Notes under the pieces: generated by a model
Told to the model about the DNA's origin: nothing
The model's database searches: none
The model's input: the letters and a program-made list of their open reading frames with translations, nothing else
In this document: positions 1 through 23,753 of the stretch, piece by piece
Layout: every line of letters begins with the position of its first letter
Numbering within the stretch: position 1 is the first letter of the stretch
Position numbers and translations under genes: made by a program
Virus genome (UHGV): UHGV-0105281
Length of the DNA stretch: 23,753 nt
From: a virus
Reading direction: 5' to 3' (one strand)

Positions 1-95
1 CAATCCCAAAAGAATCTGACGTAAAAACCTTCAACTACACGGCTCACCTGTGGGATATCCGGTGGCTAAGACATCGTGCGAGGAATACAAGGTGA
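1..95 (+). CDS. ninE: NinE-like protein, 3' end (5' end lies outside the window)
   Basis: Frame 3 translates to ...[30 protein letters not shown], which matches my recollection of the lambda NinE C-terminus; stop TGA at 93-95. Confidence 0.55.
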
Positions 96-262
96 TTGAC
101 CAAAATCGAAGTTACGAACAAGAAAGTGTCGAGCGAGCTTTAACGTGCGCTAACTGCGGTCAGAAGCTGCATGTGCTGGAAGTTCACGTGTGTGAGCACT
201 GCTGCGCAGAACTGATGAGCGATCCGAATAGCTCAATGTACGAGGAAGAAGACGATGAATGA
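92..262 (+). CDS. ninF: NinF-like small zinc-ribbon protein
   Basis: CANCGQ...CEHCC four-Cys motif and acidic C-terminus resembling lambda NinF. No in-frame ATG near the 5' end; GTG at 92 overlaps the NinE stop (GTGA coupling). The ORF track uses a GTG at 50, which would overlap NinE by 46 nt. Confidence 0.55.
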
Positions 263-977
263 GTTAATAAATGGCAATGCCATCAAAATGACAAGCATTG
301 AAATCGCTGAGTTGGTGGGTAAGCGTCATGACAATGTGAAACGTACCATCGAAACGCTGGCTAAAAATGGTGTTATCCGGCTTCCTCAAATTGAGGTTTC
401 CGAAAGAATCAATAACTTAGGGTTCAATGTTCAGTACGAGCATTACGTCTTCGAGGGCGAACAAGGTAAGCGAGACAGTATTGTCGTTGTTGCCCAGTTG
501 TCGCCAGAGTTCACCGCTCGTCTTGTTGACCGTTGGCGAGAGCTTGAAGAAACTGCGGTTAATATCCCCAAAACGCTACCAGAAGCATTGCGCCTTGCTG
601 CTGATCTTGCTGAGCAGAAAATGCAACTGGAAAACCAGCTCGCAATTGCCGCACCTAAAGTTGAGTTTGCCGATCGCGTTGGCGAGGCCAGTGGAATTTT
701 GATTGGAAACTTTGCAAAGGTTGTTGGTATTGGTCCGAACAAACTGTTTGCGTGGATGCGCGATCACAAAATCCTTATTGCTTCAGGTTCCCGGCGCAAT
801 GTGCCAATGCAGGAATATATGGATCGCGGCTATTTCGCAGTGAAAGAAACAGCGGTCAACACAAATCACGGAATACAGATATCGTTCACCACAAAAATCA
901 CCGGGCGTGGTCAACAGTGGCTGACCAGAAAGCTGCTCGATAACGGAATGCTGAAAGTAACAGGGGAGGCTGCTTAA
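255..977 (+). CDS. Phage antirepressor-like protein (Rha/pRha-type N-terminal domain plus KilA-C-type C-terminal domain)
   Basis: 240-aa ORF; N-terminal motif TSIEIAELVGKRHDNVKRTIETL is typical of the Rha/AntA family and the C-terminal half resembles KilA-C. GAGGA RBS 8 nt upstream of ATG 255. Confidence 0.75.
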   Translation: MNELINGNAIKMTSIEIAELVGKRHDNVKRTIETLAKNGVIRLPQIEVSERINNLGFNVQYEHYVFEGEQGKRDSIVVVAQLSPEFTARLVDRWRELEETAVNIPKTLPEALRLAADLAEQKMQLENQLAIAAPKVEFADRVGEASGILIGNFAKVVGIGPNKLFAWMRDHKILIASGSRRNVPMQEYMDRGYFAVKETAVNTNHGIQISFTTKITGRGQQWLTRKLLDNGMLKVTGEAA

Positions 978-1267
978 TGGCTAACCTACGCAAAGAAGCG
1001 CGCGGCAGAGAATGCCAGGTACGTATTTACGGCGTATGCAATGGTAATCCTGAAACTACAGTTCTGGCACATTACCGGATGGCTGGAATTTGCGGAACTG
1101 GAATGAAGCCTGACGACCTGATCGGCGCATGGGCTTGTAGCGCGTGTCACGATGAAATCGACCGACGCACAATGATTCTCGACAACAAAGACGCCAGACT
1201 TTACCACCTCGAAGGCGTGATCAGGACGCAGGCGATACTGCTGAAGGAGGGGAAGATTAAGCCATGA
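977..1267 (+). CDS. DUF1364 (YbcO-like) nin-region protein, putative nuclease
   Basis: 96-aa Cys/His-rich protein in the conserved position between nin genes and rusA; TAATG overlap with the upstream gene. Confidence 0.65.
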   Translation: MANLRKEARGRECQVRIYGVCNGNPETTVLAHYRMAGICGTGMKPDDLIGAWACSACHDEIDRRTMILDNKDARLYHLEGVIRTQAILLKEGKIKP

Positions 1268-1626
1268 ACGAATATCAGTTTGTGCTTCCATACCCGCCGT
1301 CGGTGAACACCTACTGGCGAAGACGGGGAAGCCAATACTACATCAGCGATAAAGGCCAGAAATACCGAAAAGACGTTCAGCAAATCATCCGCCAACTCAA
1401 GTTAGACATTTTCACCAAATCACGACTCCGCATCAAAGTCATCGCAGACGTTCCAGACTCCCGCCGCCGCGACCTCGATAACATCCTGAAAGGTTTACTC
1501 GATTCCCTTATCCACGCCGGATTTGCGGAAGACGACGAGCAATTCGATGACATTCGCGTAATTCGTGGTGTGAAAGTACCAGGCGGACGGCTTGGAATAA
1601 AAATCACCGAACTGGAGAACGCATGA
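1264..1626 (+). CDS. rusA: RusA Holliday-junction resolvase
   Basis: 120 aa; MNEYQFVLPYPPSVNTYW... and acidic catalytic region (DLDNILKGLLDSL) are typical of RusA; ATGA overlap with the upstream gene. Confidence 0.85.
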   Translation: MNEYQFVLPYPPSVNTYWRRRGSQYYISDKGQKYRKDVQQIIRQLKLDIFTKSRLRIKVIADVPDSRRRDLDNILKGLLDSLIHAGFAEDDEQFDDIRVIRGVKVPGGRLGIKITELENA

Positions 1627-1811
1627 ACGCCACAATTCAAACGATACCAGAGCTTCTTATCCAGACACGAGGCAATCAGACCGAAGTGGCTAGGATGCTT
1701 TCCTGCGCAAGAGGAACAGTGCTCAAGTACAACCGAGACAGCAAAGGCGATCGTCACGTAATAGTTAACGGCGTCCTGATGGTCAAACAGGGAAAGAGGG
1801 GAAGACGATGA
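1623..1811 (+). CDS. ninH: NinH-like protein
   Basis: 62 aa; ...GNQTEVARMLSCARGTVLKYNRD...VIVNGVLMV resembles lambda NinH; sits immediately upstream of the Q-like gene. Confidence 0.65.
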   Translation: MNATIQTIPELLIQTRGNQTEVARMLSCARGTVLKYNRDSKGDRHVIVNGVLMVKQGKRGRR

Positions 1812-2326
1812 GCATAAGAGAACTAAACCTCACCAAAGAACAGCATGAGTGGCTGAATGGCTGGCTTGAACTGTGGGGCGCATGGGTTTATTCAGGTCGT
1901 CTGGAAAAGCGCATGAGCAGCGTAATAGCGAAGTTCATGGAGAGCGTAGAGCCGGGAAGAGTTATGACAAGGCCAATGTGTAATGATGATGATGGAATGT
2001 TGATTTCTCAGGTCGTCGATTCCGTCATGTACATTGACAAGAAAGCCTTTGGCATCCTCCTCAGCTACTACGCTCATGGTTCATCTAAGCGAGCAATTGC
2101 ATCCTACTATCACGCGACTGCAAAGCCACGCAAGATGTGTGGACGTGGTGGCGAGGGATGGAGAAAACCTTCACTGGCAACCTGTAGAAACGAAATTGAC
2201 GACATCCTGAAAGCGTCATTATTTGTTTTGTACCAACCAATGCAAAATGCTTTCAAAATGCGTAAACGTGTTGAGAAAGTTAAGCATGTTGCTGTTAAAA
2301 ACCTTGACATGCAATTAGCCATTTAG
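1808..2326 (+). CDS. Late-gene antiterminator Q (non-lambda Q family)
   Basis: 172-aa Cys-containing ORF directly after ninH and directly before a promoter, terminator, tRNAs and the lysis cassette. Called mainly from position; not lambda Q. Confidence 0.6.
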   Translation: MSIRELNLTKEQHEWLNGWLELWGAWVYSGRLEKRMSSVIAKFMESVEPGRVMTRPMCNDDDGMLISQVVDSVMYIDKKAFGILLSYYAHGSSKRAIASYYHATAKPRKMCGRGGEGWRKPSLATCRNEIDDILKASLFVLYQPMQNAFKMRKRVEKVKHVAVKNLDMQLAI

Positions 2327-2333
2327 CCATAAT
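2304..2333 (+). promoter_or_regulatory. PR'-like late promoter (TTGACA, 18-bp spacer, CATAAT) at the 3' end of the Q gene
   Basis: Consensus -35 TTGACA at 2304-2309 and -10 CATAAT at 2328-2333, directly read from the sequence. Confidence 0.4.
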
Positions 2334-2343
2334 TAGAGGGTAA

Positions 2344-2387
2344 GCTGCCGTTAGTGACTCTTAAGTTGCAACGGTGGCTTTTTTTAT
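2344..2387 (+). terminator. tR'-like intrinsic terminator just downstream of the late promoter
   Basis: Inverted repeat gctgccgtt...aacggtggc followed by a T-run (ttttttta). Confidence 0.5.
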
Positions 2388-2389
2388 TT

Positions 2390-2464
2390 GGGTCAGTCGT
2401 ATAAAGGTCATTACGGAAGGCTGTTAACCTTCTTATCGTGGTTCGAGTCCACGCTGTCCCGCCA
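2390..2464 (+). tRNA. tRNA-Asn(GUU)-like, with a degenerate D-arm
   Basis: Perfect anticodon arm gaagg-ctGTTaa-ccttc, perfect T-arm cgtgg-ttcgagt-ccacg, 7-bp acceptor stem with one T-T mismatch, encoded CCA; the D-arm is only about 3 bp. Confidence 0.5.
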
Positions 2465-2469
2465 AATAT

Positions 2470-2545
2470 GCTGGTTTAGCTCCAATGGTAGAGCAGTCGC
2501 CTTGTAAGCGAATGGGTAGCGGTTCAAGTCCGTTAACCAGCACCA
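2470..2545 (+). tRNA. tRNA-Thr(UGU)
   Basis: Hand-folded cloverleaf: acceptor gctggtt/aaccagc, D-arm gctc-caatggta-gagc, anticodon loop cTTGTAa, T-arm agcgg-ttcaagt-ccgtt, encoded CCA. Confidence 0.75.
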
Positions 2546-2789
2546 TAACTGAGCCGTAGCCACTGGCTATCCTGAATTCATCAGTGATAGTTACGCTGCG
2601 GCCTTCTACACATGACCTTCGTGAAAGCGGGTGGCATGAGGTTGCGCTAACAACCTCCTGCCGTTTTGCCCGTGCATATCGGTCACGAACAAATCTGATT
2701 ACTAAACACAGTAGCCTGGATTTGTTCTATCAGTAATCGACCTTATTCCTAATTAAATAGAGCAAATCCCCTCAATGAAGGGGTAGAGC

Positions 2790-2993
2790 ATGTACCGTAT
2801 GGACAAAATCAGAGAATGGTTCAGTTACAGCTTCGGAGGACTGACTGCGATGGGTGGCATTCTCTCCCTGAATGACTGGGCTGTCATCATTGGTATTCTT
2901 TGTACTGTCGGCACATTTGGCATCAACTGGTACTACAAGCGCAAAGAGCGCGAGGACAGATTGAATGGCAATGTCACCGGCACTACGAAATAG
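2790..2993 (+). CDS. Class II holin/pinholin (phage 21 S-like) with dual-start motif
   Basis: 67 aa; N-terminus MYRMDKI gives two starts (Met1, Met4) with an intervening Arg; two hydrophobic TM segments and a charged C-terminus; lies immediately upstream of a SAR endolysin. Confidence 0.8.
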
Positions 2994-3468
2994 CGTAATA
3001 GCGGCGATAAGTGGCGGGGCTATTGCTATAGCATCTGTGTTAATCACTGGACCAAGTGGTAACGATGGCCTGGAAGGTGTCAGCTACATACCATACAAAG
3101 ATATTGTTGGTGTATGGACTGTATGCCACGGACACACCGGAAAAGACATCATGCTCGGTAAAACGTATACCAAAGCAGAATGCAAAGCCCTCCTGAATAA
3201 AGACCTTGCCACGGTCGCCAGACAAATTAACCCGTACATCAAAGTCGATATACCGGAAACAATGCGCGGCGCTCTTTACTCATTCGTTTACAACGTGGGT
3301 GCTGGCAATTTCAGAACATCGACGCTTCTTCGCAAAATAAACCAGGGCGATATCAAAGGCGCATGTGATCAGCTACGTCGCTGGACATATGCTGGCGGTA
3401 AGCAATGGAAAGGTCTCATGACTCGTCGTGAGATTGAGCGTGAAGTCTGTTTGTGGGGGAAACAATGA
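2965..3468 (+). CDS. SAR endolysin (T4-type lysozyme with N-terminal signal-anchor-release domain, phage 21 R-like)
   Basis: N-terminal Gly/Ala-rich weakly hydrophobic segment ([16 protein letters not shown]) followed by a lysozyme-like domain; near-identical to my recollection of phage 21 R. Alternative start at ATG 2971. Confidence 0.9.
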
Positions 3469-3932
3469 GCAGAGTAACCGCGATTATCTCCGCTCTGGTT
3501 ATCTGCATCATCGTCTGTCTGTCATGGGCTGTTAATCATTACCGTGATAACGCCATCGCCTACAAAGAACAGCGTGATAAAAAAGTCAGTGAGCTGAAGC
3601 AGGCGACCGCCACCATTACTGACATGCAGCAACGCCAGCGTGCTGCTGATGTACTCGATGCAAAATACACGAAGGAGTTAGCTGATGCGAAAGCTGAAAA
3701 TGATGCTCTTCTGCGGAAGCTTGATAATGGTGGCAGGGTGCTCGTCAAAGGAAAATGCCCTGTGCCATCCTCTGCCGAAACCTCCAGCGCCTCCGGCATG
3801 GGCAATGATGCCACCGTCGAACTCTCTCCAGTTGCTGGACGAAACGTTCTCGGTATCCGGGACGGAATTATCCGCGACCAAACAGCATTGAGAACGCTTC
3901 AGGAATACATCAGGACGCAATGCCTTCGATGA
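3465..3932 (+). CDS. Rz i-spanin
   Basis: N-terminal TM segment followed by a charged coiled-coil region; ATG 3465 overlaps the endolysin stop (ATGA). The ORF track start at 3453 is a GTG. Confidence 0.85.
3685..3891 (+). CDS. Rz1 o-spanin lipoprotein, embedded in the +1 frame of Rz
   Basis: [19 protein letters not shown] signal peptide with lipobox and a Pro-rich mature region ([11 protein letters not shown]); AGGAG RBS 7 nt upstream. Confidence 0.8.
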
Positions 3933-4106
3933 TAGCGATAATTTTACTCATCATCCTTCACATCTGGCTCTGTAGACAGGGTGGTGCTCACTTCTGGAGT
4001 GAATCCAGATTAAACATCTCATTGCTGATGCTTGATATTGAGCATCTGGCGCGCAGTAAGGGGCTGCGTTGAGATAAGAGCCAGTTCATTACAAATACCA
4101 GGATTT

Positions 4107-4133
4107 AGCCTCGCATTTGCGGGGCTTTTTTAT
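4107..4133 (+). terminator. Rho-independent terminator downstream of the lysis cassette
   Basis: agcctcgc-attt-gcggggct hairpin followed by ttttttat. Confidence 0.6.
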
Positions 4134-4275
4134 ATCTGAATTTCACAGCGCATCTCACGCGCATATTAACGAGAGCCTTTCAGTAAGCGAGCCTGAGAAA
4201 TGCCGTTATAGGTGGCGACCTCTCTCGGGCGGCTTTTCTGTGAGACAGGCTCACTTTCTAAAAGGTAAAGACGCT

Positions 4276-4794
4276 ATGAATCATCAATTGGCTAATCTCG
4301 ATTTCCGGGACATGGTGGTTGTTTCTGGTGATCGCGTGATCACAACCTCCCGCAAGGTAGCAGCTTACTTCGACAAGCAGCATCACCACATCATTCAGAA
4401 AATCGAAAAGCTAGACTGTTCGGATGAATTTCTAACCAGCAACTTTTCGCGGGTTACCTATGAACACAAGGGTAATCAGTATGTTGAATATGAAATTTCC
4501 AAAGACGGTGCGATGTACATCATCATGTCGTTTACCGGCAAAAAAGCTGCCGCCATCAAAGAGGCGTTTATCAAAGCATTTAATTGGATGCGTGACAGGC
4601 TGATGGAGATGGCTCACTCATACCAAAGAGAGCACAACGAGTTAATGCTGGAGTTCATGAAGGAAAAGGATGTTGCCAGTATGTCAGGACGCTTGCTGAA
4701 CCGCTGGGGCAGGATCAAAAAACCGCAACTCATAGCAAGAATCGAAAGGCTTGAGCAGCAGGCGCAAATATCGATCCCCGGACTGCCAAAGTGA
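4276..4794 (+). CDS. rha: Rha-family phage regulatory protein
   Basis: MNHQLANLDFRDMVVVSGDRVITTSRKVAAYFDKQHHHIIQKIEKL is a typical pRha N-terminal domain. The ORF-track start at 4117 lies inside the upstream terminator, so ATG 4276 is preferred. Confidence 0.75.
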   Translation: MNHQLANLDFRDMVVVSGDRVITTSRKVAAYFDKQHHHIIQKIEKLDCSDEFLTSNFSRVTYEHKGNQYVEYEISKDGAMYIIMSFTGKKAAAIKEAFIKAFNWMRDRLMEMAHSYQREHNELMLEFMKEKDVASMSGRLLNRWGRIKKPQLIARIERLEQQAQISIPGLPK

Positions 4795-5077
4795 CCATTC
4801 CAAAGCCCATCTACGGGTGGGCTTGATAATGAAACCGTGATTTACATCCCCACAATCCGGGTATGTAAAAGATAGTTCAGACAAGAACAGATTTAACTAA
4901 ATCTGTGCACCACCAGTTACGGCAGTACCGCGAAACAACCCAAGCCAGTAAGTGGGGAAATAACACTGGCAGCCACTGAAAGATGAACCTCCAGCCTTAT
5001 GGCAAAAAAGATTCTTTGTGGTGGCGGACTGATGGAAAGACATCCTAATCAAGCAACCACTCTACAGGGTCATAATT

Positions 5078-5449
5078 ATGAACGACCAGCAAATCGAAAA
5101 AGAAATCGTTGAGAAAGGCAAAACGGCACCGCGAATCACCCCGCAGCACATCGAAGACGTGATTAAAAGCGAGCATTGCTTCACCGCATACGATGGTATT
5201 GGCGGAGAGGGCGCTATGGCGACATACAAATCCGCGCTTGATTTAACCGAAAGTCAGGAAGCATTAAAGCTTCTTACATTCTGCGTCCTGGTGCTGCGCA
5301 ACGGCTTCACCGTCACCGGCGAAAGTGCCTGCGCCAGCCCGGAAAACTTCGACCCGGAGATCGGTCGCAAGATCGCCCGCGAAAATGCGGTGAATAAAAT
5401 CTGGATGCTGGAAGGTGACTTGCTGAAGCAGAAGTTAAGCGAACAGTAG
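5078..5449 (+). CDS. Gp49-like protein (N4 Gp49 / Sf6 gene 66 family)
   Basis: 123 aa; motif ...TFCVLVLRNGFTVTGESACASPENFDPEIGRKIARENAVNKIW is characteristic of this family as I recall it. Confidence 0.6.
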   Translation: MNDQQIEKEIVEKGKTAPRITPQHIEDVIKSEHCFTAYDGIGGEGAMATYKSALDLTESQEALKLLTFCVLVLRNGFTVTGESACASPENFDPEIGRKIARENAVNKIWMLEGDLLKQKLSEQ

Positions 5450-5552
5450 TTATTACAAAAGCCATTCCCTACAGAGTGGCTTTGATAATGGCTTATACCC
5501 TACACGGGATAACTTAACTGATATCCCTTTTAACGGATAAACGGAGCCAACA

Positions 5553-5795
5553 ATGGCAGAGATTATTCCCATGACTGAAGAACAGAAATTCCAGTTAGAG
5601 ATTTACAAACTGGTCATGAACCAGAACGCAGCCGCAGAAGAAGCATTTCAGTTCATTGGCACTGACGAGCTGAAGCTTGAGCTATTCAAAATTCACTTCC
5701 AGTCAGGCGGCGCTAATTCAGATATCACGACCCGCACTATCGAAGCGGTGCGTAAATCGAAGGAAGCGTTAGACCTGTTCACCACCGGAGCATGA
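5553..5795 (+). CDS. Hypothetical small acidic protein
   Basis: 80-aa ORF with a GGAG RBS and good coding periodicity; no family recognised. Confidence 0.5.
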   Translation: MAEIIPMTEEQKFQLEIYKLVMNQNAAAEEAFQFIGTDELKLELFKIHFQSGGANSDITTRTIEAVRKSKEALDLFTTGA

Positions 5796-5830
5796 TGCTC
5801 AACCTGAAATAACAACTAAGTGAGATGAAT

Positions 5831-6319
5831 ATGGCAGCACCAAAGGGCAACCGATTTTGGGAGGCCCGCAGTAGTCATGGGCGAAACCCTAAATTCGAAT
5901 CGCCTGAGGCGCTGTGGGCTGCTTGTTGTGAATACTTCGAGTGGGTAGAAGCTAACCCGCTATGGGAGATGAAGGCGTTCTCGTATCAGGGCGAAGTGAT
6001 ACAAGAGCCTATCGCCAAGATGCGAGCGATGACCATTACCGGCCTCACTCTGTTCATTGATGTGACGCTTGAAACGTGGCGCACATATCGCCTGCGAGAA
6101 GATTTATCTGAAGTCGTTACGCGAGCAGAACAGGTTATCTACGACCAGAAATTCTCTGGCGCAGCCGCTGACCTTCTCAACGCTAACATCATCGCCCGTG
6201 ATTTGGGCCTCAAAGAGCAGTCGCAAGTTGAAGACGTGACACCTGATAAGGGAGATCGCGATAAGCGACGCTCTCGTATCAAGGAGCTATTCAACCGTGG
6301 AACTGGACGCGATTCTTGA
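5831..6319 (+). CDS. Terminase small subunit (P22 gp3-type)
   Basis: [29 protein letters not shown]... matches my recollection of P22 gp3; starting at ATG 5831 gives 162 aa. The ORF track starts 6 nt upstream at 5825. Confidence 0.85.
6098..6119 (+). other. Candidate pac site (GAAGATTTATCTGAAGTCGTTA) inside terS
   Basis: This 22-bp sequence matches my recollection of the P22 pac site, which lies within gene 3. Confidence 0.45.
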
Positions 6320-7793
6320 TAACCTGAGCGACGAAGAGCAAATCGAATTGCTCGAGCTACTCGAAGAAGAAGAGAACTACCGGAACACACACCTGCTATA
6401 TGAATTTACGCCATACAGCAAACAGCGTGAGTTCATCGACGCCGGGCATGACTATCCAGAGCGCTGTTTTATGGCTGGTAACCAGCTTGGTAAGTCATTT
6501 ACTGGTGCTGCTGAAGTCGCGTTTCACCTTACCGGGCGTTATCCGGGCACAAAAGGCTATCCTGCTGATGGTAAATATGGCGGTGAGTGGAAAGGTAAGC
6601 GTTTCTATGAGCCTGTTGTCTTCTGGATTGGCGGCGAGACAAACGAGACGGTAACCAAAACGACTCAACGCATCCTGTGCGGTCGTATTGAAGAGAATGA
6701 TGAGCCGGGCTACGGTTCAATACCGAAAGAGGACATCATTAGCTGGAAGAAGTCTCCTTTCTTTCCGAACCTTGTTGATCATCTTCTGGTTAAGCATCAC
6801 ACGGCTGATGGCGTTGAAGATGGCATTTCAATCTGCTACTTCAAACCATACTCGCAAGGCCGCGCTCGCTGGCAGGGTGACACAATCCACGGCGTGTGGT
6901 TTGACGAAGAGCCACCATACAGCATTTATGGCGAAGGTCTTACCCGTACCAACAAATACGGGCAATTCTCAATTCTGACGTTTACCCCGCTGATGGGGAT
7001 GTCTGACGTTGTTACCAAGTTCCTGAAGAATCCCAGCAAGTCGCAGAAAGTGGTCAACATGACCATCTATGACGCTGAGCACTATACCGACGAGCAGAAA
7101 GAGCAAATCATCGCATCCTATCCTGAGCATGAGAGAGAGGCGCGTGCTCGCGGTATTCCTACGATGGGTAGTGGTCGAATCTTCCAGATACCGGAAGAGA
7201 CTATTAAGTGTCAGCCGTTCGAGTGTCCTGATCACTTCTACGTCATCAATGCAATGGACTTCGGATGGGATCACCCACAGGCACACATCCAGCTTTGGTG
7301 GGATAAAGACGAGGACGTGATTTATCTTTCTCGCGTCTGGAAGGCCAAACAGAAGAAGGCGACAGAGGCATGGAGTGCTGTTAAAGCATGGAGCAAAAAC
7401 ACCCCTACGGCTTGGCCTCATGACGGGCATCAGCACGAAAAGGGAGGCGGCGCTCAGCTCAAGGAACAATACGCCGACGCTGGGTTCGATATGTTGCCAG
7501 ATCATGCAACATGGCCTGATGGAGGTAATGCGGTCGAACCCGGGATAGCAGAGATACGCGACATGATGCTCGACGGTCGTTTCAAGGTATTTAACACCTG
7601 CGAGCCATTCTTTGAAGAGTTTCGCCTGTATCACCGCGATGAGAACGGGAAGATCGTCAAGCTAAATGACGACATCCTTTCTGCTGTTCGCTATGGCTAC
7701 ATGATGAGGCGTTTTGCAATACAGATGCGAGACATCAAAGATCCTAAAGAGATTGATTACTCAAGCTACAACATACCTTGCGGAGTTGGATGA
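6297..7793 (+). CDS. Terminase large subunit (P22 gp2-type)
   Basis: 498 aa; position and size fit P22 gp2; GTG start with AAGGAG RBS, overlapping the terS 3' end. Confidence 0.9.
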
Positions 7794-9994
7794 TGGCTGA
7801 TGATAGAAAGATGACTGACTGGCATCGCAAGGTGCTGTGCAACTTTGATAATGCCTGGTCAGCAACGCAGGATATGCGTGAGCAGATTATTGAGGCTCAA
7901 CGTTTCGTCCGGGTATCCGGCGCACAGTGGGAAGGCAGCACAAACGCTGGTTACTCATTTGATGAAGGCAGGTTTGAGCATTACCCGCGCTTTGAACTGA
8001 ATAAGATTGCCCGTGAATGTGATCGCATCATTGGCGAGTATCGACAGAATCGCATCAGCGTTAAATTCAGGCCGAAGGACGATAAGGCATCGGAAGCGTT
8101 AGCCGAAAAGATGAACGGCAAATTCCGCGCTGACTATCAGGAAACATCCGGTGGCGAAGCGTGTGATAACGCATTTGATGATGCTGTAACGGGCGGATTC
8201 GGTTGTTTCCGCATGTGTGCCGATTACGAAGATGAAATGGATCCGAGTAACGAGCAACGCCGTATAAGCCTTCTTCCTGTTTACGACCCAGCGACATGCG
8301 TCTTCTTCGATCAGGACAGCAAGCAATATGACCGCTCTGATGCTATGTGGGCTATGGAAATGTTCTCCATGACGCCTAAAGCGTTCGAAGCTGAATACCC
8401 TGATTCCATCGCTGCAAGTCTTTCTCGTGATGGCACTGGCACTCAATATGACTGGTCAACTCCTGATGCTATCTATGTTGGTCGCTACTATGAAGTCCGC
8501 ATAGAGAAGGTGAAGCTCACGGCGTGGCGCAACCCTGTTAGCGGAGAAACGGCAATCTATGATGAAGAGCAAATCAAAGATATTGTCGACGAGCTAACCG
8601 ATGGTGCATTCGAACTGATCGGTGAGCGAACGGTGAAGAAACGCCGCGTTTATTGCGGTCTTCTGTCTGGCGCTGAATGGCTGGAAGAACCGAAGCGCAT
8701 TCCGGGCGAACATATTCCTCTCATCCCGGTATATGGGCGTCGTTCATTTGTTGATAATCAGGAGCGAATCGAAGGCCACGCAGCAAAAGCGATGGATGCA
8801 CAGCGTCTTGAGAACCTGATGGTTTCCATGATTGCAGATAACGCTACTCAGGCTGGCGGTGATGGCATTCCTGTAGTTGATGTTGACATGATTCCTGGTC
8901 CTCTCGCCACTCATTGGGCGGAGCGCAACAAAAATCGCCCGGCGTTCCTGCCGATGGTCAGTCTGAAAAACAAAAACGGAGATATTACTGCGCAGGCTCA
9001 GGTCAGCAGTTATACGCCTCCGACACAAATGCCTCCAGCTCTTGCCGGGCTATTGCAGTACACCGGAACGGCTATTCAGCAAATTACAGGTGCGTCGCAG
9101 CTTGAGAACATGCCGAGCAACGTCGCCACCGATACCGTTGATAGCATCTTTAACCGGATGGATACGCAGTCCTATATCTACATGGACAACATGGCTAAAT
9201 CCATGCGTCGCGCTGGCGTTGTGTGGCTTTCTATGGCGCGTGAGGTCTATGGCAGTGATACGCCGATGCGTATCGTTAATGAGGACGGCAGCGATGACGT
9301 GGCGCTGATGACTGGTGAAGTGGTTGACCGTCAGACAGGGCAGGTTATCGCGCTTAATGACCTTTCGCAGGGCAACTATGAAGTGACTGTCGATGTCGGT
9401 CAGTCGTTCGCTACTCGCCGTGATGCAACGGTTAAGTCGTTACTTTCCATGCTGGCACTTATCCCACCAGGAACGCAGAAGCACGACCTTGTATCGTCGA
9501 TGATTCTCGACAATATGGACGGCGAAGGGATGGACGACCTTAAAGAATACAACCGCAATCAGTTGCTTCTGTCTGGAGTTATCAAGCCGAGAACACCAGA
9601 AGAACAGAAGATGGTTGAGCAGGCGAAACAACAACAGGCCAGTCAGCCAGATCCGGCTATGGTTGCTGCGCAAGGTCAGCTTCTTGCTGGTCAGGCTGAA
9701 TTGCAGAAAGCGCAGAACGAACAGGCAGCCATTCAGGTTAAAGCATTCCAGGCACAGACTGATGCTCAGGTTGCAGCGGCAAATGTTGTGAAAATACTCG
9801 CATCTGCCGATAGTCAGCAGAAATCTGATATCCGCGAGGCTCTGAAACTGCTCGGACAGTTCCAGCAACAGCAAGGAGACAATGCCCGTGCTGATGCAGA
9901 GCTTGTCCTGAAAAGTCAGGCACAGGGTCATGCGCAGCGCATGGACATCAGCAGCATCCTGCAAAAATCAACTCAGCAACAACCACAGCAGTAA
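7793..9994 (+). CDS. Portal protein (P22 gp1-like)
   Basis: About 733 aa; conserved KRRRVY...GEHIPLIPVYG and a long helical Gln-rich C-terminal region as in P22 portal; ATG 7793 follows a GGAG RBS. The ORF track starts at a TTG at 7778. Confidence 0.9.
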   Translation: MADDRKMTDWHRKVLCNFDNAWSATQDMREQIIEAQRFVRVSGAQWEGSTNAGYSFDEGRFEHYPRFELNKIARECDRIIGEYRQNRISVKFRPKDDKASEALAEKMNGKFRADYQETSGGEACDNAFDDAVTGGFGCFRMCADYEDEMDPSNEQRRISLLPVYDPATCVFFDQDSKQYDRSDAMWAMEMFSMTPKAFEAEYPDSIAASLSRDGTGTQYDWSTPDAIYVGRYYEVRIEKVKLTAWRNPVSGETAIYDEEQIKDIVDELTDGAFELIGERTVKKRRVYCGLLSGAEWLEEPKRIPGEHIPLIPVYGRRSFVDNQERIEGHAAKAMDAQRLENLMVSMIADNATQAGGDGIPVVDVDMIPGPLATHWAERNKNRPAFLPMVSLKNKNGDITAQAQVSSYTPPTQMPPALAGLLQYTGTAIQQITGASQLENMPSNVATDTVDSIFNRMDTQSYIYMDNMAKSMRRAGVVWLSMAREVYGSDTPMRIVNEDGSDDVALMTGEVVDRQTGQVIALNDLSQGNYEVTVDVGQSFATRRDATVKSLLSMLALIPPGTQKHDLVSSMILDNMDGEGMDDLKEYNRNQLLLSGVIKPRTPEEQKMVEQAKQQQASQPDPAMVAAQGQLLAGQAELQKAQNEQAAIQVKAFQAQTDAQVAAANVVKILASADSQQKSDIREALKLLGQFQQQQGDNARADAELVLKSQAQGHAQRMDISSILQKSTQQQPQQ

Positions 9995-10084
9995 TTAACC
10001 CATAACGTGCAATGGCTGTCTTTATGAGGCCTGGCACCCTATTGCCTTCCGATGGGCTGAACATCGAGTAAACAGGGGTAACAA

Positions 10085-10981
10085 ATGGACCAGATGGCAG
10101 AAAACACACCAGAAGTTGAAATCGAAACCGACGCGTCAGAGCAGATTCCTGATGATGTCGAACTGGCTGAAGAAGTCGAAACAGAAGATGGCAGTGAGTC
10201 CTCCGGCAATGATGCAGAGGAAGCTACTGAAACTGATGACGACGAATCAGAACAGGAATTCTACTTTGGTGACGAAAAGCTGGATTCGCCAACCAGCGAA
10301 GATGGCGCAGAGCATGGACTGGTAAAACACCTGCGCAAGACGATTAAAGAGAAAGACCGTGAGCTGAAAGAGCTGATGCGTCAGTCTCAGAAACCCGTCG
10401 AGCAGCAGCCGGTAATCACTCAACCACCGCGAATGCCAAAACTGGATGATGAGGACATCGGTTTCGATGAAGAAATCTACCAGCAACGCATGGCTAAGTG
10501 GGCAGAGGATAACGGCAAGTACCAGCAACAGGAGATGGCTCGCAAGCAGAAGGAGCAGGAGCTTCAGGCTGCCTATCAAGAGCGATTATCCAAATATCAG
10601 CAACGTGTTAAGGCTCTCAAAGTTCCTGGCTATCAGGAAGCTGAGCAGGCCGTACTCGAGGAAATTCCCATCGAGACACAAAACGCGATCCTGTTTGAGT
10701 CAGAGAAGCCGGAAATCGTTGTTCTGGCGCTCGGTCGCAACGCTGAACTGCGCAAGCAACTGGCAGAAGCTACCAACCCCGTAGCAATTGGTCGTCTGCT
10801 GGAACGTATAGAATCGAAGGCCAGAATCATGCCAAAAGCAAAAACCACGGCAGCCACAACCCCGACAGTTAAGGGGAGCAACGGCGCAGTAATCAATAAC
10901 CTCGACAAACTTCTCGAAAAAGCGCGCGACACCGGTGATTACACCGAATACCGGGCGGCGAAGAACAAAGCTAAAAAATAA
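10085..10981 (+). CDS. Scaffolding protein (gp8-like)
   Basis: 298 aa, highly acidic N-terminus, helical and charged throughout; lies between portal and coat. Confidence 0.75.
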   Translation: MDQMAENTPEVEIETDASEQIPDDVELAEEVETEDGSESSGNDAEEATETDDDESEQEFYFGDEKLDSPTSEDGAEHGLVKHLRKTIKEKDRELKELMRQSQKPVEQQPVITQPPRMPKLDDEDIGFDEEIYQQRMAKWAEDNGKYQQQEMARKQKEQELQAAYQERLSKYQQRVKALKVPGYQEAEQAVLEEIPIETQNAILFESEKPEIVVLALGRNAELRKQLAEATNPVAIGRLLERIESKARIMPKAKTTAATTPTVKGSNGAVINNLDKLLEKARDTGDYTEYRAAKNKAKK

Positions 10982-11001
10982 TCCATCGGAGCTAAATACC
11001 T

Positions 11002-12261
11002 ATGTCTAACCAGTTAACAAAAGACCTCGAAATCCTCTTTGAGAGCGTCATTGATAGTTTTGAGGCGTCCAATGTCGTTTCCCGCGAGTGCAGCAAGTTC
11101 CGACCGGGCGACATTGAAATGCAGCGCGCTGGCGACGTTGTTTATCGCCCTCAGGGCTACCACCTGAAAACCGTGAGCGGACTTGATCTGACTTCGGCCA
11201 CTGCAAACTCACTCGTTCAGCGTCAGGTGCCTGCTCGCTTCCGCGAGCCAGAGAACGTCATCTACGAACTGGACGCAAAAGAAATGCGCGATCCGTGGCA
11301 CAAAGAGCAGGCTGGCAAGGCGGCGGGTCGCCAGTTGGCGGCGTGGGTTGATAACATGATCGTCGATGAGGTGGTCGCTCGCTCCACCAACGTGGTCACC
11401 ATTAAATCGGCGTCCACCGGTAGCACTCTCGGCGAAGAACTCTGGAACGCATCGGCTGACGTTGATGCAATGATGCTGTCCATTGGTGTGCCTCAGGGTG
11501 GTCAGCGCAAGGCGTTCTACAACCCGTTCAACTACAAAGACCTGGCTAAGGAGCTTGGCTCTCGCGCATATGCGGTCGGTGCAACTCTGACAGCCTATGA
11601 GAAAGCTCAGATTCCACCTGTGGCATCCTTCGACAGTTTCCGCGTTGATTATGCTGGCGCAATGAAGGCTGGTTCAGCTACCGCTGTAACTCTCGGCGGC
11701 GCAGTAAAACACAAAGTTACCGCGATGGATTCCAACGGCGCGCCTACCGATAACCGCCAGGGTGACATCACCGTATCCACTGCTGGCGTACTGGCTGTCG
11801 GCGATGCATTCACTATCGCAGGCGTTAACAGTGTCCACATGATCAAGAAGGTGGATACAGGTAAGCCGCAGGTATTCCGCGTCCTGGCAGTAAATGGCAC
11901 TACCGTTACCATCAGCCCGAAAATTCTGCCACCAGACAACGCGGATAAGGCGTCTATTCCTTACCAGAACGTTACCGCCAATCCGGTGGCAAACGCGGCG
12001 ATCACCATCCTCAACAAGAAGGCTGCGGCTTCCAACATCTTCTTCGCTGAGGGTTCTGTTGAGCTGATGTATGGCAAGTTGGCATTCCCTACCGGCCAGG
12101 GTCCGCAGGTTATGACCGCAACGACCGAGCAGGGTGCGACCATCATCATGGCTTACCAATTCGACGCTAAATCTGGCAAAACGTGGACTCGCTTCACCAC
12201 GCTGGCTGGCGCAAGCGTACTGGTCCCGGAATTCACCGGCCTGGTACTGGCTAACCAGTAA
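11002..12261 (+). CDS. Major capsid (coat) protein (gp5-like)
   Basis: 419 aa in the coat position after the scaffold gene, followed by a strong terminator. Confidence 0.8.
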   Translation: MSNQLTKDLEILFESVIDSFEASNVVSRECSKFRPGDIEMQRAGDVVYRPQGYHLKTVSGLDLTSATANSLVQRQVPARFREPENVIYELDAKEMRDPWHKEQAGKAAGRQLAAWVDNMIVDEVVARSTNVVTIKSASTGSTLGEELWNASADVDAMMLSIGVPQGGQRKAFYNPFNYKDLAKELGSRAYAVGATLTAYEKAQIPPVASFDSFRVDYAGAMKAGSATAVTLGGAVKHKVTAMDSNGAPTDNRQGDITVSTAGVLAVGDAFTIAGVNSVHMIKKVDTGKPQVFRVLAVNGTTVTISPKILPPDNADKASIPYQNVTANPVANAAITILNKKAAASNIFFAEGSVELMYGKLAFPTGQGPQVMTATTEQGATIIMAYQFDAKSGKTWTRFTTLAGASVLVPEFTGLVLANQ

Positions 12262-12265
12262 TCCA

Positions 12266-12289
12266 AGGGGCTTCGGCCCCTCTTTTTTT
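12266..12289 (+). terminator. Intrinsic terminator after the coat gene (GGGGC-TTCG-GCCCC plus T-run)
   Basis: Perfect GC-rich tetraloop hairpin followed by cttttttt. Confidence 0.7.
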
Positions 12290-12299
12290 GGAGATCGAA

Positions 12300-12488
12300 A
12301 TGTCTCAAATCATGCTTTATAAGCCGGGAACGATGATCACCTGCGGCCCCCACTCGCTGGATTACATCATCGTTGATGACGAAGAAGTTAAATCTCACCT
12401 GAAAAAAGGCTGGGTAAAAACTCCTGAAGAAACCGCAACGAAGCAAAAAGTGGCTAAGGCGGAAGAAGATGGCGAAAACGAAGGGTGA
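12300..12488 (+). CDS. Hypothetical small protein
   Basis: 62 aa from ATG 12300 with a GGAG RBS 6 nt upstream; overlaps the gp4 start by 20 nt. Confidence 0.45.
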   Translation: MSQIMLYKPGTMITCGPHSLDYIIVDDEEVKSHLKKGWVKTPEETATKQKVAKAEEDGENEG

Positions 12489-12930
12489 TCTCGTTCTAAA
12501 GGCTTTACGAAAAGCCGGGCTGTATTCCAATGCCACGTTGACAGATGCTGACCCTCAGGCAATTGAAGATGCCATTAATGACCTCGAAGACATGATGGCA
12601 GCATGGCAGGCTAAAGGTATCGAGCTTGGATATCAGTTTGCTGATACAGAAAACGGCATCATGCCGTTACCTGACGATGATTCAGGTATCCCTGCATGGG
12701 CAAATGATGGCGTCGCTTTGAAACTCGCTGTGCAAGTGTGCATGGATAACGTCATTCAGCCGTCAGACGCTCTCCTTACCGCTGCTGACAGTGCATATCA
12801 AACAATCTGTATCGCTTTAACCAAAATACCACCACTTGAGCGGCGAAATGATATGCCTCGCGGGGCGGGGTTAAAAAGCGCGTTTACGTGGAATCGGTTT
12901 TACATCGAGAAAGATGAACCGAGTACGTGA
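12469..12930 (+). CDS. Head completion / tail accessory protein (P22 gp4-like)
   Basis: N-terminus TKGDLVLKALRKAGLYSNATLTDADPQAIEDAINDLEDMMAAW resembles P22 gp4. Confidence 0.8.
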   Translation: MAKTKGDLVLKALRKAGLYSNATLTDADPQAIEDAINDLEDMMAAWQAKGIELGYQFADTENGIMPLPDDDSGIPAWANDGVALKLAVQVCMDNVIQPSDALLTAADSAYQTICIALTKIPPLERRNDMPRGAGLKSAFTWNRFYIEKDEPST

Positions 12931-12939
12931 GGTGAATAA

Positions 12940-14358
12940 ATGCCGATTCAGCAACTTCCGCTTATGAAAGGTGTCGGCAAAGACTTTCGAAACGCCGACT
13001 ATATCGACTATCTGCCAGTGAATATGCTGGCTACGCCCAAAGAAATACTCAACAGCAGCGGATATCTTCGCTCATTCCCGGGCATTGCCAAACGTTCTGA
13101 TGTGAACGGCGTATCGCGGGGCGTCGAGTACAACATGGCGCAGAATGCTGTTTATCGCGTATGTGGTGGTAAGCTGTACAAAGGAGAAAGTGAAGTCGGT
13201 GACGTCGCCGGAAGTGGTCGCGTATCAATGGCGCATGGTCGAACATCTCAGGCTGTAGGCGTTAATGGTCAACTGGTCGAGTATCGCTATGATGGTACGG
13301 TTAAAACCGTCTCAAACTGGCCTACAGACAGCGGATTCACGCAGTATGAGTTAGGCTCAGTCCGCGACATTACGCGATTACGTGGGCGTTATGCGTGGTC
13401 AAAAGACGGTACTGATTCATGGTTTATCACTGACCTTGAAGACGAATCTCATCCTGACCGCTACAGCGCACAATATCGCGCAGAATCGCAGCCTGACGGC
13501 ATCATCGGCATCGGAACATGGCGAGACTTCATCGTATGCTTTGGTTCATCAACGATTGAATATTTCTCCCTGACTGGCGCAACCACCGTTGGTGCCGCGT
13601 TGTATGTCGCACAGCCATCACTGATGGTGCAGAAAGGAATTGCCGGAACCTACTGCAAAACGCCGTTTGCTGATTCGTATGCGTTCATCAGCAATCCGGC
13701 AACGGGTGCGCCGTCTGTGTACATCATCGGTTCCGGTCAGGTGTCACCAATCGCCAGCGCGAGCATTGAGAAAATCCTCCGCTCCTACACTGCTGATGAA
13801 CTGGCTGATGGCGTGATGGAATCGTTGCGCTTTGATGCTCATGAGTTGCTGATTATCCACCTTCCGCGCCACGTCCTAGTATATGACGCATCTTCAAGCG
13901 CTAATGGTCCGCAATGGTGTGTGCTGAAAACAGGCTTGTATGACGATGTGTACCGCGCTATCGACTTCATTTACGAAGGCAATCAGATAACGTGCGGAGA
14001 TAAGCTGGAATCGGTTATCGGCAAATTGCAGTTCGATATCAGCAGCCAGTATGGGCTACAGCAAGAACACCTGTTGTTTACACCACTCTTCAAAGCTGAG
14101 AACGCCAGATGTTTTGATCTGGAAGTTGAATCATCGACTGGTGTCGCTCAGTACGCTGACCGCCTGTTCCTCTCTGCAACCACTGACGGCATCAATTGGG
14201 GAAAAGAGCAGATGATTGAGCAGAATGAACCGTTCGTTTACGACAAACGCGTTTTGTGGAAGCGAGTAGGGCGCATCAGGAAAAATGTCGGCTTCAAATT
14301 GCGCGTTATCACGAAGTCACCTGTCACTCTGTCTGGCGCTCAGATAAGGATCGAGTAA
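12940..14358 (+). CDS. Tail accessory protein (P22 gp10-like)
   Basis: 472 aa, same length as P22 gp10, with a similar N-terminus (MPIQQLP...[36 protein letters not shown]). Confidence 0.9.
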
Positions 14359-15059
14359 TGGCTGATTCGAATCTCAACACCCCTGTTATTGTGCAGGCGA
14401 CGCGGCTCGATACATCAATCCTTCCACGCAATATATTCAGCCAGTCTTACCTGCTGTATGTCATTAATCAGGGGGCTGATGTCGGCGCAATTGCCGGGAA
14501 GGCAAATCAGGCTGGTCAGGGCGCTTACGATGCTCAGGTGAAAAACGATGAACAGGACGTCGAACTGGCAGATCACGATTCAAGAATCACCGCAAACACA
14601 AAAGCGATAAATCTCCTTGAGGTCAGGTTAACAACCGCCGAAGGGAAGATAGTCGTACTGCGTAGCGATGTTGATTACTTGCTGGATGAGGTTATCGATA
14701 TTCAGGCGCATCTGGTCACTGTTGACAAAAGACTGGATGGCGTAGAAAGCGATGTATCTGACATTAAGAGTGATTACGTATCGAAAACCGTAACAGAATC
14801 GCAGTCTCTTGCGTCACCGCTGGATGTAAAAACATCATATTCAGTTGATGGAATTCAGGTTGTTGGAGCAAGAAATACCGGATGGACTGCAGCCACAGGT
14901 ACGCCACTTCTTGGCTCATTCAACGCTAACCAGTCATACACTGTCGGCACTACGTACACACAATCCGAAGTCGCAGCTATCGCTACAGGTTTGGAGCAGG
15001 CGCGGCAGCGTATTCTGGCGCTTGAAACAGCACTTAGATTACATGGGCTGATTGACTGA
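14358..15059 (+). CDS. Tail needle protein (P22 gp26-like)
   Basis: 233 aa from ATG 14358 (TAATG overlap with gp10); N-terminus [36 protein letters not shown] and a coiled-coil core match gp26. The ORF-track start at 14256 overlaps gp10. Confidence 0.9.
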
Positions 15060-15514
15060 TGATTACATTCAAACCAACACGAAACATCGACCTGATAGAA
15101 GCCGTGGGAAATCACCCTGACATTATTGCCGGGAGCAACAACGGTGATGGATACGACTACAAGCCTGAATGCCGTTACTTTGAGGTTAACGTGCACGGTC
15201 AGTTTGGCGGCATTGTTTACTATCAGGAGATTCAGCCGCTTACATTCGATTGCCACGCCATGTACCTGCCAGAGGTTCGCGGATTCAGCAAGGAAATCGG
15301 GCTGGCGTTCTGGCGATACATTCTGACTAACACCACCGTTCAGTGCGTCACATCGTTCGCTGCACGCAAATTCCGCCACGGGCAGATGTACTGCGCAATG
15401 ATTGGCCTTAAGCGTGTAGGAACCATCAAGAAATACTTCAAAGGCGTGGATGACGTGACGTTTTACAGCGCCACACGCGAAGAACTAATCGACTTCCTGA
15501 ATCACGGGAGATAG
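15059..15514 (+). CDS. gp14-like virion assembly protein
   Basis: 151 aa in the gp14 position; TGATG overlap with the needle gene. Confidence 0.65.
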   Translation: MITFKPTRNIDLIEAVGNHPDIIAGSNNGDGYDYKPECRYFEVNVHGQFGGIVYYQEIQPLTFDCHAMYLPEVRGFSKEIGLAFWRYILTNTTVQCVTSFAARKFRHGQMYCAMIGLKRVGTIKKYFKGVDDVTFYSATREELIDFLNHGR

Positions 15515-15516
15515 CC

Positions 15517-16209
15517 ATGTTATATGCATTTAAGCTGGGCAGAAAACTGCGCGGCGAGGAACCTTATTGCCCTGAAAAAGGCGGGAAAGGTGGCAGTTCT
15601 GATAAAAGCGCAAAGTATGCAGCAGAAGCCCAGAAGTATGCTGCAGACCTGCAAAATCAGCAGTTCAACACCATCATGAATAACCTGAAGCCGTTTACTC
15701 CTCTGGCTGATAAGTATGTAGGCAGCCTCGAAAACTTATCGTCTCTGGAGGGGCAAAGTCAGGCACTTAACCAGTATTACAACTCTCAGCAGTATAAAGA
15801 CCTTGCTGGTCAGGCGCGCTATCAGAGTCTGGCGGCAGCGGAAGCAACAGGTGGATTGGGTTCCACCGCAACCAGTAATCAGTTAGCAACAATCGCACCA
15901 ACGCTTGGTCAGCAATGGCTGTCTGGACAAATGAACAATTACAACAACCTGGCAAATATCGGTCTTGGCGCTCTTCAGGGGCAGGCAAACGCCGGGCAGA
16001 CATATGCCAACAACATGAGCCAGATTTCACAGCAAAGCGCGGCTCTTGCAGCGGCAAACGCCAACCGACCGTCAGCATTGCGGCAGGGTGTTAGTGGTGC
16101 TGCATCCGGTGCGCTTTTGGGTGGTGGCATAGCCAGTGCTCTCGAGCTATCAACTCCGTGGGGTGCTGGTATCGGTGCTGGTCTTGGTCTGCTTGGCTCG
16201 TTGTTTTAA
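15517..16209 (+). CDS. Ejection (internal virion) protein, gp7-like
   Basis: 230 aa, Gln/Asn/Ala-rich with a Gly-rich C-terminus, in the gp7 position. Confidence 0.8.
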   Translation: MLYAFKLGRKLRGEEPYCPEKGGKGGSSDKSAKYAAEAQKYAADLQNQQFNTIMNNLKPFTPLADKYVGSLENLSSLEGQSQALNQYYNSQQYKDLAGQARYQSLAAAEATGGLGSTATSNQLATIAPTLGQQWLSGQMNNYNNLANIGLGALQGQANAGQTYANNMSQISQQSAALAAANANRPSALRQGVSGAASGALLGGGIASALELSTPWGAGIGAGLGLLGSLF

Positions 16210-16219
16210 GGGGTAATCA

Positions 16220-17599
16220 ATGGCTACGTGGCAACAGGGTATTAATTCTGGTGGTTTTCTGGCTGGAATTGGTGCGCAAAATGAGAATGCGCCAAAGGCA
16301 AGCGACATTAACGCAACGCTTGGTCTGATTCGCGAAAACAATGAACTGGCTCGATCAGGTGCAAATAACGTTGCTCTGACAGGTCTTCGTGGTCTGGCTG
16401 GAGTTGCTGATATTTATAAGCAGCAGCAACAGCAGGAGCGTAAAGCGGCATTCCAGAAAGGTTATGCGGATGCTTATGCGTCCGGCGACAGGGAGCAGAT
16501 GCGTAATCTTATTACAGCATTCCCCGAAGAGTTTGAGGAAGTCCGTAAAGGCATGGGGTATGTCGATGACGCCCAGCGGGATGATTTTGGCAATCTGGCG
16601 CTTAAGGCTCAGGTCGCTTCGTCGCTTGGTCCGGGTGCATTTGGCAGGTTCATGATGGATAACGAAAATGAGATGCGTCGTTTAGGTATCCCTCCAGAAA
16701 CTATTGCGGAAATGCAGGTTAATGACCCGCAGGGCTTCCAGCACTTCACAGGTAATCTGGCACTATTTTCTCTCGGTCATGAGAAGTACTTCGATATCAA
16801 AGATCGAATGGAGGGGCGTCGACTTGAAGGAGAAAGAAATCAGTTAACTGCTCGTGGTCAGGATATCACGATGCGCGGTCAGGATTTATCTGCTGCTACT
16901 GCACGGAGAGGTCAGGATTTAGCGATGCAGAGAGCATCAATGAAAGGGGCTGTTGGTAATAATGAGCGCACAGTTCAACTAGCAGACGGAAGAACTGTAA
17001 CCGTAGGCGGGAAGCTTCATGGTGCAGGTGCTAACGCGTTCTACGAAGGAATAGACAATGAGGGGAACATGGTTCGCGTTCCTGCTGGCTCTATTGCTGC
17101 TCCGGCCACGTCGGCAGCAAGCGCGCAGAATTACGCAATGAAGAAAGATCTTGATGCAATTTCTGGCGCATCAATTGACGATCTTGGCTTCATGACTGGC
17201 ATTACAGGCTCTTCAGGTTCTCCTGCTCTTGGTGCAGATATTCGTAGCCGTGCCTCTGGTGGTGATCAGAGGAAACTATACAACGCTGCACAGCGAATCC
17301 AAGGAAAGATGCAGAATCAGGGCATTGCAGCAGCCAGAGACATGGGGGCATCTGGTATCAACACCGTTGCAGAAGCAAAGATGTATTTTCAAGGTATGCC
17401 ACAGGTTGATTTCTCAAGCCCTGAAGCACTACAACAATCAATGCGCGACATTCAGCAATATACCGACAATTACAACCAGCAATATAACGTTAATGTCGGT
17501 AATGGCGGGAAGAAATCATCAAGGCAACAGCCAGCTACTCAGCAATCAGCAGGAGGTAGCTACACGTCAAAATCAGGCATTCAATTTACGGTGGAATGA
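16220..17599 (+). CDS. Ejection protein, gp20-like
   Basis: 459 aa in the gp20 position. Confidence 0.8.
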
Positions 17600-19425
17600 T
17601 GAAAGTAACTGCAAACGGTAAGACATTTACCTTTCCTGATGGTACGAGCACCGAAGATATTGGCACCGCCATTGATGAGTATTTTGCTGGTCAGGCTGTT
17701 CAGCAACAAACAGTTAATCAGGCCAATAATGCACCAACACAGGAAGAACCATCATTGATGCAACAAGCTGGCGATTGGCTCACTGGTGGTCAAAGTGCAG
17801 GGCAAATTGCAGAACAGGCTGGTCGTGGTCTGGTAAACATACCATTTGACGTATTGCAGGGTGGCGCAAGTCTGATTAATGCAATCAGCCAGGGGCTTGG
17901 TGGTCACAAGGTTTTGGACGATGTCTATCGTCCAGTAGATCGACCAACAGACCCTTATGCGCAAGCTGGAGAAACAATTGGCGGGTATTTAGTTCCAGGA
18001 GTTGGAACTGCAGGAAGCATGGCTATTGGATCACTGGCAGAAGCCGCAAACCAGAAAGGCGATTTCGCGCAAAATGCAGCCATAAACGCCGGAGTTAACC
18101 TTGCTGCTCAGGGTGTTCTTTCCGCAGCAGCAAAGGGAATAGGGCGTGGAATAACGGCTATAAAAGGCGATATCGCGCCAGAAGTAGCGAAAAAAATTGC
18201 CACCTCAGAATCGATGGGCGTGACACCAATGACATCTGATGTTATCCCGCCGAAAAATGCTTTCACTCGCGGCCTAACTCAGGATGCCGAGGGGGCTTTG
18301 CTCGGGACAGGCTCAAAGCGAGCTGAGCAGTATGCAAAAAGAAGTCAGCTAGTTAAAAAACAGCTTGAGAAATATGGTGAATATAGCCCATCAGTTGTTG
18401 TTGACGATCTGTATGGTTCTCTGAAGTCAAGGAAGGATTCGGCCGGAAGCGTTATTGAAGACATTACAGCCAAAATGGGAGACACACCAGTTGACACATC
18501 AAAATCTATTAAGGTTATCGACAACGTACTTACCAGAGCTAATAGGCTTGGGAAAGTGGCAAATAAGGATTTGATTCGCGGGTTATCCGATTTGCGAGAA
18601 GAACTTGCTAAACCAGATATAGATTTTGGTCTATTGAGAGAGTTGCGGTCAGCCTTGAGGGAAAGTATTCAGGGAGATGCCATGGTTTTTCCTAATAGCG
18701 CGAAAGCCGCAACTGATACCGTGGAGAGGGCAATGGGGGCAGATTTGAGGAATAACGCAGCGCGGTATTTGGGGGCTGGAGAGGCCGCCAGATACGTCAA
18801 GGCAAACTCTGACTACTCTAACGTCTTCAATAAGGTTCTTAATAAAAGGATTGCGAATAATCTCAACAAAGCTAAAAAAGAGTTTACTCCAGAGCTAATA
18901 AACAGTGTTGTATTCAGCAGAAAACCATCAGATATTAAGAGGATATGGCCAGCTCTTAGTGAAGATGGAAAGAACGCTATGCGTGCTGCTTATATCAGCA
19001 AGATTGCAGAAAAAGCAGGAGACTCGCCAACAAAATTTCTTACCGAGTTAAATAAGTTGAAGTCGCAATCTGACGGTCAGATCTATAACACGATATTCAG
19101 TGGGAGACACATGAAAGAGCTTGATGCTCTTCATGAAGTTCTACAGCAAACAGCAAGGTCGGACGCCGCAAATGTAGTAACACAGACAGGACAATCGCAA
19201 GCCAACAGGATAAGGACGATTGGCGCAACTGCGACTCTTGGCGTATCAATGGGGCTTGAGGCTGGTTTCGGTGCAATGATGCGCTTGTATGAGTCAAAAG
19301 CAGCAAGGAATGCTCTCTTACGTTTGGCAAACACCAAAGCAGGAACGCCAGCCTATGAAAGAGCATTAAGTAACGCTGCAAATGCCATCAGACCGCTGCT
19401 TGCCACTGAGGCAACACAGCAGTGA
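17596..19425 (+). CDS. Ejection protein, gp16-like
   Basis: 609 aa, same length as P22 gp16; ATGA overlap with gp20. Confidence 0.8.
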
Positions 19426-19442
19426 CTAAATGCCATGGATGG

Positions 19443-19631
19443 TTATTTCCTTAGCACATGAAACAATGTTTGCTTTAATTCCACCCATACAATTATGACC
19501 ACTATAGACAGACAAAAGAAACTGAATGCATTGGCATCACGATCGAAACCTTCTCCGGCACTAAATCCGTAAAAGGTCATAAAAAATATAAAAATTGCGC
19601 ACTTTGCAACGTTTACAAATTTTTTCTTCAC
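19443..19631 (-). CDS. Small 2-TM membrane protein (62 aa), downstream of the S24 repressor in the same operon
   Basis: GTG start preceded by a perfect AAGGAGG Shine-Dalgarno on the minus strand; two hydrophobic helices. Confidence 0.55.
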   Translation of the reverse strand: MKKKFVNVAKCAIFIFFMTFYGFSAGEGFDRDANAFSFFCLSIVVIIVWVELKQTLFHVLRK

Positions 19632-19691
19632 ACCAACCTCCTTAGTTTTGAGCAGGATACCAGATGATAATGTGTCGCTTCCTAAAGGATA

Positions 19692-20333
19692 TCAAAGCAA
19701 CGGGATTTCAAGGTAAACTGCGGTTGCCAAAATACTAACATCTTCATTTCTAACAAGAATATTAGGATACATTGGGTTTAGGGATACTAGGTTTGTCTCT
19801 ATTTCACCAATGTAAACCTGTTTGAAGCTCAATATTTGCTCTTTATCCAATGATGCTATTACATAATCTTTGCTTTTAGCTTTTACTAGAGGGCTGAACG
19901 TGACAACCGATCCTCTGGGAAAGCTAATACCTGAACTTGTAGTCATAGCTTCACCTTCAATAGTCAATGCAAATGCAGAGTCACCAACATTGTATATTGC
20001 CGGATGAAATCTAGACGATGAATGTTCACCTGTGTTTAGGTAATGCATAACTTCATCTAGTTTGAGGATTGGTATTTGCTTTACCAGAACGTCAGGCATG
20101 ACGTTTTTTGTTCCCGGACCCTGACCTTCACCTAGAGCTAACCACTCAGCTGTAGTACCTAATGCGTTGGCTAATGCCTGCAATACCCGAAGCCGTGGTT
20201 TAGCCTCACCACCCTCGTATGCAGCTATTTGACGTTGAACAACACCAGCTAATTTTGACAACTGCGCCTGCGTCATACCCCTGGACTGTCTTGCCAGAGA
20301 TACTCTTGATGGGAATTGATCGTCAAAATTCAT
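19692..20333 (-). CDS. CI/LexA-like repressor (N-terminal HTH, C-terminal S24 peptidase fold) with Ser-to-Ala at the nucleophile position
   Basis: N-terminal HTH (GMTQAQLSKLAGVVQRQIAAYEGG); C-terminal S24-like region in which FALTIEGEAM aligns with LexA FLLRVSGMSM, placing Ala where the catalytic Ser sits (codon GCT confirmed in DNA); the Lys of the dyad is retained (SFKQV). Confidence 0.8.
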   Translation of the reverse strand: MNFDDQFPSRVSLARQSRGMTQAQLSKLAGVVQRQIAAYEGGEAKPRLRVLQALANALGTTAEWLALGEGQGPGTKNVMPDVLVKQIPILKLDEVMHYLNTGEHSSSRFHPAIYNVGDSAFALTIEGEAMTTSSGISFPRGSVVTFSPLVKAKSKDYVIASLDKEQILSFKQVYIGEIETNLVSLNPMYPNILVRNEDVSILATAVYLEIPLL

Positions 20334-20354
20334 TAGTTCACCATAAAAAATTCA

Positions 20355-20383
20355 TTGACTCATGCTGAGTGTGAGTGAATAAT
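20355..20383 (+). promoter_or_regulatory. Rightward promoter (TTGACT, 17-bp spacer, AATAAT) with overlapping operator-like palindrome and TGAGT repeats
   Basis: Promoter hexamers read directly; palindrome ACTCA-TGC-TGAGT at 20358-20370 and tandem TGAGTG at 20366-20377. Confidence 0.4.
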
Positions 20384-20432
20384 CAAACTACAAAAAGTGA
20401 GATTATGAGTTTTTTAAAAACAGGAGTGCATA

Positions 20433-20606
20433 ATGACTGAAAAGATATCTTCCATCAAGCCGCGTCAGGTTCGTTTTACAGAAAAGGTTGATTCACATAT
20501 CCGCGAATCAGCAAAAAGATGCCATAGGTCAATTCAGGCAGAGATAGCTTATCGAATGGAGTTATTGATGAAACTTGAGGCAAAGGGCGATGTTGTCATC
20601 CAATAA
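20433..20606 (+). CDS. Arc/Mnt-family ribbon-helix-helix regulator (57 aa)
   Basis: Not in the ORF track (under 60 aa). AGGAG RBS 6 nt upstream; PRQVRFTEKVDSHIRESAKRCHRSIQAEIAYRMELL parallels Arc PQFNLRWPREVLDLVRKVAEENGRSVNSEIYQRVMESF. Confidence 0.6.
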   Translation: MTEKISSIKPRQVRFTEKVDSHIRESAKRCHRSIQAEIAYRMELLMKLEAKGDVVIQ

Positions 20607-20679
20607 AAATAGTGAAGCCCGGCAGTGCGCGAACACAAACCGGGCCTCTATGTCAGTAACCGTATGCAAGGAAACTAAC

Positions 20680-21306
20680 ATGAATATTGTAGCAAAATCA
20701 GATTACAACTTCCACGGAGTTGAGTTGGTGCCCACCCGTGATATGCATGGTGTTTGGTTTACATCATCTAATATTGCATCTGCACTTAAATACGCAAATA
20801 GTCGTGCAGTAACAATGATTTATAACAAGTATAGCGATGAGTTTAGCGCCGGAATGACTCAGGTACTCGAAGTGAGTACCTCAGGAAATTATCGCAAAAA
20901 AGTGCGAGTTTTCTCACTACGCGGTGCCCACCTAATCGCGATGTTTGCTCGCACTCCGGTAGCCAAAGAGTTCCGCCGCTGGGTGCTGGATATTTTGGAT
21001 CGGCAGGCAGAATGCTCACCGATTGCAAAACAGTTTACTGACGAAGAACTGGTTAATCTCTGCTACTTACAATTGTGGATGGAGAAGAGTCAACAAATGT
21101 GCAAACACATCTACCCAGGAATGAAGCAAATTGGTTCTGAGCTTTCAGGAAGGATTTACGATATTGCATATGAGACTCGCTACATGTCAGAAGAAACCAA
21201 GAAATCACTTCTTCGTGAAATGAAGAATCTTGATACCAACAATTTTGTCGTAAAGAACGCTCAGCCAATGCTGGCAAAACTTCGCGGCGAGGAATGGATT
21301 CATTGA
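20680..21306 (+). CDS. Bro-N domain antirepressor-like protein
   Basis: 208 aa from ATG 20680 (AAGGA RBS); Bro-N-like N-terminus (FHGVELVPTRDMHGVWFTSSNIASALKY...SLRGAHLIAMFARTPVAKEFRRWVLDIL). The ORF-track start at 20575 overlaps the RHH gene. Confidence 0.7.
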   Translation: MNIVAKSDYNFHGVELVPTRDMHGVWFTSSNIASALKYANSRAVTMIYNKYSDEFSAGMTQVLEVSTSGNYRKKVRVFSLRGAHLIAMFARTPVAKEFRRWVLDILDRQAECSPIAKQFTDEELVNLCYLQLWMEKSQQMCKHIYPGMKQIGSELSGRIYDIAYETRYMSEETKKSLLREMKNLDTNNFVVKNAQPMLAKLRGEEWIH

Positions 21307-21321
21307 TTGGTGCGCCGGACT

Positions 21322-21400
21322 GCGCAAAAAGAAAACCGCCAGTGTGCTGCTGGCGGCCTATGTCACACCCTTACTACCACATAAGGAATGCCTAATGACT
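21322..21400 (-). ncRNA. Predicted sar-like antisense sRNA covering the RBS and start codon of the downstream Ant-like gene
   Basis: Minus-strand promoter inside the start of the Ant-like gene (-35 GTGACA at 21430-21435, 17-bp spacer, -10 TACATT at 21407-21412) and a minus-strand intrinsic terminator (hairpin 21336-21356 followed by a T-run at 21322-21335). Confidence 0.3.
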
Positions 21401-22123
21401 TTTAAGAATGTAGCAAACATCGGATCCGTTGTCACGGATAAAACCATTGATAGCCAGTACCTGTTAGAGATGGTCAATCATGCTCGTAGACAGTGCGGGG
21501 AAAAAGAAGTCCGAAATAACGACTTTATTGCACGCATTAAGGATGAACTTGAAGGTGAGCACTACGAAATTTTCGTAGTTCAAAAATCAAACAAGACAAC
21601 TTCTGAAAAAGTTGTTATGTCAATTAAGCAAGCCCTTCGAGTGGCTGCTCGTGAATCTAAAGCTGTTCGCCGCTCACTTGTAGACCAACTTGAAAGTATG
21701 CAAGAAGCGCACATTAAAAGCGGTAAATCGTCGAGTGGACTTGTTGAGTATCGCCAGGCGCGAACATTGAAAATGACGGTTGAAGCTGTTACCAATCTGT
21801 TCGATTTGATGCCAAATCTTGCGCCGGAAGCAAAGCAGACTGCGGCAGCAAGCATAATCAACCCGATCGTTGGTTTTAATGCAATACCTCTTCCAGCAAT
21901 AGAAGAGCATTACTACTCAGCAGGGGAGGTTGCAGAGCAGCTTGGAGTAACGGCCAACAAGATTGGTCGCATTGCTAACGCAAACAACCTCAAAACTGAG
22001 CAGTACGGGAAGTTCTTCCTGGATAAATCTGCACATTCCAGCAAACAGGTGGAAGCATTCCGCTACAATGCGGAAGGTGTTAAAGCTCTACAACACCTGA
22101 TTCATGGGAGTAATGTTGCATAA
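21395..22123 (+). CDS. Ant-like antirepressor (Rha/AntA-like N-terminus with KilA-C-like C-terminus)
   Basis: 242 aa from ATG 21395 (AAGGA RBS); N-terminal region resembles the pRha pattern and the C-terminal region resembles KilA-C (YYSAGEVAEQLGVTANKIGRIANANNLKTEQYGKFF). Confidence 0.55.
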   Translation: MTFKNVANIGSVVTDKTIDSQYLLEMVNHARRQCGEKEVRNNDFIARIKDELEGEHYEIFVVQKSNKTTSEKVVMSIKQALRVAARESKAVRRSLVDQLESMQEAHIKSGKSSSGLVEYRQARTLKMTVEAVTNLFDLMPNLAPEAKQTAAASIINPIVGFNAIPLPAIEEHYYSAGEVAEQLGVTANKIGRIANANNLKTEQYGKFFLDKSAHSSKQVEAFRYNAEGVKALQHLIHGSNVA

Positions 22124-22344
22124 TGGCAAAGAAAAAATATGGCATTATGCCGCCAAGAATCAAAGGAAGAGCCAGGGTAAAAGGCGATGCTGGGAGGTAT
22201 CACATTCTTGGAGTTCTGTGGCATGAGAGAGCTTTAATTTTAAGTAGACCTCATGGGTACATTGAAAAGGTATCTATAGATAGAGTAGAGATTCTTCCCC
22301 TTACACCTGAAGAAGAAGAAACGTACGGACTTTTTGATAACTAA
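22123..22344 (+). CDS. Hypothetical small basic protein (73 aa)
   Basis: TAATG-coupled to the upstream gene and followed by a strong terminator. Confidence 0.5.
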   Translation: MAKKKYGIMPPRIKGRARVKGDAGRYHILGVLWHERALILSRPHGYIEKVSIDRVEILPLTPEEEETYGLFDN

Positions 22345-22350
22345 CCAACT

Positions 22351-22378
22351 AAACCCGCTTAATCGCGGGTTTTTTATA
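22351..22378 (+). terminator. Strong hairpin terminator between convergent operons
   Basis: aaacccgc-ttaat-gcgggttt hairpin followed by ttttt; A-run on the 5' side gives partial bidirectionality. Confidence 0.7.
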
Positions 22379-22400
22379 AGGAGTATTCATGATTTACCCA

Positions 22401-22937
22401 TCAAACAACCCACCAGTTTGCCTGATTGGATACCAGCCTTGCAGTTTTTATGGAATTAATTATGCCATGCTCAAGAGCCTTGTTAGCATCCAAAATGGTC
22501 GAGTCTGCTATCAGGGATGCCCACCTAATATGGGTTCCGATGTCGATATTGAACGTCTCAACGAAGCGATCAAGATCGTTATCGAGGCATTTCCCGTACT
22601 CTCTCAATCTGGCATGGTCGGCGGCTGGGGAGGCAAAGCACCATAATAGAGGATGTAACAGGAATCTTGATAATGGGTTTGCGAAACGTTCTGAGCCAGC
22701 CAGGAAAACGATATTAGCTATGGATTCAACATTGCTTATGTTGTGAGTTCTAACGGTAACAGGGAGTGACTTAAGAAAGTTATACGCAGTAAAGCCAGCG
22801 GCTGTTTCCCCTCCCTGACTTGATATATGGATATTTAATTCAGTTGCGCCTTGAGATAATGCGGTGAGACAGTGGTTCTGAAGTTGCCCAACAGTGGCGG
22901 TGTTAACGGGGCATAAGAAATGAATTGTGTGCAGCAT
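22401..22937 (-). CDS. ClpP-fold (peptidase S14-like) serine protease, translationally coupled to mnt
   Basis: 178 aa; aligns by eye with E. coli ClpP over the catalytic core, with Ser (VESIANIVFLAG), His (FLLHPLL) and Asp (ADSTIL) all present; its ATG overlaps the mnt stop (TAATG). Confidence 0.7.
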   Translation of the reverse strand: MLHTIHFLCPVNTATVGQLQNHCLTALSQGATELNIHISSQGGETAAGFTAYNFLKSLPVTVRTHNISNVESIANIVFLAGSERFANPLSRFLLHPLLWCFASPAADHARLREYGKCLDNDLDRFVETFNIDIGTHIRWASLIADSTILDANKALEHGIINSIKTARLVSNQANWWVV

Positions 22938-23191
22938 TATTTATCATCCTTGCCATAAATCTTTTTAAGTGTCTCAAACACAACAGTCTTGAACTGCTCT
23001 GCTTGCTGATCAGCCAAGCGTTCAGCTTCGTCTCGATAGCCTGCAATCGGTGATGGTTCAGATAACGCCTTCTGTACGATCTGAACTAGTTCAGAATTGA
23101 TAGACCGACCATTCATTTTTGCCCTTTGGTCTAACTTTGCTTTTAACTCTGCTGGAAGGCGCAACTTAAATTGTGGGTCTTCTCTGGACAT
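22937..23191 (-). CDS. mnt: Mnt repressor (ribbon-helix-helix)
   Basis: 84 aa; MSREDPQFKLRLPAELKAKLDQRAKMNGRSINSELVQIVQKALSEPSPIAGYRDEAERLADQQ closely matches my recollection of P22 Mnt. Confidence 0.85.
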   Translation of the reverse strand: MSREDPQFKLRLPAELKAKLDQRAKMNGRSINSELVQIVQKALSEPSPIAGYRDEAERLADQQAEQFKTVVFETLKKIYGKDDK

Positions 23192-23210
23192 TTTATCACC
23201 ATGTTTTTTC

Positions 23211-23262
23211 TTGACAGTCTATAACGGTGATAGTACATTCTCAATTGAACCACGGTGGTTCA
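23211..23262 (+). promoter_or_regulatory. Pant-like promoter with candidate Arc operator in the spacer and Mnt-type 17-bp palindromic operator at the transcript start
   Basis: TTGACA (23211-23216), 17-bp spacer containing CTAT-aacggtg-ATAG, -10 TACATT (23234-23239), palindrome TGAACCAC-G-GTGGTTCA at 23246-23262. Confidence 0.6.
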
Positions 23263-23278
23263 TTGATTGGGAGAGGGT

Positions 23279-23437
23279 ATGCAAGGTGCAAGAAAAATGC
23301 CGCAGTTTAATTTGCGGATGCCTAAAGAAGTATTGGATTTGGTGCGCAAGGTAGCCAAAGAGAATGAGCGATCTGTTAACTCTGAGATTTACAAGCGAGT
23401 ATTGGACAGCCTGAAGAGGGAGGGGGTAATGGTATGA
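23279..23437 (+). CDS. arc: Arc repressor (ribbon-helix-helix)
   Basis: 52 aa, not in the ORF track; MQGARKMPQFNLRMPKEVLDLVRKVAKENERSVNSEIYKRVLDSLKREG closely matches my recollection of P22 Arc; GGGAGAGGG RBS. Confidence 0.85.
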   Translation: MQGARKMPQFNLRMPKEVLDLVRKVAKENERSVNSEIYKRVLDSLKREGVMV

Positions 23438-23703
23438 GGGTGTCATTGCTTGATCGTTCTTTACAATTTTTGTCTGGCGCAATCATTGTGGTTTGCTTGC
23501 TTGTGATTTTTACAGCGCTAATCAATATGTATCAATCAGGGGAACGATTGACAAAGACGATAGAGGAAAAGAAATCAGTCTCAAATTACGAAGTATCACA
23601 TGCACATAACGATTTAGTAGAAAGCCTTGACCGTATTAACAAGAGGCTTGACGAGACAAATATGCTACTTAAGCAAATTCAAAATGAAGTGGAAAAACGT
23701 TGA
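23434..23703 (+). CDS. Membrane-anchored coiled-coil protein (89 aa) in the position ant occupies in P22
   Basis: ATGA overlap with the arc stop; N-terminal TM helix (FLSGAIIVVCLLVIFTALINMY) and a charged helical C-terminus. Confidence 0.55.
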   Translation: MRVSLLDRSLQFLSGAIIVVCLLVIFTALINMYQSGERLTKTIEEKKSVSNYEVSHAHNDLVESLDRINKRLDETNMLLKQIQNEVEKR

Positions 23704-23753
23704 AGCCCCAACTGCTGGAACAGTCAGGGCTTCGGTATCAACAAATCGTCTTA

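Follow-up and report, generated by a model that had tools for sequence, protein, structure and literature searches.

Two tRNA genes placed between the gene of the late antiterminator Q and the lysis cassette of a phage genome, one of them with an irregular cloverleaf, raise the question of whether both are functional and what a phage would gain from carrying just this pair. The window studied here is the whole stretch of 23,753 nucleotides from the virus genome UHGV-0105281, representing an E. coli phage or prophage of the P22-like type (Lederbergvirus) with best matches to the phages E212, JEP4 and CUS-3. The explanation that, in our opinion, is most probably correct sees both genes as functional phage tRNAs of the cassette typical of phages 21 and Sf6, with the tRNA-Thr acting as a resistant substitute for the host tRNA-ThrU and the tRNA-Asn most likely as a spare tRNA.

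Across the 23.7-kb window, exactly two tRNA genes were recognised by ARAGORN, tRNA-Asn(gtt) and tRNA-Thr(tgt), both on the plus strand. Since their scores with the Rfam family RF00005—55.3 bits (E = 1.3e-9) and 61.5 bits (E = 2.6e-11), respectively—can be compared with a gathering score of 29, both calls are far above chance. The preliminary description, made from the sequence, had already placed an Asn(GUU) gene and a Thr(UGU) gene between Q and the lysis cassette; the agreement of the two programs on both genes, the isotypes called over the whole window and the genomic context (Table 1) all bear this out.

Table 1 Features of the late-operon region of the window (positions of the whole stretch)
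Feature	Position	Strand	Description and evidence
Late antiterminator gene of the Q type, as in phages 21 and Sf6	1808..2326	+	Pfam PF06530 Phage_antitermQ, E = 1.1e-25
Late promoter pR'	2304..2333	+	-35 TTGACA 2304-2309, -10 CATAAT 2328-2333; promoter scan, 11/12 match
Intrinsic terminator tR', ending the short late leader RNA	2342..2389	+	Hairpin and U-run
tRNA-Asn(GUU)	2390..2464	+	75 nt, CCA encoded; ARAGORN, Rfam 55.3 bits, cloverleaf, covariation
tRNA-tRNA spacer	2465..2469	+	5 nt, AATAT; alignment
tRNA-Thr(UGU)	2470..2545	+	76 nt, CCA encoded; ARAGORN, Rfam 61.5 bits
Lambda-like untranslated late leader	2549..2789	+	~97% identical to the lambda sequence preceding S
Holin	2790-2993	+	Lysis cassette (2790..3932; Pfam PF16080, PF00959 and PF03245 across the cassette, ORF list)
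Endolysin (lysozyme)	2965-3468	+	Lysis cassette; Pfam, ORF list
Rz spanin	3453-3932	+	Lysis cassette; Pfam, ORF list
Rz1-like ORF	3685-3891	+	Embedded in Rz; ORF list

With regard to the structure, the tRNA-Asn has a 7-bp acceptor stem with a single mismatch, U4·U69, a D stem of three Watson-Crick pairs plus U13·U22, and perfect anticodon and T stems of 5 bp each, exactly as had been noticed beforehand (a D stem of about 3 bp, an acceptor mismatch and perfect anticodon and T arms). Its variable loop consists of 4 nt, its discriminator is G73 and its anticodon stem reads GAAGG/CCUUC, with G27-C43 paired and with UAACCU at positions 36-41; the core nucleotides U8, A14, G18G19, U33, T54-Psi55-C56 and A58 are all present. 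The tRNA-Thr, on the other hand, had been taken to fold canonically, but the fold is not fully canonical: the uppermost pair of the anticodon stem is a G27·A43 mismatch, and a cytosine stands at position 14 in place of the near-universal A14. Position 14 is C in 17 and U in 2 of the 19 distinct variants, A being found in none of them. Positions 28-30 of this tRNA are UCG, positions 40-42 are CGA, positions 36-41 are UAAGCG, and its acceptor end carries A73, G1-C72 and C2-G71. The identity set of the E. coli AsnRS comprises G34, U35 and U36 together with the discriminator G73, and that of the ThrRS includes G1-C72, C2-G71, G35 and U36; all these elements are intact in the window tRNA-Asn (anticodon GUU, G73) and tRNA-Thr, respectively.

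Concerning the genomic context, the Q gene is co-linear with gene 59 of Sf6, annotated as 'similar to phage 21 Q'. The promoter pR' overlapping its 3' end, with the arrangement TTGACA-18-CATAAT, is the sole sigma-70-like promoter found on the plus strand, and the promoter scan yielded no promoter of the tRNAs' own besides it. The direct repeats ATTAGCCA/TTTAGCCA at 2314-2329, occupying the place of the Q-binding element (QBE) of phage 21, probably represent the QBE of the window, and transcription is likely to start near position 2340. The position of pR' agrees with what is annotated in both phage 21 and Sf6 as pR', as QBE and as the start site; in these two phages the matching elements bear the names pR', QBE/qut and tR'. 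The window tR', identical to the annotated tR' of the two phages, is a strong hairpin at 2342-2380 (dG -20.2 kcal/mol, z -4.79) with U7 behind it and stops 3 nt short of the tRNA-Asn. Because the tRNA genes thus lie directly 3' of tR', RNA polymerase should depend on Q antitermination, or on read-through, to reach them. Both tRNAs would then make up the 5' portion of the late transcript arising by Q antitermination, which also covers the lysis and virion genes, and would be cut out of it by the host RNase P and 3'-trimming enzymes, with the CCA end already encoded. Only 3 nt past the CCA of the tRNA-Thr there is a mosaic junction with lambda, the sequence before it being unrelated to lambda; at the corresponding place, lambda contains unrelated DNA with neither a tRNA nor a tRNA remnant. 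The tRNA pair is part of an exchangeable module consisting of Q of the phage 21 type, pR' and tR'. At the other end of the window, the P22 immI sar RNA is truncated by the right border.

The pair itself is an already known cassette, ordinary for this group of phages, annotated in phage 21, Sf6 (as 'similar to phage 21'), BTP1, SPN9CC, Oslo and SfI, with the annotation extending to dozens of P22-like and lambdoid phages and prophages. In the alignment, neither gene differs in a single base from its counterpart in phages 21 and Sf6. The genes of HK446 are likewise the same, this phage exhibiting 100% identity across 2390-2545, and the tRNA-Asn gene is base-identical also in phage L. It should be pointed out that the RefSeq record of HK446 is without annotation of these tRNAs. 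The order of the genes, their 5-nt spacing and their place after tR' and before the holin are shared by the window with phages 21, Sf6, SfI, HK446, BTP1 and SPN9CC, whereas the spacer of phages 21, Sf6 and L differs in one base (AACAT versus AATAT in the window), the Q gene and QBE of the window are of the Sf6-like and not the 21-like allele, and the downstream leader and lysis genes differ from those of the phage 21/Sf6-type relatives as a consequence of mosaicism. Of 5426 complete E. coli genomes, 369 carry the pair; IMG/VR adds more than 100 loci, and the cassette occurs also in Shimwellia, E. albertii and Phytobacter. One and the same tRNA-Asn sequence recurs in 78-85 of the sampled loci, the gene being spread over phages of Escherichia, Shigella, Salmonella, Shimwellia and Klebsiella.

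In total, 131 cassette loci were collected and their distinct variants aligned (15 for tRNA-Asn, 19 for tRNA-Thr). The cassettes are of several types: Asn-Thr (87 loci), Asn-Gly(UCC) (7 loci), Asn-Phe-Thr, the latter optionally extended by Arg(UCU) or by Arg(UCU) and Gly, and Asn-Thr-Arg. The tRNA-Asn is the constant member in every type, its partner—Thr, Gly, Phe or Arg—being variable. The Gly(UCC) partner is the host glyT with 4-6 changes, A38G always among them, and a Lys(UUU) partner, sought in the same 131 cassettes, was present in none.

The irregular cloverleaf of the tRNA-Asn had led to the suggestion that the gene may be decaying. A decaying or non-functional relic, carried beside a functional Thr gene, could indeed be seen in the U4·U69 acceptor mismatch, in the D stem with only three Watson-Crick pairs and in the 4-nt variable loop, as well as in a few IMG/VR copies with lesions (U33A, a 1-nt deletion and an Asn-Gly chimera); the authors describing SfI also called the significance of the Asn gene 'not clear' (PMC3636060). 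The comparison of the variants nevertheless makes this reading very improbable. Among the 15 distinct tRNA-Asn sequences, compensatory exchange of both partners is seen at 6:67, 7:66 and 28:42; covariation scored 0.137 as compared with 0.060 after shuffling (none of 500 shuffles reaching the observed value), and the slid-partner controls are 32-52% paired versus 90% observed. The position 4:69 is unpaired in 14 of the 15 variants (U·U in 12, U·C in 2 and U·G in 1). The pair U13·U22 is invariant, and it should be noted in this regard that the first collection of tRNA-Asn loci used a D-arm pattern, which is circular for the invariance of that arm, so that the loci were recollected with an anticodon/T-arm pattern; in this independent collection U13·U22 is invariant as well, and loop base 20a alone varies freely in the D-arm. 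The matching D-arm, i.e. three pairs and U13·U22, is found in the host glyT, an essential tRNA. Judging from the aligned variants, the odd positions U4·U69 and U13·U22 are fixed features and not damage. The perfect anticodon and T arms, the intact GUU, G73 and encoded CCA, the Rfam score of 55 bits, the base-identical relatives across the phages of five genera and the constancy of the Asn gene in all cassette types with varying partners speak against a relic, too, and the suggestion of decay has been abandoned here. The 19 distinct tRNA-Thr sequences likewise exhibit double changes, at 3:70, 5:68 and 6:67; their anticodon arm is nearly invariant, with G27·A43 in 19 of the 19.

Late-leader tRNAs of lambdoid phages are also known from 933W and other Stx phages, where ileZ-argN-argO lie between Q and the stx/lysis genes; these are rare-codon Ile and Arg isoacceptors, and their classic reading is codon supply. 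A pure supply model of the present pair would have the two tRNAs do no more than enlarge what the host offers for codons favoured by the phage and so speed the synthesis of late proteins, and the preliminary description had linked them to codon usage of the late genes in a similar way. Codon usage was compared between the ORFs on the plus strand of the window and a K-12 sample of 42 annotated genes, two mis-called minus-strand ORFs of the nin region having been left out. The codon ACA reaches 13.4 per 1000 in the genes following the tRNAs versus 5.9 in the K-12 sample (2.3-fold; p = 1.5e-7), representing 25% versus 11% of the Thr codons, and the host thrU is a single-copy gene and the sole decoder of ACA. 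The genes preceding the tRNAs, albeit a small sample of 482 codons, contain 14.5 ACA per 1000, and the enrichment is therefore not specific to late genes; it is accompanied by a lower GC3 (0.50 versus 0.58 in the K-12 sample). For asparagine, the total number of codons is higher in the phage (46.5 versus 34.2 per 1000), and the coat gene of phage L uses AAC in 24 of its 25 Asn codons, but no AAC/AAU bias exists in the window, the AAC fraction being 0.56 in both the phage and the K-12 sample. Moreover, E. coli K-12 possesses four Asn(GUU) genes—asnT, asnU, asnV and asnW. Of the expected codon compensation, the ACA enrichment has thus been retained, while neither its late-gene specificity nor an Asn codon bias could be seen. 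The same pattern has been reported for SfI, with ACA at 17.3 versus 7.1, no Asn codon bias and an unclear significance of the Asn gene (PMC3636060). In addition, a pure supply role leaves without explanation the frozen G27·A43 and anticodon arm of the tRNA-Thr beside its drifting acceptor stem, as well as the fact that an extra host tRNA-ThrU gives no protection against the nuclease OLD, whereas the phage tRNA does. Codon supply can be at most part of the story, for the tRNA-Thr only, and as the whole explanation it is considered rather unlikely.

The protection just mentioned concerns P2-OLD, a Toprim tRNase and the effector of P2-lambda interference, which amputates the anticodon arm of the host tRNA-ThrU(UGU) by cutting after the C of each paired CNG triplet (positions 28-30 and 40-42); Thr(UGU) tRNAs from phages resist the cleavage and thereby rescue the cells (Govande et al., NAR 2025, PMC12445682). 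Specifically, the tRNA-Thr21 of phage 21 protects cells from P2-OLD and is cleavage-resistant in vitro, and in ThrU a change of the CNG alone is not protective, stem shortening being needed as well (PMC12445682). In an independent preprint of 2026, the Thr(UGU) of HK446 enables HK97, HK542 and Bas34, all sensitive to OLD, to plate again at near wild-type levels, an extra host Thr(UGU) has no effect on OLD-sensitive phages, and the natural escape of HK446 itself from OLD has been assigned to the protein Oad2 and not to the tRNA (10.64898/2026.07.10.737580). As the host ThrU fails where the phage tRNA rescues, the differences between their sequences matter. The host thrU has A27-CUG-A31/U39-CAG-U43, whereas the window tRNA-Thr has G27-UCG-C31/G39-CGA-A43 with G27·A43 unpaired, and thus bears the sequence marks of a P2-OLD-resistant Thr(UGU): the UGU anticodon, the altered paired CNG and the unpaired 27:43. 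Both the tRNA-Thr21 and the HK446 Thr(UGU) are identical in sequence to the window tRNA-Thr, including the stem shortened by G27·A43, and the loss of the CNG motif by C28U/G42A described for the former is seen here, too; they differ in having been tested from a plasmid, whereas the window gene is located in the late operon of a P22-like phage.

Owing to these experiments performed elsewhere on an identical sequence, the role of a P2-OLD-resistant replacement tRNA is better supported for the window tRNA-Thr than codon compensation, and its function as a decoder of the Thr codon ACA is implied by the same rescue experiments. In the cell, it would be a cleavage-resistant stand-in for the single-copy host tRNA-ThrU, the mismatch G27·A43 and the triplets UCG/CGA instead of CUG/CAG being the features that the authors report for the resistant tRNA of phage 21. 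With the resistant tRNA persisting, the ACA codons enriched 2.3-fold in the phage could still be read. Two points limit this explanation: the OLD rescue experiments used plasmid-expressed tRNAs, and the ACA enrichment is also compatible with a plain supply role of the tRNA-Thr. P2 Old, known as the effector in the classic interference of P2 with lambda, is defeated by a tRNA identical to the one in the window, and the apparent 'defects' of phage tRNAs, such as G27·A43, can be the functional part. The host Thr(UGU) is also a prime target of the PARIS nuclease AriB, which cleaves it at U36AAUC|A41, U39 and U16 having been identified as AriB determinants in tRNA-Lys (Belukhina et al., PMC12409363). 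The window tRNA-Thr contains UAAGCG in place of the AriB site and A16.

For the tRNA-Asn, a role as a spare tRNA is plausible from its sequence; it would most likely be a working spare for the host tRNA-Asn in the same way as the tRNA-Thr is for ThrU. AriB cleaves the host Asn(GUU) at UAAUC|C as a secondary but biologically relevant target (PMC12409363), and P2-OLD also cuts it, though more slowly. At positions 36-41, the window tRNA-Asn has UAACCU, along with A16, versus UAAUCC and U16 in the host, C39 and U41 being invariant in 15 of the 15 variants. The paired CNG triplets CGG/CCG of the host asnT are replaced with AAG/CUU, the motif being lost on both strands. Of the two factors marking resistance to OLD, the window tRNA-Asn exhibits the altered CNG, but its anticodon stem is fully paired, and the variant from a Klebsiella phage has a paired CNG again (CAG/CUG).

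A more specific proposal, regarded here as tentative and rather short of an even chance, is that the tRNA-Asn may complete, beside the tRNA-Thr, a counter-defence cassette of two tRNAs directed against Toprim nucleases of the anticodon stem, the PARIS AriB and the P2 OLD. It is consistent with Asn(GUU) and Thr(UGU) being two of the three main AriB targets, with the loss of the AriB site (C39, U41), of U16 and of both CNG triplets from the phage tRNA-Asn, and with the pairing of the tRNA-Asn, in other cassettes, with the host-derived Gly(UCC) carrying A38G, Gly(UCC) ranking among the preferred OLD targets (10.64898/2026.07.10.737580). On the opposite side, the resistance determinants have been mapped on tRNA-Lys and tRNA-ThrU and not on tRNA-Asn, ThrU needed both factors while the stem of the window tRNA-Asn is unshortened, the Klebsiella variant regains CAG/CUG, and the escape of HK446 from OLD has been assigned to Oad2. 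Since Lys(UUU), the main target of AriB, is missing from all 131 cassettes, the cassette alone should not neutralise PARIS. Should the proposal be true, the place held by tRNA genes in the late leader of lambdoid and P22-like phages would represent a modular locus against tRNases, and the 'degenerate' features of the tRNA-Asn—U4·U69, U13·U22 and A16—could serve the evasion of nucleases. The Asn partner is in any case a worthwhile lead, as it fits the list of AriB targets and has been overlooked in the current papers on HK446, a phage stated to encode a single tRNA, the Asn gene not being mentioned (10.64898/2026.07.10.737580).

The preprint authors have suggested, for HK446, that a prophage tRNA may replace a host tRNA gene disrupted by integration (10.64898/2026.07.10.737580), and many P22-like and lambdoid phages do integrate into tRNA genes, e.g. 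thrW and argU. The location of the window genes, behind tR' and adjoining the lysis genes instead of the int/att end, is at odds with such a compensation; upon integration at thrW, the host gene is restored by the copy carried on attP, the anticodons UGU and GUU differ from those of the usual att targets (CGU in thrW, UCU in argU), and the cassette travels with the Q module among phages with different integrases. All this makes a role connected with lysogeny scarcely credible for the present pair.

With both tRNAs taken as functional members of a travelling cassette, two further systems deserve comparison. A tandem of a tRNA-Asn(GUU) with a tRNA-Thr(UGU), in the same order and adjacent with a 2-nt spacer, is carried also by P1, P7 and D6, and its presence in P1 speaks for the spare-tRNA role. 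The P1 tRNA-Thr is ~80% identical to that of the window, with G39 in both, but CUG/CAG persists in it as a paired CNG, and its stem has the full 5 bp; the P1 tRNA-Asn is unrelated in sequence to the window tRNA-Asn and retains UAAUCA, and the P1 pair follows dmt and not a late leader. The tRNAs of T5 resemble the window pair in including Asn and Thr isoacceptors with the AriB site U36AAUC|N41 altered, although their sequences are unrelated, they belong to a set of ~24 genes in a virulent phage as opposed to two in a temperate one, and a Lys(UUU) partner is absent from all 131 cassettes. The stretch corresponding to the AriB site reads UAAGCA in the T5 tRNA-Thr and UAAGUU in the T5 tRNA-Asn, versus UAAGCG and UAACCU, respectively, in the window.

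The tRNA-Thr(UGU) of the window carries C at position 14 (window 2483), where A14, the partner of U8 in the U8-A14 tertiary pair, is almost universal in tRNAs. Among 19 distinct variants of this tRNA, position 14 is occupied by C in 17 and by U in two, A being found in none of the 19. The adjoining Levitt pair 15:48 covaries, being A15:U48 in the phage tRNA-Thr and G15:C48 in that of the host. In models of AriB, the second subunit touches this portion of the tRNA D-loop (U16-U17).

Concerning the distribution of the cassette, phage HK446 matches both window tRNA genes at 100% (NC_019714.1 35097-35252), its RefSeq record has no tRNA annotation beneath this match, and only a single tRNA has been attributed to the phage (10.64898/2026.07.10.737580); the tRNA-Asn(GUU) gene has therefore been overlooked there. 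The tandem Asn(GUU)-Thr(UGU) is present also in phage P1, so the isoacceptor pair recurs in an unrelated temperate phage; the P1 tRNA-Thr is ~80% identical to that of the window, whereas the P1 tRNA-Asn is unrelated to its window counterpart and retains the AriB-type site UAAUCA.

In Escherichia albertii and six IMG/VR loci, the same tRNA-Asn gene is paired instead with a tRNA-Gly(UCC) that differs from the host glyT by only 4-6 changes. These include, in every cassette tRNA-Gly(UCC), A38G adjoining the anticodon stem and, in two variants, also G39U; Gly(UCC) has been reported among the preferred targets of P2-OLD (10.64898/2026.07.10.737580). Two IMG/VR loci harbour an Asn-Gly(UCC) chimeric gene, in which the 5' two-thirds of tRNA-Asn are joined to the 3' end of tRNA-Gly(UCC) inside the common GGTTCGA T-loop and the acceptor strands are unable to pair; it probably arose by a recombination-made deletion between neighbouring tRNAs. 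The second cassette gene of phage L/ST64T retains the Thr-type acceptor and T arms, with a remodelled anticodon arm; it was not called by ARAGORN and scored 42 bits with Rfam, its anticodon loop being shortened. It is a truly aberrant derivative of the tRNA-Thr gene.

Features of the window and of the comparison sequences
Feature	Sequence	Position	Strand	Details
sar antisense RNA	window	23698-23753	-	RF00262, 51.2 bits; incomplete at window end
Rha-domain gene	window	255-977	+	Rha+KilAC/ANT
Rha-domain gene	window	4117-4794	+	Rha+ORF11CD3
Second cassette gene	L003 (phage L/ST64T)	681-752		72 nt; annotated tRNA-Leu(UAA)
Tandem tRNA-Asn(GUU)-tRNA-Thr(UGU)	L005 (phage P1)	1425-1578		2-nt spacer
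Asn-Gly(UCC) cassette	L013 (E. albertii)	5473-5706

Upstream of the tRNAs, the direct repeats ATTAGCCA/TTTAGCCA are located between the -35 and -10 of the late promoter pR' (window 2314-2329), exactly at the position of the Q-binding element of phage 21 (ATTGAGCA/AATGAGCA). The sequence suggests that a Q of different DNA specificity (Sf6/L type) would act at the window pR' through this putative binding element.

Downstream (window 2546-2789), the mosaic boundary with lambda is reached 3 nt past the CCA of tRNA-Thr, the leader from ~2549 to the holin start being ~97% identical to the lambda leader upstream of S. Despite this lambda-like leader, the holin belongs to a family different from that of lambda, the HP1-type (PF16080). 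Of the remaining features, the sar RNA is a marker of the P22-type immI (ant) region, and the two Rha-domain genes, one inside the nin region and the other directly past the lysis cassette, are predicted moron-like regulators or antirepressors.

Follow-up and report, generated by a model that had tools for sequence, protein, structure and literature searches.

A probable dual-start holin of the HP1 family behind a lambda-type leader and an sdi-type hairpin in a lambdoid prophage of Escherichia coli

In the DNA analysed here (the window, i.e., the whole 23,753-nt stretch of UHGV virus genome UHGV-0105281), positions 2790-2993 and the sequence upstream of them are the translation-initiation control region and first lysis gene of a lambdoid prophage of E. 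coli. This gene quite probably encodes a dual-start holin of the HP1 family under the control of an sdi-type hairpin, with the form initiated at Met1 as the antiholin and the holin itself probably a pinholin. The arrangement is one more allele of a textbook lysis-timing mechanism and is largely ordinary. Its main value lies in annotation: in enterobacterial prophages, the entries for HP1-family holins should give both starts, and the cassette should be described as pinholin-type, with a SAR endolysin. If any part merits experiments, it is the structured late leader that is conserved upstream of the gene.

Several E. coli chromosomes, among them those of strains LS45 and KE40, carry the locus with 100% identity, and it is ~98-99% identical in Salmonella P22-like phages, in which the gene is annotated as 'class II holin'. 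Based on the gene order and the identities, the locus forms the first part of the late operon in a mosaic lambdoid prophage. The gene for a Q-type antiterminator (1808-2326) lies upstream of a candidate late promoter pR' (TTGACA-18-CATAAT, 2304-2333, plus strand), which scores 11/12 in a promoter scan and aligns with pR'/QBE as annotated in phage 21; in the alignment, two TTAGCCA direct repeats fall between the pR' hexamers, where phage 21 has the repeats of its Q-binding element. On the same strand follow the tR'-type terminator of the short late transcript (2341-2389), identical to the annotated phage 21 terminator (OL657228), and two tRNA genes inside the late transcript, tRNA-Asn(GTT) at 2390-2464 and tRNA-Thr(TGT) at 2470-2545, both found by ARAGORN and Rfam. 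Phage 21 has an annotated pR'-proximal block in which the terminator and the tRNA pair are the same, at full identity.

The lysis cassette, all on the plus strand, opens with the holin gene, which is followed by the genes for a SAR endolysin and for Rz and Rz1. The second gene encodes an R21/RrrD-type SAR endolysin (2965-3468; PF00959; PDB 3HDE with E 2e-107, and 4ZPU), whose open reading frame overlaps the 3' end of the holin gene by 29 nt, the start of R21 corresponding to ATG 2971. Its N-terminal segment is hydrophobic, rich in G/A/S and SAR-domain-like. The Rz i-spanin gene (3465-3932; PF03245, phrog_13) likely starts at ATG 3465, which overlaps the endolysin stop as ATGA, and the gene for the Rz1 o-spanin lipoprotein (3685-3891; PF06085, phrog_3198) is embedded in Rz in another frame. 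In every locus examined, the holin gene is paired with a lysozyme-family endolysin gene with the same 29-nt overlap.

The long form of the holin (2790-2993, plus strand, 67 aa, MYRMDKI...) is the predicted antiholin, and the short form, which begins at the in-frame ATG of Met4 (2799-2993, plus strand, 64 aa, MDKI...), is the predicted active holin. The protein matches phrog_20 (holin) and scores 75.1 bits for Pfam PF16080 Phage_holin_2_3, the HP1 family (cut-off 28.8, E 4.4e-21), and its database homologues all belong to PF16080. It is below the gathering threshold of PF04971 Phage_holin_2_1, the family of phage 21 S (19.5 bits vs 26), and a BLASTP comparison with S21-71 gave no significance (E 0.27). 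Judged by these comparisons, it is a 67-aa, two-TMD class II protein of the HP1 family, outside the S21 family. The type member of PF16080, the holin of Haemophilus phage HP1, is likewise encoded by the first gene of a SAR-endolysin cassette, but it has 78 aa, lacks a dual start and is not known to have an antiholin (PMC7312051).

We regard the window holin as a putative, and probably a true, pinholin because its partner, an R21-type SAR endolysin, requires membrane depolarisation only. In composition, its TMD1 consists to 50% of G/A/S/T and has a mean hydropathy of 1.02, vs 1.34 for TMD2, and S21 has a similar contrast in hydropathy between its two TMDs. The pinholin reading plausibly fits this weakly hydrophobic, G/A/S/T-rich TMD1 as well as the behaviour of the HP1 holin, which acts as a pinholin alongside a SAR endolysin, with experiments that point to small holes (PMC7312051). 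Direct evidence for depolarising, protein-impermeable holes of ~2 nm comes only from S21-68, and that for the HP1 holin is indirect (PMC7312051). It seems unlikely that the window gene instead encodes a class II holin with large, non-specific holes, in which the dual start would block insertion of TMD1, as in lambda, rather than release of TMD1. The failure at the Pfam threshold of S21, a TMD1 more hydrophobic than that of S21 (0.22 on the same composition-only measure) and the inconclusive topology predictions for the HP1 holin (PMC7312051) would suit such a protein, but the HP1 holin does not release beta-galactosidase (PMC7312051), half of TMD1 is G/A/S/T, and the lysozyme-family endolysin that accompanies the holin at each locus examined carries, in the window copy, an N-terminal SAR segment.

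The putative pinholin of the window resembles S21 of phage 21 in being a class II two-TMD holin with Met1/Met4 starts (S21-71/S21-68 in phage 21) and a weakly hydrophobic TMD1. The codons of S21-68 from Met4 (ATGGACAAAATC, MDKI) are identical to those of the window, the window endolysin is essentially R21, and the tR' and tRNA-Asn/tRNA-Thr block is shared. Unlike S21, which belongs to PF04971 and carries Lys2, the window holin belongs to PF16080 and carries Arg3, its leader and hairpin are of the lambda type, and its gene overlaps the endolysin gene by the 29 nt given above.

The reading frame opens with ATG TAC CGT ATG GAC AAA ATC (M-Y-R-M-D-K-I), with one ATG at 2790 and a second, in-frame ATG at 2799, so that the original prediction of two start codons three codons apart, with an extra Arg (Arg3) in the longer form, was correct. 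Among close homologues, residue 2 may be Y, Q or H, while M1, R3 and M4 never change. The upstream frame was also translated at 80 loci gathered by protein similarity, and there sister clades begin with M-R-M-D-K, M-K-M-D-K, M-K-L-M-D-K, M-R-M-P-E-K, M-T-R-M-S, M-A-R-M-S or M-T-K-M-S. Exactly one K or R is found between the two Mets in each related clade seen. This conservation of two Mets and a single basic residue between them across related clades supports the holin/antiholin reading that had been proposed for the two starts, and by this comparison the dual start is conserved beyond chance. Not all of the wider family shares it, and only a minority of the 50%-identity representatives were called with a dual start; several database entries start at Met4, and gene callers give both a 67-aa and a 64-aa version. 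The antiholins S107 and S21-71 are defined by an extra positive charge, which alters topology (PMC9636201). By analogy, the Met1 form of the window holin, with its M-Y-R extension and Arg3, is the predicted antiholin, and both starts are presumably used.

There is only a small chance that a single start is used in vivo, with M-x-R-M conserved as protein, for example for its topology or charge balance, and with the hairpin throttling total holin synthesis instead of dividing initiation between two starts. The annotation of both protein versions by gene callers, the weakness of the second SD-like element, which is 11 nt from ATG4, and the single start of HP1 and of most HP1-family representatives would agree with this. 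However, the flanking residues (Y/Q/H/T/A/none), the spacing and the downstream residue (D/S/P) all vary while the two Mets and the one basic residue persist, and this pattern of conservation matches that in lambda, P22 and 21, whose dual starts have been proven by experiment (PMC9636201 and, as reported, Nam et al. 1990 and Barenboim et al. 1999).

Upstream of ATG1, the hairpin CCCCU-CAAUGA-AGGGG (2768-2783, plus strand; arms 2768-2772 and 2779-2783) is exactly as originally predicted. Its 3' arm is the SD for ATG1 and belongs to the GAAGGGG purine run, which stops 6 nt before ATG1. The hairpin is present in both the MFE and the centroid structure of a 61-nt context (ViennaRNA; z = -1.8), and its isolated energy is -7.5 kcal/mol, compared with -9.4 for the lambda sdi. 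In short contexts it is predicted with a probability of 0.96, and in longer ones the value varies between 0.2 and 0.96 with the boundaries chosen. The spacer between hairpin and start, UAGAGC (2784-2789, plus strand), contains a weak second purine element, GAG 2785-2787, which may be the functional counterpart of the lambda UAAG for Met3, and comparable purine elements are present in homologues.

A 5-bp stem alone is trivial, and the case for the hairpin comes from its recurrence. The initiation regions of 48 unique related sequences were folded one by one, and in almost all of them a local hairpin, ending 5-9 nt ahead of ATG1, holds the G-rich SD in its 3' arm. The stems that hide the SD differ: CCCCU/AGGGG, CCCC/GGGG, CCGA/UCGG, CACC-CGC/GCG-GGUG, CUCCC/GGGAG, ACACCC/GGGUGU and, as a further type, CGCC.UCCGA/UCGGAGGUG (UCCGA/UCGGA). 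Other leaders have CCUCAC/GUGAGG before P22-type M-K-K-M holins, where the leader carries GAACAAAUCCUCAC-GGUC-GUGAGG, and CCUCC/GGAGG before an M-K-N-M holin. The window contains 612 SD-like 4-mers, whose median local-occlusion score is 0.2; against this background, 17 of the 18 distinct initiation-region types score 0.75-1.0 for local SD occlusion (86th-99th percentile), and the one exception has its SD paired at longer range. Occlusion of the SD across initiation-region types thus exceeds the background. RNAalifold applied to 20 initiation regions (-30 to +3) gave no consensus structure, because the hairpins vary in register and loop length. Dinucleotide-preserving shuffles of the upstream 31 nt occluded the SD about equally well (combined p 0.03, for a fixed -13 to -7 span); this control is non-discriminating because C-runs survive the shuffling and the span scored was fixed. 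Since the same leader 5' arm is found before at least six unrelated holin types, each with a matching 3' arm, SD occlusion is what selection has kept at the different mosaic junctions.

Stem-loops of this kind have a reported function in two related phages. Nam et al. reportedly showed by experiment in 1990 that a stem-loop sets the initiation ratio in P22 gene 13, which is said to have a dual start at Met1/Met4 with an interchangeable upstream stem-loop, and Barenboim et al. are said to have shown the same by experiment for the stem-loop of S21 in 1999. P22 gene 13 shares with the window the M-x-x-M spacing, an SD-covering stem-loop and the leader family; the differences lie in gp13, a lambda-S-like holin of class I, and in the stem, both arms of which have another sequence.

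The likeness to lambda goes further than analogy. Positions 2550-2772 of the window are ~97% identical over 223 nt to lambda 44948-45170, and the leaders are the same by descent, including the hairpin 5' arm CCCC(U). The identity runs through AGAGCAAATCCCCT and stops with CCCCT, which forms the 5' arm of sdi in lambda; beyond it the window reads CAATGAAGGGGTAGAGC ATG and lambda TATTGGGGGTAAGAC ATG. Because the leader identity ends exactly after this arm, the window hairpin is positionally homologous to sdi, a stronger relationship than the analogy that had been claimed. The sequences place a mosaic junction through the hairpin loop, with the 5' arm travelling with the shared leader and the 3' arm and SD with the holin gene. 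In lambda, an SD GGGGG at -12 to -7 serves Met1 and an unusual SD UAAG at -6 to -3 serves Met3, a stem-loop at -21 to -7 controls access to the first SD, and there is a further stem-loop downstream (bioRxiv 10.1101/2025.05.14.654169). The corresponding elements of the window are AGGGG at -11 to -7, UAGAG at -6 to -2 and a stem-loop at -22 to -7. In both phages, then, the hairpin ends at -7, the SD for Met1 is a run of G in its 3' arm, the stretch between hairpin and ATG1 contains a weak purine element (UAAG in lambda, UAGAG in the window), and one basic residue separates the two Mets. The differences are that lambda S is a class I holin with three TMDs, of a fold class unrelated to the two-TMD, 67-aa HP1-family holin; that its starts are two codons apart (M-K-M) rather than three (M-Y-R-M); and that its sdi has a loop of 5 nt and an energy of -9.4 kcal/mol, whereas the window hairpin has a 6-nt loop with a U-A closing pair and the -7.5 kcal/mol given above. 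A counterpart of the downstream stem-loop of lambda was not established in the window. A predicted intragenic stem at 2811-2818/2858-2865 is loosely kept in homologues, and it was rejected on its non-significant z-scores and the constraint on its codons.

We propose the following sequence of events. The closed hairpin would hide the strong SD for Met1 (AGGGG, -11 to -7), and 30S subunits would be diverted to the weak purine element UAGAG just 3' of the hairpin. The GAG at 2785-2787 could serve only Met4, because it is 2 nt from ATG1, which is too close, and 11 nt from ATG4. Initiation at Met4 would yield the 64-aa active holin. Breathing or opening of the hairpin would allow initiation at Met1 and thus synthesis of the 67-aa form with Arg3, which, by analogy with S107 and S21-71, may act as antiholin until the membrane depolarises. 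With the closed hairpin leading to Met4 and the open one to Met1, hairpin stability would set the antiholin:holin ratio and the time of lysis.

The shared leader contains further structure upstream of the hairpin. A composite hairpin, P1 (2619-2690, plus strand), is made up of CGUGA/UCACG, GCGGGU/GCCCGU and GGCA.GAGGUUG/CAACCUC.UGCC and has an MFE of -33.2 kcal/mol. When 47 distinct leaders were aligned, 93.8% of the cells of P1 were paired, vs 36-41% with the partners slid by 1-3 columns; its covariation score was 0.229, vs 0.04-0.08 with the partners slid, and in its inner helix all ten of ten pairs have changes on both sides. This pairing and covariation across the 47 leaders make P1 a genuine conserved RNA structure, lambda included. 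P1 contains a terminator-like stem (2633-2662). Together with GUUUUG this stem was considered as a plain terminator, but the U-rich tail is itself paired in the conserved P1 helix, so that a structural role for the stem seems more likely than termination.

The original prediction also placed a 9-bp inverted repeat at 2689-2730, to which it assigned no function. The repeat exists, 2 nt from the coordinates then given: it occupies 2687-2727 on the plus strand, with segment 1 (GAACAAATC) at 2687-2695, segment 2 (GATTTGTTC) at 2719-2727 and 23 nt between the arms. The repeat alone is not above chance, the window having 2 perfect 9-bp repeats with a loop of at most 40 nt vs 3.3 +/- 2.2 in shuffled sequences. 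Its arms (CACGAACAAA ... GGAUUUGUUC) recur in diverged leaders from lambda, Serratia and IMG/VR, located via the holin protein or via unrelated anchors. One of the search patterns prescribed segments 1 and 2, and their invariance in the set found with it is uninformative. The interiors between the arms range in the diverged leaders from 23 to ~47 nt and are unrelated in sequence, and each folds its own small hairpin (UUACU/AGUAG, GUUAC/GUAAC or GUCU-loop-AGAC).

A third segment, ATAGAGCAAATCC (also given as AUAGAGCAAAUCC; 2757-2769, plus strand), overlaps the sdi hairpin by its last two C, which are also part of the 5' arm. It is complementary to 2718-2730, with 13 pairs including one G-U. Segment 3 was absent from every search pattern, and it is conserved as GA[AG]CA[AG]AUCC in nearly all leaders; a core of 10 pairs with segment 2 is kept in 46-47 of the 47 leaders. 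The changes in segment 3 are nearly all wobble-compatible, the one exception being a U-to-C in leader L203, and the RNAalifold consensus selects the 2:3 pairing. Partition functions give a probability of 0.7-0.95 for the 1:2 helix plus sdi with one set of boundaries, and 0.21 for 1:2 vs 0.76 for 2:3 for the same sequence with another. In isolation, 1:2 has an energy of -13.9, 2:3 one of -15.3 and sdi one of -7.5. In silico, then, the leader is bistable, on account of the boundary-dependent partition functions and the close energies of 1:2 and 2:3. In this model, segment 2 (GGAUUUGUUC) could pair with segment 1 or, alternatively, with segment 3, and the 2:3 state would remove the base of the sdi hairpin. 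Our best guess is that the repeat helix serves to keep segment 2 from invading the sdi base.

The proposed leader RNA would consist of P1, the repeat helix with a lineage-specific inner hairpin, and segment 3 abutting the sdi stem, and it would stand before the first lysis gene of lambda, P22-like and phage-21-like phages, and of Serratia, Klebsiella and other enterobacterial prophages. That this conserved structured leader of ~170 nt acts as a conformational switch on access to the first SD is a doubtful proposition. Speculatively, such a switch could be kinetic, protein-dependent or temperature-dependent, and it would set either the ratio of antiholin to holin or the total output of holin. 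When 2250-3050 was compared with Rfam (E <= 1), the matches were the two tRNAs and one snoRNA hit due to chance, with no family for the leader, and no description of a late-leader RNA was found in the literature searched. The S leader of lambda itself contains the strongly covarying hairpin and the three-segment alternative pairing. If these are functional, lambda, whose lysis clock has been studied best of all, carries a layer of RNA control that has gone unrecognised, and lysis timing is under a second such layer.

It is very unlikely that the hairpin and the repeat are features of the DNA, namely a linker for module exchange, protein-binding repeats or a minus-strand terminator: the break in homology with lambda inside the hairpin, the three copies of GAACAAA, a terminator-like site found by scan on the minus strand (2783-2768), the chance level of the 9-bp repeat alone and the conservation of segments 1-3 in sequence, and not via double compensatory changes, could be read in this way, but no minus-strand gene converges here, the hairpin has been rebuilt from different sequences before at least six holin types with the SD always covered, which a linker does not need, the changes in segments 1 and 3 are nearly all A-to-G or C-to-U with the pairing kept as G-U, and the adjacent P1 helix has abundant double compensatory changes, which place the leader under RNA-level selection.

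The late leader of the window contains a long composite RNA hairpin, P1 (window 2619-2690), which is also present in lambda at about 45017-45088. Among 47 leaders, the covariation of P1 was strong, with double changes in 10 of the 10 inner pairs, and 93.8% of P1 cells were paired versus about 38% after the partners had been slid. P1 had no family match in Rfam. Its inner stem (2633-2662), together with the following GUUUUG, is terminator-like in appearance, yet the tail itself is paired.

Further downstream in the leader, the inverted repeat's 3' arm (2718-2730) is complementary to 2757-2769, the segment abutting the 5' arm of the sdi hairpin, over 13 nt with one G-U, and this complementarity is kept in most diverged leaders. 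This pairing competes with both the repeat helix and the base of the sdi hairpin. In the predictions, the balance between them varied with the boundaries chosen. Within the holin gene itself, a perfect 8-bp intragenic stem, AGAGAAUG/CAUUCUCU, is formed by 2811-2818 with 2858-2865 (holin codons 8-10 and 24-26). It is loosely kept among homologues via wobble pairs and is without statistical support; it might be the counterpart of the downstream stem-loop of lambda.

The 3' end of the holin gene overlaps the endolysin gene by 29 nt, and this overlap was found again in all four homologous loci that were compared, from Serratia, from E. coli, and from two metagenome-assembled sequences. The endolysin ORF begins with M-A-M (2965-2973), and the alignment with the crystallised R21 sequence begins at the second Met, ATG 2971.

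Comparison with phage 21 indicates a mosaic organization. The block consisting of the tR' terminator, tRNA-Asn(GTT), tRNA-Thr(TGT), and about 60 nt downstream (2341-2609) is essentially identical in phage 21, whereas the Q gene, the promoter, and the holin are all different; the breaks in the mosaic fall close to 2340, close to 2610, and at 2772. The Q gene ends within a near-consensus promoter, TTGACA-18-CATAAT (2304-2333), and two TTAGCCA direct repeats are located between the promoter hexamers. The Q-binding element repeats of phage 21, ATTGAGCA/AATGAGCA, occur at the matching position, and the TTAGCCA repeats are probably the Q-binding element for the Q type of the window.

In one group of phages (IMG/VR leaders L100, L110, L114, L119, L134, L146, L178, and L201), the same leader and CCCC...GGGG hairpin precede ...GGGGUCGCUAAUAUGCGGCCUGGUAGUCUC... 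in place of a holin start; this region seems to be a further conserved element that may be structured. In many long-type leaders (L093-L185), the repeat loop contains a perfect 12-bp palindrome, GTCTGATCAGAC, which includes a GATC Dam site and whose variants differ solely in the central four bases. This palindrome might form a tetraloop hairpin in the RNA or act as a binding site at the DNA level. In L185, from IMG/VR, a lambda-S-like holin with the first codons ATG AAG TTG lies behind the same leader; its second start position is TTG rather than ATG, a possible non-ATG dual start.

The lysis cassette of the window is followed by a strong terminator (4107-4126) and directly after that by an ORF for a Rha-family regulator with Phage_pRha and ORF11CD3 domains (4117-4794). 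A second ORF of similar appearance is located at 255-977.

Follow-up and report, generated by a model that had tools for sequence, protein, structure and literature searches.

Late-region genes and two hairpins

The window, by which we mean the whole stretch of DNA analyzed (23,753 nt; UHGV virus genome UHGV-0105281), corresponds to late-region DNA from a P22-like phage (Lederbergvirus). Lysis genes, which extend to position 3932, are followed by a 50-codon ORF, rha, a stretch of 283 nt that holds no convincing gene, a Gp49-like gene, a DUF2560 gene, gp3, and the large terminase gene (Table 1). The nearest relatives were Escherichia phage APC_JM3.2, IME10, Sf6, and P22, each of which matched the window piecewise. 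No tRNA or tmRNA genes were found. Within the conserved block that separates the two hairpins described below, positions 4919 to 5044 were near-identical in P22, Sf6, and 75 BLAST matches (viral-contig loci). A small ORF inside the block (4983 to 5048; MNLQPYGKKDSLWWRTDGKTS) showed a weak third-codon-position bias of variation (8/4/4), and folding of positions 4832 to 5077 yielded no convincing structure (z of -2.0).

Table 1. Features of the interval between the lysis and terminase genes, in window coordinates
Feature	Position	Strand	Evidence or remark
50-codon ORF resembling Sf6 gene 65	3920-4072		
Orphan 5' foot of hairpin (CATTACAAA)	4087-4095	+	Left-hand junction of the Rha cassette in comparison with Sf6
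Intrinsic-terminator-like hairpin with T-run, at start of Rha cassette	4107-4132	+	8-bp stem with 6 GC pairs, then TTTTTTAT
rha (172 aa)	4276-4794	+	Pfam PF09669 Phage_pRha (1e-23), PF10549; PHROG 518
Hairpin H1	4796-4831	+	Fold, covariance models; follows Rha stop TGA (4792-4794)
Conserved block without convincing gene, between the two hairpins	4832-5044	+	
Gp49-like cassette-specific sequence	5045-5447	+	Without counterpart in P22 and APC_JM3.2
Gp49-like gene (Gp49/Sf6-gene-66 family)	5078-5449	+	Pfam PF13876 Phage_gp49_66, 3e-32
Hairpin H2	5448-5493	+	Fold, covariance models; follows Gp49-like stop TAG (5447-5449)
DUF2560 gene (P22 orf80), next cistron 3' of H2	5553-5795	+	Pfam PF10834, 1e-43
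Small terminase gene gp3	5825-6319		Followed by large terminase gene

An earlier note on this DNA had described two related hairpins, one after the Rha gene and one after the Gp49-like gene, each followed by GATAATG, and both their position and their folding bear this out. The stems that it drew are present but form part of larger, two-tiered structures (H1 and H2), each of which begins 0 to 2 nt past the upstream stop codon. Their general architecture consists of CAUUACA, a stem of 9 to 10 bp, a loop, the stem return, and GAUAAUG, with an internal loop of CA opposite GA. H1 (segments CAUU, CCA, AAGCCCAUC, the UACG loop, GGUGGGCUU, GAU, and AAUG) has a CAUU/AAUG lower stem, a 3x3 internal loop, and a 9-bp upper stem (4803-4811/4816-4824), and folds with a dG of -18.4 kcal/mol (z of -3.3). 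H2 (segments AGUUAUUA, i.e., (A)GUUAUUA, then CA, AAAGCCAUUC, the loop CCUACA, GAGUGGCUUU, GA, and UAAUGGCU) has an 8-bp lower stem, a 2x2 CA/GA internal loop, and a 10-bp upper stem (5458-5467/5474-5483), with a dG of -20.2 kcal/mol (z of -5.1). None of 200 shuffles folded as well as H1 or H2. A first covariance model (model R1), built from 23 distinct copies, scored H1 at 56.9 bits and H2 at 60.5 bits (E of about 1e-11 to 1e-12); these were its only matches in the window, where nothing else on either strand exceeded 12 bits. The composite hairpin element is far beyond chance.

The short motifs on their own were less informative than the composite element. GATAATG alone was weakly enriched in the window (7 occurrences versus 3.2 expected). 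The motif CTAC-R-N-GG, which the earlier note had placed at four sites as a common feature, did not hold up: the pattern fits at two of them (5062 and 5500), three of the four positions were off by 1 to 4 nt (4811 was correct), and its 7 matches in the window, versus 2.8 expected, were reached in 5 of 100 shuffles. Moreover, the CTAC in the loops of H1 and H2 is unconserved in the wider family, whose loops are mostly ACU, AAU, and AGU.

A covarying hairpin family in temperate phages of Enterobacterales

When 83 P22-like loci were searched with the covariance model, 129 copies turned up on the sense strand, every one of them located after the lysis genes and before DUF2560; in P22-like phages generally, the family sits in the late operon, between the lysis genes and the small-terminase gene. 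A second model (model R2) found one copy in the entire P22 genome and one in Fels-1, the latter between Rz and the small terminase gene. Viral contigs scanned with the pattern CATTACA-N20-30-GATAATG gave 122 matches with a bimodal distribution of nested pairs (9 to 11 in 38 matches, 6 or fewer in the other 84), and the hairpins from viral contigs included many new stems, such as GCAGGCAUUC/GAGUGCCUGU, GAAGCUCUUC/GAGGGGCUUC, and GGUGGCAUUC/GAGUGCCACC. When prokaryotes were scanned with one genome per species, 10 true hairpins were recovered, all 10 in Enterobacterales (Citrobacter, Enterobacter [three], Leclercia, Raoultella, Mangrovibacter, Atlantibacter, Serratia, and one Enterobacteriaceae bacterium), while the 110 pattern matches that were not hairpins came from other taxa. 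A hairpin with the type A stem was present in 387 of 5,426 complete E. coli genomes, never under an annotated feature.

Confinement to the lysis-terminase interval, although true for the window, P22, Fels-1, and the 83 P22-like loci, is not general, as copies were also found before a Mu-type gemA gene and after a tail-tube gene. The earlier note had viewed the hairpins as repeated boundary elements of two genes, and they do lie at mosaic joints, but they are not specific to these two: members of the family come after at least 34 unrelated ORF families (among those with a name are Rz, rha, and DUF2560-like genes) and before at least 28 (including the small terminase, an HNH endonuclease, and Mu gemA). 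A stop codon lies 0 to 6 nt upstream in 30 of 41 copies and no more than 14 nt upstream in 36 of 41. A close downstream gene, where there is one, begins about 12 to 26 nt past the hairpin and has its own ribosome-binding site, and every copy is oriented like the flanking genes. H1 and H2 belong to a conserved family of intercistronic sense-strand RNA hairpins of ~45 nt in the polycistronic operons of Enterobacterales temperate phages. That the hairpin is not tied to one gene or genome position fits a general role at the level of mRNA.

Across 57 distinct copies, 95.2% of cells pair and all 10 upper-stem pairs show two-sided changes, with a covariation score of 0.554 compared to 0.244 for shuffles (0 of 500 reached 0.554) and at most 0.12 for slid controls; a hand-made set of copies gave an agreeing picture. 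The CA/GA internal loop and the lower stem CAUUA/UAAUG were almost invariant in the same 57 copies. The fold belongs to the sense strand, because 24 distinct hairpins contained 33 G.U wobbles and no A.C oppositions; antisense model scores were about half of the sense scores. The hairpin structure is under selection. A reading in which the similarity of H1 and H2 reflects chance or simple shared ancestry without function could point to the marginal enrichment of GATAATG and CTACRNGG taken alone, but it is scarcely credible, and already refuted, given model E-values of about 1e-11 with just two matches in the window, the 129 ordered matches in relatives, pervasive compensatory change, and true genomic matches confined (10/10) to one bacterial order while the 110 non-hairpin matches fell elsewhere.

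The moron framing of the earlier note suggests a reading in which the hairpins are terminators, whether intrinsic or decayed, that mark independently transcribed morons. Upper stems that open with A-runs and close with U-runs (AAAGCC...GGCUUU) are consistent with such an origin, as are two members that have a U-run in place of GA and resemble true terminators (L165:2517-2564 and L092:2235-2278) and the true terminator that adjoins the orphan 5' foot at 4087 to 4132. The idea is very improbable all the same: 55 of the 57 members carry GAUAAUG where a U-tract would be expected, and neutral decay would not leave CA/GA and the lower stem unchanged next to stems that covary. A terminator scan flagged the hairpin at 4107 to 4126, which adjoins the orphan foot and was also folded, but neither H1 nor H2, and nothing resembling a promoter was found ahead of the Gp49-like gene.

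REP hairpins are known to stabilize upstream mRNA, and a REP element within about 15 nt of a stop codon reportedly lowers translation of the upstream gene. Hairpins that act independently of RNase III, as a barrier to 3'-to-5' exonucleases like REP or as modulators of termination or translation at the stop codon, would accordingly match both the placement of the family 0 to 6 nt after stop codons and its stable sense-strand fold. We regard this explanation as quite unlikely, in that a simple barrier needs neither a conserved internal loop, nor a fixed U.G, nor an invariant CAUUACA/GAUAAUG, and in that it leaves the match to T7 RNase III sites (see below) unexplained. In addition, the AUG of GAUAAUG opens no real genes. 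The idea that this AUG initiates either the downstream gene or a mini-ORF for coupling, with the GAGG/GAGU of the 3' arm serving as Shine-Dalgarno sequence, was rejected on two grounds: the resulting ORFs span 2 to 47 codons in most copies, and they show no consistent relation to the next start.

Other candidate identities were also discarded, each by eye: an IHF site (TATCAA is present, the TTR part is missing), a sigma-70 promoter with GATAAT as its -10 element (no -35 hexamer at a workable spacing), a XerCD/dif-like site (the arm is too short), and an IS200/IS605 or attC-like site (a recombinase is lacking). The covariation and the T7 match are left unexplained by all of them. An Rfam scan of positions 3800 to 6400 and of each hairpin alone returned partial, chance-level matches of at most 12.5 bits, none near the gathering score. 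In the Sf6 stretch examined and in the curated P22 RefSeq record, no annotation lies on the hairpins apart from P22 'orf25', a doubtful call that starts at an AUG in the hairpin loop. No prior description was found in the literature searched, the older papers on P22 genes 19 to 3, HK620, and Sf6 lying outside that search. P22, Sf6, and the lambdoid prophages of Salmonella and E. coli are model systems, and yet the element is unannotated; the covariance model is directly usable for annotating the family.

Mosaic joints and probable cassette exchange at the hairpins

Sf6 has both hairpins and the Gp49-like gene without rha, such that H1 directly follows gene 65. The window tracks Sf6 up to CATTACAAA, diverges, and resumes at CATTCCAAAGCC (4796), whereas Sf6 has an intact hairpin at this joint (...GAGCCAGTTCATTACAAAGCCTATCTACGGG...). 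Relative to Sf6, the insert is a cassette of ~700 nt, comprising the terminator-like hairpin and rha and bracketed by CATTACAAA and CATTCCAAA. Because the Sf6-like match breaks at CATTACAAA and resumes at 4796, the Rha cassette lies inside the 5' foot of the hairpin.

A second joint is seen in P22 and APC_JM3.2, in which ...GGAAAGACATC (window position 5044) is followed immediately by a hairpin with the same flanks. Its upper stem is compensatorily changed, to GAGACCAUUC/GAGUGGUCUC or GAGGCCAUUU/GAGUGGCCUC versus AAAGCCAUUC/GAGUGGCUUU in the window, and in P22 the oppositely oriented pid moron comes after it. The Gp49-like cassette, present in Sf6 and absent from P22 and APC_JM3.2, is a real polymorphism of the kind that the earlier note had proposed to look for by comparison with P22 and its relatives, and the hairpin is retained with or without the cassette. 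A moron in the original sense is reportedly an extra gene, present or absent among relatives, that has its own promoter and terminator. The "moron-like" label used in the earlier note is apt for the presence/absence polymorphism, while neither a promoter nor a terminator belonging to the cassette was found; since no sigma-70-like promoter was detected on the + strand near it, the Gp49-like cassette is probably not a classical promoter-gene-terminator moron.

The same stem occurs in many different settings. The type A stem was found in 14 upstream and 8 downstream contexts (30-mers), the GGAGCTCTT stem type in 12 and 11, respectively, and the 14 stem types together in 52 upstream and 46 downstream contexts, with conservation dropping to background within a few bases of the hairpin edges. 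Some phages (e.g., L029, L097, and L115) had an H1-type stem joined at GATAATG to an H2-type downstream flank, which would be the expected product of a crossover between H1 and H2 that deleted the block and gene between them.

These observations raise the question of whether the hairpins are primarily DNA-level recombination sites, either boundary linkers or attC-like folded single strands, with any role as RNA being incidental. The many unrelated flanks around a given stem type, the abrupt end of similarity at the element edges, the insertion of the Rha cassette in the 5' foot of H1, and the joints that fit an H1-H2 crossover would all be expected of such sites, and folded single-stranded DNA also tolerates G.T wobbles. 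We nevertheless consider it unlikely that recombination is their primary function. Across the P22-like, lambda-like, and Mu-like phages, the elements are accompanied by no dedicated recombinase; a pure homology patch needs no hairpin, compensatory changes, conserved U.G, or fixed position after a stop codon; and the specific likeness to T7 RNase III sites would go unexplained. Recombination at any conserved sequence of 40 to 45 nt is, moreover, an expected side effect.

Several known repeat systems invite comparison in this regard. The bsq elements of lambdoid phages, reported for HK620 and Sf6, are said to be short conserved sequences at mosaic borders and have been proposed as recombination foci. 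The hairpins, too, lie at mosaic joints, and the Sf6 GenBank record annotates bsq features (e.g., bsq7), though none on the hairpins in the Sf6 stretch examined; to our knowledge, bsq elements have not been described as covarying hairpins or as RNase III-like. The PeSLs of T4-type phages, which are mobile regulatory cassettes, are reportedly repeated intergenic elements containing a stem-loop; they lie on either side of small accessory genes in hyperplastic regions and have been proposed as mediators of shuffling. A PeSL combines an early promoter with a stem-loop, while the hairpins described here have no promoter, occur in other phages, and differ in sequence. REP/BIME elements and integron attC sites are likewise imperfect palindromes at gene 3' ends, and attC sites, with conserved inverse cores, a variable complementary center, and unpaired bases, bound gene cassettes. 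No RAYT transposase or IntI accompanies the hairpins, however, and size and consensus differ; the analogy to REP/BIME and attC is structural only.

Likeness to T7 RNase III sites and a proposed role in mRNA processing

The T7 intercistronic spacers that hold RNase III sites fold with the same apex as the temperate-phage hairpins. The T7 cut coordinates used, reportedly those of Dunn and Studier (1983), were 890, 1468, 3138, 5887, 6448, 13892, and 36856, and each of them sits 2 to 3 nt 3' of the upper stem. T7 R1.1 folds as AAGGUCAUUC-GCAA-GAGUGGCCUU-UAU^GAU and T7 R1 as UUACAGGUCAUC-UGCG-GGUGGCCUGAAU^AGG. When the whole T7 genome was searched, unfiltered, with model R2, which was built from temperate-phage hairpins only, the top three matches were T7 R1, R1.1, and R0.5; R18.5 and R0.3 were also among its 11 matches, 3 of which lay elsewhere. 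In the opposite direction, a model built from only the seven T7 sites R0.3, R0.5, R1, R1.1, R1.3, R4.7, and R18.5 (model R3) ranked H1 first in the 23.7-kb window (19.9 bits; E of 0.005) and H2 second and third (17.2 bits on the - strand and 16.2 bits on the + strand), the rest of the window reaching at most 10.2 bits. Model R3 also ranked the P22 hairpin first in the 84 kb of P22 plus Fels-1, although in that search it did not pick up the Fels-1-type stem (GCAG...). Individual E-values for the resemblance were weak, ranging from 0.005 to about 5, and the upper stem and 3' flank were the parts most alike.

E. coli RNase III requires that about 11 helix positions separate its cut from the loop, reads a distal box of U-A/U.G in which U.G is stringent, and reads a 4-bp proximal box in which a G-C pair at position 2 blocks binding and one at position 4 blocks catalysis, the proximal-box rule having been derived from a minimal substrate (Pertzev and Nicholson 2006, PMC1540722). 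The helix between the predicted cut and the loop measures 10 bp plus a mismatch in H2, as in natural T7 R1.1, and 9 bp plus a mismatch in H1, as in T7 R1. The distal box of H2 (AUUC/GAGU) is identical to that of T7 R1.1, and H1 has the U.G (AUC/GGU) found in T7 R1 and R0.3. Of the 57 family copies, 41 have the U.G and 43 have the U-A; a requirement of the distal box for U.G explains why this wobble is conserved amid an otherwise freely covarying helix. The proximal boxes of H1 (AAG/CUU) and H2 (AAA/UUU) have no G-C at position 2 and an A.G mismatch at position 4, where natural T7 R1.1 also has a mismatch. The equivalent of proximal-box position 2 is C-G or G-C in 16 of 57 family members, a state that inhibited binding in the minimal substrate.

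The likeness extends to placement and overall form. The T7 signals, like the hairpins, are intercistronic, start right after a stop codon, and end before the next ribosome-binding site. Both have an upper stem of 9 to 10 bp that opens with AAG/AAA and closes with CUU/UUU, an apex of AUUC...GAGU (H2 as in T7 R1.1) or CAUCU.CGGGUGG (H1 as in T7 R1) with the U.G wobble in either case, an internal loop where the cut is expected, a 3' flank rich in A and U (NAUNAU), and a lower stem. In T7, however, the internal loop is asymmetric (CUC/UAUGA) and the lower stem is longer and non-conserved, while the temperate-phage hairpins have a symmetric CA/GA loop and a near-invariant CAUUA/UAAUG lower stem. 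Furthermore, the hairpins considered here, whose cleavage is predicted, come from temperate phages (P22-like, lambda-like, and Mu-like) that rely on the host RNA polymerase for transcription. The near-invariant lower half is not required by the known RNase III rules, and another factor could therefore read it.

Taken with the conserved placement and covariation, this likeness leads us to hold, with moderate confidence, that H1 and H2 are T7-like RNase III-type signals for the processing and stability of late mRNA that also act as homology patches for cassette exchange. We class the hairpins as putative T7-type RNase III processing signals that occur in temperate phages and coincide with mosaic boundaries. 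Of the roles entertained in the earlier note, that of a terminator-like boundary falls away, there being no U-tract and no flag from the terminator scan, whereas that of a processing site is the best supported, because the likeness to T7 RNase III sites held whichever of the two sets served to build the search model.

Under the mechanism that we propose, host RNase III would bind the two-tiered helix of roughly 20 bp, recognizing the U-A/U.G distal box close to the loop as well as the A/U-rich proximal box at the foot of the upper stem, and would cut on the 3' side of the conserved internal loop, at GAU^AAUG. This position is predicted from register with T7 R1 and R1.1 and would fall between 4827 and 4828 in H1 and between 5486 and 5487 in H2. 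After a single 3'-side cut, the upstream cistron would keep a protective hairpin at its 3' end, such as reportedly remains on T7 early mRNAs, and the downstream cistron would be released as a separate mRNA. Cleavage by RNase III, its exact position, the cutting of one strand instead of two, and the consequences for expression are inferred. The sib/tI region of lambda, downstream of int, offers a precedent: in its extended form, which antiterminated transcripts contain, the hairpin is cut by RNase III and thereby controls the fate of upstream mRNA. It differs in that sib is cut on both strands, destabilizes int mRNA, and is a single locus instead of a repeated family.

Because one short sequence is repeated at so many gene borders, the hairpin probably doubles as a homology patch at which accessory cassettes (rha, the Gp49-like gene, and others) are exchanged or deleted. 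A role in crossover is suggested because the hairpins are the only conserved 40 to 45 nt between otherwise unrelated genes, and Red/Erf-type systems can use such short homologies. We treat this role as a consequence rather than as the primary function.

If the hairpins are true RNase III sites, host mRNA processing would shape late-operon expression, as it does early expression in T7, and expression of the accessory or lysogenic-conversion cassettes that lie between the lysis genes and the packaging genes would hinge on a common 3' signal. The family also provides a sequence-level handle on why lambdoid mosaic joints fall exactly at gene boundaries, a question of long standing. More speculatively, and tentatively at best, the hairpin might be a portable processing-site module that gives any upstream gene an autonomous, stabilized mRNA 3' end and that, as the preferred point for Red/Erf-type crossovers through short homology, keeps cassettes turning over in Enterobacterales phages, whether P22-like, lambda-like, or Mu-like. 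Such a module would be a phage counterpart of integron attC or of the T4 PeSLs, with its CAUUACA/GAUAAUG base perhaps read by something besides RNase III.

The conserved block between the two hairpins

The block at positions 4832-5044, with hairpins on both sides (H1, after rha, and H2, after the Gp49-like gene), looks non-coding. The block, above all its part at 4919-5044, was near-identical in P22, in Sf6, and in 75 BLAST hits (viral-contig loci). A small ORF inside it had no match in Pfam or PHROG, and its variation was weakly biased to the third codon position (8/4/4). Among related phage loci (L056, L170, and L193 are examples), the counterpart of this ORF was part of a 60-codon ORF that starts at the AUG within the H1 GAUAAUG. 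A stretch of ~65 nt (about 4840-4905) was found in the window, Sf6, and APC_JM3.2 and was missing from the L170-type relatives; it is because of this absence that the 60-codon ORF is restored in them. Further downstream, the fourth CTAC of the earlier note (5500) lies directly 5' of a third, smaller hairpin in the DUF2560 leader, and a similar hairpin (TTATCCCC...GGGGATAA) was found after the family element in the related locus L154.

Locations of the hairpins and ORFs discussed here
Feature	Genome	Coordinates	Strand	Sequence	Position
Orphan 5' foot plus terminator-like hairpin with T-run	window	4087-4132		CATTACAAA (foot)	just upstream of rha
Perfect 8-bp hairpin	window	4887-4906		ACAGAUUUAACUAAAUCUGU	inside the ~65-nt stretch
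Small ORF	window	4983-5048		MNLQPYGKKDSLWWRTDGKTS	inside block 4832-5044
Third, smaller hairpin	window	5506-5527		GGGAUA...UAUCCC	DUF2560 leader, just after H2
Intercistronic hairpin	P22 (L204, NC_002371)	28835-28869	minus	AUAGCAGAUU-UACG-AGUCUGCUAU	between orf87 and gene 17, early-left operon
"orf25" (annotated)	P22 (L204, NC_002371)	40329-40406			overlaps P22 hairpin 40308-40352

Hairpin-associated features of P22

The intercistronic hairpin of the P22 early-left operon, in which U.G/U-A adjoins the loop, had a fold z of -3.7 and scored 14.2 bits with the covariance model built from seven T7 RNase III sites; P22 may thus have here another RNase III-like site, one that belongs to a different sequence type. 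Elsewhere in P22, the reading frame annotated as "orf25" opens at an AUG that lies in the loop of the hairpin it overlaps, and it crosses the 3' arm of that hairpin. Because this loop AUG was not kept in other family members (their loops are ACU, AGU, and AUU), the ORF call appears doubtful.

Terminator-like relatives and partial resemblances

In two family members (L165:2517-2564 and L092:2235-2278), UUUUU replaces the internal-loop GA (...GGGUGGCUUUUUUAAUGG), and both look like genuine intrinsic terminators, a resemblance that hints at an evolutionary kinship between the hairpin family and A-tract/U-tract terminators. Just upstream of rha, the terminator-like hairpin begins 11 nt after the orphan foot, and the pair would represent either what is left of H1 after it was split or a diverged family member of the terminator type. 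The 3'-terminal sequence of H1, GCTTGATAATG, recurs as an exact copy inside the Rz-like gene (3719-3729), where no hairpin precedes it; this copy is probably due to chance, although it might instead be a relic or a partner in recombination. Finally, Rfam STnc100 (RF02076) matched H1 (4790-4834) at 7.8 bits and H2 (5449-5496) at 9.6 bits, both far below its gathering score of 47. The two hairpins align to the last 44 positions of that model, a resemblance that probably reflects a merely generic terminal hairpin.

Follow-up and report, generated by a model that had tools for sequence, protein, structure and literature searches.

The DNA analysed here, which we call the window (23,753 nucleotides), comes from a P22-like (Lederbergvirus) phage or prophage, of which it covers the nin-to-late region. 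Among sequenced phages, Escherichia phage JEP4 is closest, with 98% identity across the region. Table 1 lists the genes and features of interest. They are located in the interval between gene 16 and the tailspike gene, i.e. at the site known as the ant moron or immI region of P22-like phages. The 3' end of the gene-16 homologue is near-identical in JEP4, UPF_BP1 and Emek, where the gene is annotated as DNA transfer protein or gp16. On the right-hand side the homology of the module with JEP4 and the E. coli prophages stops at about position 22375; in these genomes the same module is followed by mnt and then by the tailspike gene. The same 3-kb module occurs in 23 of 5,426 complete E. coli genomes with an identity of 98-99.6%, and the repressor/antirepressor module is conserved in JEP4 and in Salmonella as well. 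The ant moron is the most fluid part of the late operon in P22-like phages and often carries degraded genes (PMC2629481; the region is also treated in PMC8022706). The layout in the window is that of this already described, highly variable region (PMC2629481, PMC8022706). The initial annotation of this DNA had proposed a second repressor system in the late region of the phage; the position between gene 16 and the tailspike gene bears this out.

Table 1. Genes and control elements in and around the ant moron of the window.
Feature	Position	Strand	Remarks
Gene-16-position DNA-ejection protein, 609 aa	17596-19425	+	Left boundary of the ant moron
62-aa two-TM protein gene	19443-19631	-	RBS 19637-19643; last in the leftward unit; convergent on gene 16
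213-aa CI/LexA-like repressor	19692-20333	-	HTH_3, linker and S24-fold C-terminal domain
99-bp divergent control region	20334-20432	.	Rightward sigma-70-like promoter and candidate operators
RHH57, 57-aa RHH-like protein	20433-20606	+	First gene of the rightward operon; phrog_10182, E 2e-37
208-aa antirepressor, Bro-N and P22_AR_C	20680-21306	+	P22_AR_C E 4.6e-14, Bro-N E 2e-10; phrog_245 'anti-repressor Ant', E 2e-53
242-aa second antirepressor-family protein	21395-22123	+	Same operon; phrog_1726 'anti-repressor', E 2e-100
73-aa protein	22123-22344	+	Last gene of the rightward operon; phrog_4977, E 5e-54
Canonical Mnt/Arc pair	22937-23437		2.6 kb to the right; true Mnt homologue at 22937-23191

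The 213-aa protein had been described as a repressor with an HTH and an S24 peptidase fold, and this description is confirmed by domain and structure comparisons. Two Pfam families matched above their curated cut-offs, namely HTH_3 (PF01381, E 9e-13) at residues 14-65 and Peptidase_S24 (PF00717, E 1.3e-12) at residues 108-206. The protein can be divided into an HTH_3 domain (residues ~8-67), a linker (68-107) and an S24-fold C-terminal domain (CTD; 108-213). An AlphaFold2 model with a mean pLDDT of 86.5 has a five-helix N-domain with pLDDT values of 83-90. A Foldseek search with this model returned lambda CI as the best match (3bdn, E 2e-11), followed by LexA and UmuD'; the CTD superimposes on that of lambda CI (1f39) with an rmsd of 1.8 A over 98 columns. 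The sequence search with phmmer also matched the protein to the 434 repressor (E 4e-6).

The catalytic residues were located by alignment. With phmmer, 'IEGEAMTT' of the 213-aa protein stands opposite 'VEGNSMTA' of the lambda CI structures and 'SFKQV' opposite 'TFKKL'; a MAFFT alignment with lambda CI and LexA resulted in the same catalytic columns. The nucleophile position, which is Ser149 in lambda CI and Ser119 in LexA, is occupied by Ala129, and neither the phmmer nor the MAFFT alignment placed a Ser in this column. The replacement of the catalytic Ser by Ala, as proposed from the first reading of the sequence, is hence upheld. Its codon had been reported as GCT at 19947-19949 on the + strand; the coordinates are correct, while the strand is not, since GCT is read on the coding (-) strand and the + strand has AGC at this place. 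The general-base Lys of the dyad is retained, again as first described: Lys171 (codon AAA, 19821-19823) falls into the column of lambda K192 (LexA K156) in both the phmmer and the MAFFT alignment. The GxxM motif is kept too. Residues 66-110, which include the linker and were read directly, contain no Ala-Gly or Cys-Gly dipeptide. The segment opposite 'VQAGMF' of lambda is 'KLDEVMHY' in the MAFFT alignment, which is less certain in the linker than in the catalytic motifs, and the AlphaFold2 model has a helix (residues 92-101, pLDDT ~90) at the place where the cleavage loop is expected. Judged by its sequence, the 213-aa protein is an S24-fold non-peptidase homologue, in which two defining features of an active S24 peptidase are missing. 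Because the nucleophile Ser and the scissile bond are both absent, the repressor is predicted to be insensitive to RecA-stimulated self-cleavage. The same prediction was made in the initial annotation, and Ala129 together with a linker devoid of a scissile dipeptide speaks in favor of it.

An exhaustive HMMER search of 1.84 billion representatives yielded 121 well-aligned two-domain relatives of the repressor. The nucleophile column contains Ser in 90 and Ala in 24 of them (12 Ala/Lys and 12 Ala/Arg); the combination Ser/Arg occurs in 15 cases. By this count the exchange of Ser for Ala, with about 20% of the relatives, is not rare in this protein group. In the immediate family of 22 clusters, Ala is found in the window and in P0001, P0002, P0004, P0005 and P0022, while all the others have Ser; among the latter is P0003, which is 81% identical to the repressor of the window. 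A neighbour-joining tree without bootstrap support suggests at least five independent origins of Ala. In the same tree Ala looks ancestral in the clade of the window, and P0003 would be a possible reversion. All codons examined for Ser are TCN and those for Ala are GCT, which is one nucleotide step apart; within one clade the Ser and Ala forms interchange by TCT/GCT. In the family alignment an Ala-Gly is present at the aligned cleavage position only in P0016, and on this ground the sequences of the family show a gradient of loss of the self-cleavage apparatus. A catalytic or RecA-related role may nonetheless exist in the family, because Lys171 is retained and most relatives keep Ser/Lys.

A comparison of the window repressor with that of P0005, both of which carry Ala, revealed saturated synonymous sites and a dN of 0.24 in the CTD; a ratio is not computable for this pair because dS is saturated. 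The combination of saturated synonymous sites with a low dN in the CTD indicates, at the level of sequence evolution, that the Ser-less domain is old and functional; it is under purifying selection and not decaying.

The genomic context of the repressor was compared in ten loci, namely the window, L006, L008, L009, L012, L013, L014, L015, L020 and L022. These loci comprise, in addition to the window, the contexts of six homologues with 42-81% identity and three loci, which were met while tracing the small ORF described below. In 10/10 loci the HTH-S24 gene is divergent from an antirepressor operon, and this holds for backbones as different as the P22-like ant moron, a lambda-like tail-gene cluster and an integrase-adjacent site. 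The antirepressor domains, which are found opposite the HTH-S24 gene, are Bro-N, P22_AR_N and P22_AR_C. Gene calling placed a small gene before the antirepressor in five of the six homologous loci; it encodes 57 aa, or 67 aa in L012. The corresponding protein of the window, RHH57, is weakly RHH-like: its Pfam matches to ParD_like (E 8e-4) and Arc (E 0.011) are both below the curated cut-offs, and its best match in the PDB is the Arc-family protein AmrZ (E 0.8). We infer that it is an analogue of Arc. RHH57 is 39% identical to the copy in L014, and the repressors of the two loci are 48% identical; in this comparison RHH57 co-varies with the repressor. The gene of the 208-aa antirepressor, the start of which was taken from the RefSeq annotation of an identical prophage gene, has 94% nucleotide identity to a gene annotated as Ant in Salmonella phage SPN3UB. 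The 242-aa protein, which follows it, has no match in Pfam; its slot is occupied by pRha, ORF6N or unassigned proteins in L006, L013, L015 and L022.

In SPN3UB the same Ant gene is paired with a Mnt-like/Arc-like cassette instead of HTH-S24, which argues that the control cassette is interchangeable. A swap of the maintenance repressor alone was considered and rejected, since the Arc-like 57-aa protein of SPN3UB is not homologous to RHH57. As far as these sequences tell, the whole control cassette is swapped and HTH-S24/RHH57 is interchangeable with Mnt/Arc. Our search of the literature found no paper describing the HTH-S24/RHH57 cassette, an HTH-S24 repressor in ant morons or the regulation of JEP4.

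The fact that a divergent antirepressor operon is present at every locus examined points to the repressor as the keeper of the antirepressor, like Mnt in P22. By analogy, the 213-aa protein is probably best read as a Mnt analogue, which controls the antirepressor. The initial annotation had argued that a repressor of this kind has to be relieved in a different way, for example by an antirepressor; with the gene divergent from an antirepressor operon in all ten loci, this logic is probably reversed. P22 Mnt undergoes no SOS-driven inactivation and has no derepression route, and if the repressor is a Mnt analogue, no extra derepression route is required.

The control region between the two divergent units contains a rightward sigma-70-like promoter with 10/12 matches in a promoter scan (TTGACT at 20355-20360, a spacer of 17 nt and AATAAT at 20378-20383). 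The -35 hexamer is overlapped by a conserved ATTGACTCAT (20354-20363). In 8 of 9 loci both promoter hexamers are preserved together with TGAGTCAAT, some 29 nt 5' of the repressor ATG. An inverted copy, ATGAGT, is present at 20405-20410, and a palindrome ACTCA-TGC-TGAGT at 20358-20370; we consider ATTGACTCAT, the ACTCAT/ATGAGT repeats and the palindrome as candidate operators. Copies of ACTCAT/ATGAGT are conserved, but their spacing varies from 38 to 48 bp across the loci. Conservation does not extend to the second half-site, and no more than 3 of 7 loci have the local palindrome. The remainder of the window shows no enrichment of ATTGACTCAT. A scan of the whole window for the LexA box (CTGT-N8-ACAG with 1 mismatch) gave a count at chance level and no site in the control region. 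No promoter for the repressor itself passed the scan in 20334-20432.

The closest known system is immI of P22 (Mnt-Arc-Ant; Villafane et al. 2008, PMC2629481). Both are situated between gene 16 and the tailspike gene. In both, a maintenance repressor is read leftward, away from a rightward operon for a small RHH-like protein and a P22_AR_C antirepressor, and extra lysogen-expressed genes are found between the repressor and gene 16, which is the place of sieA in P22. They differ in that RHH57 has no significant similarity to Arc at the Pfam cut-offs, in that the operon contains two antirepressor-family genes, and in that the window has a separate canonical Mnt/Arc pair further to the right. A test for the Mnt feature found a maintenance repressor built from HTH_3 and S24 and not an RHH Mnt. 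The module would work like P22 immI, but because of this different repressor it is not a strict member. With lambda CI, P22 C2 and LexA the repressor shares the two-domain architecture and fold, the GxxM motif and the general-base Lys. Unlike these proteins it has Ala at the nucleophile position and no Ala-Gly/Cys-Gly bond; its gene lies outside the primary immunity region, and its predicted target is the antirepressor promoter and not the lytic early promoters.

A further comparison can be made with prophages in which an antirepressor is under the control of a cleavable protein. In Fels-1 (FsoR/FsoA) and in the case of the LexA-controlled antirepressors of Gifsy, 186 and N15, the cleavable controller ties the release of the antirepressor to SOS (Lemire et al. 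2011, PMC3121763). The present module resembles FsoR-FsoA of Fels-1 in that an antirepressor is held off by a CI/LexA-type repressor (PMC3121763). In contrast to FsoR or LexA, the controller here has no nucleophile, which predicts uncoupling from SOS. The Gifsy repressors are short HTH-only proteins, whereas the present one is a Ser-less S24 protein.

The second gene of the leftward unit had been described as a same-strand gene for a 62-aa membrane protein with two helices and an AAGGAGG RBS. We could confirm the RBS (19637-19643), which is separated by a 5-nt spacer from a GTG start at 19629-19631, and the two hydrophobic segments, which extend over residues ~5-25 and 33-52; the protein also has a conserved GEGF(D/N)RD loop. 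The length of exactly 62 codons recurs in 8 further loci, which belong to Salmonella and Serratia-type prophages and have 77-81% identity. The pairwise dN/dS values are 0.17-0.42, the RBS is kept across the loci, and the protein matches phrog_21338 (E 5e-45). By its conserved length, the dN/dS values and the kept RBS the ORF is a real gene. It has no match in Pfam. A tblastn search of the phage collection with the 62-aa protein (E <= 0.01) resulted in hits only to JEP4, phiv205-1 and UPF_BP1 and in none to SieA, and PADLOC gave generic HTH matches only, with no assignment to a defence system. SieA of P22 is an inner-membrane protein for superinfection exclusion, which blocks the gp16/gp20 ejection conduit (Leavitt et al. 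2024, PMC10883804). The 62-aa gene can be likened to sieA in that it encodes a membrane protein and adjoins gene 16 on the leftward, lysogen-expressed strand. It is different in size (62 aa versus ~19 kDa for tagged SieA), and no sequence similarity between the two was detected.

The repressor stop and the start of the 62-aa gene lie 60 nt apart on one strand, with no terminator detected in the gap. A search for RNA structure or a terminator between and after the two leftward genes also found nothing (z-score -0.69). Here the 62-aa gene is probably co-transcribed with the repressor, in agreement with the operon that had been proposed from the gene order. A sequence on the - strand (TTGATA-17-CATTAT, 19695-19667) was rejected as promoter of the small ORF; it is weak, overlaps the repressor stop and lies outside the conserved block. 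Conservation extends over only ~38 nt 5' of the start, and for this reason the 62-aa gene looks like a separate, promoter-less mosaic cassette, which is transcribed from whichever leftward gene precedes it. The gene is always the last leftward gene and convergent on gene 16. Its upstream neighbour is the repressor, a 286-aa Ser-bearing relative, a Mnt-like, a Rap1a-like or a 161-aa protein, with upstream gaps as short as 9-32 nt. UPF_BP1 and phiv205-1 contain the 62-aa gene at 95-97% identity and both are without the repressor; in Emek the slot is filled by another ORF, of 129 aa, with the same RBS before it. Conversely, L006, L008, L009, L012, L013 and L014, one of which is a P22-like ant moron, have a convergent gene directly after the repressor homologue and no 62-aa ORF; repressor homologues outside the P22-like phages have no 62-aa gene downstream.

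These data bear on the view, suggested by the initial annotation, that the repressor is joined to the 62-aa protein in a dedicated unit of two genes, either for exclusion or immunity or as a toxin-antitoxin-like pair. The view can draw on the common strand, the 60-nt gap with no terminator and the strong RBS, on the correspondence of the position to that of sieA in P22 (PMC2629481, PMC10883804), and on the fact that the adjacency is repeated in L020 and L022. However, each gene occurs without the other: the 62-aa gene is found in two phages without the repressor and also stands behind Mnt-like, Rap1a-like and 161-aa genes, and six repressor homologues are without the 62-aa ORF. Considering also the other cargo in the same slot of Emek and the PADLOC result, a dedicated pair appears highly improbable. 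It is hardly credible that the module is a decaying remnant in which the change from Ser to Ala is a plain loss of function. Ant morons are in high genetic flux and often include degraded genes (PMC2629481), yet every ORF of this module is intact, and JEP4, Salmonella and 23 complete E. coli genomes share it with 98-99.6% conservation; the Ala-bearing proteins, which keep a low dN at synonymous saturation, largely refute such a scenario.

Two other explanations concern the way in which the repressor is relieved. A repressor, which according to the alignment cannot cleave itself, might be a lysogeny or immunity repressor that is inactivated by an antirepressor, e.g. the adjacent Ant, with the result of a positive-feedback switch. 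Two antirepressor-family proteins are encoded only 350-1100 bp away, and antirepressors are able to act on non-cognate CI-type repressors (PMC3121763). We consider this unlikely, since Ant is itself downstream of the most plausible target promoter of the repressor, so that another trigger would still be needed, and since nothing links the repressor to lytic promoters. A normal cleavable C2 is present in JEP4 alongside the same module, and Mnt, which fills this genomic role in P22, does without an inactivation route. It is also quite improbable that the repressor still responds to SOS or another signal in a non-canonical manner, be it by trans cleavage through another S24 protein, by degradation after binding of RecA* or by a CTD that serves as a sensor of a ligand or protein. 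The retention of Lys171 and GxxM, the strong purifying selection on the CTD and the interchange of Ser and Ala forms by one nucleotide (TCT/GCT) in one clade would fit such a response. In the case of UmuD, cleavage can be intermolecular. But the linker is free of Ala-Gly and Cys-Gly, the model has the confidently predicted helix in place of a cleavage loop, and a role in dimerisation alone accounts for the purifying selection.

With a probability of about 0.62 we favor the interpretation that the 213-aa protein is the maintenance repressor of an immI-like secondary-immunity module in the ant moron of a P22-like prophage. Its HTH_3 domain would bind to one or more operators in the 99-bp region, which overlap the promoter at 20355-20383; this promoter would drive the operon for RHH57, Ant, the second antirepressor-like protein and the 73-aa protein. 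The assignment of the repressor to this promoter is inferred from adjacency, with the canonical Mnt/Arc pair 2.6 kb to the right. The S24-fold CTD would serve only for dimerisation and cooperativity, like the CTD of lambda CI. A repressor from which both the nucleophile and the scissile bond are absent would escape self-cleavage on RecA filaments, and the antirepressors would stay off in the lysogen even during SOS. Induction would then fall to the primary cleavable C2-type repressor, the gene of which lies outside this window; the C2 protein of JEP4, a phage carrying the same module, has the canonical 'SAG', 'GDSM' and 'FKK'. As in P22, Ant would be made transiently by the infecting genome before the repressor accumulates, and RHH57 would act as an Arc-like shut-off. 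The HTH-S24 protein would thus be a non-orthologous replacement of Mnt. The 62-aa gene, as a separate cassette that is widely shared, would take its transcription from the upstream leftward gene expressed in the lysogen, which is the repressor in the present case.

A wider reading, which we offer only tentatively and think rather unlikely as a whole, is that HTH-S24/RHH57 is a distinct and widespread alternative to Mnt/Arc in the control of trans-acting antirepressors, in which lineages switch between an SOS-cleavable and a non-cleavable state; separately, the ubiquitous 62-aa protein could be a new minimal exclusion factor. The cleavable state would be characterized by Ser/Lys plus Ala-Gly, as for example in P0016, and the non-cleavable state by Ala or by a change from Lys to Arg. 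In some lineages the switch would be made by a single TCT/GCT change, as in P0003 versus its Ala-bearing clade. The 62-aa membrane protein could act as an exclusion factor on the conduit of ejection proteins.

The control of an antirepressor by a CI-type protein has a precedent in Fels-1; a Ser-less CI-like version in the place of Mnt is a modest new variant and not a new kind of system. The results are relevant for annotation, in that the labels 'LexA family' or 'repressor C2' are given even though about 1 in 5 relatives cannot be a peptidase, and in that a conserved gene for a 62-aa membrane protein beside gene 16 is routinely missed. If the favored interpretation is correct, the control cassettes of secondary-immunity modules exist in at least two types that can replace each other, Mnt/Arc and HTH-S24/RHH57. 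The second, CI-like type would then have lost its protease chemistry repeatedly, and its members would provide a natural series on antirepressor release that is tied or not tied to SOS. The coupling or uncoupling of antirepressor release and SOS bears on the cross-talk between prophages in polylysogens; if the switching is true, the cross-induction of co-resident prophages would be coupled to or uncoupled from DNA damage.

To the right of the S24 repressor module, the window contains a second, canonical control cassette of the Mnt/Arc kind (22401-23703). This region corresponds to phiv205-1 and EC.P3 rather than to JEP4, the nearest sequenced phage. The entire arrangement between 17000 and 23753 was found in no complete E. 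coli genome.

Features of the second control cassette
Feature	Position in window	Strand
ClpP/S49-like gene, 178 aa, downstream of mnt	22401-22937	-
Mnt	22937-23191	-
Arc	23267-23437	+
TM ORF, 89 aa, overlapping the arc stop	23434-23703	+

The 609-aa protein encoded at the gene-16 position (17596-19425) gave no Pfam match at E ≤ 0.1, Phage_P22_gp16 (PF26808) included; this same model matches its counterparts in the compared loci L013 and L015-L017. The gp16 genes which adjoin the 62-aa two-TM ORF are of several unrelated types, with lengths from 329 to 786 aa. The slot 3' of gene 16 (19426-19669 in the window; 3626-4100 in L004, phage Emek) behaves as a site of cargo exchange. The cargo in Emek is a 129-aa ORF with a signal peptide, annotated as Sf6 gp38-like and unrelated to the 62-aa ORF; its flanks are identical to those of the latter, and this identity extends to the AAGGAGG RBS and to GTG AAG, the two initial codons. 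The conserved 62-aa gene (19443-19631) is without annotation in all four records inspected (JEP4, UPF_BP1, phiv205-1 and RefSeq E. coli prophages). The JEP4 record places the start of the repressor downstream, which results in a protein of 189 aa named 'repressor protein C2'. An identical E. coli protein carries the PGAP name 'LexA family transcriptional regulator' despite the absent nucleophile.

The exhaustive representative search also returned five putative proteins of 640-1927 aa (P0038, P0039, P0040, P0065 and P0071) with 7-11 tandem HTH copies, closely related to the N-domain of the repressor (E down to 9e-68). These may be real poly-HTH proteins or artefacts of assembly or gene calling. 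Family members of 260-290 aa have an additional C-terminal helical extension, which is absent from the 213-aa repressor of the window. Alignments A1 and A4 of the repressor family suggest that its members have a common operator specificity, because the N-terminal arm is invariant (M1, F3, D4, F7, R10) and the recognition region 'GVVQRQIAAYEGGEAKPR' is nearly so, down to 40% overall identity.

Follow-up and report, generated by a model that had tools for sequence, protein, structure and literature searches.

The closest described system to the locus analysed here is the immI region of phage P22, and our comparison draws on a published account of the ant moron (PMC2629481). In immI, which lies between gene 16 and the tailspike gene, the repressor Mnt, an RHH protein with a tetramerisation tail, is divergent from an operon that opens with the small RHH protein Arc and continues with the antirepressor gene ant, and the antisense RNA sar (Rfam RF00262) is transcribed over the ribosome-binding site of ant from a promoter in the first ant codons. 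A second point of reference is provided by lambda CI, P22 C2 and LexA, which combine an HTH with an S24 fold; in the two phages, the repressor stands in immC and faces cro. Here, sequence analysis of a 23,753-nt stretch of the virus genome UHGV-0105281 (the window) identified a second immI-type antirepressor cassette at positions 19692-22375. The module is a variation on a well-known circuit, no new kind of system, and we put at roughly 60% the probability that it is a P22 immI-type unit in which Mnt has been replaced by a lambda-CI-like repressor.

Location and content of the cassette

A 609-aa homologue of gene 16 stops at 19425, before the cassette, which occupies the hypervariable ant moron, the site separating gene 16 from the tailspike gene in P22-like phages (Lederbergvirus), and adjoins a canonical mnt/arc/sar module. 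The same arrangement was found in phage JEP4 and E. coli E66, where the module is followed by mnt and then by the tailspike gene. Within the cassette, a CI/LexA-type repressor gene diverges from a four-gene operon encoding, in order, a 57-aa Arc-family protein, an Ant with Bro-N and P22_AR_C domains, a 242-aa two-domain protein and a 73-aa orphan. The ORFs that had been proposed from the sequence alone were all present where expected, and all five cassette ORFs are intact, with Shine-Dalgarno sites. The features are as follows.

19692..20333, minus strand: CI/LexA-type repressor, 213 aa (Pfam HTH_3, 9e-13; Peptidase_S24, 1e-12)
20334..20432, no strand: divergent control region, 99 bp (promoter scan, repeats)
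20433..20606, plus strand: Arc-family RHH protein, 57 aa, first operon gene (profile matches; AGGAG Shine-Dalgarno)
20606..20682, minus strand: predicted sar-homologous cis-antisense RNA, about 77 nt (fold, covariation, covariance model R1)
20680..21306, plus strand: antirepressor Ant, 208 aa (Pfam Bro-N, 1.9e-10, N-terminal; P22_AR_C, 2.8e-14, C-terminal)
21324..21435, minus strand: predicted second cis-antisense unit, sar-like in layout only (promoter/terminator scan, conservation)
21395..22123, plus strand: two-domain protein, 242 aa, second antirepressor-type gene (predicted folds, phrog_1726; true ATG at 21395)
22123..22344, plus strand: orphan, 73 aa (phrog_4977, function unknown; start overlaps the stop codon of the 242-aa gene, TAATG)
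22350..22375, no strand: hairpin and T run at the operon end, AAACCCGC-TTAAT-GCGGGTTT (read from the sequence)

The sequence-only reading had proposed a second immI-type module, and this proposal held: the gene order is that of P22 mnt/arc/sar/ant and P22_AR_C is common to both Ants, with further backing from the sar homologue and from other prophages in which the Ant-242-73 block is driven by Mnt-like and Arc regulators. Gene content, domain assignments, cassette swapping, conserved RNA structure and promoter and terminator motifs were read directly from the data, and from these we infer the functions of all cassette parts. The literature searched held no description of, and no experiment on, this module. 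Profiles of known anti-phage defence systems (PADLOC) gave no relevant match among the module proteins; the repressor matched a generic HTH only, and the winged helix of the 242-aa protein produced one weak match to mad1 (E 0.0036). A toxin-antitoxin reading, raised by a weak ParD_like match, was rejected in view of the generic RHH fold, the Ant-type downstream genes and the sar design at the locus.

The repressor, the divergent region and the Arc-family protein

The 213-aa protein carries an N-terminal HTH_3 domain and a C-terminal S24-like domain that can be aligned over its whole length with that of lambda CI (E 1e-7), and we propose it as the functional analogue of Mnt. This is where the cassette departs most visibly from immI, since the protein in the Mnt position is HTH plus S24 and not RHH; an RHH divergent repressor with a tetramerisation tail was not found in 19692-22375, and the true mnt lies at 22937-23191 in the neighbouring cassette, 2.6 kb from the module. 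Unlike lambda CI and P22 C2, the repressor sits in a late-region moron facing an ant operon. We considered and rejected the possibility that it is the main repressor of the phage: JEP4 has an identical gene and, besides the module, a separate and genuine immC with C2, cro and c1, whose C2 is only 26% identical to the 213-aa protein and keeps GDSM/FKK. The main immC repressor of the window phage, the presumed target of Ant, falls outside the window.

The description of this gene as an S24 repressor was right as to the domain, but the SOS cleavage that the name suggests was not supported. In alignments to lambda CI structures, EGEAMT of the window protein corresponds to EGNSMT, so that the equivalent of Ser149 is Ala (Ala129), while the catalytic Lys (Lys192 in lambda CI) is retained (FKQ); the Ser-Lys dyad of the self-cleaving repressors LexA, CI and UmuD is therefore incomplete. 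The stretch aligned with lambda CI VQAG reads KLDEVMHYL and lacks an Ala-Gly (or Cys-Gly) cleavage site, and no Ala-Gly site aligned with that of lambda CI was seen in any homologue compared. The nucleophile position is likewise Ala in the protein of JEP4, which is identical, and in the nearest cluster representative (76% identity). On these sequence grounds, self-cleavage of the 213-aa repressor is unlikely. LexA-controlled antirepressors are known, such as the Gifsy antirepressors and Tum of phage 186, and the cassette would resemble them, though with a phage-encoded sensor, if its repressor cleaved itself on RecA filaments and so allowed Ant expression and induction of its own or neighbouring prophages. 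The Peptidase_S24 domain and the kept Lys speak for such an SOS-triggered module, as does the presence of both Ser and Lys in 63 of 109 related cluster representatives (Ala replaces Ser in 20 of the 109) and in the homologues from L014, L025, L032 and L047 (L025 and L032 being the Yersinia and Pantoea copies); the loss of Ser in the window protein and its nearest relatives and the missing cleavage site argue against it, and we regard it as improbable.

The 99-bp divergent region contains a sigma-70-like promoter directed toward the operon, with TTGACT (20355-20360) and AATAAT (20378-20383) separated by 17 nt and 10 of 12 matches in the promoter scan. A palindrome, ACTCA-TGC-TGAGT (20358-20370), overlaps the -35 element and the spacer, and further TGAGT copies start at 20366, 20372 and 20406. 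The palindrome and repeats are candidate operators; the four TGAGT copies in 99 bp are not a significant enrichment, as 351 of 5000 shuffles (7%) reached the same number, and by this measure the operators are indistinguishable from chance. Homologous cassettes carry palindromes of their own abutting a conserved TTGAC(A/T).

The first operon gene, in the position of Arc, encodes the 57-aa protein, whose assignment to the Arc-family RHH proteins was borne out by profile evidence only. Its family aligned in register with a local Arc/Mnt alignment (hhalign, 88.7-90.3% probability, E about 2e-6), and its profile retrieved only RHH proteins from the PDB (AmrZ 6.6e-4, pArc 8.4e-4, Arc 0.025, CopG and Mnt). 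The single sequence remained below the Pfam cut-off (Arc, 16 bits vs 20.4), modelling as an AF2 monomer produced a single uninterrupted helix over residues 17-50, with no helix-turn-helix, and did not support the fold, and the protein has no BLAST-level similarity to Arc. The ORF matches phrog_10182 at 2e-37, and a lack of conservation, which could have discredited it, was not observed: it occurs in 30 clusters, always at about 57 aa and with at least 81% identity, across Salmonella, Klebsiella, Serratia, Hafnia, Yersinia and other genera.

Two antirepressor-type genes with predicted antisense units

The Bro-N domain predicted for the product of 20680-21306 was confirmed by Pfam at the E-value listed above. 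The protein matches phrog_245, 'anti-repressor Ant', at 2e-53 and is 77% identical to gp21 of Salmonella phage SPN3UB, which belongs to a Mnt-like/Arc-like/Ant operon. P22 Ant carries P22_AR_N, whereas the window Ant has Bro-N, and P22_AR_C is shared by the two. On its P22_AR_C and PHROG matches only, the 208-aa Ant may bind and inactivate C2-type repressors.

The RNA predicted at 20606-20682 spans the Shine-Dalgarno sequence and ATG of this ant gene. Its 5' stem-loop presents an anti-SD UUCCUU in the loop and is followed by a terminator hairpin and U run, and the antisense promoter has an extended -10, TGCTACAAT, within ant codons 2-5 (20686-20694). The fold is stable (MFE -35.1 kcal/mol, z = -6.2). 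Among its 18 pairs, 9 show compensatory changes, 91% of cells are paired vs 34-46% in slid controls, and many G-U pairs form on the minus strand only. A covariance model, R1, built solely from Bro-N-ant antisense sites, recovered the canonical P22-type sar in L002 (65 bits) and the cut sar of the window (38 bits). By structure, covariation and cross-detection, 20606-20682 is a diverged sar homologue lying over the ant ribosome-binding site, with expression predicted; like RF00262, it is an antisense RNA of two hairpins, of which the 5' one holds the anti-SD in its loop and the 3' one is a terminator. Rfam's own sar model, unlike R1, gave no match at 20606-20682 or at 21324-21400 (861-nt sub-region, E<=10). 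Rfam matches to SymR (E 0.15) and Hrs13 (E 1.8) at the two antisense sites were discarded as chance-level look-alikes.

A second antisense RNA is predicted to run from about 21400 to 21324, across the 5' end of the 242-aa gene. Its promoter consists of GTGACA and TACATT with a TG extension, spaced by 17 nt (21435-21407), and its terminator hairpin (21359-21333) is followed by UUUUCUUUUU. Comparison of 16 diverged loci showed no change in the -35 hexamer or the key -10 bases, whereas the encoded residues varied, and the terminator kept 9 pairs, 4 of them with compensatory changes. The fold is weaker (z = -1.9), and the unit was detected neither by R1 nor by Rfam covariance models; its likeness to sar is one of layout only.

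The earlier description of the 242-aa product as an Ant-like KilA-C protein was not borne out by sequence, and the likeness seen was one of fold only, to viral proteins with antirepressor or KilAC annotations. The predicted structure has a KilA-N/APSES-like N domain, a helical linker and a MerR-type winged-helix C domain, and thus has, at fold level over both domains, the build of two-domain phage antirepressor-like proteins, in which a KilA-N, Bro-N or Rha N domain is joined to a DNA-binding C domain. The viral structure predictions closest to it carry the annotations antirepressor, KilAC or Rha, which are labels and not tests, and the protein matches phrog_1726, 'anti-repressor', at 2e-100. 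Foldseek matches in the PDB had weak E-values, at best 0.07, and were consistently of MerR/RacA type. No Pfam (E<=1) or NCBIfam match was obtained for the protein or its halves; PF03374 ANT (KilAC) was absent from the protein and its C-terminal half (E<=1), with the 255-977 product as positive comparator (1.3e-32), and hhalign gave 0.1% probability of a relation between the 242-aa family and that Rha+KilAC protein of the window. The family counts about 2100 proteins, with no Pfam domain and no characterised member.

Since the modelled folds of the 242-aa protein are DNA-binding folds, its role might be that of a transcription factor and not of an antirepressor. A broader form of this view is that neither the Bro-N nor the KilA-N-like protein is an antirepressor and that the cassette is a moron with its own switch, encoding DNA-binding regulators or effectors directed at the host or at competitors, with roles such as superinfection exclusion, anti-defence or control of read-through into the tailspike gene. 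Bro-N, KilA-N/APSES and the MerR-type winged helix are all folds of DNA-binding type, the 242-aa family has yet to yield a characterised member, and the ant moron holds unrelated accessory genes and influences tailspike expression (PMC2629481). Against this, the 208-aa protein has P22_AR_C in common with P22 Ant and is placed behind Arc and sar as ant is, the 242-aa gene shows the same antisense design, and its closest predicted structures bear the antirepressor-type annotations mentioned above. We consider this alternative unlikely, though it deserves more weight than an SOS trigger.

The 73-aa gene was found as proposed, but as a narrow orphan and no core part of the module: the protein is found in just 8 clusters, of which those that are named come from E. 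coli or Salmonella, and in other genera the 242-aa gene is not followed by it. Neither this orphan nor the second antirepressor-type gene, with an antisense unit to itself, has a counterpart in immI.

Exchange of regulator heads and proposed circuit

Phage JEP4 (95% identity) and 26 complete E. coli genomes contain the whole module, at 95-99% identity overall. The Ant-242-73 effector block, sar-like spacer included, is also nearly identical in E. coli 55989 (98-99.6%) and in the XB2 prophages (91-99%), where it is headed by a Mnt-like (106 aa) and Arc (57 aa) pair and not by the CI-like protein and the 57-aa RHH protein (RHH57). The swap junction coincides exactly with the end of the 57-aa gene, at its stop codon, and the right boundary of the shared block is the operon-end hairpin, with the JEP4 match ending at 22375. 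SPN3UB gp19-gp21 likewise follow the order Mnt-like, 57-aa Arc, Bro-N Ant, but there Ant is followed by unrelated genes. In those of 54 loci (one-genome-per-species contigs) that have a recognisable upstream regulator, this regulator was Mnt-like plus Arc, a long Mnt-like protein alone, or CI-like plus RHH57. The CI-like protein and RHH57 always occurred together, including in 7 distant loci, and were conserved jointly at 24-63% identity across genera. The two regulator pairs thus alternate across Enterobacterales.

The cassette might instead be a silent hitch-hiker left by illegitimate exchange in the hypervariable region, with no current function. Genetic flux in the ant moron is very high and ant and arc are degraded in several phages (PMC2629481), the S24 catalytic Ser has been lost, and a second complete immI module adjoins. 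The five intact ORFs with Shine-Dalgarno sites, the near-identity of the complete module in the E. coli genomes and JEP4, the joint conservation of the regulator pair, and the maintenance of promoter bases and RNA helices through compensatory change make this very improbable.

Under the preferred immI-type reading, the CI-like HTH-S24 protein would bind operators in the divergent region of a lysogen and keep the operon promoter (20355-20383) off, as Mnt does in P22. Because its nucleophile Ser is Ala, it would probably stay uncleaved in SOS and use the S24 domain only for dimerisation. Upon infection or loss of the repressor, the operon would be switched on, the 57-aa protein would feed back on the promoter, and the Bro-N + P22_AR_C Ant and the KilA-N-like + MerR-like protein would be made, each of which may bind and inactivate CI/C2-type repressors of its own or co-resident prophages. 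A short cis-antisense RNA would damp each of these two genes: transcribed from a promoter within the opening codons, it would anneal to the ribosome-binding site and terminate in the spacer upstream, at a minus-strand terminator that is conserved. In this scheme, we infer all binding events as well as what the Ant proteins target and that the RNAs are expressed.

The data present the P22 immI circuit as a set of exchangeable parts, in which a regulator head and an antirepressor-type effector block meet at a precise junction, and they extend the sar-type antisense design from ant to a second, unrelated antirepressor-type gene. Two cassettes side by side in one window offer a system for asking whether antirepressors target different repressors, as in prophage cross-talk within polylysogens, and the mixed Ser/Ala S24 clade supplies natural variants for asking whether antirepressors are released in response to DNA damage. 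A doubtful extension is that CI-like/RHH57 is a portable sensor head, RecA-responsive in Ser-Lys relatives and blinded here by the Ser to Ala change, with a new sar-like RNA family. If so, Ser-Lys relatives would release antirepressors that induce co-resident heteroimmune prophages in trans, and the blinded version would fire its tandem antirepressor-type genes, with their private antisense RNAs, only on infection or an unknown cue. Standard annotation models currently miss both the 242-aa family and diverged sar copies.

The abundance of such genes had led the sequence-only reading to suggest that control is layered or acts through cross-immunity, or that co-resident prophages wage antirepressor warfare, any of which would be compatible with two adjacent ant cassettes. 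Its mnt and arc were verified by Pfam, and its Rha+KilAC gene at 255-977 and Rha gene at 4276 (Rha+ORF11CD3) have the domains it named. The count of four antirepressor-family proteins needs qualification, as it takes in the nin-region Rha/KilAC and post-lysis Rha genes, both of which JEP4 has, the former annotated there as 'DNA binding protein Roi'. Both belong to the usual accessory gene complement of P22-like phages, and neither is known to act as an antirepressor. Finally, the only Rfam sar match in the region lies at 23698-23753 on the minus strand (51 bits vs a 43-bit cut-off), truncated by the window end, and because of it a fifth antirepressor gene probably begins just beyond.

Position and layout of the module

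The window comes from a Lederbergvirus, a P22-like phage; starting in the nin region, it passes through the genes for lysis, head and ejection. The module lies in the "ant moron" region, described by Casjens and colleagues as a hypervariable stretch from gene 16 to the tailspike gene, in which P22 carries immI (mnt, arc, sar, ant); ten ant moron types were distinguished among sixteen genomes (PMC2629481). Its features are as follows.

end at 19425: gene 16 homologue, 609 aa
19692-20333, minus strand: CI-like repressor, 213 aa, HTH_3 and Peptidase_S24 domains (Pfam)
20355-20383: sigma-70-like promoter facing right within the 99-bp spacer (TTGACT, 17 nt, AATAAT; rated good by promoter scan)
20433-20606, plus strand: 57-aa ORF with a Shine-Dalgarno site
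20680-21306, plus strand: 208-aa protein with Bro-N and P22_AR_C domains, Shine-Dalgarno site
21395-22123, plus strand: 242-aa protein, Shine-Dalgarno site
22123-22344, plus strand: 73-aa ORF, ATG overlapping the stop of the 242-aa gene, Shine-Dalgarno site
22350-22375: terminator hairpin 3' of the 73-aa ORF

Candidate operators in the 99-bp spacer, namely, a palindrome (ACTCA-TGC-TGAGT) across the -35 element and spacer plus extra TGAGT copies, were statistically no different from chance; homologous cassettes have their own palindromes at the equivalent place. Between gene 16 and the repressor gene lies a 62-aa hydrophobic ORF (19443-19631, minus strand; phrog_21338, no other match), whose DNA explains many partial matches among 539 matched E. 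coli genomes and is thus far commoner than the module. Full-text literature searches returned no description of the module, although absence from the library searched is no proof.

An exchangeable regulator head

The 57-aa ORF, previously assigned to the Arc family by a sequence-only reading, proved to be a genuine and strongly conserved gene; it forms 30 clusters at the 90% identity level, almost all of them exactly 57 aa long, from several genera (Salmonella, Klebsiella, Serratia, Hafnia, Enterobacter and Yersinia). As a single sequence, its product (RHH57) scored below threshold against Pfam (ParD_like, 19.8 bits; Arc, 16 bits). Family profiles nevertheless support an Arc-family assignment: with Arc/Mnt sequences from the window and related loci, hhalign gave 88.7-90.3% probability (E of about 2e-6), the strand and both helices (A and B) being in register, and a PDB profile search returned only RHH proteins (AmrZ, 6.6e-4; pArc, 8.4e-4; Arc, 0.025; CopG-family proteins and Mnt). 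An AF2 monomer model showed one long helix and did not confirm the RHH fold; since RHH proteins are obligate dimers, this is weak evidence in both directions.

Alignment of the CI-like repressor to lambda CI structures placed EGEAMT opposite EGNSMT, so that the nucleophile Ser149 is replaced by Ala while Lys192 is kept. The window copy is therefore predicted to be unable to self-cleave, and the loss of the S24 serine argues against a direct DNA-damage trigger for it. Phage JEP4 has an identical copy, and GDAMT is the corresponding motif of the closest representative at 50% clustering (76% identical). Of 109 related representatives, 63 are Ser/Lys, 14 Ser/Arg and 20 Ala; the catalytic state is also mixed in homologues adjoining ant operons in other genera, all of which lack an Ala-Gly site at the lambda CI cleavage position. 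A role as the main phage repressor was ruled out because JEP4 carries the identical gene together with a normal immC C2, which is only 26% identical to the CI-like protein and keeps GDSM/FKK. In the isolated-phage collection, the repressor occurs in JEP4 only, with a 41% relative in one Providencia phage.

JEP4 carries the whole module at 95% identity, and 26 of 5426 complete E. coli genomes contain it. Prophages of E. coli 55989 and XB2 carry Ant, 242-aa and 73-aa genes 91-99.6% identical to those of the window, but there the head is a pair of genes for an Mnt-like protein (106 aa) and Arc (57 aa); at nucleotide level, identity with the window begins exactly at the small-gene stop codon (position 20604). 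We surveyed 54 loci from one-genome-per-species contigs, counting head types where an upstream regulator was recognisable. Three heads precede the order RHH, Bro-N Ant, 242-like: Mnt-like plus Arc, a longer Mnt-like protein alone, and CI-like plus RHH57, the last in Buttiauxella, Xenorhabdus, Providencia, Yersinia and Pantoea. Such swapping over shared effectors indicates that regulator head and effector block are separate, exchangeable modules. Distant RHH57 copies (24-63% identical) always adjoin a CI-like repressor homologue, and the pair is, judged from these sequences, a co-inherited unit.

Effector proteins and their predicted antisense RNAs

By sequence, the 208-aa protein is Ant (P22_AR_C, 2.8e-14; phrog_245 "anti-repressor Ant", 2e-53), and it is 77% identical to SPN3UB gp21, whose gene comes after Mnt-like and 57-aa Arc-like genes. 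The family of the 242-aa protein comprises about 2100 proteins, and a Pfam search detected no domain in it. Its halves (residues 1-105 and 110-242) are found apart, fused to other sequences or domains, in many Enterobacterales prophages (loci L019-L061), which makes it a two-domain protein from a family that, without a Pfam model, has undergone extensive domain shuffling. In the AF2 model (pLDDT 71.6), an N domain of beta-alpha-alpha-beta-beta-alpha topology is connected by a helical linker to a winged helix at the C terminus; the APSES fold is considered to be related to KilA-N. Foldseek against predicted viral structures matched both domains to antirepressor, KilAC, KilA and Rha annotations (E 7e-10 to 1e-4), supporting an antirepressor-like assignment at the level of the predicted fold. 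The earlier label "KilA-C" does not hold for the sequence, which does not match PF03374, whereas the product of 255-977 does so at 1e-32. The 73-aa protein is an orphan of narrow distribution: it forms 8 clusters, and those with a named source come from E. coli or Salmonella. In other genera, its gene does not follow that of the 242-aa protein. The 242-aa gene also has relatives in records labelled Chryseobacterium sp. 18061 (L016, with a complete enterobacterial-type Mnt-like/Arc/Bro-N Ant/242 operon), a Bacillota MAG (L042) and Komagataeibacter xylinus (L058); these labels may reflect contamination or mislabelled assemblies.

On the minus strand 5' of the Bro-N ant gene, we found a 5' stem-loop with UUCCUU (anti-Shine-Dalgarno) in its loop, followed by a terminator hairpin and U run (MFE -35.1 kcal/mol, z = -6.2). 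Canonical sar of phiv205-1 has the same architecture, and its 5' half is evidently similar in sequence. A comparison of 21 diverged loci showed 18 conserved pairs, of which 9 have compensatory changes; pairing holds in 91% of cells, compared with 34-46% in slid controls, and the covariation score was reached by 0 of 500 shuffles. On the opposite strand, the many G-U pairs would become A-C mismatches, which assigns the structure to the minus-strand RNA. Ant codons 2-5 contain an extended -10 (TGCTACAAT), as does the canonical ant start (ATGAATAGTATAGCA). R1, a covariance model built only from antisense sites at Bro-N ant starts, detects the canonical sar of a comparison locus (L002) at 65 bits and the cut sar of the window at 38 bits. 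By these sequence criteria the Bro-N ant antisense is a diverged sar homologue, although the Rfam sar model misses the site.

The same layout is repeated 5' of the 242-aa gene: the -35 (GTGACA) is invariant, the extended -10 reads TGnTAnnnT, and the minus-strand terminator, which covaries, precedes UUUUUCUUUUU. Codon 13 lies entirely within the -35, together with the third base of codon 12 and two bases of codon 14; codon 12 encodes V, S or A while its -35 base is constantly T, and codons 5-7 vary (N/T, V/L, A/T/S) while the -10 bases stay. Residues 1-15 are predicted to be disordered in the AF2 model, which fits nucleotide-level rather than protein-level constraint. The fold is weaker (z = -1.9) and R1 did not detect this unit in the window, although it matches 242-like gene starts in loci where those directly follow an RHH gene. 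From its sequence, the second unit is probably a sar-like antisense RNA.

The established P22 immI circuit provides the most likely model for the module. By analogy, the CI-like protein would keep the operon off in the lysogen, the Arc-family protein would limit expression after infection, the antisense RNAs would block translation of residual mRNA, and Ant-type proteins would inactivate CI/C2-type repressors. The module belongs to the immI/ant-moron class by where it lies, by its logic, and by its Ant domain and sar, but it lacks the defining Mnt and has a further antirepressor-type gene that comes with a separate antisense unit.

Neighbouring mnt/arc/sar cassette and other antirepressor genes

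A canonical cassette lies directly to the right of the module, and two further genes bear on the antirepressor count.

22401-22937, minus strand: ClpP-like serine protease gene (Pfam CLP_protease, 2e-11)
22937-23191, minus strand: mnt
23267 (TTG-start ORF; likely ATG 23279) to 23437: arc
23434-23753 region: 89-aa ORF between arc and canonical sar, one predicted membrane or coiled-coil segment (phrog_27312)
23698-23753: canonical sar (Rfam RF00262, 51 bits), cut by the window end
255-977: nin-region gene, Rha and KilAC (ANT, 1e-32), JEP4 counterpart annotated Roi
4276-4794: post-lysis gene, Rha and ORF11CD3, counterpart in JEP4

The sar match runs off the end of the window, so the canonical ant gene should start just outside. 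The two adjacent ant cassettes are real, and a third ant gene probably accompanies them. The sequence-only reading had counted at least four antirepressor-family genes; the Rha, KilAC and ORF11CD3 domains of the nin-region and post-lysis genes were confirmed, but the count rests partly on these Rha and Roi-like genes, which JEP4 also has and which are standard in P22-like phages, and its argument for antirepressor "warfare" is speculation.

The ClpP-like protein seems, by eye, to keep its Ser and His motifs, and its gene starts on the mnt stop codon and should thus be co-expressed with mnt in lysogens. The clpP-like/mnt/arc/ant cassette is also found in phiv205-1 and in the lambda-like phage PhiR12_1, there between tail genes L and K. 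In JEP4 (L001, 6968-9699) and in E. coli E66, 55989 and XB2 prophages (L005-L007 equivalents), a lone mnt faces the tailspike gene without intervening arc or ant, as known from ST64T-type phages (PMC2629481), an arrangement through which Mnt may affect transcription that enters the tailspike gene.

Follow-up and report, generated by a model that had tools for sequence, protein, structure and literature searches.

The 99-bp intergenic region between two divergent genes of an E. coli prophage carries several copies of a short word, ACTCA or its complement TGAGT, and raises two questions: which of the neighbouring proteins reads these words, and what is controlled from them. The initial annotation had described a promoter, a palindrome, tandem TGAGTG repeats and further TGAG copies in this region, and had likened them to an OR-type array of operators for an S24 repressor, an RHH protein or both. 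The window, meaning here the whole stretch of DNA that was analysed (23,753 nucleotides), is part of a P22-like (Lederbergvirus) E. coli prophage. About 1.8 kb around the 99-bp region is 98% identical to phage JEP4, where the copy has the last DNA-transfer gene on one side and the tailspike gene on the other. In the window the slot comes directly after the gene-16 homologue (17596-19425); it is the variable 'ant moron' of P22-like phages, located between gene 16 and the tailspike gene (PMC2629481). A literature search recovered only this general concept, and no description of the cassette itself.

Using the repressor and the RHH protein as queries, more than 100 loci were collected from viral, genome and metagenome collections (cited below by L numbers where needed), and these fall into about 24 distinct intergenic classes that are mutually less than 80% identical. 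Gene order is uniform in the loci examined: the repressor gene, a divergent gene for an RHH protein of 56-58 aa, and one or two antirepressor-family genes, with an intergenic length of 96-105 bp across cassettes. At least 80% of the window form of the cassette region was found in 27 of 5,426 complete E. coli genomes, and diverged forms are present in Yersinia, Klebsiella, Pantoea, Rosenbergiella, Lonsdalea, Morganella and Xenorhabdus. The cassettes are flanked by unrelated tail genes (tape-measure, tailspike, baseplate), and their host phages have different tail types. According to these comparisons, the locus is a mobile, conserved cassette composed of a predicted HTH/S24-fold repressor, an Arc-like RHH protein, a sar-like hairpin and putative antirepressor genes. 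A canonical immI region is also found in the window, further to the right, and because the cassette lies beside this mnt-arc-sar region the prophage has two separately controlled antirepressor switches. The features of both are listed in the table.

Table. Predicted features of the cassette and of the canonical immI region in the window
Feature	Position	Strand	Basis or remark
Repressor gene, 213 aa	19692..20333	-	Pfam HTH_3 (9e-13), Peptidase_S24 (1e-12)
Intergenic region	20334-20432	.	between the start codons of the repressor gene (-) and the 57-codon gene (+)
Shine-Dalgarno region, repressor gene	20338..20344	-	TCACCAT on + strand, ATGGTGA on - strand; read from the sequence
Rightward sigma-70-type promoter (Pant analogue)	20355..20383	+	TTGACT 20355-20360, 17-bp spacer, AATAAT 20378-20383
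O1, 13-bp palindrome	20358..20370	.	ACTCA-TGC-TGAGT, centre 20364; overlaps -35 hexamer and spacer
Second tandem TGAGTG	20372..20377	.	confined to near-identical copies
O2 block, AGTGAGATTATGAGTTTT	20396..20413	.	about +8 to +21 of the predicted transcript
Shine-Dalgarno AGGAG, RHH gene	20422..20426	+	read from the sequence; kept in relatives
Arc-like RHH, 57 aa, first operon gene	20433..20606	+	profile comparison with the window's Arc
sar-like element	20603..20648	-	hairpin GAAGCCCGG ... CCGGGCCTC 20614-20648, then T-run 20603-20612
Antirepressor-family gene	20680..21306	+	Pfam BRO-N and P22_AR_C; PHROG anti-repressor Ant (2e-53)
Second antirepressor-family gene	21395..22123	+	phrog_1726 (2e-100)
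Mnt	22937-23191	-	canonical immI region of the window
Arc	23267-23437		canonical immI region of the window
sar RNA	23698-23753	-	canonical immI region; Rfam 51 bits, element cut by the window end

The rightward promoter described in the initial annotation is present where it was placed, and it matches the consensus at 10 of 12 positions; a promoter scan identified it as the sole such plus-strand site in 19400-21400, with a transcript start predicted near 20390. All 24 intergenic classes have TTGAC(T/A) at a constant place, followed after 16-18 bp by a -10. The distance from TTGAC(T/A) to the repressor start codon is 20-23 nt in these classes, and 47-53 nt are left to the RHH start codon. The promoter is strongly supported because its position is conserved across classes, and both sequence and comparison support the annotated reading as a divergent control region from which a strong promoter points rightward. 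As it precedes the Arc-like RHH gene, the sar-like element and the antirepressor genes, we read it as the promoter of these genes. On the other side of the region, an equivalent of the repressor Shine-Dalgarno (AAGGTG/TGGTG) is kept in all cassettes, and the mnt gene of the window's canonical region has the same TCACCAT at its start. Given the position of this Shine-Dalgarno, the repressor transcript must start to the right of about 20350.

O1, ACTCATGCTGAGT, is a perfect 5-3-5 palindrome and the sole exact match to ACTCA-N3-TGAGT in the 23.7-kb window; its form in the family is ACTCAT-N-ATGAGx. Its right half runs into the tandem TGAGTG TGAGTG, which spans 20366-20377. Further copies of TGAG at 20396-20410, also noticed in the initial annotation, belong to O2, where two direct words, TGAGA (20398-20402) and TGAGT (20406-20410), are 8 bp apart. 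The direct rather than inverted order of the O2 words is unusual for an HTH dimer. O2 also carries a possible leftward -10, CATAAT (reverse complement of 20404-20409). Altogether the 99 bp contain four ACTCA/TGAGT words, where the frequency over the whole window would predict 0.17, and this is their densest spot in the window. Single-sequence statistics of this kind are weak since the word was picked after looking: some non-trivial 5-mer (counted with its reverse complement) reached at least four copies in 7.9% of dinucleotide-preserving shuffles of the region, 36 of 947 real 99-bp windows contain such a 5-mer, and at least four short-loop 5-bp palindromes appeared in about 3% of shuffles. In the window alone, the repeated words (p≈0.08) and the short palindromes (p≈0.03) exceed chance by a narrow margin only. 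Given the weakness of these statistics, the meaning of the repeats must come from the comparison of homologous loci.

Five relatives could be aligned gap-free with the window: L102, L104, L106, L107 and L108, with repressor identities of 92, 81, 76, 71 and 49%, respectively. The sequence CATTGACTCAT is invariant in all five. The outer bases of O1 are kept in L102, L104, L106 and L108, where one to three central bases vary (ACTCAT-T-ATGAGA, ACTCAT-C-ATGAGA, ACTCAT-A-ATGAGT and ACTCA-TCT-TGAGC) and the centre of the palindrome falls where it does in the window; in L107 the right half of O1 is missing. The near-identical copies differ at few positions of the region, and several of these are in the O1 centre (TGC, TAC, TAG, TCC). 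Fixed outer bases around a variable centre would be the pattern expected of a dimeric HTH operator, as in 434-type operators. The operators of 434 are 14 bp long. The O2 block is 100% identical in the window, L102, L104 and L107, with 12 unrelated bp between the -10 and the block, and L106 has ATGTGAGTATGTGAGT in its place, retaining TGAG at both offsets. None of the five relatives has the second tandem TGAGTG, its place being taken by unrelated sequence; as it is found only in near-identical copies, it is probably no constrained site. The comparison supports the promoter, O1 and the 20396-20413 block as putative functional elements rather than products of chance. An OR-type multi-operator array does not describe the region: it has one 13-bp palindrome and one block of direct words, the third copy is unconserved, and the positions mirror those of the canonical Pant/Pmnt region.

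Two other candidate elements were considered and rejected. A leader hairpin, in RNA or DNA, was suggested by a palindrome centred at +42 to +45 in many cassettes, the arms of which are non-conserved; the window's AAACT-N18-AGTTT is not conserved in L102, L104 and L107, so it is attributed to chance for this locus. A distal operator, ACTCGAAGTGAGT (20865-20877, inside the antirepressor gene), is one of the 1-mismatch matches that occur at chance frequency in the window.

The wider set of classes reveals that the word changes and its position is kept. Counting from the first T of TTGAC (20355 in the window), the bases from +3 to +9, that is, the 7-mer after TTG, recur inverted at +37 to +55, and seven classes have the symmetry centre of this long-range inverted repeat at +24, with a further six having it at +25 to +29. 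The 7-mer of a locus matches its own leader at six or more of the seven positions in 14 of 17 loci, as against 8 of 86 comparisons made with words of other classes. The word is ACTCAT in the window, L028, L032, L092, L098 and L108, ACTCAAT in L033, L040 and L156, CATATGAA in L043, CACATGAA in L044, CACAC in L046-L049, ACACAT in L051-L053 and L186, and CTTCAT in more distant relatives. Many classes have a spacer palindrome built from their own word, for instance TTGACAC-ATAAA-GTGTCAA in L096 and GACACA-C-TGTGTC in L046, centred at +9 and +8, respectively (+9 for O1 of the window). With L047 included, these palindromes of words other than the window's are centred at +8 to +10.5. The half-site spacing varies by class, with centres from +8 to +13 and loops of 1 to 8 bp. 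The word of the leader block shifts together with the O1 word, appearing as TGAG, TGTG, GGTGTG, ATTGAG or TTCATATG at the same offsets, and L186 has the 8-bp-period direct repeat of the window made from its own word, TGTGA (TTGTGATG TTGTGATA).

These results bear directly on the idea that the palindrome and the repeats arose by chance in A+T-rich intergenic DNA and have no binding function. The frequency with which shuffles match the word count, the many 5-bp inverted repeats in each intergenic region compared and the loss of the second tandem TGAGTG would agree with it. The position and outer bases of O1 are nevertheless kept in relatives with 49-92% repressor identity, the four loci with an identical O2 differ in their flanks, and the words co-vary over 24 classes, so that this explanation is largely refuted by the comparative data and we regard it as highly improbable. 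A different possibility concerns O2 only: the segment 20396-20413 could be conserved as the leftward promoter of the repressor gene, or as a signal in the 5' leader of the RHH mRNA, leaving O1 alone as the repressor site. The repressor gene, having a Shine-Dalgarno, needs a promoter inside the 99 bp, the words of the block are direct repeats and form no palindrome, and a candidate promoter (TGCACT-17-CATAAT, 8 of 12 matches, -10 at 20409-20404) is conserved in the window, L102, L104 and L107. However, no minus-strand promoter position is common to the classes, and the word of the block changes together with the O1 word across classes, which a promoter hexamer would not do. This candidate and the other one in the window, GATTAT, which overlaps the rightward -10, are both unconvincing. 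The two roles are also compatible, as an operator over the repressor's own promoter is expected for autoregulation. We give the promoter-or-leader explanation of O2 a small chance of being the right one.

The remaining rival asks which protein is the reader. The TGAGT words could be the operator of the Arc-like RHH protein, which would then autoregulate its operon in the manner of Arc, whose operator Oarc is located between the Pant -35 and -10; the HTH repressor would bind elsewhere. The RHH protein is Arc-like and is the product of the first operon gene, as arc is. Short direct repeats with an 8-bp period, such as those of O2, are typical of RHH proteins such as MetJ. In P22, Arc represses the two divergent, overlapping promoters Pant and Pmnt, and its operator overlaps both (PMC2724298). 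O1 is in the equivalent place, and the canonical region of the window has an inverted repeat in its spacer, CTAT-N7-ATAG. Against this stand natural chimeras. The RHH proteins of L032 and L047 agree at 55 of 57 residues and those of L098 and L096 at 56 of 57 (96-98% identity, with identical beta-strands), yet the words next to them are different (ACTCAT against CACAC, and ACTCAT against ACAC/ACAGA), and so are the repressors. Conversely, the repressor of L106 is window-like, as is its intergenic region up to the start codon of the RHH gene, with TGAG words at unchanged offsets, yet this RHH is 39% identical and of a different type; its beta-strands are similar to those of L186, where the word is TGTGA instead of TGAGT. 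Overall, RHH beta-strand types cut across words, and among the cassettes compared no intergenic sequence segregates with RHH type, as an RHH-specific operator would. A partial Mantel test of the intergenic core against the repressor N-terminal domain, given the RHH, resulted in r=0.41 (reached by 0 of 5,000 permutations), while the core against the RHH, given the repressor, resulted in r=0.085 (p=0.10). We therefore consider the RHH protein a quite improbable reader of the words.

A recognition-helix residue of the repressor also goes with a half-site base. Its recognition helix reads G(V/I)V-X-RQIAAYE, where X is the first recognition-helix position. All 9 classes with Arg at X have ACA-type half-sites, and 14 of the 15 classes with Gln, His, Ala, Pro or Ser there have ACT-type ones (9/0 against 1/14 classes; Fisher p=7.6e-6, with no correction for phylogeny). 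As the loci are phylogenetically related, both the Fisher and the Mantel values overstate independence. L043 and L044 are exceptions, with Gln at the helix position and CATATGAA or CACATGAA as words. The chimeras, the Mantel test, the helix residue and the 434-like N-terminal domain together lead us to assign the words to the HTH repressor: the ACTCA/TGAGT words are most likely operators of the neighbouring lambda/434-type repressor, an assignment that is correlative. Conserved position and co-variation of the site with the DNA-binding domain across homologous loci, which in general mark a repressor and its operator, are both found here. Of the two candidate readers named in the initial annotation, it is the repressor whose DNA-binding domain the words track; the RHH protein seems to be set aside by the chimeras and L106.

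Pfam and PDB alignments indicate that the repressor has both an HTH DNA-binding domain and an S24-fold C-terminal domain. The PDB matches are the lambda CI C-terminal domain and the 434 repressor N-terminal domain, the N-terminal domain being most similar to the 434 repressor. In the C-terminal domain, LTIEGEAMT of the window aligns with LEVEGNSMT of lambda CI, so the nucleophile Ser149 is replaced by Ala (catalytic motif GEAM against GDSM/GNSM), while the general-base Lys is retained (SFKQV against TFKKL). The Ser is also lost in L102, L106, L107 and L032, and it is retained in other family members such as L104. An Ala-Gly (or Cys-Gly) scissile bond is absent from the window protein at the lambda-aligned column (segment QIPILKLDEVMHYL). 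Ala-Gly is found at the cleavage column in 0 of about 40 loci-derived family members tabulated, many of which read HVQAR or HVQS; this column is less certain than that of the nucleophile. In one protein outside this table (P0016, alignment A1), Ala-Gly can be seen by eye in the linker segment. The loss of the Ser nucleophile together with the absence of an aligned Ala-Gly makes self-cleavage in response to RecA unlikely, and for the same reasons the protein is probably an SOS-independent maintenance repressor, like Mnt. The C-terminal domain was probably retained for dimerisation and cooperativity. The description 'S24 repressor' is right as to the fold, and not as to the nucleophile or the cleavage site. 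Regarding LexA control, no CTGT-N8-ACAG-like box was seen on reading the 99-bp region by eye.

Downstream of the rightward promoter, the RHH protein matches the window's own Arc with E=4.4e-5 and a probability of 69% in a profile comparison, and AmrZ, CopG and Arc chains weakly. Its Pfam match, ParD_like (8e-4), is below the cut-off, and its PHROG, phrog_10182, is of unknown function. A single-sequence AlphaFold2 monomer model consists of a single long helix, which gives no information on a protein that is an obligate dimer. Between the RHH stop (TAAAAA) and the antirepressor start, the cassettes examined have a GC-rich hairpin and a minus-strand T-run. In the window, the minus strand from 20700 to 20600 folds with z=-5.0. 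Across 17 cassettes the hairpin is conserved, and 6 of its 10 pairs show compensatory changes. Rfam sar (RF00262) was found above its gathering score at the same position in L104 (77.7 bits), L102 and L098; below E=1, the window's cassette element did not reach the gathering score of RF00262. We read hairpin and T-run as a predicted antisense-RNA terminator, the RNA of which would cover the antirepressor ribosome-binding site. In relatives, the place of the first antirepressor-family gene is taken by other Ant types, including P22_AR_N plus P22_AR_C. The second antirepressor-family gene is preceded by a hairpin and T-run of its own (21333-21359), a minus-strand terminator-like site.

Combining these data, we consider it probable that the 99-bp region controls a self-contained, immI-like antirepressor cassette, in which Mnt has been replaced by a lambda/434-type HTH repressor with a catalytically dead S24-fold domain. 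Repressor dimers bound at O1 would bar RNA polymerase from the -35. Another repressor unit would occupy O2 through its two direct TGAG words, probably with the aid of C-terminal domain contacts of the lambda CI kind, and this binding may also autoregulate the overlapping leftward promoter of the repressor gene. In a lysogen the repressor would probably keep the antirepressors silent, independently of SOS. The word differences between cassettes could result in different immunity specificities, class-specific with respect to superinfecting relatives. A bolder version, which we think unlikely, is that the cassette is a portable second immunity system, with a CI/434-type repressor without self-cleavage whose helix residue and word have co-diversified into at least six specificity classes, and with an Arc-like protein that has no operator of its own here. 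The six classes would be ACTCAT, ACTCAAT, CACAC, ACACAT, CATATGAA and CTTCAT, and the Arc-like protein would act otherwise, for example as a partner of the repressor, on a sar-like promoter or directly on the antirepressor. If true, this would provide a natural specificity series for one HTH scaffold and a new role for an Arc-family protein.

The immI-like antirepressor cassette with a replaced Mnt would be a portable look-alike of the P22 immI switch, and not fundamentally new. Antirepressor modules decide the switch of a prophage to lytic growth and the joint induction of co-resident prophages, and the comparison suggests that the logic of immI can work with another class of maintenance repressor. 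In addition, the paired repressor alleles and words are a ready set for the study of 434-like HTH recognition rules and for orthogonal repressor-promoter pairs.

Among known systems, P22 immI (mnt, Pmnt/Pant with Omnt and Oarc, arc, sar RNA, ant) is close to the cassette as predicted here. Both occupy the genomic slot after the gene-16 homologue, and both have a divergent repressor gene, about 75-100 bp of intergenic DNA with a strong promoter pointing rightward, an RHH (predicted to be Arc-like in the cassette) in first place in the operon, a GC hairpin with a minus-strand T-run between RHH and antirepressor (a bona fide sar in relatives), and antirepressor-family genes downstream. The canonical region of the window extends the likeness to positions: its operators are in the spacer and at about +8 to +24, as in the cassette, and TCACCAT is common to both. 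There, the promoter is TTGACA-17-TACATT, and a 17-bp palindrome, TGAACCACGGTGGTTCA, which we read as a putative Mnt operator (Omnt-like), is centred at +43 from the -35, about the same offset as O2. In contrast to P22 immI, the maintenance repressor of the cassette is a 213-aa HTH and S24-fold protein and not the RHH tetramer Mnt; its words are unrelated to Omnt and Oarc; the spacer and leader sites have one common word, which follows the repressor; and a separate Arc-type operator was not found in the cassette region. The antirepressor N-terminus is BRO-N instead of P22_AR_N, a second antirepressor gene follows, and the hairpin of the window's cassette is under the Rfam sar threshold.

With lambda CI and 434 the cassette shares a repressor with a 434-like HTH and a lambda-CI-like C-terminal domain, short palindromic predicted operators with fixed outer bases and a variable centre, a repressor gene divergent from the operon that is its presumed target, and allele-specific words, as in heteroimmune lambdoid phages. 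However, lambda OR has three evenly spaced 17-bp palindromes, about 23-24 bp apart, whereas the cassette has two sites, the second of which is a direct repeat. RecA-stimulated self-cleavage is unlikely here, with Ala at the Ser149 equivalent and no Ala-Gly; the presumed target operon encodes antirepressors and not lytic functions; and the cassette is an accessory of the late region and not the primary immunity region of the phage. LexA-controlled prophage antirepressors are found in the Gifsy phages, in coliphage 186 (Tum) and in SPC32H (Ant). As in these, an antirepressor gene would be silenced at its promoter by an HTH/S24-family repressor; the difference is that the repressor is encoded by the cassette itself and is seemingly unable to cleave itself. 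Given its resemblance to immI, the cassette is best described as an immI-type switch in which Mnt appears replaced by a non-cleaving CI/434-type repressor.

The window carries a canonical immI region, resembling that of P22 and composed of mnt, arc, an 89-aa ORF and a sar RNA that continues past the window end, about 2.5 kb downstream of the repressor-RHH-antirepressor cassette. The prophage therefore has two tandem antirepressor switches. The canonical region has its own promoter (TTGACA-17-TACATT) and a perfect 17-bp palindrome, TGAACCACGGTGGTTCA. The start of a ClpP-family (S14) protease-like gene coincides with the mnt stop codon, and the two are therefore apparently translationally coupled. 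This gene is an unusual passenger for an immI region.

Regarding the cassette itself, homologous loci point to a composite make-up. The recombination junctions in L032/L047, L098/L096 and L106 fall at or beside a conserved CATGAGGTGAATAATG around the RHH start codon, separating the repressor plus intergenic region from the RHH plus antirepressor genes. The position of these junctions suggests, from sequence comparison, that the cassette was assembled from two exchangeable units. On the same strand as the repressor gene, 60 bp beyond its end, lies a small hydrophobic ORF that may be co-transcribed from the prophage.

Distant cassette relatives (L210, L209, L212, L213 and L181) have a third RHH type and other short repeated putative operator words. 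L210 has five copies of AACTCAT within a 121-bp region upstream of 1501, and CTTCAT/ATGAAG palindromes occur in L209, L212 and L213, with the -35 central to the palindrome in L209 (CTTCAT-TGACA-ATGAAG). Within the antirepressor gene of the window there is also a 7-5-7 palindrome, GGTACTC-GAAGT-GAGTACC (20862-20880). It includes a copy, with one mismatch, of the pattern of O1, the predicted repressor operator; such matches occur in the window at the frequency expected by chance.

The S24-fold domain of the window repressor contains GEAM, with Ala at the position of the nucleophile Ser, and this Ser is missing from several members of the repressor family. At the column aligned with the lambda cleavage site, Ala-Gly is absent from the window repressor and from all tabulated loci-derived family members; P0016, which is outside that table, has an Ala-Gly visible by eye in alignment A1.

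Features in and around the cassette and the canonical immI region
Feature	Position	Strand	Remarks
Small hydrophobic ORF	19443-19631	minus	62 aa; phrog_21338, function unknown
Repressor residues concerned	about 125-131 and 86-99		protein of 19692-20333
sar-like hairpin element 1	20603-20648		T-run after hairpin on minus strand
sar-like hairpin element 2	21333-21359		A-run 21326-21335; T-run after hairpin on minus strand
ClpP-family (S14) protease-like gene	22401-22937	minus	178 aa
Canonical immI region	22937-23753		Mnt, Arc, 89-aa ORF, sar RNA
Canonical immI promoter	23211-23239		TTGACA-17-TACATT
Perfect 17-bp palindrome	23246-23262		canonical immI region

Both antirepressor-family genes of the cassette are preceded by a GC hairpin, then CTATGTCA, plus a Shine-Dalgarno sequence. 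These hairpins with a minus-strand T-run look like sar-type antisense terminators, and Rfam identifies the first element as bona fide sar in three relatives, L104, L102 and L098.

Follow-up and report, generated by a model that had tools for sequence, protein, structure and literature searches.

A P22-like E. coli prophage probably makes an unannotated cis-antisense RNA of about 75 nt, which would repress translation of a 242-aa antirepressor-like gene in a sar-like way. The whole stretch of prophage DNA that we analyzed, 23.7 kb in length, is referred to below as the window. The case for this RNA is built from features that can be observed directly: sequence signals, conservation, covariation, strand asymmetry, and constraint on synonymous sites.

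Signals bracketing the translation start

The predicted RNA lies opposite the start of its target gene, and the features involved are as follows.

21395 to 22123, plus strand: target gene, encoding a 242-aa antirepressor-like protein and standing second of two such genes in its operon
21383 to 21397, plus strand: translation initiation region, with AAGGA at 21383-21387 and ATG at 21395-21397, wholly within the predicted antisense RNA
21435 to 21430, minus strand: −35 hexamer GTGACA, inside codons 12-14 (GTT GTC ACG) of the target gene
21413 to 21429, minus strand: 17-bp spacer whose last three minus-strand bases are TGC (its TG corresponds to plus-strand CA at 21414-21415)
21412 to 21407, minus strand: −10 hexamer TACATT, inside codons 5-6 (AAT GTA) of the target gene
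21326 to 21400, minus strand: the predicted antisense transcript, about 75 nt long, 5' AGUCAUUAGGCAUUCCUUAUGUGG ... GGCGGUUUUCUUUUU 3'
21369 to 21386, minus strand: 5' hairpin CCUUAU/GUAAGG, with the anti-Shine-Dalgarno sequence as its 5' arm
21326 to 21359, minus strand: intrinsic terminator, with stem 21359-21350 paired to 21342-21333, loop 21349-21343, and U-tract to 21326

An earlier note on this DNA had proposed a leftward promoter early in the gene, made up of GTGACA, a 17-bp spacer, and TACATT. This was borne out at 21435-21407, where the TG that precedes TACATT makes it an extended −10 promoter. The note had also pointed to a Pant-like promoter of matching architecture further right, and TTGACA-17-TACATT at 23211-23239 does have the same −10 and spacing. 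The RNA start near 21400 was taken from the geometry of P22 Psar, in which the start lies 7 nt after the −10.

At the other end of the predicted RNA, a hairpin composed of ccgccag (21336-21342), tgtgctg, and ctggcgg (21350-21356) had been described as followed by a T-run on the minus strand only. The terminator scan agreed, finding a 10-pair stem (21359-21333) on the minus strand with the tail TCTTTTTGCG. In the predicted RNA this tail is a canonical U-tract, UUUUCUUUUU, whereas the plus-strand sequence after the hairpin, cctatgtcacaccc, contains no T-run. The promoter, whose −35 has G as its first base, scored 9 of 12, and ten such sites occurred in the region against 6.7 ± 2.5 in shuffles, which is not significant alone. 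Under stricter terminator criteria, only two strong terminators were found in the whole window, and a promoter paired with a strong terminator at 45-110 nt occurred only once in its 23.7 kb and in none of 100 dinucleotide shuffles. The two members of this pair are separated by about 75 nt and bracket the Shine-Dalgarno sequence and ATG of the 242-aa gene. Folding of the 76-nt predicted RNA yielded a 5' hairpin and a terminator hairpin at −25.1 kcal/mol (z = −2.55), a moderate gain over shuffles for a single sequence, and the plus strand folded nearly as well (z = −2.37).

Gene callers were expected to miss such an element, and neither phage JEP4 nor one RefSeq E. coli chromosome has any annotation for it; both annotate the start codon of the 242-aa gene identically. 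Two small open reading frames also overlap this region: one on the minus strand (21358-21477, 39 aa) begins upstream of the predicted RNA start, and one on the plus strand (21294-21395, 33 aa) spans a mosaic boundary and is unconserved.

The 242-aa protein matched PHROG 1726, "anti-repressor", with residues 1-242 aligned to profile positions 1-264 (E = 2.4e-100). Sequence searches of Pfam, NCBIfam, and PDB returned nothing significant for it, and Pfam KilA-C (ANT, PF03374) matched neither the protein (E ≤ 10) nor 12 relatives (E ≤ 1). Foldseek against viral models recovered proteins named as antirepressors or KilAC (E = 1.7e-9 to 1e-7, TM about 0.3), using a predicted structure with a pLDDT of 69.5. 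Because Pfam gave no match and Foldseek did, from a model of this quality, the KilA-C resemblance is at the level of the fold only. The earlier label of "KilA-C Ant-like" has its only support in the PHROG and fold matches, and none in a Pfam PF03374 domain.

Conservation, covariation, and strand asymmetry

The covariance model R1 gave one match per locus, always on the strand opposite to the gene and adjoining the gene start. It matched 44 loci (42 distinct sequences), which are related by descent and so do not count as independent events; the match in the window covers 21325-21400 at 93.5 bits. The positive loci come from E. coli and Salmonella phages and from Klebsiella, Serratia, Buttiauxella, Citrobacter, Proteus, Erwinia, Kluyvera, Pantoea, and Yersinia genomes, and prophages that carry the element span a dozen or more Enterobacterales genera. 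Among complete E. coli genomes, 77 of 5426 carry it. Some homologues of the target gene are without the element altogether (L077, L079, L083, L118, L122, L130, and L131), so it is not obligatory for the gene family. The homologous genes that lack the terminator (L077, L079, and L083) gave no R1 match.

A promoter-like sequence accompanied the element in all 42 distinct R1 matches. Upstream of the matches, 36 of 39 distinct sequences had GTGACA (35) or TCGACA (1) followed by TAnAnT with TGn, a pattern that was not forced by the search, since R1 leaves the promoter out. The spacer was exactly 17 bp in all 36 of these GTGACA-type variants while its sequence varied, and the −10 took the forms TACATT, TAAATT, TAAAGT, and TACAGT, with TAnAnT kept throughout. 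The remaining three variants, which have Bro-N N-termini, carried other sigma-70-like sequences in the same place (TTGACT-18-TACTAT and TTGACT-16-GATAAT).

The codons that hold these hexamers showed a distinctive pattern of change. No third-position changes were inferred at codons 5, 6, 7, 12, and 13, compared with 4-8 at each of the spacer codons 8-11, and only 8 of 57 third positions overall were without any change. Codon 6 was GTA or TTA, so that the motif base was kept as the amino acid changed. Likewise, codon 7 was GCA, ACA, or TCA, with CA constant despite the amino-acid change, and codon 12 was GTT, TCT, GCT, ATT, or GAT, always ending in T across five amino acids. Codon 13 was GTC in all 30 variants.

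Both predicted helices covary. Across alignment A3, 94.5% of cells were paired, and both-side changes occurred at 9 pairs; the covariation score was reached by none of 500 shuffles and was far lower in controls in which the 3' partner was slid by 1-3 columns. The 5' hairpin had compensatory changes at all five pairs, with 87% of cells paired among the 42 distinct sequences, and the terminator helix was paired in 97.6% of cells. Its commonest stem, CCGCCAG/CTGGCGG, was combined with 13 different loop sequences, and the variants CCAGCAG/CTGCTGG, CCGCCAA/TTGGCGG, and CCGATAG/CTATCGG all pair as well. Two further arm variants, making six in all, pair through G·U in the minus-strand RNA, where the plus strand has A·C instead.

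This wobble separates the strands. Cells with G·U, which pair only in minus-strand RNA, outnumbered A·C cells, which pair only in plus-strand RNA, by 81 to 4, although many of the 81 are the U-tract paired with the base of the terminator stem (about 30 to 4 when these are excluded) and A3 was fitted to the model structure, which favors pairing and is more permissive of G·U than of A·C. In the 5' hairpin the counts were 27 to 4. Together with the compensatory changes in both helices, these counts support selection acting on how the antisense strand folds, and not the sense strand. Conservation, covariation, and strand-specific wobble also give in silico support to the antisense RNA of about 75 nt over the RBS and ATG that had been predicted earlier (21400 to 21326).

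We weighed these observations against readings that do without an antisense RNA. One of them, which we consider unlikely, is that the terminator alone is functional, either by stopping stray minus-strand transcription (in the window, from the mnt/ClpP-like side) or as a stabilizing or processing hairpin between cistrons, with the in-gene hexamers unused and conserved through protein or translation-initiation constraints. The promoter score and near-chance site frequency are compatible with this, reduced synonymous change is common at gene 5' ends, and two genes on the same minus strand as the terminator (22401-23191) lie upstream of it in the window. However, the third positions with zero change coincide exactly with the −35, −10, and TG while the spacer codons vary freely, amino acids differ where motif bases are constant, the 17-bp spacing is invariant, and the Bro-N variants substitute other promoter-like sequence. 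The first 14 residues of the 242-aa protein are predicted to be unstructured (mean pLDDT of 32 for the block of residues 1-10) and precede a complete Rha domain in the Rha-type relatives, where the Pfam domain begins at residue 16. Moreover, in KP12 and SPN3UB the annotated genes downstream of the element are all on the plus strand over the fetched stretch of about 2-2.5 kb, so that a terminator on the minus strand requires a promoter close by.

It is rather less probable still that the structure works in the sense mRNA, where folding of the leader would hide the AUG and the Shine-Dalgarno sequence, with the GC hairpin serving as an RNase III site or as a stabilizer between the cistrons. Structure in either strand is mirrored in the other, and the plus-strand leader does fold with the Shine-Dalgarno sequence in a stem, at the z-score given above, but the excess of G·U over A·C cells, the imperfect stem variants that always form G·U on the minus strand, and the U-tract confined to that strand all speak against this reading. 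We give very little weight to the idea that the conserved bases are a protein-binding site, such as an operator for the RHH/Arc-like protein, Mnt, or a CI-like repressor, instead of a promoter. The module encodes three DNA-binding regulators, and two copies of TGTCAC, at 21361 and 21430, lie 69 bp apart. Yet the hexamer is at chance frequency in the window (12 found against 12.6 expected) and its leader copy is unconserved in other variants, on which grounds we rejected an operator role for the two copies. The operon control region (20340-20420) has different repeats, and the conserved bases lack dyad symmetry and instead fit the −35/TG/−10 consensus at canonical spacing.

Relation to sar and other phage antisense RNAs

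The earlier note had drawn a close parallel to P22 sar and had asked for a comparison of sequence and structure. The parallel held for layout and geometry. In both cases an opposite-strand small RNA (70 nt for sar, about 75 nt predicted here) is antisense to the RBS and covers the Shine-Dalgarno sequence, its promoter, which has a 17-bp spacer and TGC ahead of the −10, is embedded in the opening codons of an antirepressor-type gene, and its hairpin terminator lies in the upstream intergenic region. Both RNAs have a 5' stem-loop and a terminator stem-loop, for which the predicted helices covary here, with a UGACA motif just before the terminator, and both operons are headed by a small ribbon-helix-helix repressor gene. 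As expected of a cis-encoded antisense RNA, the predicted promoter and terminator lie opposite the target and are conserved together.

The differences concern sequence and position. The terminator stem is CCGCCAG here and GAAGCCCC in sar, and the U-tract is the one given above as compared with AACUUU in sar. Because the promoter lies 6 nt deeper in the gene than that of sar, the predicted RNA also covers the ATG and codon 2, whereas annotated sar ends just before the ATG. The target here is the second of two antirepressor-like genes in the operon and follows the Ant homologue. Covariance models found no similarity in either direction: Rfam sar (RF00262; gathering threshold 43 bits) did not match 21250-21500 even at E ≤ 10, and R1 did not match P22 sar (L087) at E ≤ 0.01, so we do not claim sequence homology to sar. 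Rfam searches of the whole window at the gathering threshold and of 21250-21500 at E ≤ 10 placed neither sar nor C4 in the element region and returned only chance-level, terminator-like parts of Hrs13 and NsiR4. On sequence grounds the predicted element is an analogue of sar and not a member of RF00262; since it has no match to Rfam sar, it would be a new family of a known kind.

The window has a true sar at 23698-23753 (Rfam, 51.2 bits). In related phages, true sar and the new element occur in one operon: SPN3UB, L068, and L093 each have a sar that scores 45-50 bits with Rfam where the arc-like gene meets ant, one gene and about 650-750 nt upstream of the new element. The operon in the window runs RHH, Ant-like, the 242-aa gene, and orf73, from a promoter at 20355-20383, and its first antirepressor-like gene (Bro-N + P22_AR_C, ATG at 20680) has its own element:

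20596 to 20694: diverged sar-type element upstream of the first Ant-like gene

This element shares the layout of the one at 21326-21400, including a 5' anti-Shine-Dalgarno hairpin, a GC hairpin, a U-rich tail, and the UGACAUAG motif, and it has TGCTACAAT in codons 3-5. It differs in its terminator stem (GGCCCGG) and its leader, and neither R1 (E ≤ 0.01) nor Rfam sar matched it. Its promoter has exactly the sequence found in SPN3UB at the sar that Rfam recognizes, which places it closer to sar proper. We also considered pairing in trans between the predicted RNA and the start of the RHH gene (repeat D3, 20422-20445), but the duplex, at −22.4 kcal/mol, was no better than random 51-nt windows (mean −25.6), and we therefore dropped it as evidence.

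Other phage RNAs offer partial likenesses. C4 of the P1/P7 immI operon is a small RNA that silences ant as a second layer of immunity, and it resembles the predicted RNA in keeping a phage antirepressor silent. C4 is, however, processed from a same-strand precursor and acts on upstream target sites, which affects icd translation and thereby ant transcription. Unlike the RNA predicted here, it does not arise as a convergent cis-antisense transcript from a promoter and terminator of its own; its model (RF01695) found no match in the window at the gathering threshold or in the region at E ≤ 10. Lambda OOP and P22 sas are short phage RNAs with their own promoters (and, for OOP, its own terminator) that overlap an opposite-strand regulatory or exclusion gene. 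OOP overlaps the cII 3' end and works through RNase III cleavage, and sas redirects translation within sieB, whereas neither covers an antirepressor RBS or matches the element in sequence. The prophage antisense RNAs STnc6030 and STnc1310 (Owen et al. 2020, PMC7067206) are different from this element, and our literature search found no paper on it.

Proposed mechanism and a possible portable cassette

From the signals described above, we infer the production of the RNA, its repressive effect, and the timing of that effect as follows. The extended −10 sigma-70 promoter written into codons 5-14 would drive leftward transcription from near 21400 to the intergenic intrinsic terminator, leaving a 3' end at about 21326-21330. 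The resulting RNA would be perfectly complementary to the 5' leader, Shine-Dalgarno sequence, ATG, and codon 2 of the 242-aa gene, and by pairing with the operon mRNA it would keep the 30S subunit from binding, while RNase III would probably also attack the duplex. As a result, the second antirepressor-like protein would not be made from leaky or residual operon transcripts, which is the effect that P22 sar has on ant. Once the operon is fully on, convergent transcription from 20355-20383 could dampen the antisense promoter.

More tentatively, and at somewhat under even chances, we suggest that the element is a portable antisense-control cassette of about 115 bp that has been grafted by recombination onto antirepressor-like genes with unrelated N-terminal domains. 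Its parts may be the minus-strand terminator, the leader, the Shine-Dalgarno sequence, the ATG, and an extension of about 15 codons that mainly encodes the antisense promoter. Recipients may include genes of the type in the window, of the Rha type whose Pfam domain follows the extension, and of the ORF6N type. The upstream mosaic boundary coincides with the terminator U-tract (the plus-strand A-run), and the first 15 or so codons behave as an add-on. If the cassette is real, then its tandem arrangement with sar or diverged sar would give each gene of the two-antirepressor operon its own antisense gate, and the window would hold three sar-type RNAs within 3.2 kb.

Antirepressor modules decide between silence and induction in temperate phages, and the classic example of such a module under antisense control is that of P22 with its sar RNA. 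If the RNA is real, it would represent an unannotated family, absent from Rfam, that stands in tandem with sar in the same operon, and in practice genome annotation would gain a new covariance model. The RNA would also clearly exemplify N-terminal codons shaped by an embedded antisense promoter, which would matter for the annotation of start codons, for reading N-terminal conservation, and for phage engineering. The sar principle would then be a recurrent, multi-copy design rather than a single curiosity of P22.

A predicted antisense unit in an extra antirepressor module

The window comes from a P22-like (Lederbergvirus-type) prophage that has an extra module between a 609-aa DNA-transfer gene (17596-19425) and the canonical immI region. 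The closest phage record, Escherichia phage JEP4, is 95% identical over this module, and its genes there are annotated as C2 repressor, hypothetical, 'Rha', 'KilA', and hypothetical. The main features of the two regions are as follows.

Features of the extra module and immI region
19692-20333, minus: CI/LexA-like repressor (HTH_3 + Peptidase_S24), extra module
20355-20383, plus: operon promoter TTGACT-17-AATAAT, found by scan
20433-20606: ribbon-helix-helix (RHH) gene, 57 aa, extra module
20680 (ATG) to 21306: antirepressor homologue (Bro-N + P22_AR_C), extra module
21395-22123: 242-aa gene, extra module
After the 242-aa gene: 73-aa gene, extra module
22937-23191, minus: mnt, immI region
23267-23437: arc, immI region
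23698-23753, minus: true sar (Rfam, 51.2 bits), cut by the window end

The repressor gene is transcribed divergently from the RHH-Ant operon (19692-20432). A 19-nt inverted repeat (20344-20362 and 20398-20416) flanks the operon promoter, and a direct repeat, AAAATTCATT, lies beside it at 20325 and 20347. Both repeats probably serve as operators, placing the antirepressor module under SOS-cleavable control. Between this module and mnt there is a ClpP-family protease-like gene (178 aa, 22401-22937, minus strand), which JEP4 lacks, having mnt directly after the 73-aa gene. An 89-aa ORF (23434-23703, plus strand) separates arc from sar and overlaps the sar terminator, whereas P22 arc abuts sar; Pfam gives this ORF nothing beyond a weak DUF1664 match below threshold. 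Two adjacent tRNA genes occur at 2390-2461 and 2470-2542 (plus strand; Rfam tRNA, 55 and 61 bits).

The 242-aa gene, the second antirepressor-like gene of the operon, is overlapped at its start by the following elements.

Parts of the predicted antisense unit and the sites that it covers
21435-21430, minus: -35 hexamer GTGACA
21412-21407, minus: -10 hexamer TACATT, 17-bp spacer from the -35
21383-21387 and 21395, plus: Shine-Dalgarno AAGGA and ATG, between promoter and terminator
21336-21356: hairpin ccgccag-tgtgctg-ctggcgg

An earlier note had claimed that this promoter and a hairpin with a T-run on the minus strand only would yield an antisense RNA of about 75 nt, covering the ribosome-binding site and ATG and escaping gene callers. 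The parts are present as described. The promoter lies on the minus strand and has an extended -10, with TG directly upstream of TACATT in the promoter scan. The minus-strand stem widens to 10 pairs (21359-21333) and is followed by UUUUCUUUUU; the plus-strand sequence after the hairpin is cctatgtcacaccc, and a U-tract is found on the minus strand only. Using the annotated P22 Psar/sar geometry, with the start 7 nt past the -10, the predicted RNA would begin at ~21400 and measure ~75 nt, and both AAGGA and ATG fall inside the promoter-terminator interval. Gene callers have indeed passed it over: nothing is annotated in the JEP4 intergenic regions of the module or at the RefSeq E. coli locus.

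The promoter match by itself is unremarkable, with a score of 9/12 and 10 such sites in the region vs 6.7 ± 2.5 in shuffles. Only two strong terminators occur across the 23.7-kb window under stricter criteria. The present element is the sole promoter-to-terminator pair at 45-110 nt in the window, and 100 dinucleotide-preserving shuffles produced 0 such pairs.

A AGGAnTGCnTAATG-type sequence (repeats D1 and D3) is shared by the translation starts of the RHH, 242-aa, and 73-aa genes (20422-20445, 21384-21407, and 22117-22153). Trans-pairing of the predicted RNA with the RHH start, possible over 8 + 8 bp, was rejected, as its -22.4 kcal/mol is no better than background.

Conservation of the predicted RNA and its promoter

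About 2100 homologues of the 242-aa protein are detectable, and we fetched 80 viral and 63 genome loci around relatives. A covariance model of the predicted RNA, R1, was built from 19 variants with the promoter left out. It matched 44 loci (42 distinct sequences) exactly once each, always antisense to the gene and adjoining its start, in E. coli, Salmonella, Klebsiella, Serratia, Buttiauxella, Citrobacter, Proteus, Providencia, Erwinia, Kluyvera, Pantoea, Yersinia, and other hosts. The element sequence occurs in 77 of 5426 complete E. coli genomes. Homologous genes with quite different N-termini had neither an R1 match nor the terminator (L077, L079, L083), or lacked the terminator by inspection (L118, L122, L130, L131); the L077 type and L118 instead have plus-strand terminator-like hairpins upstream of the gene.

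In the model-fitted alignment, standard pairs make up 94.5% of pair cells, 9 of 15 pairs have changed on both sides, and the covariation score was matched by 0 of 500 shuffles. As a control, sliding the 3' partner by 1-3 columns left only 23-57% of cells paired. Independently of this alignment, the terminator-arm variants CCGCCAG/CTGGCGG, CCAGCAG/CTGCTGG, CCGCCAA/TTGGCGG, and CCGATAG/CTATCGG are each fully paired, and the commonest stem is combined with 13 different loop sequences. Two imperfect arm variants contain G·U on the minus strand, where the plus strand would have A·C. Counted over every pair, cells able to pair in the minus-strand RNA alone (G·U) number 81, vs 4 (A·C) that would pair in the plus-strand RNA alone; about 50 of the 81 reflect the U-tract pairing with the stem base, leaving ~30 vs 4. 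Because of this asymmetry, the selected structure is that of a minus-strand RNA, in an alignment that is model-fitted and whose sequences share descent.

Since R1 has no promoter positions, the sequence upstream of its matches is an unbiased promoter sample. GTGACA (TCGACA in one case), exactly 17 bp, and TAnAnT preceded by TGn were found in 36 of 39 distinct upstream sequences. The motif bases occupy codons 5-7 and 12-14 of the target gene. Third-position changes, counted by parsimony across 33 distinct gene starts, numbered 0 in codons 5, 6, 7, 12, and 13; 8, 4, 4, and 5 in spacer codons 8-11; and 4 and 3 in flanking codons 14-15. Only 8 of 57 third positions are change-free overall, and the probability that all five motif sites, set in advance by the earlier note, fall among these eight by random placement is ~1e-5 by our own hypergeometric estimate. 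Residue changes that keep the motif bases are more telling than this synonymous-site count: at codon 6, GTA (Val) alternates with TTA (Leu), codon 7 can be GCA, ACA, or TCA, and codon 12 is GTT, TCT, GCT, ATT, or GAT with an invariant final T. Codon 13 is GTC in 30/30, and the third base of codon 14, just beyond the hexamer, varies freely. The three sequences without a GTGACA-type promoter all come from relatives with a Bro-N N-terminal domain, where the same place holds sigma-70-like TTGACT-18-TACTAT and TTGACT-16-GATAAT; this looks like promoter turnover, not loss.

This conservation excludes pure chance as the origin of the whole unit. That the terminator functions alone, beside a promoter that arose by chance, is contradicted by the synonymous-site pattern and the retention of the motif where residues change, by the constant spacing, by the turnover in Bro-N relatives, and by contexts that have no other source of minus-strand transcription. 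A protein operator at the conserved bases fits poorly with the lack of a dyad, the chance frequency of TGTCAC, and the failure to keep its leader copy. The G·U to A·C asymmetry and the one-sided U-tract likewise contradict a sense-strand leader structure as the conserved feature; a mirrored sense structure may coexist with the antisense RNA.

A shared gene start with exchanged N-terminal domains

Proteins encoded downstream of the element have a common C-terminal half (residues ~110-242) and swapped N-terminal domains.

N-terminal domains found downstream of the element
Window type: no Pfam match
Phage_pRha (Rha type; L099, L105, L110-L113): Pfam domain from residue 16, after the promoter-bearing extension
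Bro-N (Bro-N type; L101, L102, L116): joined to the same C-terminal half
ORF6N (SPN3UB; ORF6N type L004): different C-terminus

Window-type and Rha-type genes share the leader and first ~15 codons and diverge right past the -35 hexamer. Upstream, mosaic boundaries fall at the A-run that marks the 3' end of the predicted RNA, where at least five contexts are joined. In the AlphaFold prediction for the window protein, residues 1-14 are unstructured (block mean pLDDT 32, residues 1-10) and a folded N-domain begins at residue 17. We infer that the N-terminal extension serves mainly as the carrier of the promoter and moves as a single unit with the terminator, leader, and start. One upstream context (L009, L024, L026, L037, L040, L049; ~2415-2450) has CTGGCGG before the A-run, or CTGGTGG in L009 and L024; the resulting CTGGCGG-TGAAAAAAA-CCGCCAG adds a further inverted repeat, a possible competitor of the terminator hairpin.

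The target had been called 'KilA-C Ant-like'. 'Ant-like' seems reasonable because the protein belongs to PHROG 1726 'anti-repressor' and its predicted structure resembles viral proteins that carry the name antirepressor or KilAC (Foldseek E = 1.7e-9 to 1e-7, with low TM put down to domain flexibility). 'KilA-C' finds no confirmation in the sequence, as the 242-aa protein has no sequence match in Pfam, NCBIfam, or PDB.

Relation to sar and predicted regulation

P22 sar reportedly acts as an antisense RNA on ant (Liao et al. 1987; Wu et al. 1987; Schaefer and McClure 1997). In the P22 annotation, Psar (GTGTTA-17-TATACT, its -10 preceded by TGC) lies in ant codons 3-11, and the 70-nt sar folds into a 5' hairpin and a terminator hairpin. 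The present element is built in the same way, and in both RNAs UGACA stands just before the terminator. The element nevertheless has no Rfam sar match even at E ≤ 10, which places it outside RF00262, and R1 fails to match P22 sar. The comparison with sar made in the earlier note carries over for the design (promoter in the gene, two hairpins, UGACA) and not for the sequence family. By this analogy, we regard the element as a predicted functional counterpart of sar; distant common ancestry is plausible.

In the same operon, SPN3UB, L068, and L093 have a genuine sar (Rfam 45-50 bits) where the arc-like gene meets ant, ~650-750 nt upstream of the present element, and KP12 and KpnBHU6 have sub-threshold sar matches at this junction. 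The window has a diverged element there.

Diverged sar-type element
20596-20694, minus-strand RNA: between the RHH gene (stop 20606) and the first Ant-like gene (ATG 20680)

Its extended -10, TGCTACAAT, lies in codons 3-5 of the first Ant-like gene and is identical to that of the Rfam-positive SPN3UB sar. The minus-strand fold (-33.8 kcal/mol, z = -4.9) comprises a 5' hairpin with an anti-Shine-Dalgarno sequence, a GGCCCGG hairpin, and a U-rich tail, and compensatory changes are seen among the 22 variants that conserve it. This element is missed by both Rfam sar and R1. Because sar or a diverged sar-type element lies one gene upstream, each antirepressor-like gene of the module seems to be gated by its own antisense RNA.

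Complementarity between the predicted RNA and the mRNA starts 69 nt before the ATG and extends to the end of codon 2, and the 5' hairpin of the RNA carries an anti-Shine-Dalgarno sequence. By analogy with sar, pairing would mask the ribosome-binding site and yield a duplex open to RNase III. The second antirepressor-like gene would thereby stay untranslated from leaky or residual operon transcripts; once the operon is derepressed, convergent transcription from its promoter at 20355-20383 may in turn lower antisense synthesis.

No description of the present RNA was found in Rfam, the inspected phage and RefSeq annotations, or the searchable literature. We consider it probable that the RNA exists and represses its target. 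As a sar-type regulator acting antisense in cis on a phage antirepressor gene, the element would be new as a family but well known in kind, and a specialist may find it neat more than very surprising. Its notable aspects are its position in tandem with sar and the N-terminal extension, which bears the promoter and would act as a portable cassette.

What the first reader, a model, noticed from the sequence alone, without database searches (positions are those of the whole stretch)
22401..23191. ClpP-fold serine protease with intact catalytic triad, translationally coupled to the Mnt repressor
P22-like phages have no capsid maturation protease, and this gene sits on the minus strand in the immunity-I-like region, not in the head module. 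Its ATG overlaps the mnt stop codon (TAATG), so it is co-expressed with the lysogenic maintenance repressor. The 178-aa product aligns with the ClpP catalytic core and keeps Ser, His and Asp, so it is probably active. A lysogen-expressed protease in this locus could be a defence or exclusion effector, or could target a phage or host regulator. I do not recognise this arrangement as a described P22 immI component.
Basis: partly seen in the sequence, partly recalled or inferred. Interest (0 to 1): 0.7.

Follow-up and report, generated by a model that had tools for sequence, protein, structure and literature searches.

The report
Short ClpP protease in prophage mnt operon
A P22-like E. coli phage carries, as second gene of its Mnt repressor operon, a shortened ClpP-type protease subunit that lacks the canonical Asp and the ClpX/ClpA docking parts; a 40%-identical Pseudomonas relative was characterised in 2026, so the protein type is known and only its prophage setting is undescribed.

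Summary
The two genes are real. mnt lies at 23191-22937 (-) and a 178-aa ClpP-fold gene at 22937-22401 (-), with stop and start sharing one base (TAATG).

The protein passes Pfam CLP_protease. Its model (pLDDT 93) matches PDB 9UXT, Pseudomonas plecoglossicida ClpP1, at TM 0.94. That relative is a short tetradecameric ClpP with weak peptidase activity. It does not bind ClpX and works in mixed barrels with the housekeeping ClpP.

Ser72 and His95 are invariant across the family. The "intact triad" claim fails: the canonical Asp position is Ser146, and no Asp occurs there in 172 relatives. The N-terminal gate and most of the ClpX/ClpA docking pocket are missing.

The gene replaces orf59a of the P22 mnt operon. 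Relatives sit in other antisense cargo slots of prophages without any Mnt, and chromosomally in Pseudomonas. It is under strong purifying selection (dN/dS 0.08).

Best reading: a lysogen-expressed accessory ClpP subunit that probably acts through host ClpP. A defence role is untested, and no known defence family matches. I rate it a new member of a known kind, of moderate interest.

The parts
22401..22937 (-). Short ClpP-type serine protease subunit of the PpClpP1 type, 178 aa. Ser72 and His95 are the active-site pair. Ser146 sits at the canonical Asp position. There is no N-terminal axial loop or helix A.
   Evidence: ORF. Pfam CLP_protease 44.4 bits. Family profile against PDB 9uxt_A, E 2.4e-51. 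AF2 pLDDT 93.4. Foldseek 9uxt_A TM 0.94, E. coli ClpP TM 0.83. Residue mapping. dN/dS 0.08 against the Pectobacterium copy.
22937..23191 (-). mnt, an Arc/MetJ-type ribbon-helix-helix repressor with the Mnt C-terminal domain, 84 aa. It is the first gene of the operon, and its TAA stop shares base 22937 with the ClpP ATG.
   Evidence: Pfam Arc 7e-19 and Repressor_Mnt 3e-12. 60.5% identity to P22 Mnt over residues 1-81. Sequence.
22947..22951 (-). AAGGA Shine-Dalgarno for the ClpP gene. It lies inside the last codons of mnt, 9 nt before the ATG.
   Evidence: Read directly from the sequence. The 3' end of mnt (…YGKDDK) stays conserved where the rest of mnt is only 40-47% identical.
22351..22372 (.). 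GC-rich hairpin (AAACCCGC-6 nt-GCGGGTTT) between the convergent ClpP gene and the 73-aa ORF. On the + strand it has a full U-tract. On the - strand it has only a weak U-tract, so it is a plausible end of the mnt-clpP transcript.
   Evidence: Fold -15.6 and -15.0 kcal/mol, z -2.6 and -3.5. The consensus scan did not call it.
23216..23244 (-). Pmnt-like sigma-70 promoter (TTGAGA-17-TAGACT) reading into mnt and clpP.
   Evidence: Scan 9/12. Same position and the same ATTGAGAAT -35 context as the annotated P22 Pmnt.
23211..23239 (+). Pant-like promoter (TTGACA-17-TACATT) reading into arc. It overlaps Pmnt face to face, as in P22 immI.
   Evidence: Scan 10/12. Comparison with the annotated P22 region.
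23246..23262 (.). 17-bp palindrome TGAACCAC-C-GTGGTTCA, an Omnt-like operator in the place of P22 Omnt (AGGTCCAC-C-GTGGACCT).
   Evidence: Inverted repeat, 8+8 nt, 100% complementary. Side-by-side sequences. P22 annotation.
23267..23437 (+). arc, the divergent partner gene of immI, 56 aa.
   Evidence: Pfam Arc 1.5e-24.

Best explanation
The gene encodes a prophage-borne accessory ClpP subunit of the short, PpClpP1-like type. It is carried as cargo in the second position of the mnt operon. Sequence homology to P22 immI (Omnt, Pmnt, Pant) implies that it is transcribed from Pmnt together with Mnt in the lysogen. The shared stop/start base and its own Shine-Dalgarno couple its translation to mnt. 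The product has the ClpP core fold and the invariant Ser72-His95 pair, so it should be a peptidase. It has no canonical Asp, no N-terminal gate and no ClpX/ClpA docking pocket, so it cannot be a self-sufficient ATP-dependent protease. By analogy with PpClpP1, it most likely forms heptameric rings that stack on a ring of the host housekeeping ClpP. The host ring docks ClpX or ClpA, and the hybrid barrel has altered degradation capacity. This would retune Clp-dependent proteolysis in the lysogen. Shown here: the gene, its coupling, the fold, the active-site pair, the missing parts, purifying selection, and mobility between prophage cargo slots. Inferred: oligomeric state, hybrid formation with E. 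coli ClpP, expression in the lysogen, and any benefit such as lysogeny stability, exclusion of other phages or host fitness.
For: Anatomy. immI homology and P22 operon layout (mnt-orf59a-terminator, then PsieA-sieA). Family and fold: Pfam; profile E 2.4e-51 to 9UXT; model pLDDT 93.4; TM 0.94 and rmsd 1.6 to 9uxt_A. Biochemistry of the homologue (PMC12900304): tetradecamer with a 42.7 A pore; S73A and H96A abolish activity; the third residue is dispensable; no ClpX binding; a stable heterotetradecamer with the canonical ClpP has higher peptidase activity and slightly higher ClpX-dependent degradation. Missing parts here: the alignment starts at mature E. coli residue 24. Of 12 hydrophobic docking-pocket residues, 10 are absent or replaced by polar or small residues: L23 absent, A52 gap, L48T, F49A, Y60N, Y62H, F82S, I90H, L114N, L189K (pocket list from 10.1101/820209). 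Ser72, His95, Gly43 and Arg84 are 100% conserved in 172 relatives and 149 distant representatives. dN/dS is 0.08. Cargo behaviour: the same allele (98.9% aa) is joined to Mnt alleles only 40-47% identical to this one. The cassette occurs in P22-like immI and also between tail genes L and K of lambdoid PhiR12 phages. Relatives at 52-74% identity lie antisense between Rz/LysC and terminase (Klebsiella, E. coli, Leclercia), between N and erf/ssb (Proteus), and between tail-fibre and lysis genes (Chromobacterium). About 133 of 5426 complete E. coli genomes carry it at 95% identity or more.
Against: Nothing here shows that the product meets E. coli ClpP; it is only about 20% identical to it. Hybrid formation is extrapolated from one homologue at 38-40% identity that lives in a different, chromosomal context. 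The gain in ClpXP activity reported for that hybrid was small ('slightly higher'), which is a weak basis for a selectable phenotype. Expression from Pmnt is inferred from sequence alone. The downstream hairpin lacks a good U-tract in the mnt direction. No phenotype is known for any prophage copy, and literature searches found none.
Confidence: 0.45

Rival explanations
1. It is a stand-alone, ATPase-independent open-pore peptidase that acts as a prophage defence or superinfection-exclusion effector. Without the N-terminal gate the barrel would admit unfolded or disordered polypeptides, for example injected or early proteins of incoming phages, or antirepressors, and destroy them.
For: The N-terminal gate is absent, and the homologue has a 42.7 A pore. 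The Ser-His pair is invariant. In every prophage context examined at gene level the gene lies antisense to flanking lytic operons, in slots that classically hold exclusion or conversion genes: next to mnt, where P22 keeps sieA nearby, in a Proteus N-erf interval, and just after Rz. In my recollection, lambda sieB lies in the N-to-recombination interval and lambda bor just after Rz; I did not check either here.
Against: PpClpP1 alone degraded neither FITC-casein nor GFP-ssrA. There is no match to any PADLOC defence model. The Pseudomonas and Massilia branch is chromosomal and, in the two loci whose neighbours I scanned, not in a defence island or prophage.
Confidence: 0.2
2. It is a decoy or dominant-negative subunit. 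It co-assembles with host ClpP to reduce ClpXP/ClpAP activity, for example to stabilise a prophage or host protein. Catalysis would be secondary.
For: It lacks the docking pocket and axial loops, so any ring it forms cannot recruit an unfoldase. The homologue has low intrinsic activity.
Against: Ser72, His95 and the oxyanion-loop glycine Gly43 are kept in 100% of relatives, and Gly42 in 172/172 relatives and 147/149 distant representatives. A pure decoy would not need them. The characterised hybrid was more active than the canonical homo-oligomer, not less.
Confidence: 0.1
3. It is a capsid (head) maturation protease, or a decayed remnant of one, as annotated in phage phiv205-1.
For: The best PHROG hit is phrog_94 'head maturation protease', 7e-21. 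NCBIfam Clp_rel_HeadMat gives 49 bits. The GenBank annotation of MN340231 uses this name.
Against: The NCBIfam score is far below the cut-off (49 against 120). The gene lies outside the head module on the opposite strand, after gene 16. The head module has a separate scaffolding gene and no protease in related records. P22-type capsids mature without proteolysis (established knowledge). The closest relative by far is a cellular short ClpP, and viral structure matches are all 25% identity or less. dN/dS 0.08 rules out a decaying remnant.
Confidence: 0.02
4. Mnt and the ClpP-like protein form a toxin-antitoxin-like pair, with a ribbon-helix-helix antitoxin followed by an overlapping toxin gene.
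For: The layout, a small RHH gene with a 1-nt overlap to the next gene, resembles type II TA operons. There is a weak NCBIfam RelB-like hit for Mnt (24 bits, cut-off 50).
Against: An RHH gene is coupled upstream in 50 of 55 loci at 70% identity or more. None was detected among 44 loci at 50-70% in that scan or among 75 loci below 50%. A 66%-identical Providencia copy, not in that scan, also follows an Arc/Mnt gene. The RHH protein is a bona fide Mnt with its operator and divergent arc.
Confidence: 0.02

Closest known systems
PpClpP1 of Pseudomonas plecoglossicida (PDB 9UXT; Chen et al., PLoS Pathog 2026, PMC12900304)
   Same: Same short-ClpP family: profile E 2.4e-51, 38-40% identity, TM 0.94. 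Same N-terminal truncation, the same invariant Ser/His pair and a non-acidic residue at the Asp position (Pro there, Ser146 here). The conserved C-terminal W-containing strand is shared.
   Different: PpClpP1 is treated as a chromosomal paralogue. Its relatives in the Pseudomonas putida group follow a small PF04120 membrane-protein gene and are not in prophages. The window gene is prophage cargo coupled to mnt. Hybrid formation with the host ClpP is shown for PpClpP1 and is only inferred here.
Canonical ClpP (E. coli ClpP, MEROPS S14, Pfam PF00574)
   Same: Core fold (TM 0.83), Ser97/His122 equivalents, the oxyanion-loop GG, and Arg111. It passes the Pfam gathering score.
   Different: About 20% identity. 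It lacks mature residues 1-23 (axial loop and most of helix A), Asp171 (Ser146 instead), and 10 of 12 hydrophobic docking-pocket residues. It scores far below every NCBIfam ClpP cut-off.
Accessory ClpP isoforms that work in mixed barrels (Listeria ClpP1/ClpP2, PDB 4RYF; Pseudomonas aeruginosa ClpP1/ClpP2)
   Same: A second ClpP with a non-canonical third catalytic residue and weak activity on its own. PMC12900304 cites the Ser-His-Asn triad of Listeria ClpP1. 4RYF is among the top structural matches.
   Different: Those isoforms are full-length chromosomal paralogues. This one is truncated and carried by phages.
P22 immI region (mnt-orf59a | PsieA-sieA; arc-ant)
   Same: Homologous Mnt (60.5% identity), arc, an Omnt-like palindrome, and overlapping divergent promoters in the same register.
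   Different: P22 has the 59-codon orf59a after mnt, with sieA beyond a terminator. Here the ClpP-like gene takes the orf59a place. The sieA interval holds a LexA/CI-like repressor and two antirepressor genes.
ClpP-related phage head maturation proteases (PHROG 94, NCBIfam NF045542)
   Same: ClpP fold and weak profile similarity.
   Different: It scores below the family cut-off, is not in a head module, has no scaffold or capsid fusion partner, and sits in a phage type that uses no prohead protease.

Membership tests
ClpP / Pfam PF00574 (MEROPS S14) | Profile match above the curated cut-off | tested here: met
   44.4 bits against 20.2, E 2.2e-11, residues 24-165.
ClpP / Pfam PF00574 (MEROPS S14) | ClpP core fold | tested here: met
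   AF2 model pLDDT 93.4. Foldseek TM 0.83-0.85 to E. coli and S. aureus ClpP.
ClpP / Pfam PF00574 (MEROPS S14) | Catalytic Ser and His at the homologous positions | tested here: met
   Ser72 aligns with Ser97 and His95 with His122. Both are invariant in 172 relatives and 149 representatives.
ClpP / Pfam PF00574 (MEROPS S14) | Catalytic Asp (E. coli Asp171) | tested here: not met
   It aligns with Ser146. The column is A63 P53 S35 E12 T4 G4 with no Asp in 172 relatives, and there is no Asp in 149 representatives.
ClpP / Pfam PF00574 (MEROPS S14) | N-terminal axial loop and helix A (gate, unfoldase contact) | tested here: not met
   Residue 1 aligns with mature E. coli residue 24.
ClpP / Pfam PF00574 (MEROPS S14) | Hydrophobic IGF/IGL-loop docking pocket (L23, L48, F49, A52, Y60, Y62, F82, I90, M92, F112, L114, L189) | tested here: not met
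   Only M92I and F112F stay hydrophobic. The other ten are absent, polar or small. The residue list comes from 10.1101/820209.
ClpP / Pfam PF00574 (MEROPS S14) | NCBIfam ClpP equivalog or subfamily cut-offs | tested here: not met
   19-40 bits against cut-offs of 228-361.
Short ClpP of the PpClpP1 type (PDB 9UXT) | Close sequence and structure relationship to 9UXT | tested here: met
   Profile E 2.4e-51 over the full length. 40% identity. TM 0.94/0.91, rmsd 1.6.
Short ClpP of the PpClpP1 type (PDB 9UXT) | N-terminal truncation with Ser-His and a non-acidic third residue | tested here: met
   The paper gives Ser73-His96-Pro151.
Short ClpP of the PpClpP1 type (PDB 9UXT) | Homotetradecamer; heterotetradecamer with the housekeeping ClpP; no ClpX binding alone | not testable with these tools
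   Only single-chain prediction is available. These properties are known for PpClpP1 only.
ClpP-related phage head maturation protease (NF045542 / PHROG 94) | Family score above cut-off, and location in the head module beside portal, scaffold and capsid genes | tested here: not met
   49.3 bits against 120. The gene is on the opposite strand beyond gene 16.
Type II toxin-antitoxin pair (RHH antitoxin plus toxin) | Conserved co-occurrence of the two genes across the family | tested here: not met
   RHH is coupled in 50/55 loci at 70% identity or more. None was detected in the 119 scanned loci below 70%; one 66%-identical Providencia copy outside that scan does follow an Arc/Mnt gene.
P22-type immunity I region | Mnt with its C-terminal domain, divergent arc, overlapping Pmnt/Pant, palindromic Omnt | tested here: met
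P22-type immunity I region | ant downstream of arc | tested here: inconclusive
   The window ends at 23753, inside or just after the 89-aa ORF that follows arc. Related prophages have an antirepressor next.
Known anti-phage defence systems (PADLOC-DB 2.0) | Match to any defence-protein model | tested here: not met
   No families at E up to 1 for the ClpP-like protein or for Mnt.

The most novel reading that the evidence does not exclude
Temperate phages of Enterobacterales spread a 'ClpP-lite' subunit that is expressed from the prophage and plugs into the host Clp machine as a hybrid barrel. This would reprogram which proteins ClpXP/ClpAP destroys in the lysogen and thereby control lysogeny stability or exclude other phages. 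It would be the first viral accessory ClpP isoform, and a new kind of lysogenic-conversion or exclusion function in the classic immI region.
Probability: 0.25. Interest if true: 0.7.

Novelty: new member of a known kind. Interest (0 to 1): 0.45.

Why it matters
P22 immI is a textbook regulatory region, and this cassette adds an enzyme to the Mnt transcript. If the product does join host ClpP, prophages would be tuning a central host protease from within the lysogeny operon. That could affect prophage induction, antirepressor control, toxin-antitoxin stability and sensitivity to ClpP-targeting antibiotics. The gene is common enough to matter: it is in about 2-3% of complete E. coli genomes, and related copies occur in Klebsiella, Proteus, Pectobacterium and Providencia prophages. 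It is easy to test genetically. The results also change how the 2026 PpClpP1 work can be read. That protein belongs to a broad family (243 clusters at 50% identity with E of 1e-30 or better) whose enterobacterial branch is phage cargo. The paper never uses the word 'prophage'. Finally, public annotations of this gene as 'head maturation protease' or 'ATP-dependent Clp protease proteolytic subunit' are misleading.

Tried and rejected
1. Defence-system membership: PADLOC gave no hit.

2. Toxin-antitoxin reading: rejected, because the RHH partner is confined to the closest clade.

3. Head-protease reading: rejected on score, location and nearest relatives.

4. My own first mapping of the catalytic Asp to Asn161 (the 'GLVD' motif) was a memory error. 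Checking the E. coli K-12 sequence showed that Asp171 lies in 'TERDRFL' and aligns with Ser146. The conclusion, no canonical Asp, did not change, but the residue did.

5. Prophage origin of the Pseudomonas branch: not supported. The neighbours there are metabolic or membrane genes.

6. The consensus terminator scan missed the hairpin after the gene. Folding shows it, but with a weak U-tract in the mnt direction.

7. Literature searches for prophage ClpP cargo genes, P22-like phages with a Clp protease, and ClpP with superinfection found nothing on this gene.

8. The viral structure library holds no close relative; all matches are 25% identity or less.

9. I could not inspect model coordinates. 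Whether another acidic residue (Asp145, or the invariant Asp121 or Glu113) reaches His95 is therefore untested.
Full report
**What is in the sequence.** On the minus strand, an 84-aa ORF (23191-22937) is followed by a 178-aa ORF (22937-22401). The junction reads GAT AAA TAATG CTG, so the TAA stop and the ATG start share base 22937. An AAGGA Shine-Dalgarno lies 9 nt upstream, inside the last codons of the first gene.

The first product is an Mnt repressor. It hits Pfam Arc at 7e-19 and Repressor_Mnt at 3e-12, and it is 60.5% identical to P22 Mnt. The second product passes Pfam CLP_protease at 44.4 bits against a cut-off of 20.2.

The window as a whole is a P22-like E. coli phage. It carries terminase, portal, scaffold, coat and ejection proteins up to gene 16, followed by an immunity-I-like region.

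**The regulatory frame is homologous to P22 immI.**
- Between mnt and the divergent arc gene (23267-23437, Pfam Arc 1.5e-24) lie two overlapping face-to-face promoter-like sites. On the + strand this is TTGACA-17-TACATT, and on the - strand TTGAGA-17-TAGACT.
- A perfect palindrome, TGAACCAC-C-GTGGTTCA, lies at 23246-23262.
- Side by side with the annotated P22 region, the palindrome sits exactly where Omnt (AGGTCCAC-C-GTGGACCT) sits. It is next to the same ATTGAGAAT -35 context of Pmnt.
- In P22 the mnt transcript carries mnt, then orf59a, then a terminator. sieA follows with its own promoter (also PMC10883804).
- Here the ClpP-like gene takes the orf59a position.
- A GC-rich hairpin at 22351-22372 follows it. 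Its U-tract is good only for the convergent + strand genes, so termination of the mnt transcript there is plausible but not demonstrated.

**What the protein is.** A search of 5.8 billion proteins gave 68 clusters, almost all annotated generically as Clp protease subunits of Enterobacterales, plus one from Chromobacterium. A profile of 31 members hits one solved structure far above all others. That structure is 9UXT chain A, E 2.4e-51, against about 1e-13 for canonical ClpPs.

The AlphaFold model is confident (pLDDT 93.4, pTM 0.89). It superposes on 9UXT with TM 0.94/0.91 and rmsd 1.6 A at 38% identity, and on E. coli ClpP with TM about 0.83 at 20% identity.

9UXT is ClpP1 of Pseudomonas plecoglossicida, described in PLoS Pathogens in 2026 (PMC12900304). 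The paper reports the following:
- It is N-terminally truncated and forms a tetradecamer with a 42.7 A axial pore.
- It has a 'Ser73-His96-Pro151' site. S73A and H96A abolish activity, and the third residue is dispensable.
- Its peptidase efficiency is 13-fold lower than that of the housekeeping ClpP.
- It does not bind ClpX, and it does not degrade casein or GFP-ssrA on its own.
- It forms a stable heterotetradecamer with the housekeeping ClpP. The hybrid is more active as a peptidase and slightly more active with ClpX.

**Catalytic residues.** I aligned the family with E. coli K-12 ClpP taken from the genome record.
- Ser72 corresponds to Ser97, His95 to His122, Gly43 to the oxyanion-loop Gly68 and Arg84 to Arg111.
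- These residues are 100% conserved in 172 non-redundant relatives, and in the 149 best representatives of a search of 1.84 billion cluster representatives.
- The catalytic Asp171 of E. coli lies in 'TERDRFL', which I verified on the sequence. It aligns with Ser146 here and with the proline of 9UXT. The HMMER profile alignment agrees.
- That column holds A63 P53 S35 E12 T4 G4 in 172 relatives and has no Asp. The distant representatives have none either.
- The adjacent Asp145 of this protein is present in only 19 of 172 relatives.

The family is a Ser-His enzyme with a variable, mostly non-acidic third position. I note that I first placed the Asp at Asn161 from memory and corrected this after checking.

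**Missing interaction parts.** Residue 1 aligns with mature E. coli residue 24. The axial loop and most of helix A are therefore absent.

The ClpA/ClpX loop-docking pocket of E. coli ClpP is formed by L48, F49, A52 and F82 of one protomer and by L23, Y60, Y62, I90, M92, F112, L114 and L189 of the next (bioRxiv 10.1101/820209). Only M92 (Ile67) and F112 (Phe85) remain hydrophobic here. The others are absent (L23), fall in a gap (A52), or are replaced: L48T, F49A, Y60N, Y62H, F82S, I90H, L114N, L189K. Several replacements, such as His65 and Asn66, are themselves nearly invariant in the family.

This matches the failure of PpClpP1 to bind ClpX. It means the protein cannot be a self-sufficient ATP-dependent protease. 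None of the neighbourhoods with annotated or Pfam-scanned genes contains a dedicated unfoldase gene.

**Genomic behaviour.**
- The same allele (98.9% amino-acid identity) occurs in P22-like phages phiv205-1, EC.P3 and E212, between gene 16 and the tailspike.
- It also occurs in the lambdoid siphoviruses PhiR12_1, _4 and _5. There the whole mnt-clpP/arc/antirepressor cassette sits between tail genes L and K.
- In those phages the Mnt partner is only 40-47% identical to the one here. In most E. coli genomes the DNA match stops 40-100 nt into the 3' end of mnt. The ClpP gene therefore travels with the end of mnt, which carries its ribosome-binding site, and recombines onto different Mnt specificities.
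- About 133 of 5426 complete E. coli genomes carry it at 95% identity or more. It is always chromosomal and is annotated 'ATP-dependent Clp protease proteolytic subunit' next to 'Arc family DNA-binding protein'.
- Pectobacterium (79%) and Providencia (66%) P22-like prophages have the same mnt-clpP arrangement.
- Other relatives have no Mnt at all:
  - Leclercia (74%), Klebsiella (57%) and E. coli (52%): antisense between the Rz/LysC lysis genes and the terminase.
  - Proteus (54%): antisense between N and erf/ssb.
  - Chromobacterium (58%): antisense between tail-fibre and lysis genes.
- Over 174 loci, an RHH gene is coupled upstream in 50 of 55 loci at 70% identity or more. None was detected among the 119 scanned loci below 70%.
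- The Pseudomonas putida-group and Massilia branch (about 40%) is chromosomal. In the Pseudomonas locus scanned it lies behind a small PF04120 membrane-protein gene, and many other Pseudomonas loci have a same-sized ORF ending 26 nt upstream. No prophage genes lie nearby in the two loci scanned.
- Selection is strongly purifying. dN/dS is 0.08 against the Pectobacterium copy, and synonymous sites are saturated in deeper comparisons.

**Interpretation.** The gene is mobile prophage cargo. In every prophage context I examined at gene level it is placed against the direction of the surrounding lytic operons, or inside the lysogeny-maintenance transcript. Such slots typically hold lysogen-expressed genes.

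Its product is a short ClpP with a working Ser-His pair but without the parts needed to gate itself or recruit an unfoldase. The only experimental guide is PpClpP1, which works through hybrid barrels with the housekeeping ClpP. I therefore favour (0.45) an accessory subunit that joins host ClpP and retunes Clp-dependent proteolysis in the lysogen.

The main rival (0.2) is a stand-alone open-pore peptidase acting as an exclusion or defence effector. The inability of PpClpP1 to degrade casein, and the lack of any defence-family match, count against it. A decoy role (0.1) fits poorly with the perfect conservation of the catalytic pair. Head-maturation protease and toxin-antitoxin readings are rejected.

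**Novelty.** The protein type is known since 2026, and accessory ClpP isoforms are a known concept. No paper in the searchable library mentions a ClpP gene in P22-type immI or as prophage cargo. The PpClpP1 paper never uses the word 'prophage'.

I rate it a new member of a known kind, in an undescribed setting. Interest is moderate, 0.45. It is not a surprise at the level of mechanism, but it is a clean, testable lead on prophage manipulation of host proteolysis.

Noticed in passing
window 19692-22344: Between gene 16 and the ClpP gene, where P22 has sieA, lies a 213-aa CI/LexA-like repressor on the minus strand (19692-20333). It combines an HTH with an S24 peptidase-like C-terminal region (weak NCBIfam UmuD-type hit). 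It faces three plus-strand genes. The first is an Ant-type antirepressor (20575-21306; Bro-N plus P22_AR_C). The second is another antirepressor (21344-22123; phrog_1726). The third is a 73-aa ORF (22123-22344; phrog_4977). This looks like an SOS-cleavable repressor controlling extra antirepressors, next to the classical Mnt/Arc/Ant switch. A related E. coli prophage has a similar layout.
   Followed up: partly
window 23434-23703: An 89-aa ORF overlaps the arc stop codon (ATGA). It has a hydrophobic N-terminal segment and a coiled-coil-like remainder. It matches phrog_27312 (unknown function, 6e-60) and no Pfam family. It sits between arc and, in relatives, the antirepressor gene. P22 has nothing there.
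   Followed up: no
L002 (PhiR12_1, PV340549.1) 3525-5537: In the lambdoid siphoviruses PhiR12_1, _4 and _5, a complete P22-type immI cassette is inserted between tail genes L and K, in the middle of the tail operon. The cassette comprises mnt, the ClpP gene, a small ORF at the arc position and an antirepressor.
   Followed up: partly
window 22937-23262 versus L001/L002 4753-5001: The same ClpP allele is joined to Mnt proteins only 40-47% identical to the one here. The last roughly 18 residues (…ETLK..YGKDDK) stay conserved. The operator half-site also differs from P22 (TGAACCAC against AGGTCCAC). In the Mnt N-terminal strand, Gln7 and Lys9 here align with P22 Mnt His7 and Asn9, numbered from the initiator Met. 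This suggests a distinct Mnt specificity.
   Followed up: partly
L019-L083 (Pseudomonas putida-group loci), e.g. L082 3595-3969: In Pseudomonas the short ClpP, including relatives of the published PpClpP1, is preceded on the same strand by a conserved gene of about 124-143 aa. In the one locus scanned that gene matches PF04120 ('low affinity iron permease') and ends 26 nt before the ClpP start. This conserved pair is not discussed in the passages of the PpClpP1 paper that I read.
   Followed up: partly
short-ClpP family, window residues 173-178: The family ends in a conserved C-terminal strand with a W-W-V motif. Trp175 is present in 162 of 172 relatives and Trp176 in 99 of 172. Canonical ClpP lacks it. 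The strand lies near the degenerate unfoldase-docking pocket in sequence terms. Whether it fills that pocket could not be checked without model coordinates.
   Followed up: no
MN340231.1 (phiv205-1) 10718-11254; RefSeq WP_000903306.1: Public annotations of this gene disagree, and both mislead. GenBank calls it 'head maturation protease', while PGAP calls it 'ATP-dependent Clp protease proteolytic subunit'.
   Followed up: yes

Follow-up and report, generated by a model that had tools for sequence, protein, structure and literature searches.

The Mnt and Arc repressors are textbook models of DNA recognition by a beta-sheet, and nearly all work on their specificity has used laboratory mutants of a single phage. 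Arg2 and His6 of Mnt are DNA-contact residues. According to the reported title of a 1989 paper by Knight and Sauer, a short N-terminal region sets the specificity of both Arc and Mnt, and residue 6 of Mnt is said to be called a 'master residue' in the title of a 2002 paper by Silbaq et al. A single substitution of this residue shifts preference mainly at two adjacent operator positions (PMC1184061), and the operator positions studied with re-targeted Mnt are positions 16 and 17 (PMC1131891). In each half-site, six adjacent base pairs are read by Gln9, Asn11 and Arg13 of Arc (PMC12645479), and the N-terminal arm of Arc becomes ordered on DNA and matters for binding (PMC3325190). The concept of the 'ant moron', which in a P22-like phage lies between the ejection-protein gene 16 and the tailspike gene, has also been described (PMC2629481), and the genome papers on epsilon34 and phage L report 'ant moron' variation in terms of gene content, not of classes of operator specificity.

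The stretch of DNA analyzed here, hereafter the window, is a sequence of 23,753 nucleotides from the UHGV virus genome UHGV-0105281. It corresponds to the late region of a P22-like phage and carries a gene encoding a gene-16-type DNA transfer protein (phrog_770) at 17596-19425. According to the list of open reading frames, the region 23192-23278 is exactly the whole gap between the divergent mnt and arc genes. The mnt gene (22937..23191, minus strand) encodes an 84-aa Mnt repressor that combines a ribbon-helix-helix (RHH) domain (Pfam Arc PF03869, 7e-19) with a C-terminal Repressor_Mnt tetramerization domain (PF11423, 3e-12). The arc gene (23279..23437, plus strand) encodes a 52-aa Arc repressor (PF03869, 1e-24) and is preceded by the ribosome-binding site GGAGAGGG (23270..23277, plus strand, as read from the sequence). 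Alignment with the P22 proteins gave 59% identity for Mnt and 71% for Arc; NCBIfam gave no specific family for these repressors.

Downstream of arc, a small ORF of 89 aa, orf89 (23434..23703, plus strand, phrog_27312), occupies the same position in the loci L231 and L236. The sar antisense RNA lies on the minus strand at 23698..23753, its 5′ end being cut by the window edge, and the terminator scan placed its terminator hairpin at 23733-23702 on the same strand. It matches Rfam RF00262 with 51.2 bits in the window and 66.2 bits for the full-length copy of L032, a contig matching the window (gathering score 43), and this places sar between orf89 and ant. The ant ORF (at least 308 codons) begins shortly past the window end on L032; it is similar to the L231 gene that carries P22_AR_N, and the arc-to-ant gene order of L032 is matched in L231, L234 and L236. 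Since orf89 and sar are located between arc and ant, ant does not directly follow arc, which refines the sequence-only reading of this DNA. A tailspike gene with a Head_binding domain is found after ant in L231-L236. In assemblies encoding an identical Mnt, the gene order is gene 16, HTH-S24 repressor, RHH57, two antirepressor-like genes and a 73-aa ORF, followed by the ClpP-like gene, mnt, arc, orf89, ant, tailspike and ybhB-bioA, and the chromosomal flank is 100% identical to that of E. coli. The immI region is thus located between the gene-16 homologue and the tailspike gene.

Two overlapping promoters are predicted in the intergenic region. The equivalent of Pant, for arc-orf89-ant, extends over 23211..23239 on the plus strand (TTGACA at 23211-23216, a 17-bp spacer and TACATT at 23234-23239); it matches the consensus at 10/12 positions and is the top-scoring promoter of the scanned region. 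The equivalent of Pmnt overlaps it on the minus strand (23216..23244), with a -35 hexamer TTGAGA at 23244-23239, a 17-bp spacer and a -10 hexamer TAGACT at 23221-23216. Its score (9/12) reflects consensus match only, and its positions are those of the P22 Pmnt annotated in X01916. The sequence-only reading had proposed aligning this gap with the Pant, Omnt and Oarc sites of P22. The annotated P22 and epsilon34 regions can be aligned with the window without any gap between the -35 hexamer and the end of the Mnt operator: the window reads TTGACA GTCTATAACGGTGATAG TACATT CTCAAT TGAACCACGGTGGTTCA and P22 reads TTGACA TGATAGAAGCACTCTAC TATATT CTCAAT AGGTCCACGGTGGACCT.

This alignment places at 23246..23262 a predicted Mnt operator, TGAACCAC-G-GTGGTTCA (TGAACCACGGTGGTTCA), with perfect 8+1+8 arms at the predicted start of the rightward transcript. 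The sequence-only reading had drawn attention to this 17-bp palindrome for its P22-like length and core and for its position at that start; all three hold, the central CCACGGTGG being identical to that of P22 and the position being that of P22 Omnt. As a bare palindrome, the 17-mer is statistically unremarkable, since the window contains three perfect 8-1-8 palindromes for 0.42 expected from first-order Markov simulations; its significance therefore rests on its position and homology. It has a single match in the window when three mismatches are allowed, and a scan of the remaining sequence, including the surroundings of the second antirepressor module, revealed no additional Mnt site. A 16-bp perfect palindrome located inside mnt, TCTGAACTAGTTCAGA (23080-23095), shares TGAAC/GTTCA with the operator; we consider it a coding coincidence because it occurs in near-identical relatives alone and translates as SELVQ.

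The 21-bp slot predicted for the Arc operator, AGTCTATAACGGTGATAGTAC (23216..23236), was delimited by transferring the coordinates of the annotated P22 Oarc. It holds a palindrome, CTATaACgGTgATAG, at 23219-23233 (its core CTATAACGGTGATAG, with the same coordinates, lies within the Pant spacer), whose symmetry center coincides with that of P22 Oarc. The CTAT/ATAG repeat noticed earlier between TTGACA and TACATT does occupy the place of the P22 Arc operator, with the same slot and the same symmetry center, and the palindrome is kept in all loci of the window class (see below). For Arc, the rest of the window contains chance matches with three mismatches only.

As mnt, arc, both promoters and operators, sar and ant were all found, every component of the P22 immI region is present. 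The resemblance concerns (i) the divergent orientation of mnt and arc, the overlapping Pmnt and the presence of sar and ant downstream, (ii) the -35 hexamer, the 17-bp spacer, the CTCAAT linker, the hexamer positions and both symmetry centers, (iii) the 17-bp Mnt palindrome with its CCACGGTGG core at the transcript start and the Arc site in the spacer, and (iv) the location between the homologue of the ejection-protein gene 16 and the tailspike gene. However, the window differs from P22 where the repressors would meet their sites. The P22 Mnt operator has AGGT/ACCT outer arms (half-sites AGGTCCAC/GTGGACCT) and its Mnt carries His6, Asn8 and Phe9, whereas the window has TGAA/TTCA (TGAACCAC/GTGGTTCA) and Gln6, Lys8 and Leu9. 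The Arc operator of P22, ATGATAGAAGCACTCTACTAT, contains TAGA boxes; the window slot differs from it at 12 of the 21 positions (9/21 match) and is a better palindrome, with an AC.GT center. The Arc arm carries M4/S5 in P22 but A4/R5 in the window. Other differences are the -10 hexamer (TATATT in P22, TACATT in the window), the additional orf89 between arc and sar/ant, the ClpP-like gene co-transcribed with mnt, and a DNA identity of only ~70%. Salmonella phage epsilon34 and the P22-type E. coli prophages that were sampled have the same module and the same flanking gene context as the window but, unlike it, carry the P22 operator sequences and a DPHFNFR Mnt. We consider, with a probability of about 85%, that the region is the bidirectional Pant/Pmnt promoter-operator of the immI (secondary immunity) region of a P22-like E. 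coli prophage belonging to a second specificity class.

This second class emerged from a collection of immI loci retrieved with an Mnt profile and with a pattern in which the promoter frame alone was set and neither operator was specified; the set amounts to ~150 loci, some contigs being counted twice. Class I, the class of P22, comprises more than 100 sites: Mnt carries DPHFNFR and the operator is AGGTCCAC.GTGGACC[T/C], with the right arm GTGGACCT, while Arc carries GMSK[M/N]PQFNLR and the Arc slot is ATGATAGAAGCACTCTACTAT. Class II, the class of the window, comprises 34 sites: Mnt carries [D/Y]PQFKLR and the operator is TGAACCAC.GTGGTT[C/T][A/C] (GTGGTCCA at one locus), Arc carries GARK[M/L]PQ[F/L]N[L/F]R, some of these proteins having PQLN in place of PQFN, and the Arc slot is AG[TC/CA]TATAACGGTGATAGTAC. 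No intermediate and no mismatched Mnt-operator pair was found among the ~150 loci. The central base of the Mnt operator varies among loci (G, C, T or A), as expected if this position at the dyad is not contacted. There are also other classes: the GASK arm accompanies a Pectobacterium-type Arc site, ATGATAGGAYGATGCTATTAT, and at L229 a DEPKFTFR Mnt goes with GGTCAC.GTGACC.

The Mnt segment that distinguishes the two classes includes the recognition beta-strand, whose codons (P5-Q6-F7-K8-L9-R10 in mature numbering, against P-H-F-N-F-R in P22) are located at 23159..23176 on the minus strand. The first 13 residues of the window Mnt are 85% identical to class II and 54% to class I. By contrast, its body, from residue 14 onward, shares 60-70% identity with class I Mnts, against 54% (L136) and 32% (L117) for class II Mnts. 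Arc shows the same split, its N-terminal segment tracking the class and its body not. The class follows the N-terminal recognition segment and not the protein body. It should also be emphasized that the split between classes I and II may reflect very few evolutionary events, so that the covariation observed within immI effectively amounts to n = 1-2.

The operators of class II are strongly conserved despite the divergence of the proteins. We compared a core of 52 bp, extending from TTGACA to GTGGTTCA, among 18 distinct class II sequences. These cores are identical to the window at 49-52 of the 52 positions (52/52 for L136; 51/52 for L117, L137 and L227), even at loci where identity decreases to 39-58% for Mnt and to 42-48% for Arc. 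Sliding identity among class II loci delimits a conserved island (23203-23262, 87-100%); in the next 15 bp on the 3′ side of Omnt, before the ribosome-binding site of arc, identity falls to 27-53%, and the stretch of the ribosome-binding site itself also varies between loci. These figures indicate that the class II core is under purifying selection.

Comparison with two class I E. coli prophages, L237 and L238, reveals a mosaic. By sliding identity, the window is ~100% identical to them between 22401 and about 23040; identity is 53-63% over 23061-23297 and about 90% from 23298 onward, which delimits a specificity cassette at 23045..23297 with approximate boundaries. The diverged block contains the RHH domain of Mnt, both promoters, both operators and only codons 1-6 of arc, whereas the ClpP-like gene, Mnt's C-terminal domain and the body of Arc are 90-100% identical to those of L237 and L238. 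Both repressors' recognition segments travel with the operators as one recombination cassette of ~250 bp. This is reminiscent of the immunity cassettes of lambdoid phages, in which recognition segments and operators are also inherited as one sharp-edged mosaic block. However, the lambdoid cassettes involve helix-turn-helix repressors, whereas the window block involves two ribbon-helix-helix repressors, is only ~250 bp long and includes only six codons on the arc side.

The main independent replicate of the Mnt-operator pairing is a family found outside immI. The Mnt profile also retrieved 20 loci (L009-L028) from Pseudomonas, Stutzerimonas, Stenotrophomonas, Nevskia and metagenome-assembled genomes. 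They encode proteins of ~100-120 aa with an Arc domain (PF03869) that start with MSR[E/D]DPQFKLR. Their N-terminal contact residues are the same as those of the window Mnt, which starts with MSREDPQFKLR, but their C-termini are unrelated to that of Mnt and lack the Repressor_Mnt domain; furthermore, their genes are not accompanied by arc, ant or sar and lie outside any P22-like late operon. In the 170 bp upstream of each gene lie two or three palindromes of 17 bp, located near -80, -53 and -27. Operator-like sites are concentrated there (58 in the upstream 3.4 kb compared to four in the remaining 57 kb). With its three sites repeated in tandem every 27 bp or so upstream of an autoregulated gene, this arrangement differs from that of the window.

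The 116 half-sites of this family yield a matrix with G86/A30 at position 2, G76/A35 at position 3, A115/C1 and never T at position 4, C97/T19 at position 5 and CAC at positions 6-8. The sites read nRRACCAC.GTGGTYYn, and the half-site consensus nRRACCAC is fitted throughout by the window half-site TGAACCAC, which has eight exact occurrences in the family; the complete site TGAACCAC.GTGGTTCA also fits the matrix. By contrast, the P22 half-site AGGTCCAC has at position 4 the T that was never seen in the 116 half-sites. The PQFKLR family is the strongest evidence that the PQFKLR strand would read nRRACCAC, and that the window palindrome would be the cognate site of the window Mnt. At half-site position 4, the Q6/K8/L9 strand would read A where P22 has T, and at position 3 it would read A where P22 has G. 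Positions 16 and 17 of the operator, which we take to be the A-C of GTGGACC in the 21-bp numbering, are T-T in the window.

By homology with P22, the cognate Mnt tetramer would bind the 17-bp palindrome TGAACCACGGTGGTTCA at the rightward transcript start and, in a lysogen, would shut off arc-orf89-ant and favor the overlapping leftward Pmnt. After infection, the cognate Arc would bind the spacer palindrome (CTATAACGGTGATAG) and lower both promoters, and the sar RNA would add antisense control of ant.

The case of Arc is less direct than that of Mnt. The PQFNLR strand is identical to that of P22, and the difference lies in the arm (MQGARKM in the window, MKGMSKM in P22): residues 2, 4 and 5 are Q/K, A and R in class II and K, M and S in P22. 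As the strand residues are unchanged, only the arm can account for the new spacer site. The arc side of the cassette carries only this arm, which travels with the operators, and L005 provides a natural chimera: its Arc is identical to that of P22 except for a class II arm, and is found at a class II operator. Moreover, Arg5 of Arc aligns with Arg2 of Mnt, three residues ahead of the conserved Pro. Where Arg occupies this place, the operator center is AC.GT (Mnt of classes I and II, Mnt of L229, the Pseudomonas family and class II Arc); where Ser occupies it, in class I Arc and in the Pectobacterium class, the AC.GT motif is absent. In Candidatus Phlomobacter (L008), the same slot holds a perfect 7-1-7 palindrome, ATATCAC.GTGATAT, and the Arc is of the class II type. 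Within class II, the spacer palindrome differs between subtypes in its left half (TCTA or CATA), which overlaps the -10 hexamer of Pmnt. It is plausible that class II Arc binds [A/C]TAT[C/A]AC.GTGATA[G/T], with Arg5 contributing at the center. We infer the assignment of this palindrome to Arc from its position, its conservation and its co-inheritance with the arm, not from a known contact.

We tentatively extend the main reading as follows. The window would carry a portable cassette of ~250 bp, and the wider PQFKLR family of Pseudomonas and other genera would be the source of its operator and of the RHH domain of its Mnt, or would have them in common with it. Its Arc, which keeps the Q9/N11/R13 strand, would be re-targeted purely by the altered arm (A4, R5), the change from Ser5 to Arg, aligned with Arg2 of Mnt, reading the AC.GT center of what is now an Mnt-like palindrome. 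Taken as a whole, this combination is possible, though somewhat doubtful.

Two other explanations of the spacer site deserve attention, both of which we regard as unlikely. The spacer palindrome, which shares the ACGGTG center with the Mnt operator, might be bound by Mnt or by both repressors instead of Arc. When centered, the two sites of the window are identical at 10 of 17 positions (3/17 in P22), the right half ACTATCAC shares ATCAC with the PQFKLR-family half-site GGGATCAC, and at L008, where a single palindrome is present, Mnt and Arc have the same contact residues. However, the spacer site departs from the family matrix: positions 2 and 3, which are purines in 116/116 and 111/116 half-sites, are C and T, and position 6, which is C in 116/116, is A in its left half. 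In addition, it fills the P22 Oarc slot exactly, with the same symmetry center, and is co-inherited with the codons of the Arc arm. Mnt might still bind its right half.

Alternatively, and with similarly poor prospects, Arc with its unchanged strand might read TAGA-type hexamers flipped about the local dimer dyad. P22 has the hexamers GATAGA...TCTACT, and those of the window (TCTATA...GATAGT) match the P22 half-site consensus at 10/12 positions when flipped and at 6/12 when unflipped; the Arc dimer has the required symmetry, and the G of TAGA is contacted by Arg13 (PMC12645479). However, this G is lost on the left in the CATA subtype and on both sides in the ATATCAC.GTGATAT of L008, and the conserved feature is TAT-N-AC.GT-N-ATA, not TAG.

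A still less probable view is that the locus has kept the specificity of P22, the differences between the arms being neutral drift and P22- and window-type repressors cross-reacting. The central CCACGGTGG, the -35 hexamer and all the geometry are indeed identical to those of P22, as are the strand residues of Arc. Nevertheless, no intermediates exist among the ~150 loci, and the arms are invariant within a class even though the proteins diverge down to ~40% identity. Furthermore, the contact residues of Mnt change in step with the operator, the T of P22 at half-site position 4 occurs in 0 of the 116 half-sites of an independent family with the same strand, and residue 6 controls operator preference (PMC1184061). 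The sequence-only reading had suggested a distinct operator specificity from the differences between half-sites, and this proposal gains support from the covariation of the classes, the independent RHH family, the conservation of the core and the literature on residue 6. The locus very probably has a repressor/operator specificity different from that of P22, from which we infer heteroimmunity towards P22-type immI regions.

Finally, it is most improbable that the 17-bp palindrome acts as an RNA hairpin involved in stability or attenuation in the 5′ leader of the arc transcript, and not as a DNA operator. In its favor, a stem of 7 bp with a loop of 3 nt is predicted at the 5′ end of the transcript, and each of the three changes that separate one arm from that of P22 is compensated on the other arm. 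Against it, shuffled sequence folds just as well (z = -0.32), the annotation of the homologous site in P22 describes a site of protein binding defined by experiment, the Pseudomonas family has three copies of this palindrome in promoter regions that are not transcribed, and the arm changes track protein residues.

Class II is rarely encountered in complete genomes. Its core was found in 0 of 50,697 GenBank phage records, in no plasmid and in 2 of 5,426 complete E. coli genomes. A broader mnt-arc query matched ~225 other E. coli genomes, and the four that were sampled belong to class I. Many draft assemblies, however, encode an identical Mnt (170 index blocks). A search of the literature for the operator strings returned unrelated primer matches only.

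This locus adds a second, well-defined specificity allele to a system that is already very well known, and leaves the known mechanism unchanged. Its interest is moderate and mainly concerns students of DNA recognition by beta-sheets or of antirepressor cross-talk between prophages. Together with the PQFKLR family, the window class provides natural, selection-tested repressor/operator pairs that differ at residues 6 and 8 of Mnt and, presumably, at the very operator positions re-targeted in the laboratory by changes of residue 6. If the portable cassette with an arm-directed Arc is real, it would be a natural case of operator specificity encoded by the arm of an RHH protein, and it would give a recognition table in which H/N reads GGTCCAC, Q/K reads RRACCAC and Q/N with an arm Arg reads [A/C]TAT[C/A]AC. 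If the specificity of this immI region is indeed distinct, such a phage could express its antirepressor in a lysogen carrying a P22-type immI region, and reciprocally, which would be relevant to the cross-induction of prophages in E. coli.

Specificity classes of immI exist beyond class I (P22-type operators with a Mnt reading DPHFNFR) and class II (the type of the window, with DPQFKLR). In locus L229, a Mnt with DEPKFTFR is found with GGTCAC.GTGACC (site at about 8602-8655), and the Pectobacterium-type loci (L007, L083, L111, L144, L178, L217 and L221) combine an Arc arm GASK with ATGATAGGAYGATGCTATTAT. Locus L008, from Candidatus Phlomobacter, has only one palindrome, a perfect ATATCAC.GTGATAT; the contact residues of its Mnt match those of its Arc (R, Q, N, R). 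Two natural chimeras were also found: the Arc of L005 (E. coli CH4794, 5341-5502) joins the class II arm MQGARKM to a body identical to that of P22 Arc, and in L238 (1238-1492), a Mnt of class I has the same C-terminal half, residue for residue, as the window Mnt. These chimeras mark the recombination points.

The mnt stop codon is overlapped by the start codon of an ORF encoding a ClpP-like protein of 178 aa (22401-22937, minus strand; PF00574). Therefore, both genes are probably co-transcribed from Pmnt in the lysogen. Class I E. coli prophages carry this ORF with 100% identity. Within mnt lies a perfect 16-bp palindrome, TCTGAACTAGTTCAGA (23080-23095), that shares TGAAC/GTTCA with the arms of the Mnt operator. 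Since it is restricted to near-identical relatives and encodes SELVQ, this likeness is probably coincidental. On the other side, an ORF of 89 aa (23434-23703, plus strand; phrog_27312), with a predicted hydrophobic N-terminal segment, overlaps the arc stop codon and forms an insertion that separates arc from the sar/ant junction; it is followed by the sar RNA (23698-23753, minus strand; Rfam RF00262), with its terminator hairpin at 23733-23702.

The "ant moron" (the gene block between gene 16 and the tailspike gene) also houses a second antirepressor module under other control (19692-22344). A minus-strand gene encoding an HTH and S24-peptidase repressor, LexA/CI-like (19692-20333), is divergent from a promoter (TTGACT, 17-bp spacer, AATAAT; 20355-20383) that includes the palindrome ACTCA-TGC-TGAGT (20358-20370). 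Downstream of this promoter are found a 57-aa RHH-like ORF (20433-20606), a Bro-N/P22_AR_C antirepressor (20677-21306), a phrog_1726 antirepressor (21395-22123) and a 73-aa ORF. Together with ant, which lies past the end of the window, this makes three antirepressor-like genes in the prophage, under two regulatory systems. Elsewhere, two neighboring plus-strand tRNA genes (2390-2461 and 2470-2542; Rfam, 55 and 61 bits) are located in the early-right/late-left region of the phage.

Outside immI, loci L009-L028 (region at about 1330-1500 of each) encode Arc-domain proteins of ~100-120 aa with the N-terminus MSR[E/D]DPQFKLR, widespread in Pseudomonas, Stutzerimonas, Stenotrophomonas and Nevskia. 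Three evenly spaced 17-bp palindromes, nRRACCAC.GTGGTYYn, precede each gene. These proteins look like an undescribed family of autoregulated repressors with a clearly definable operator.
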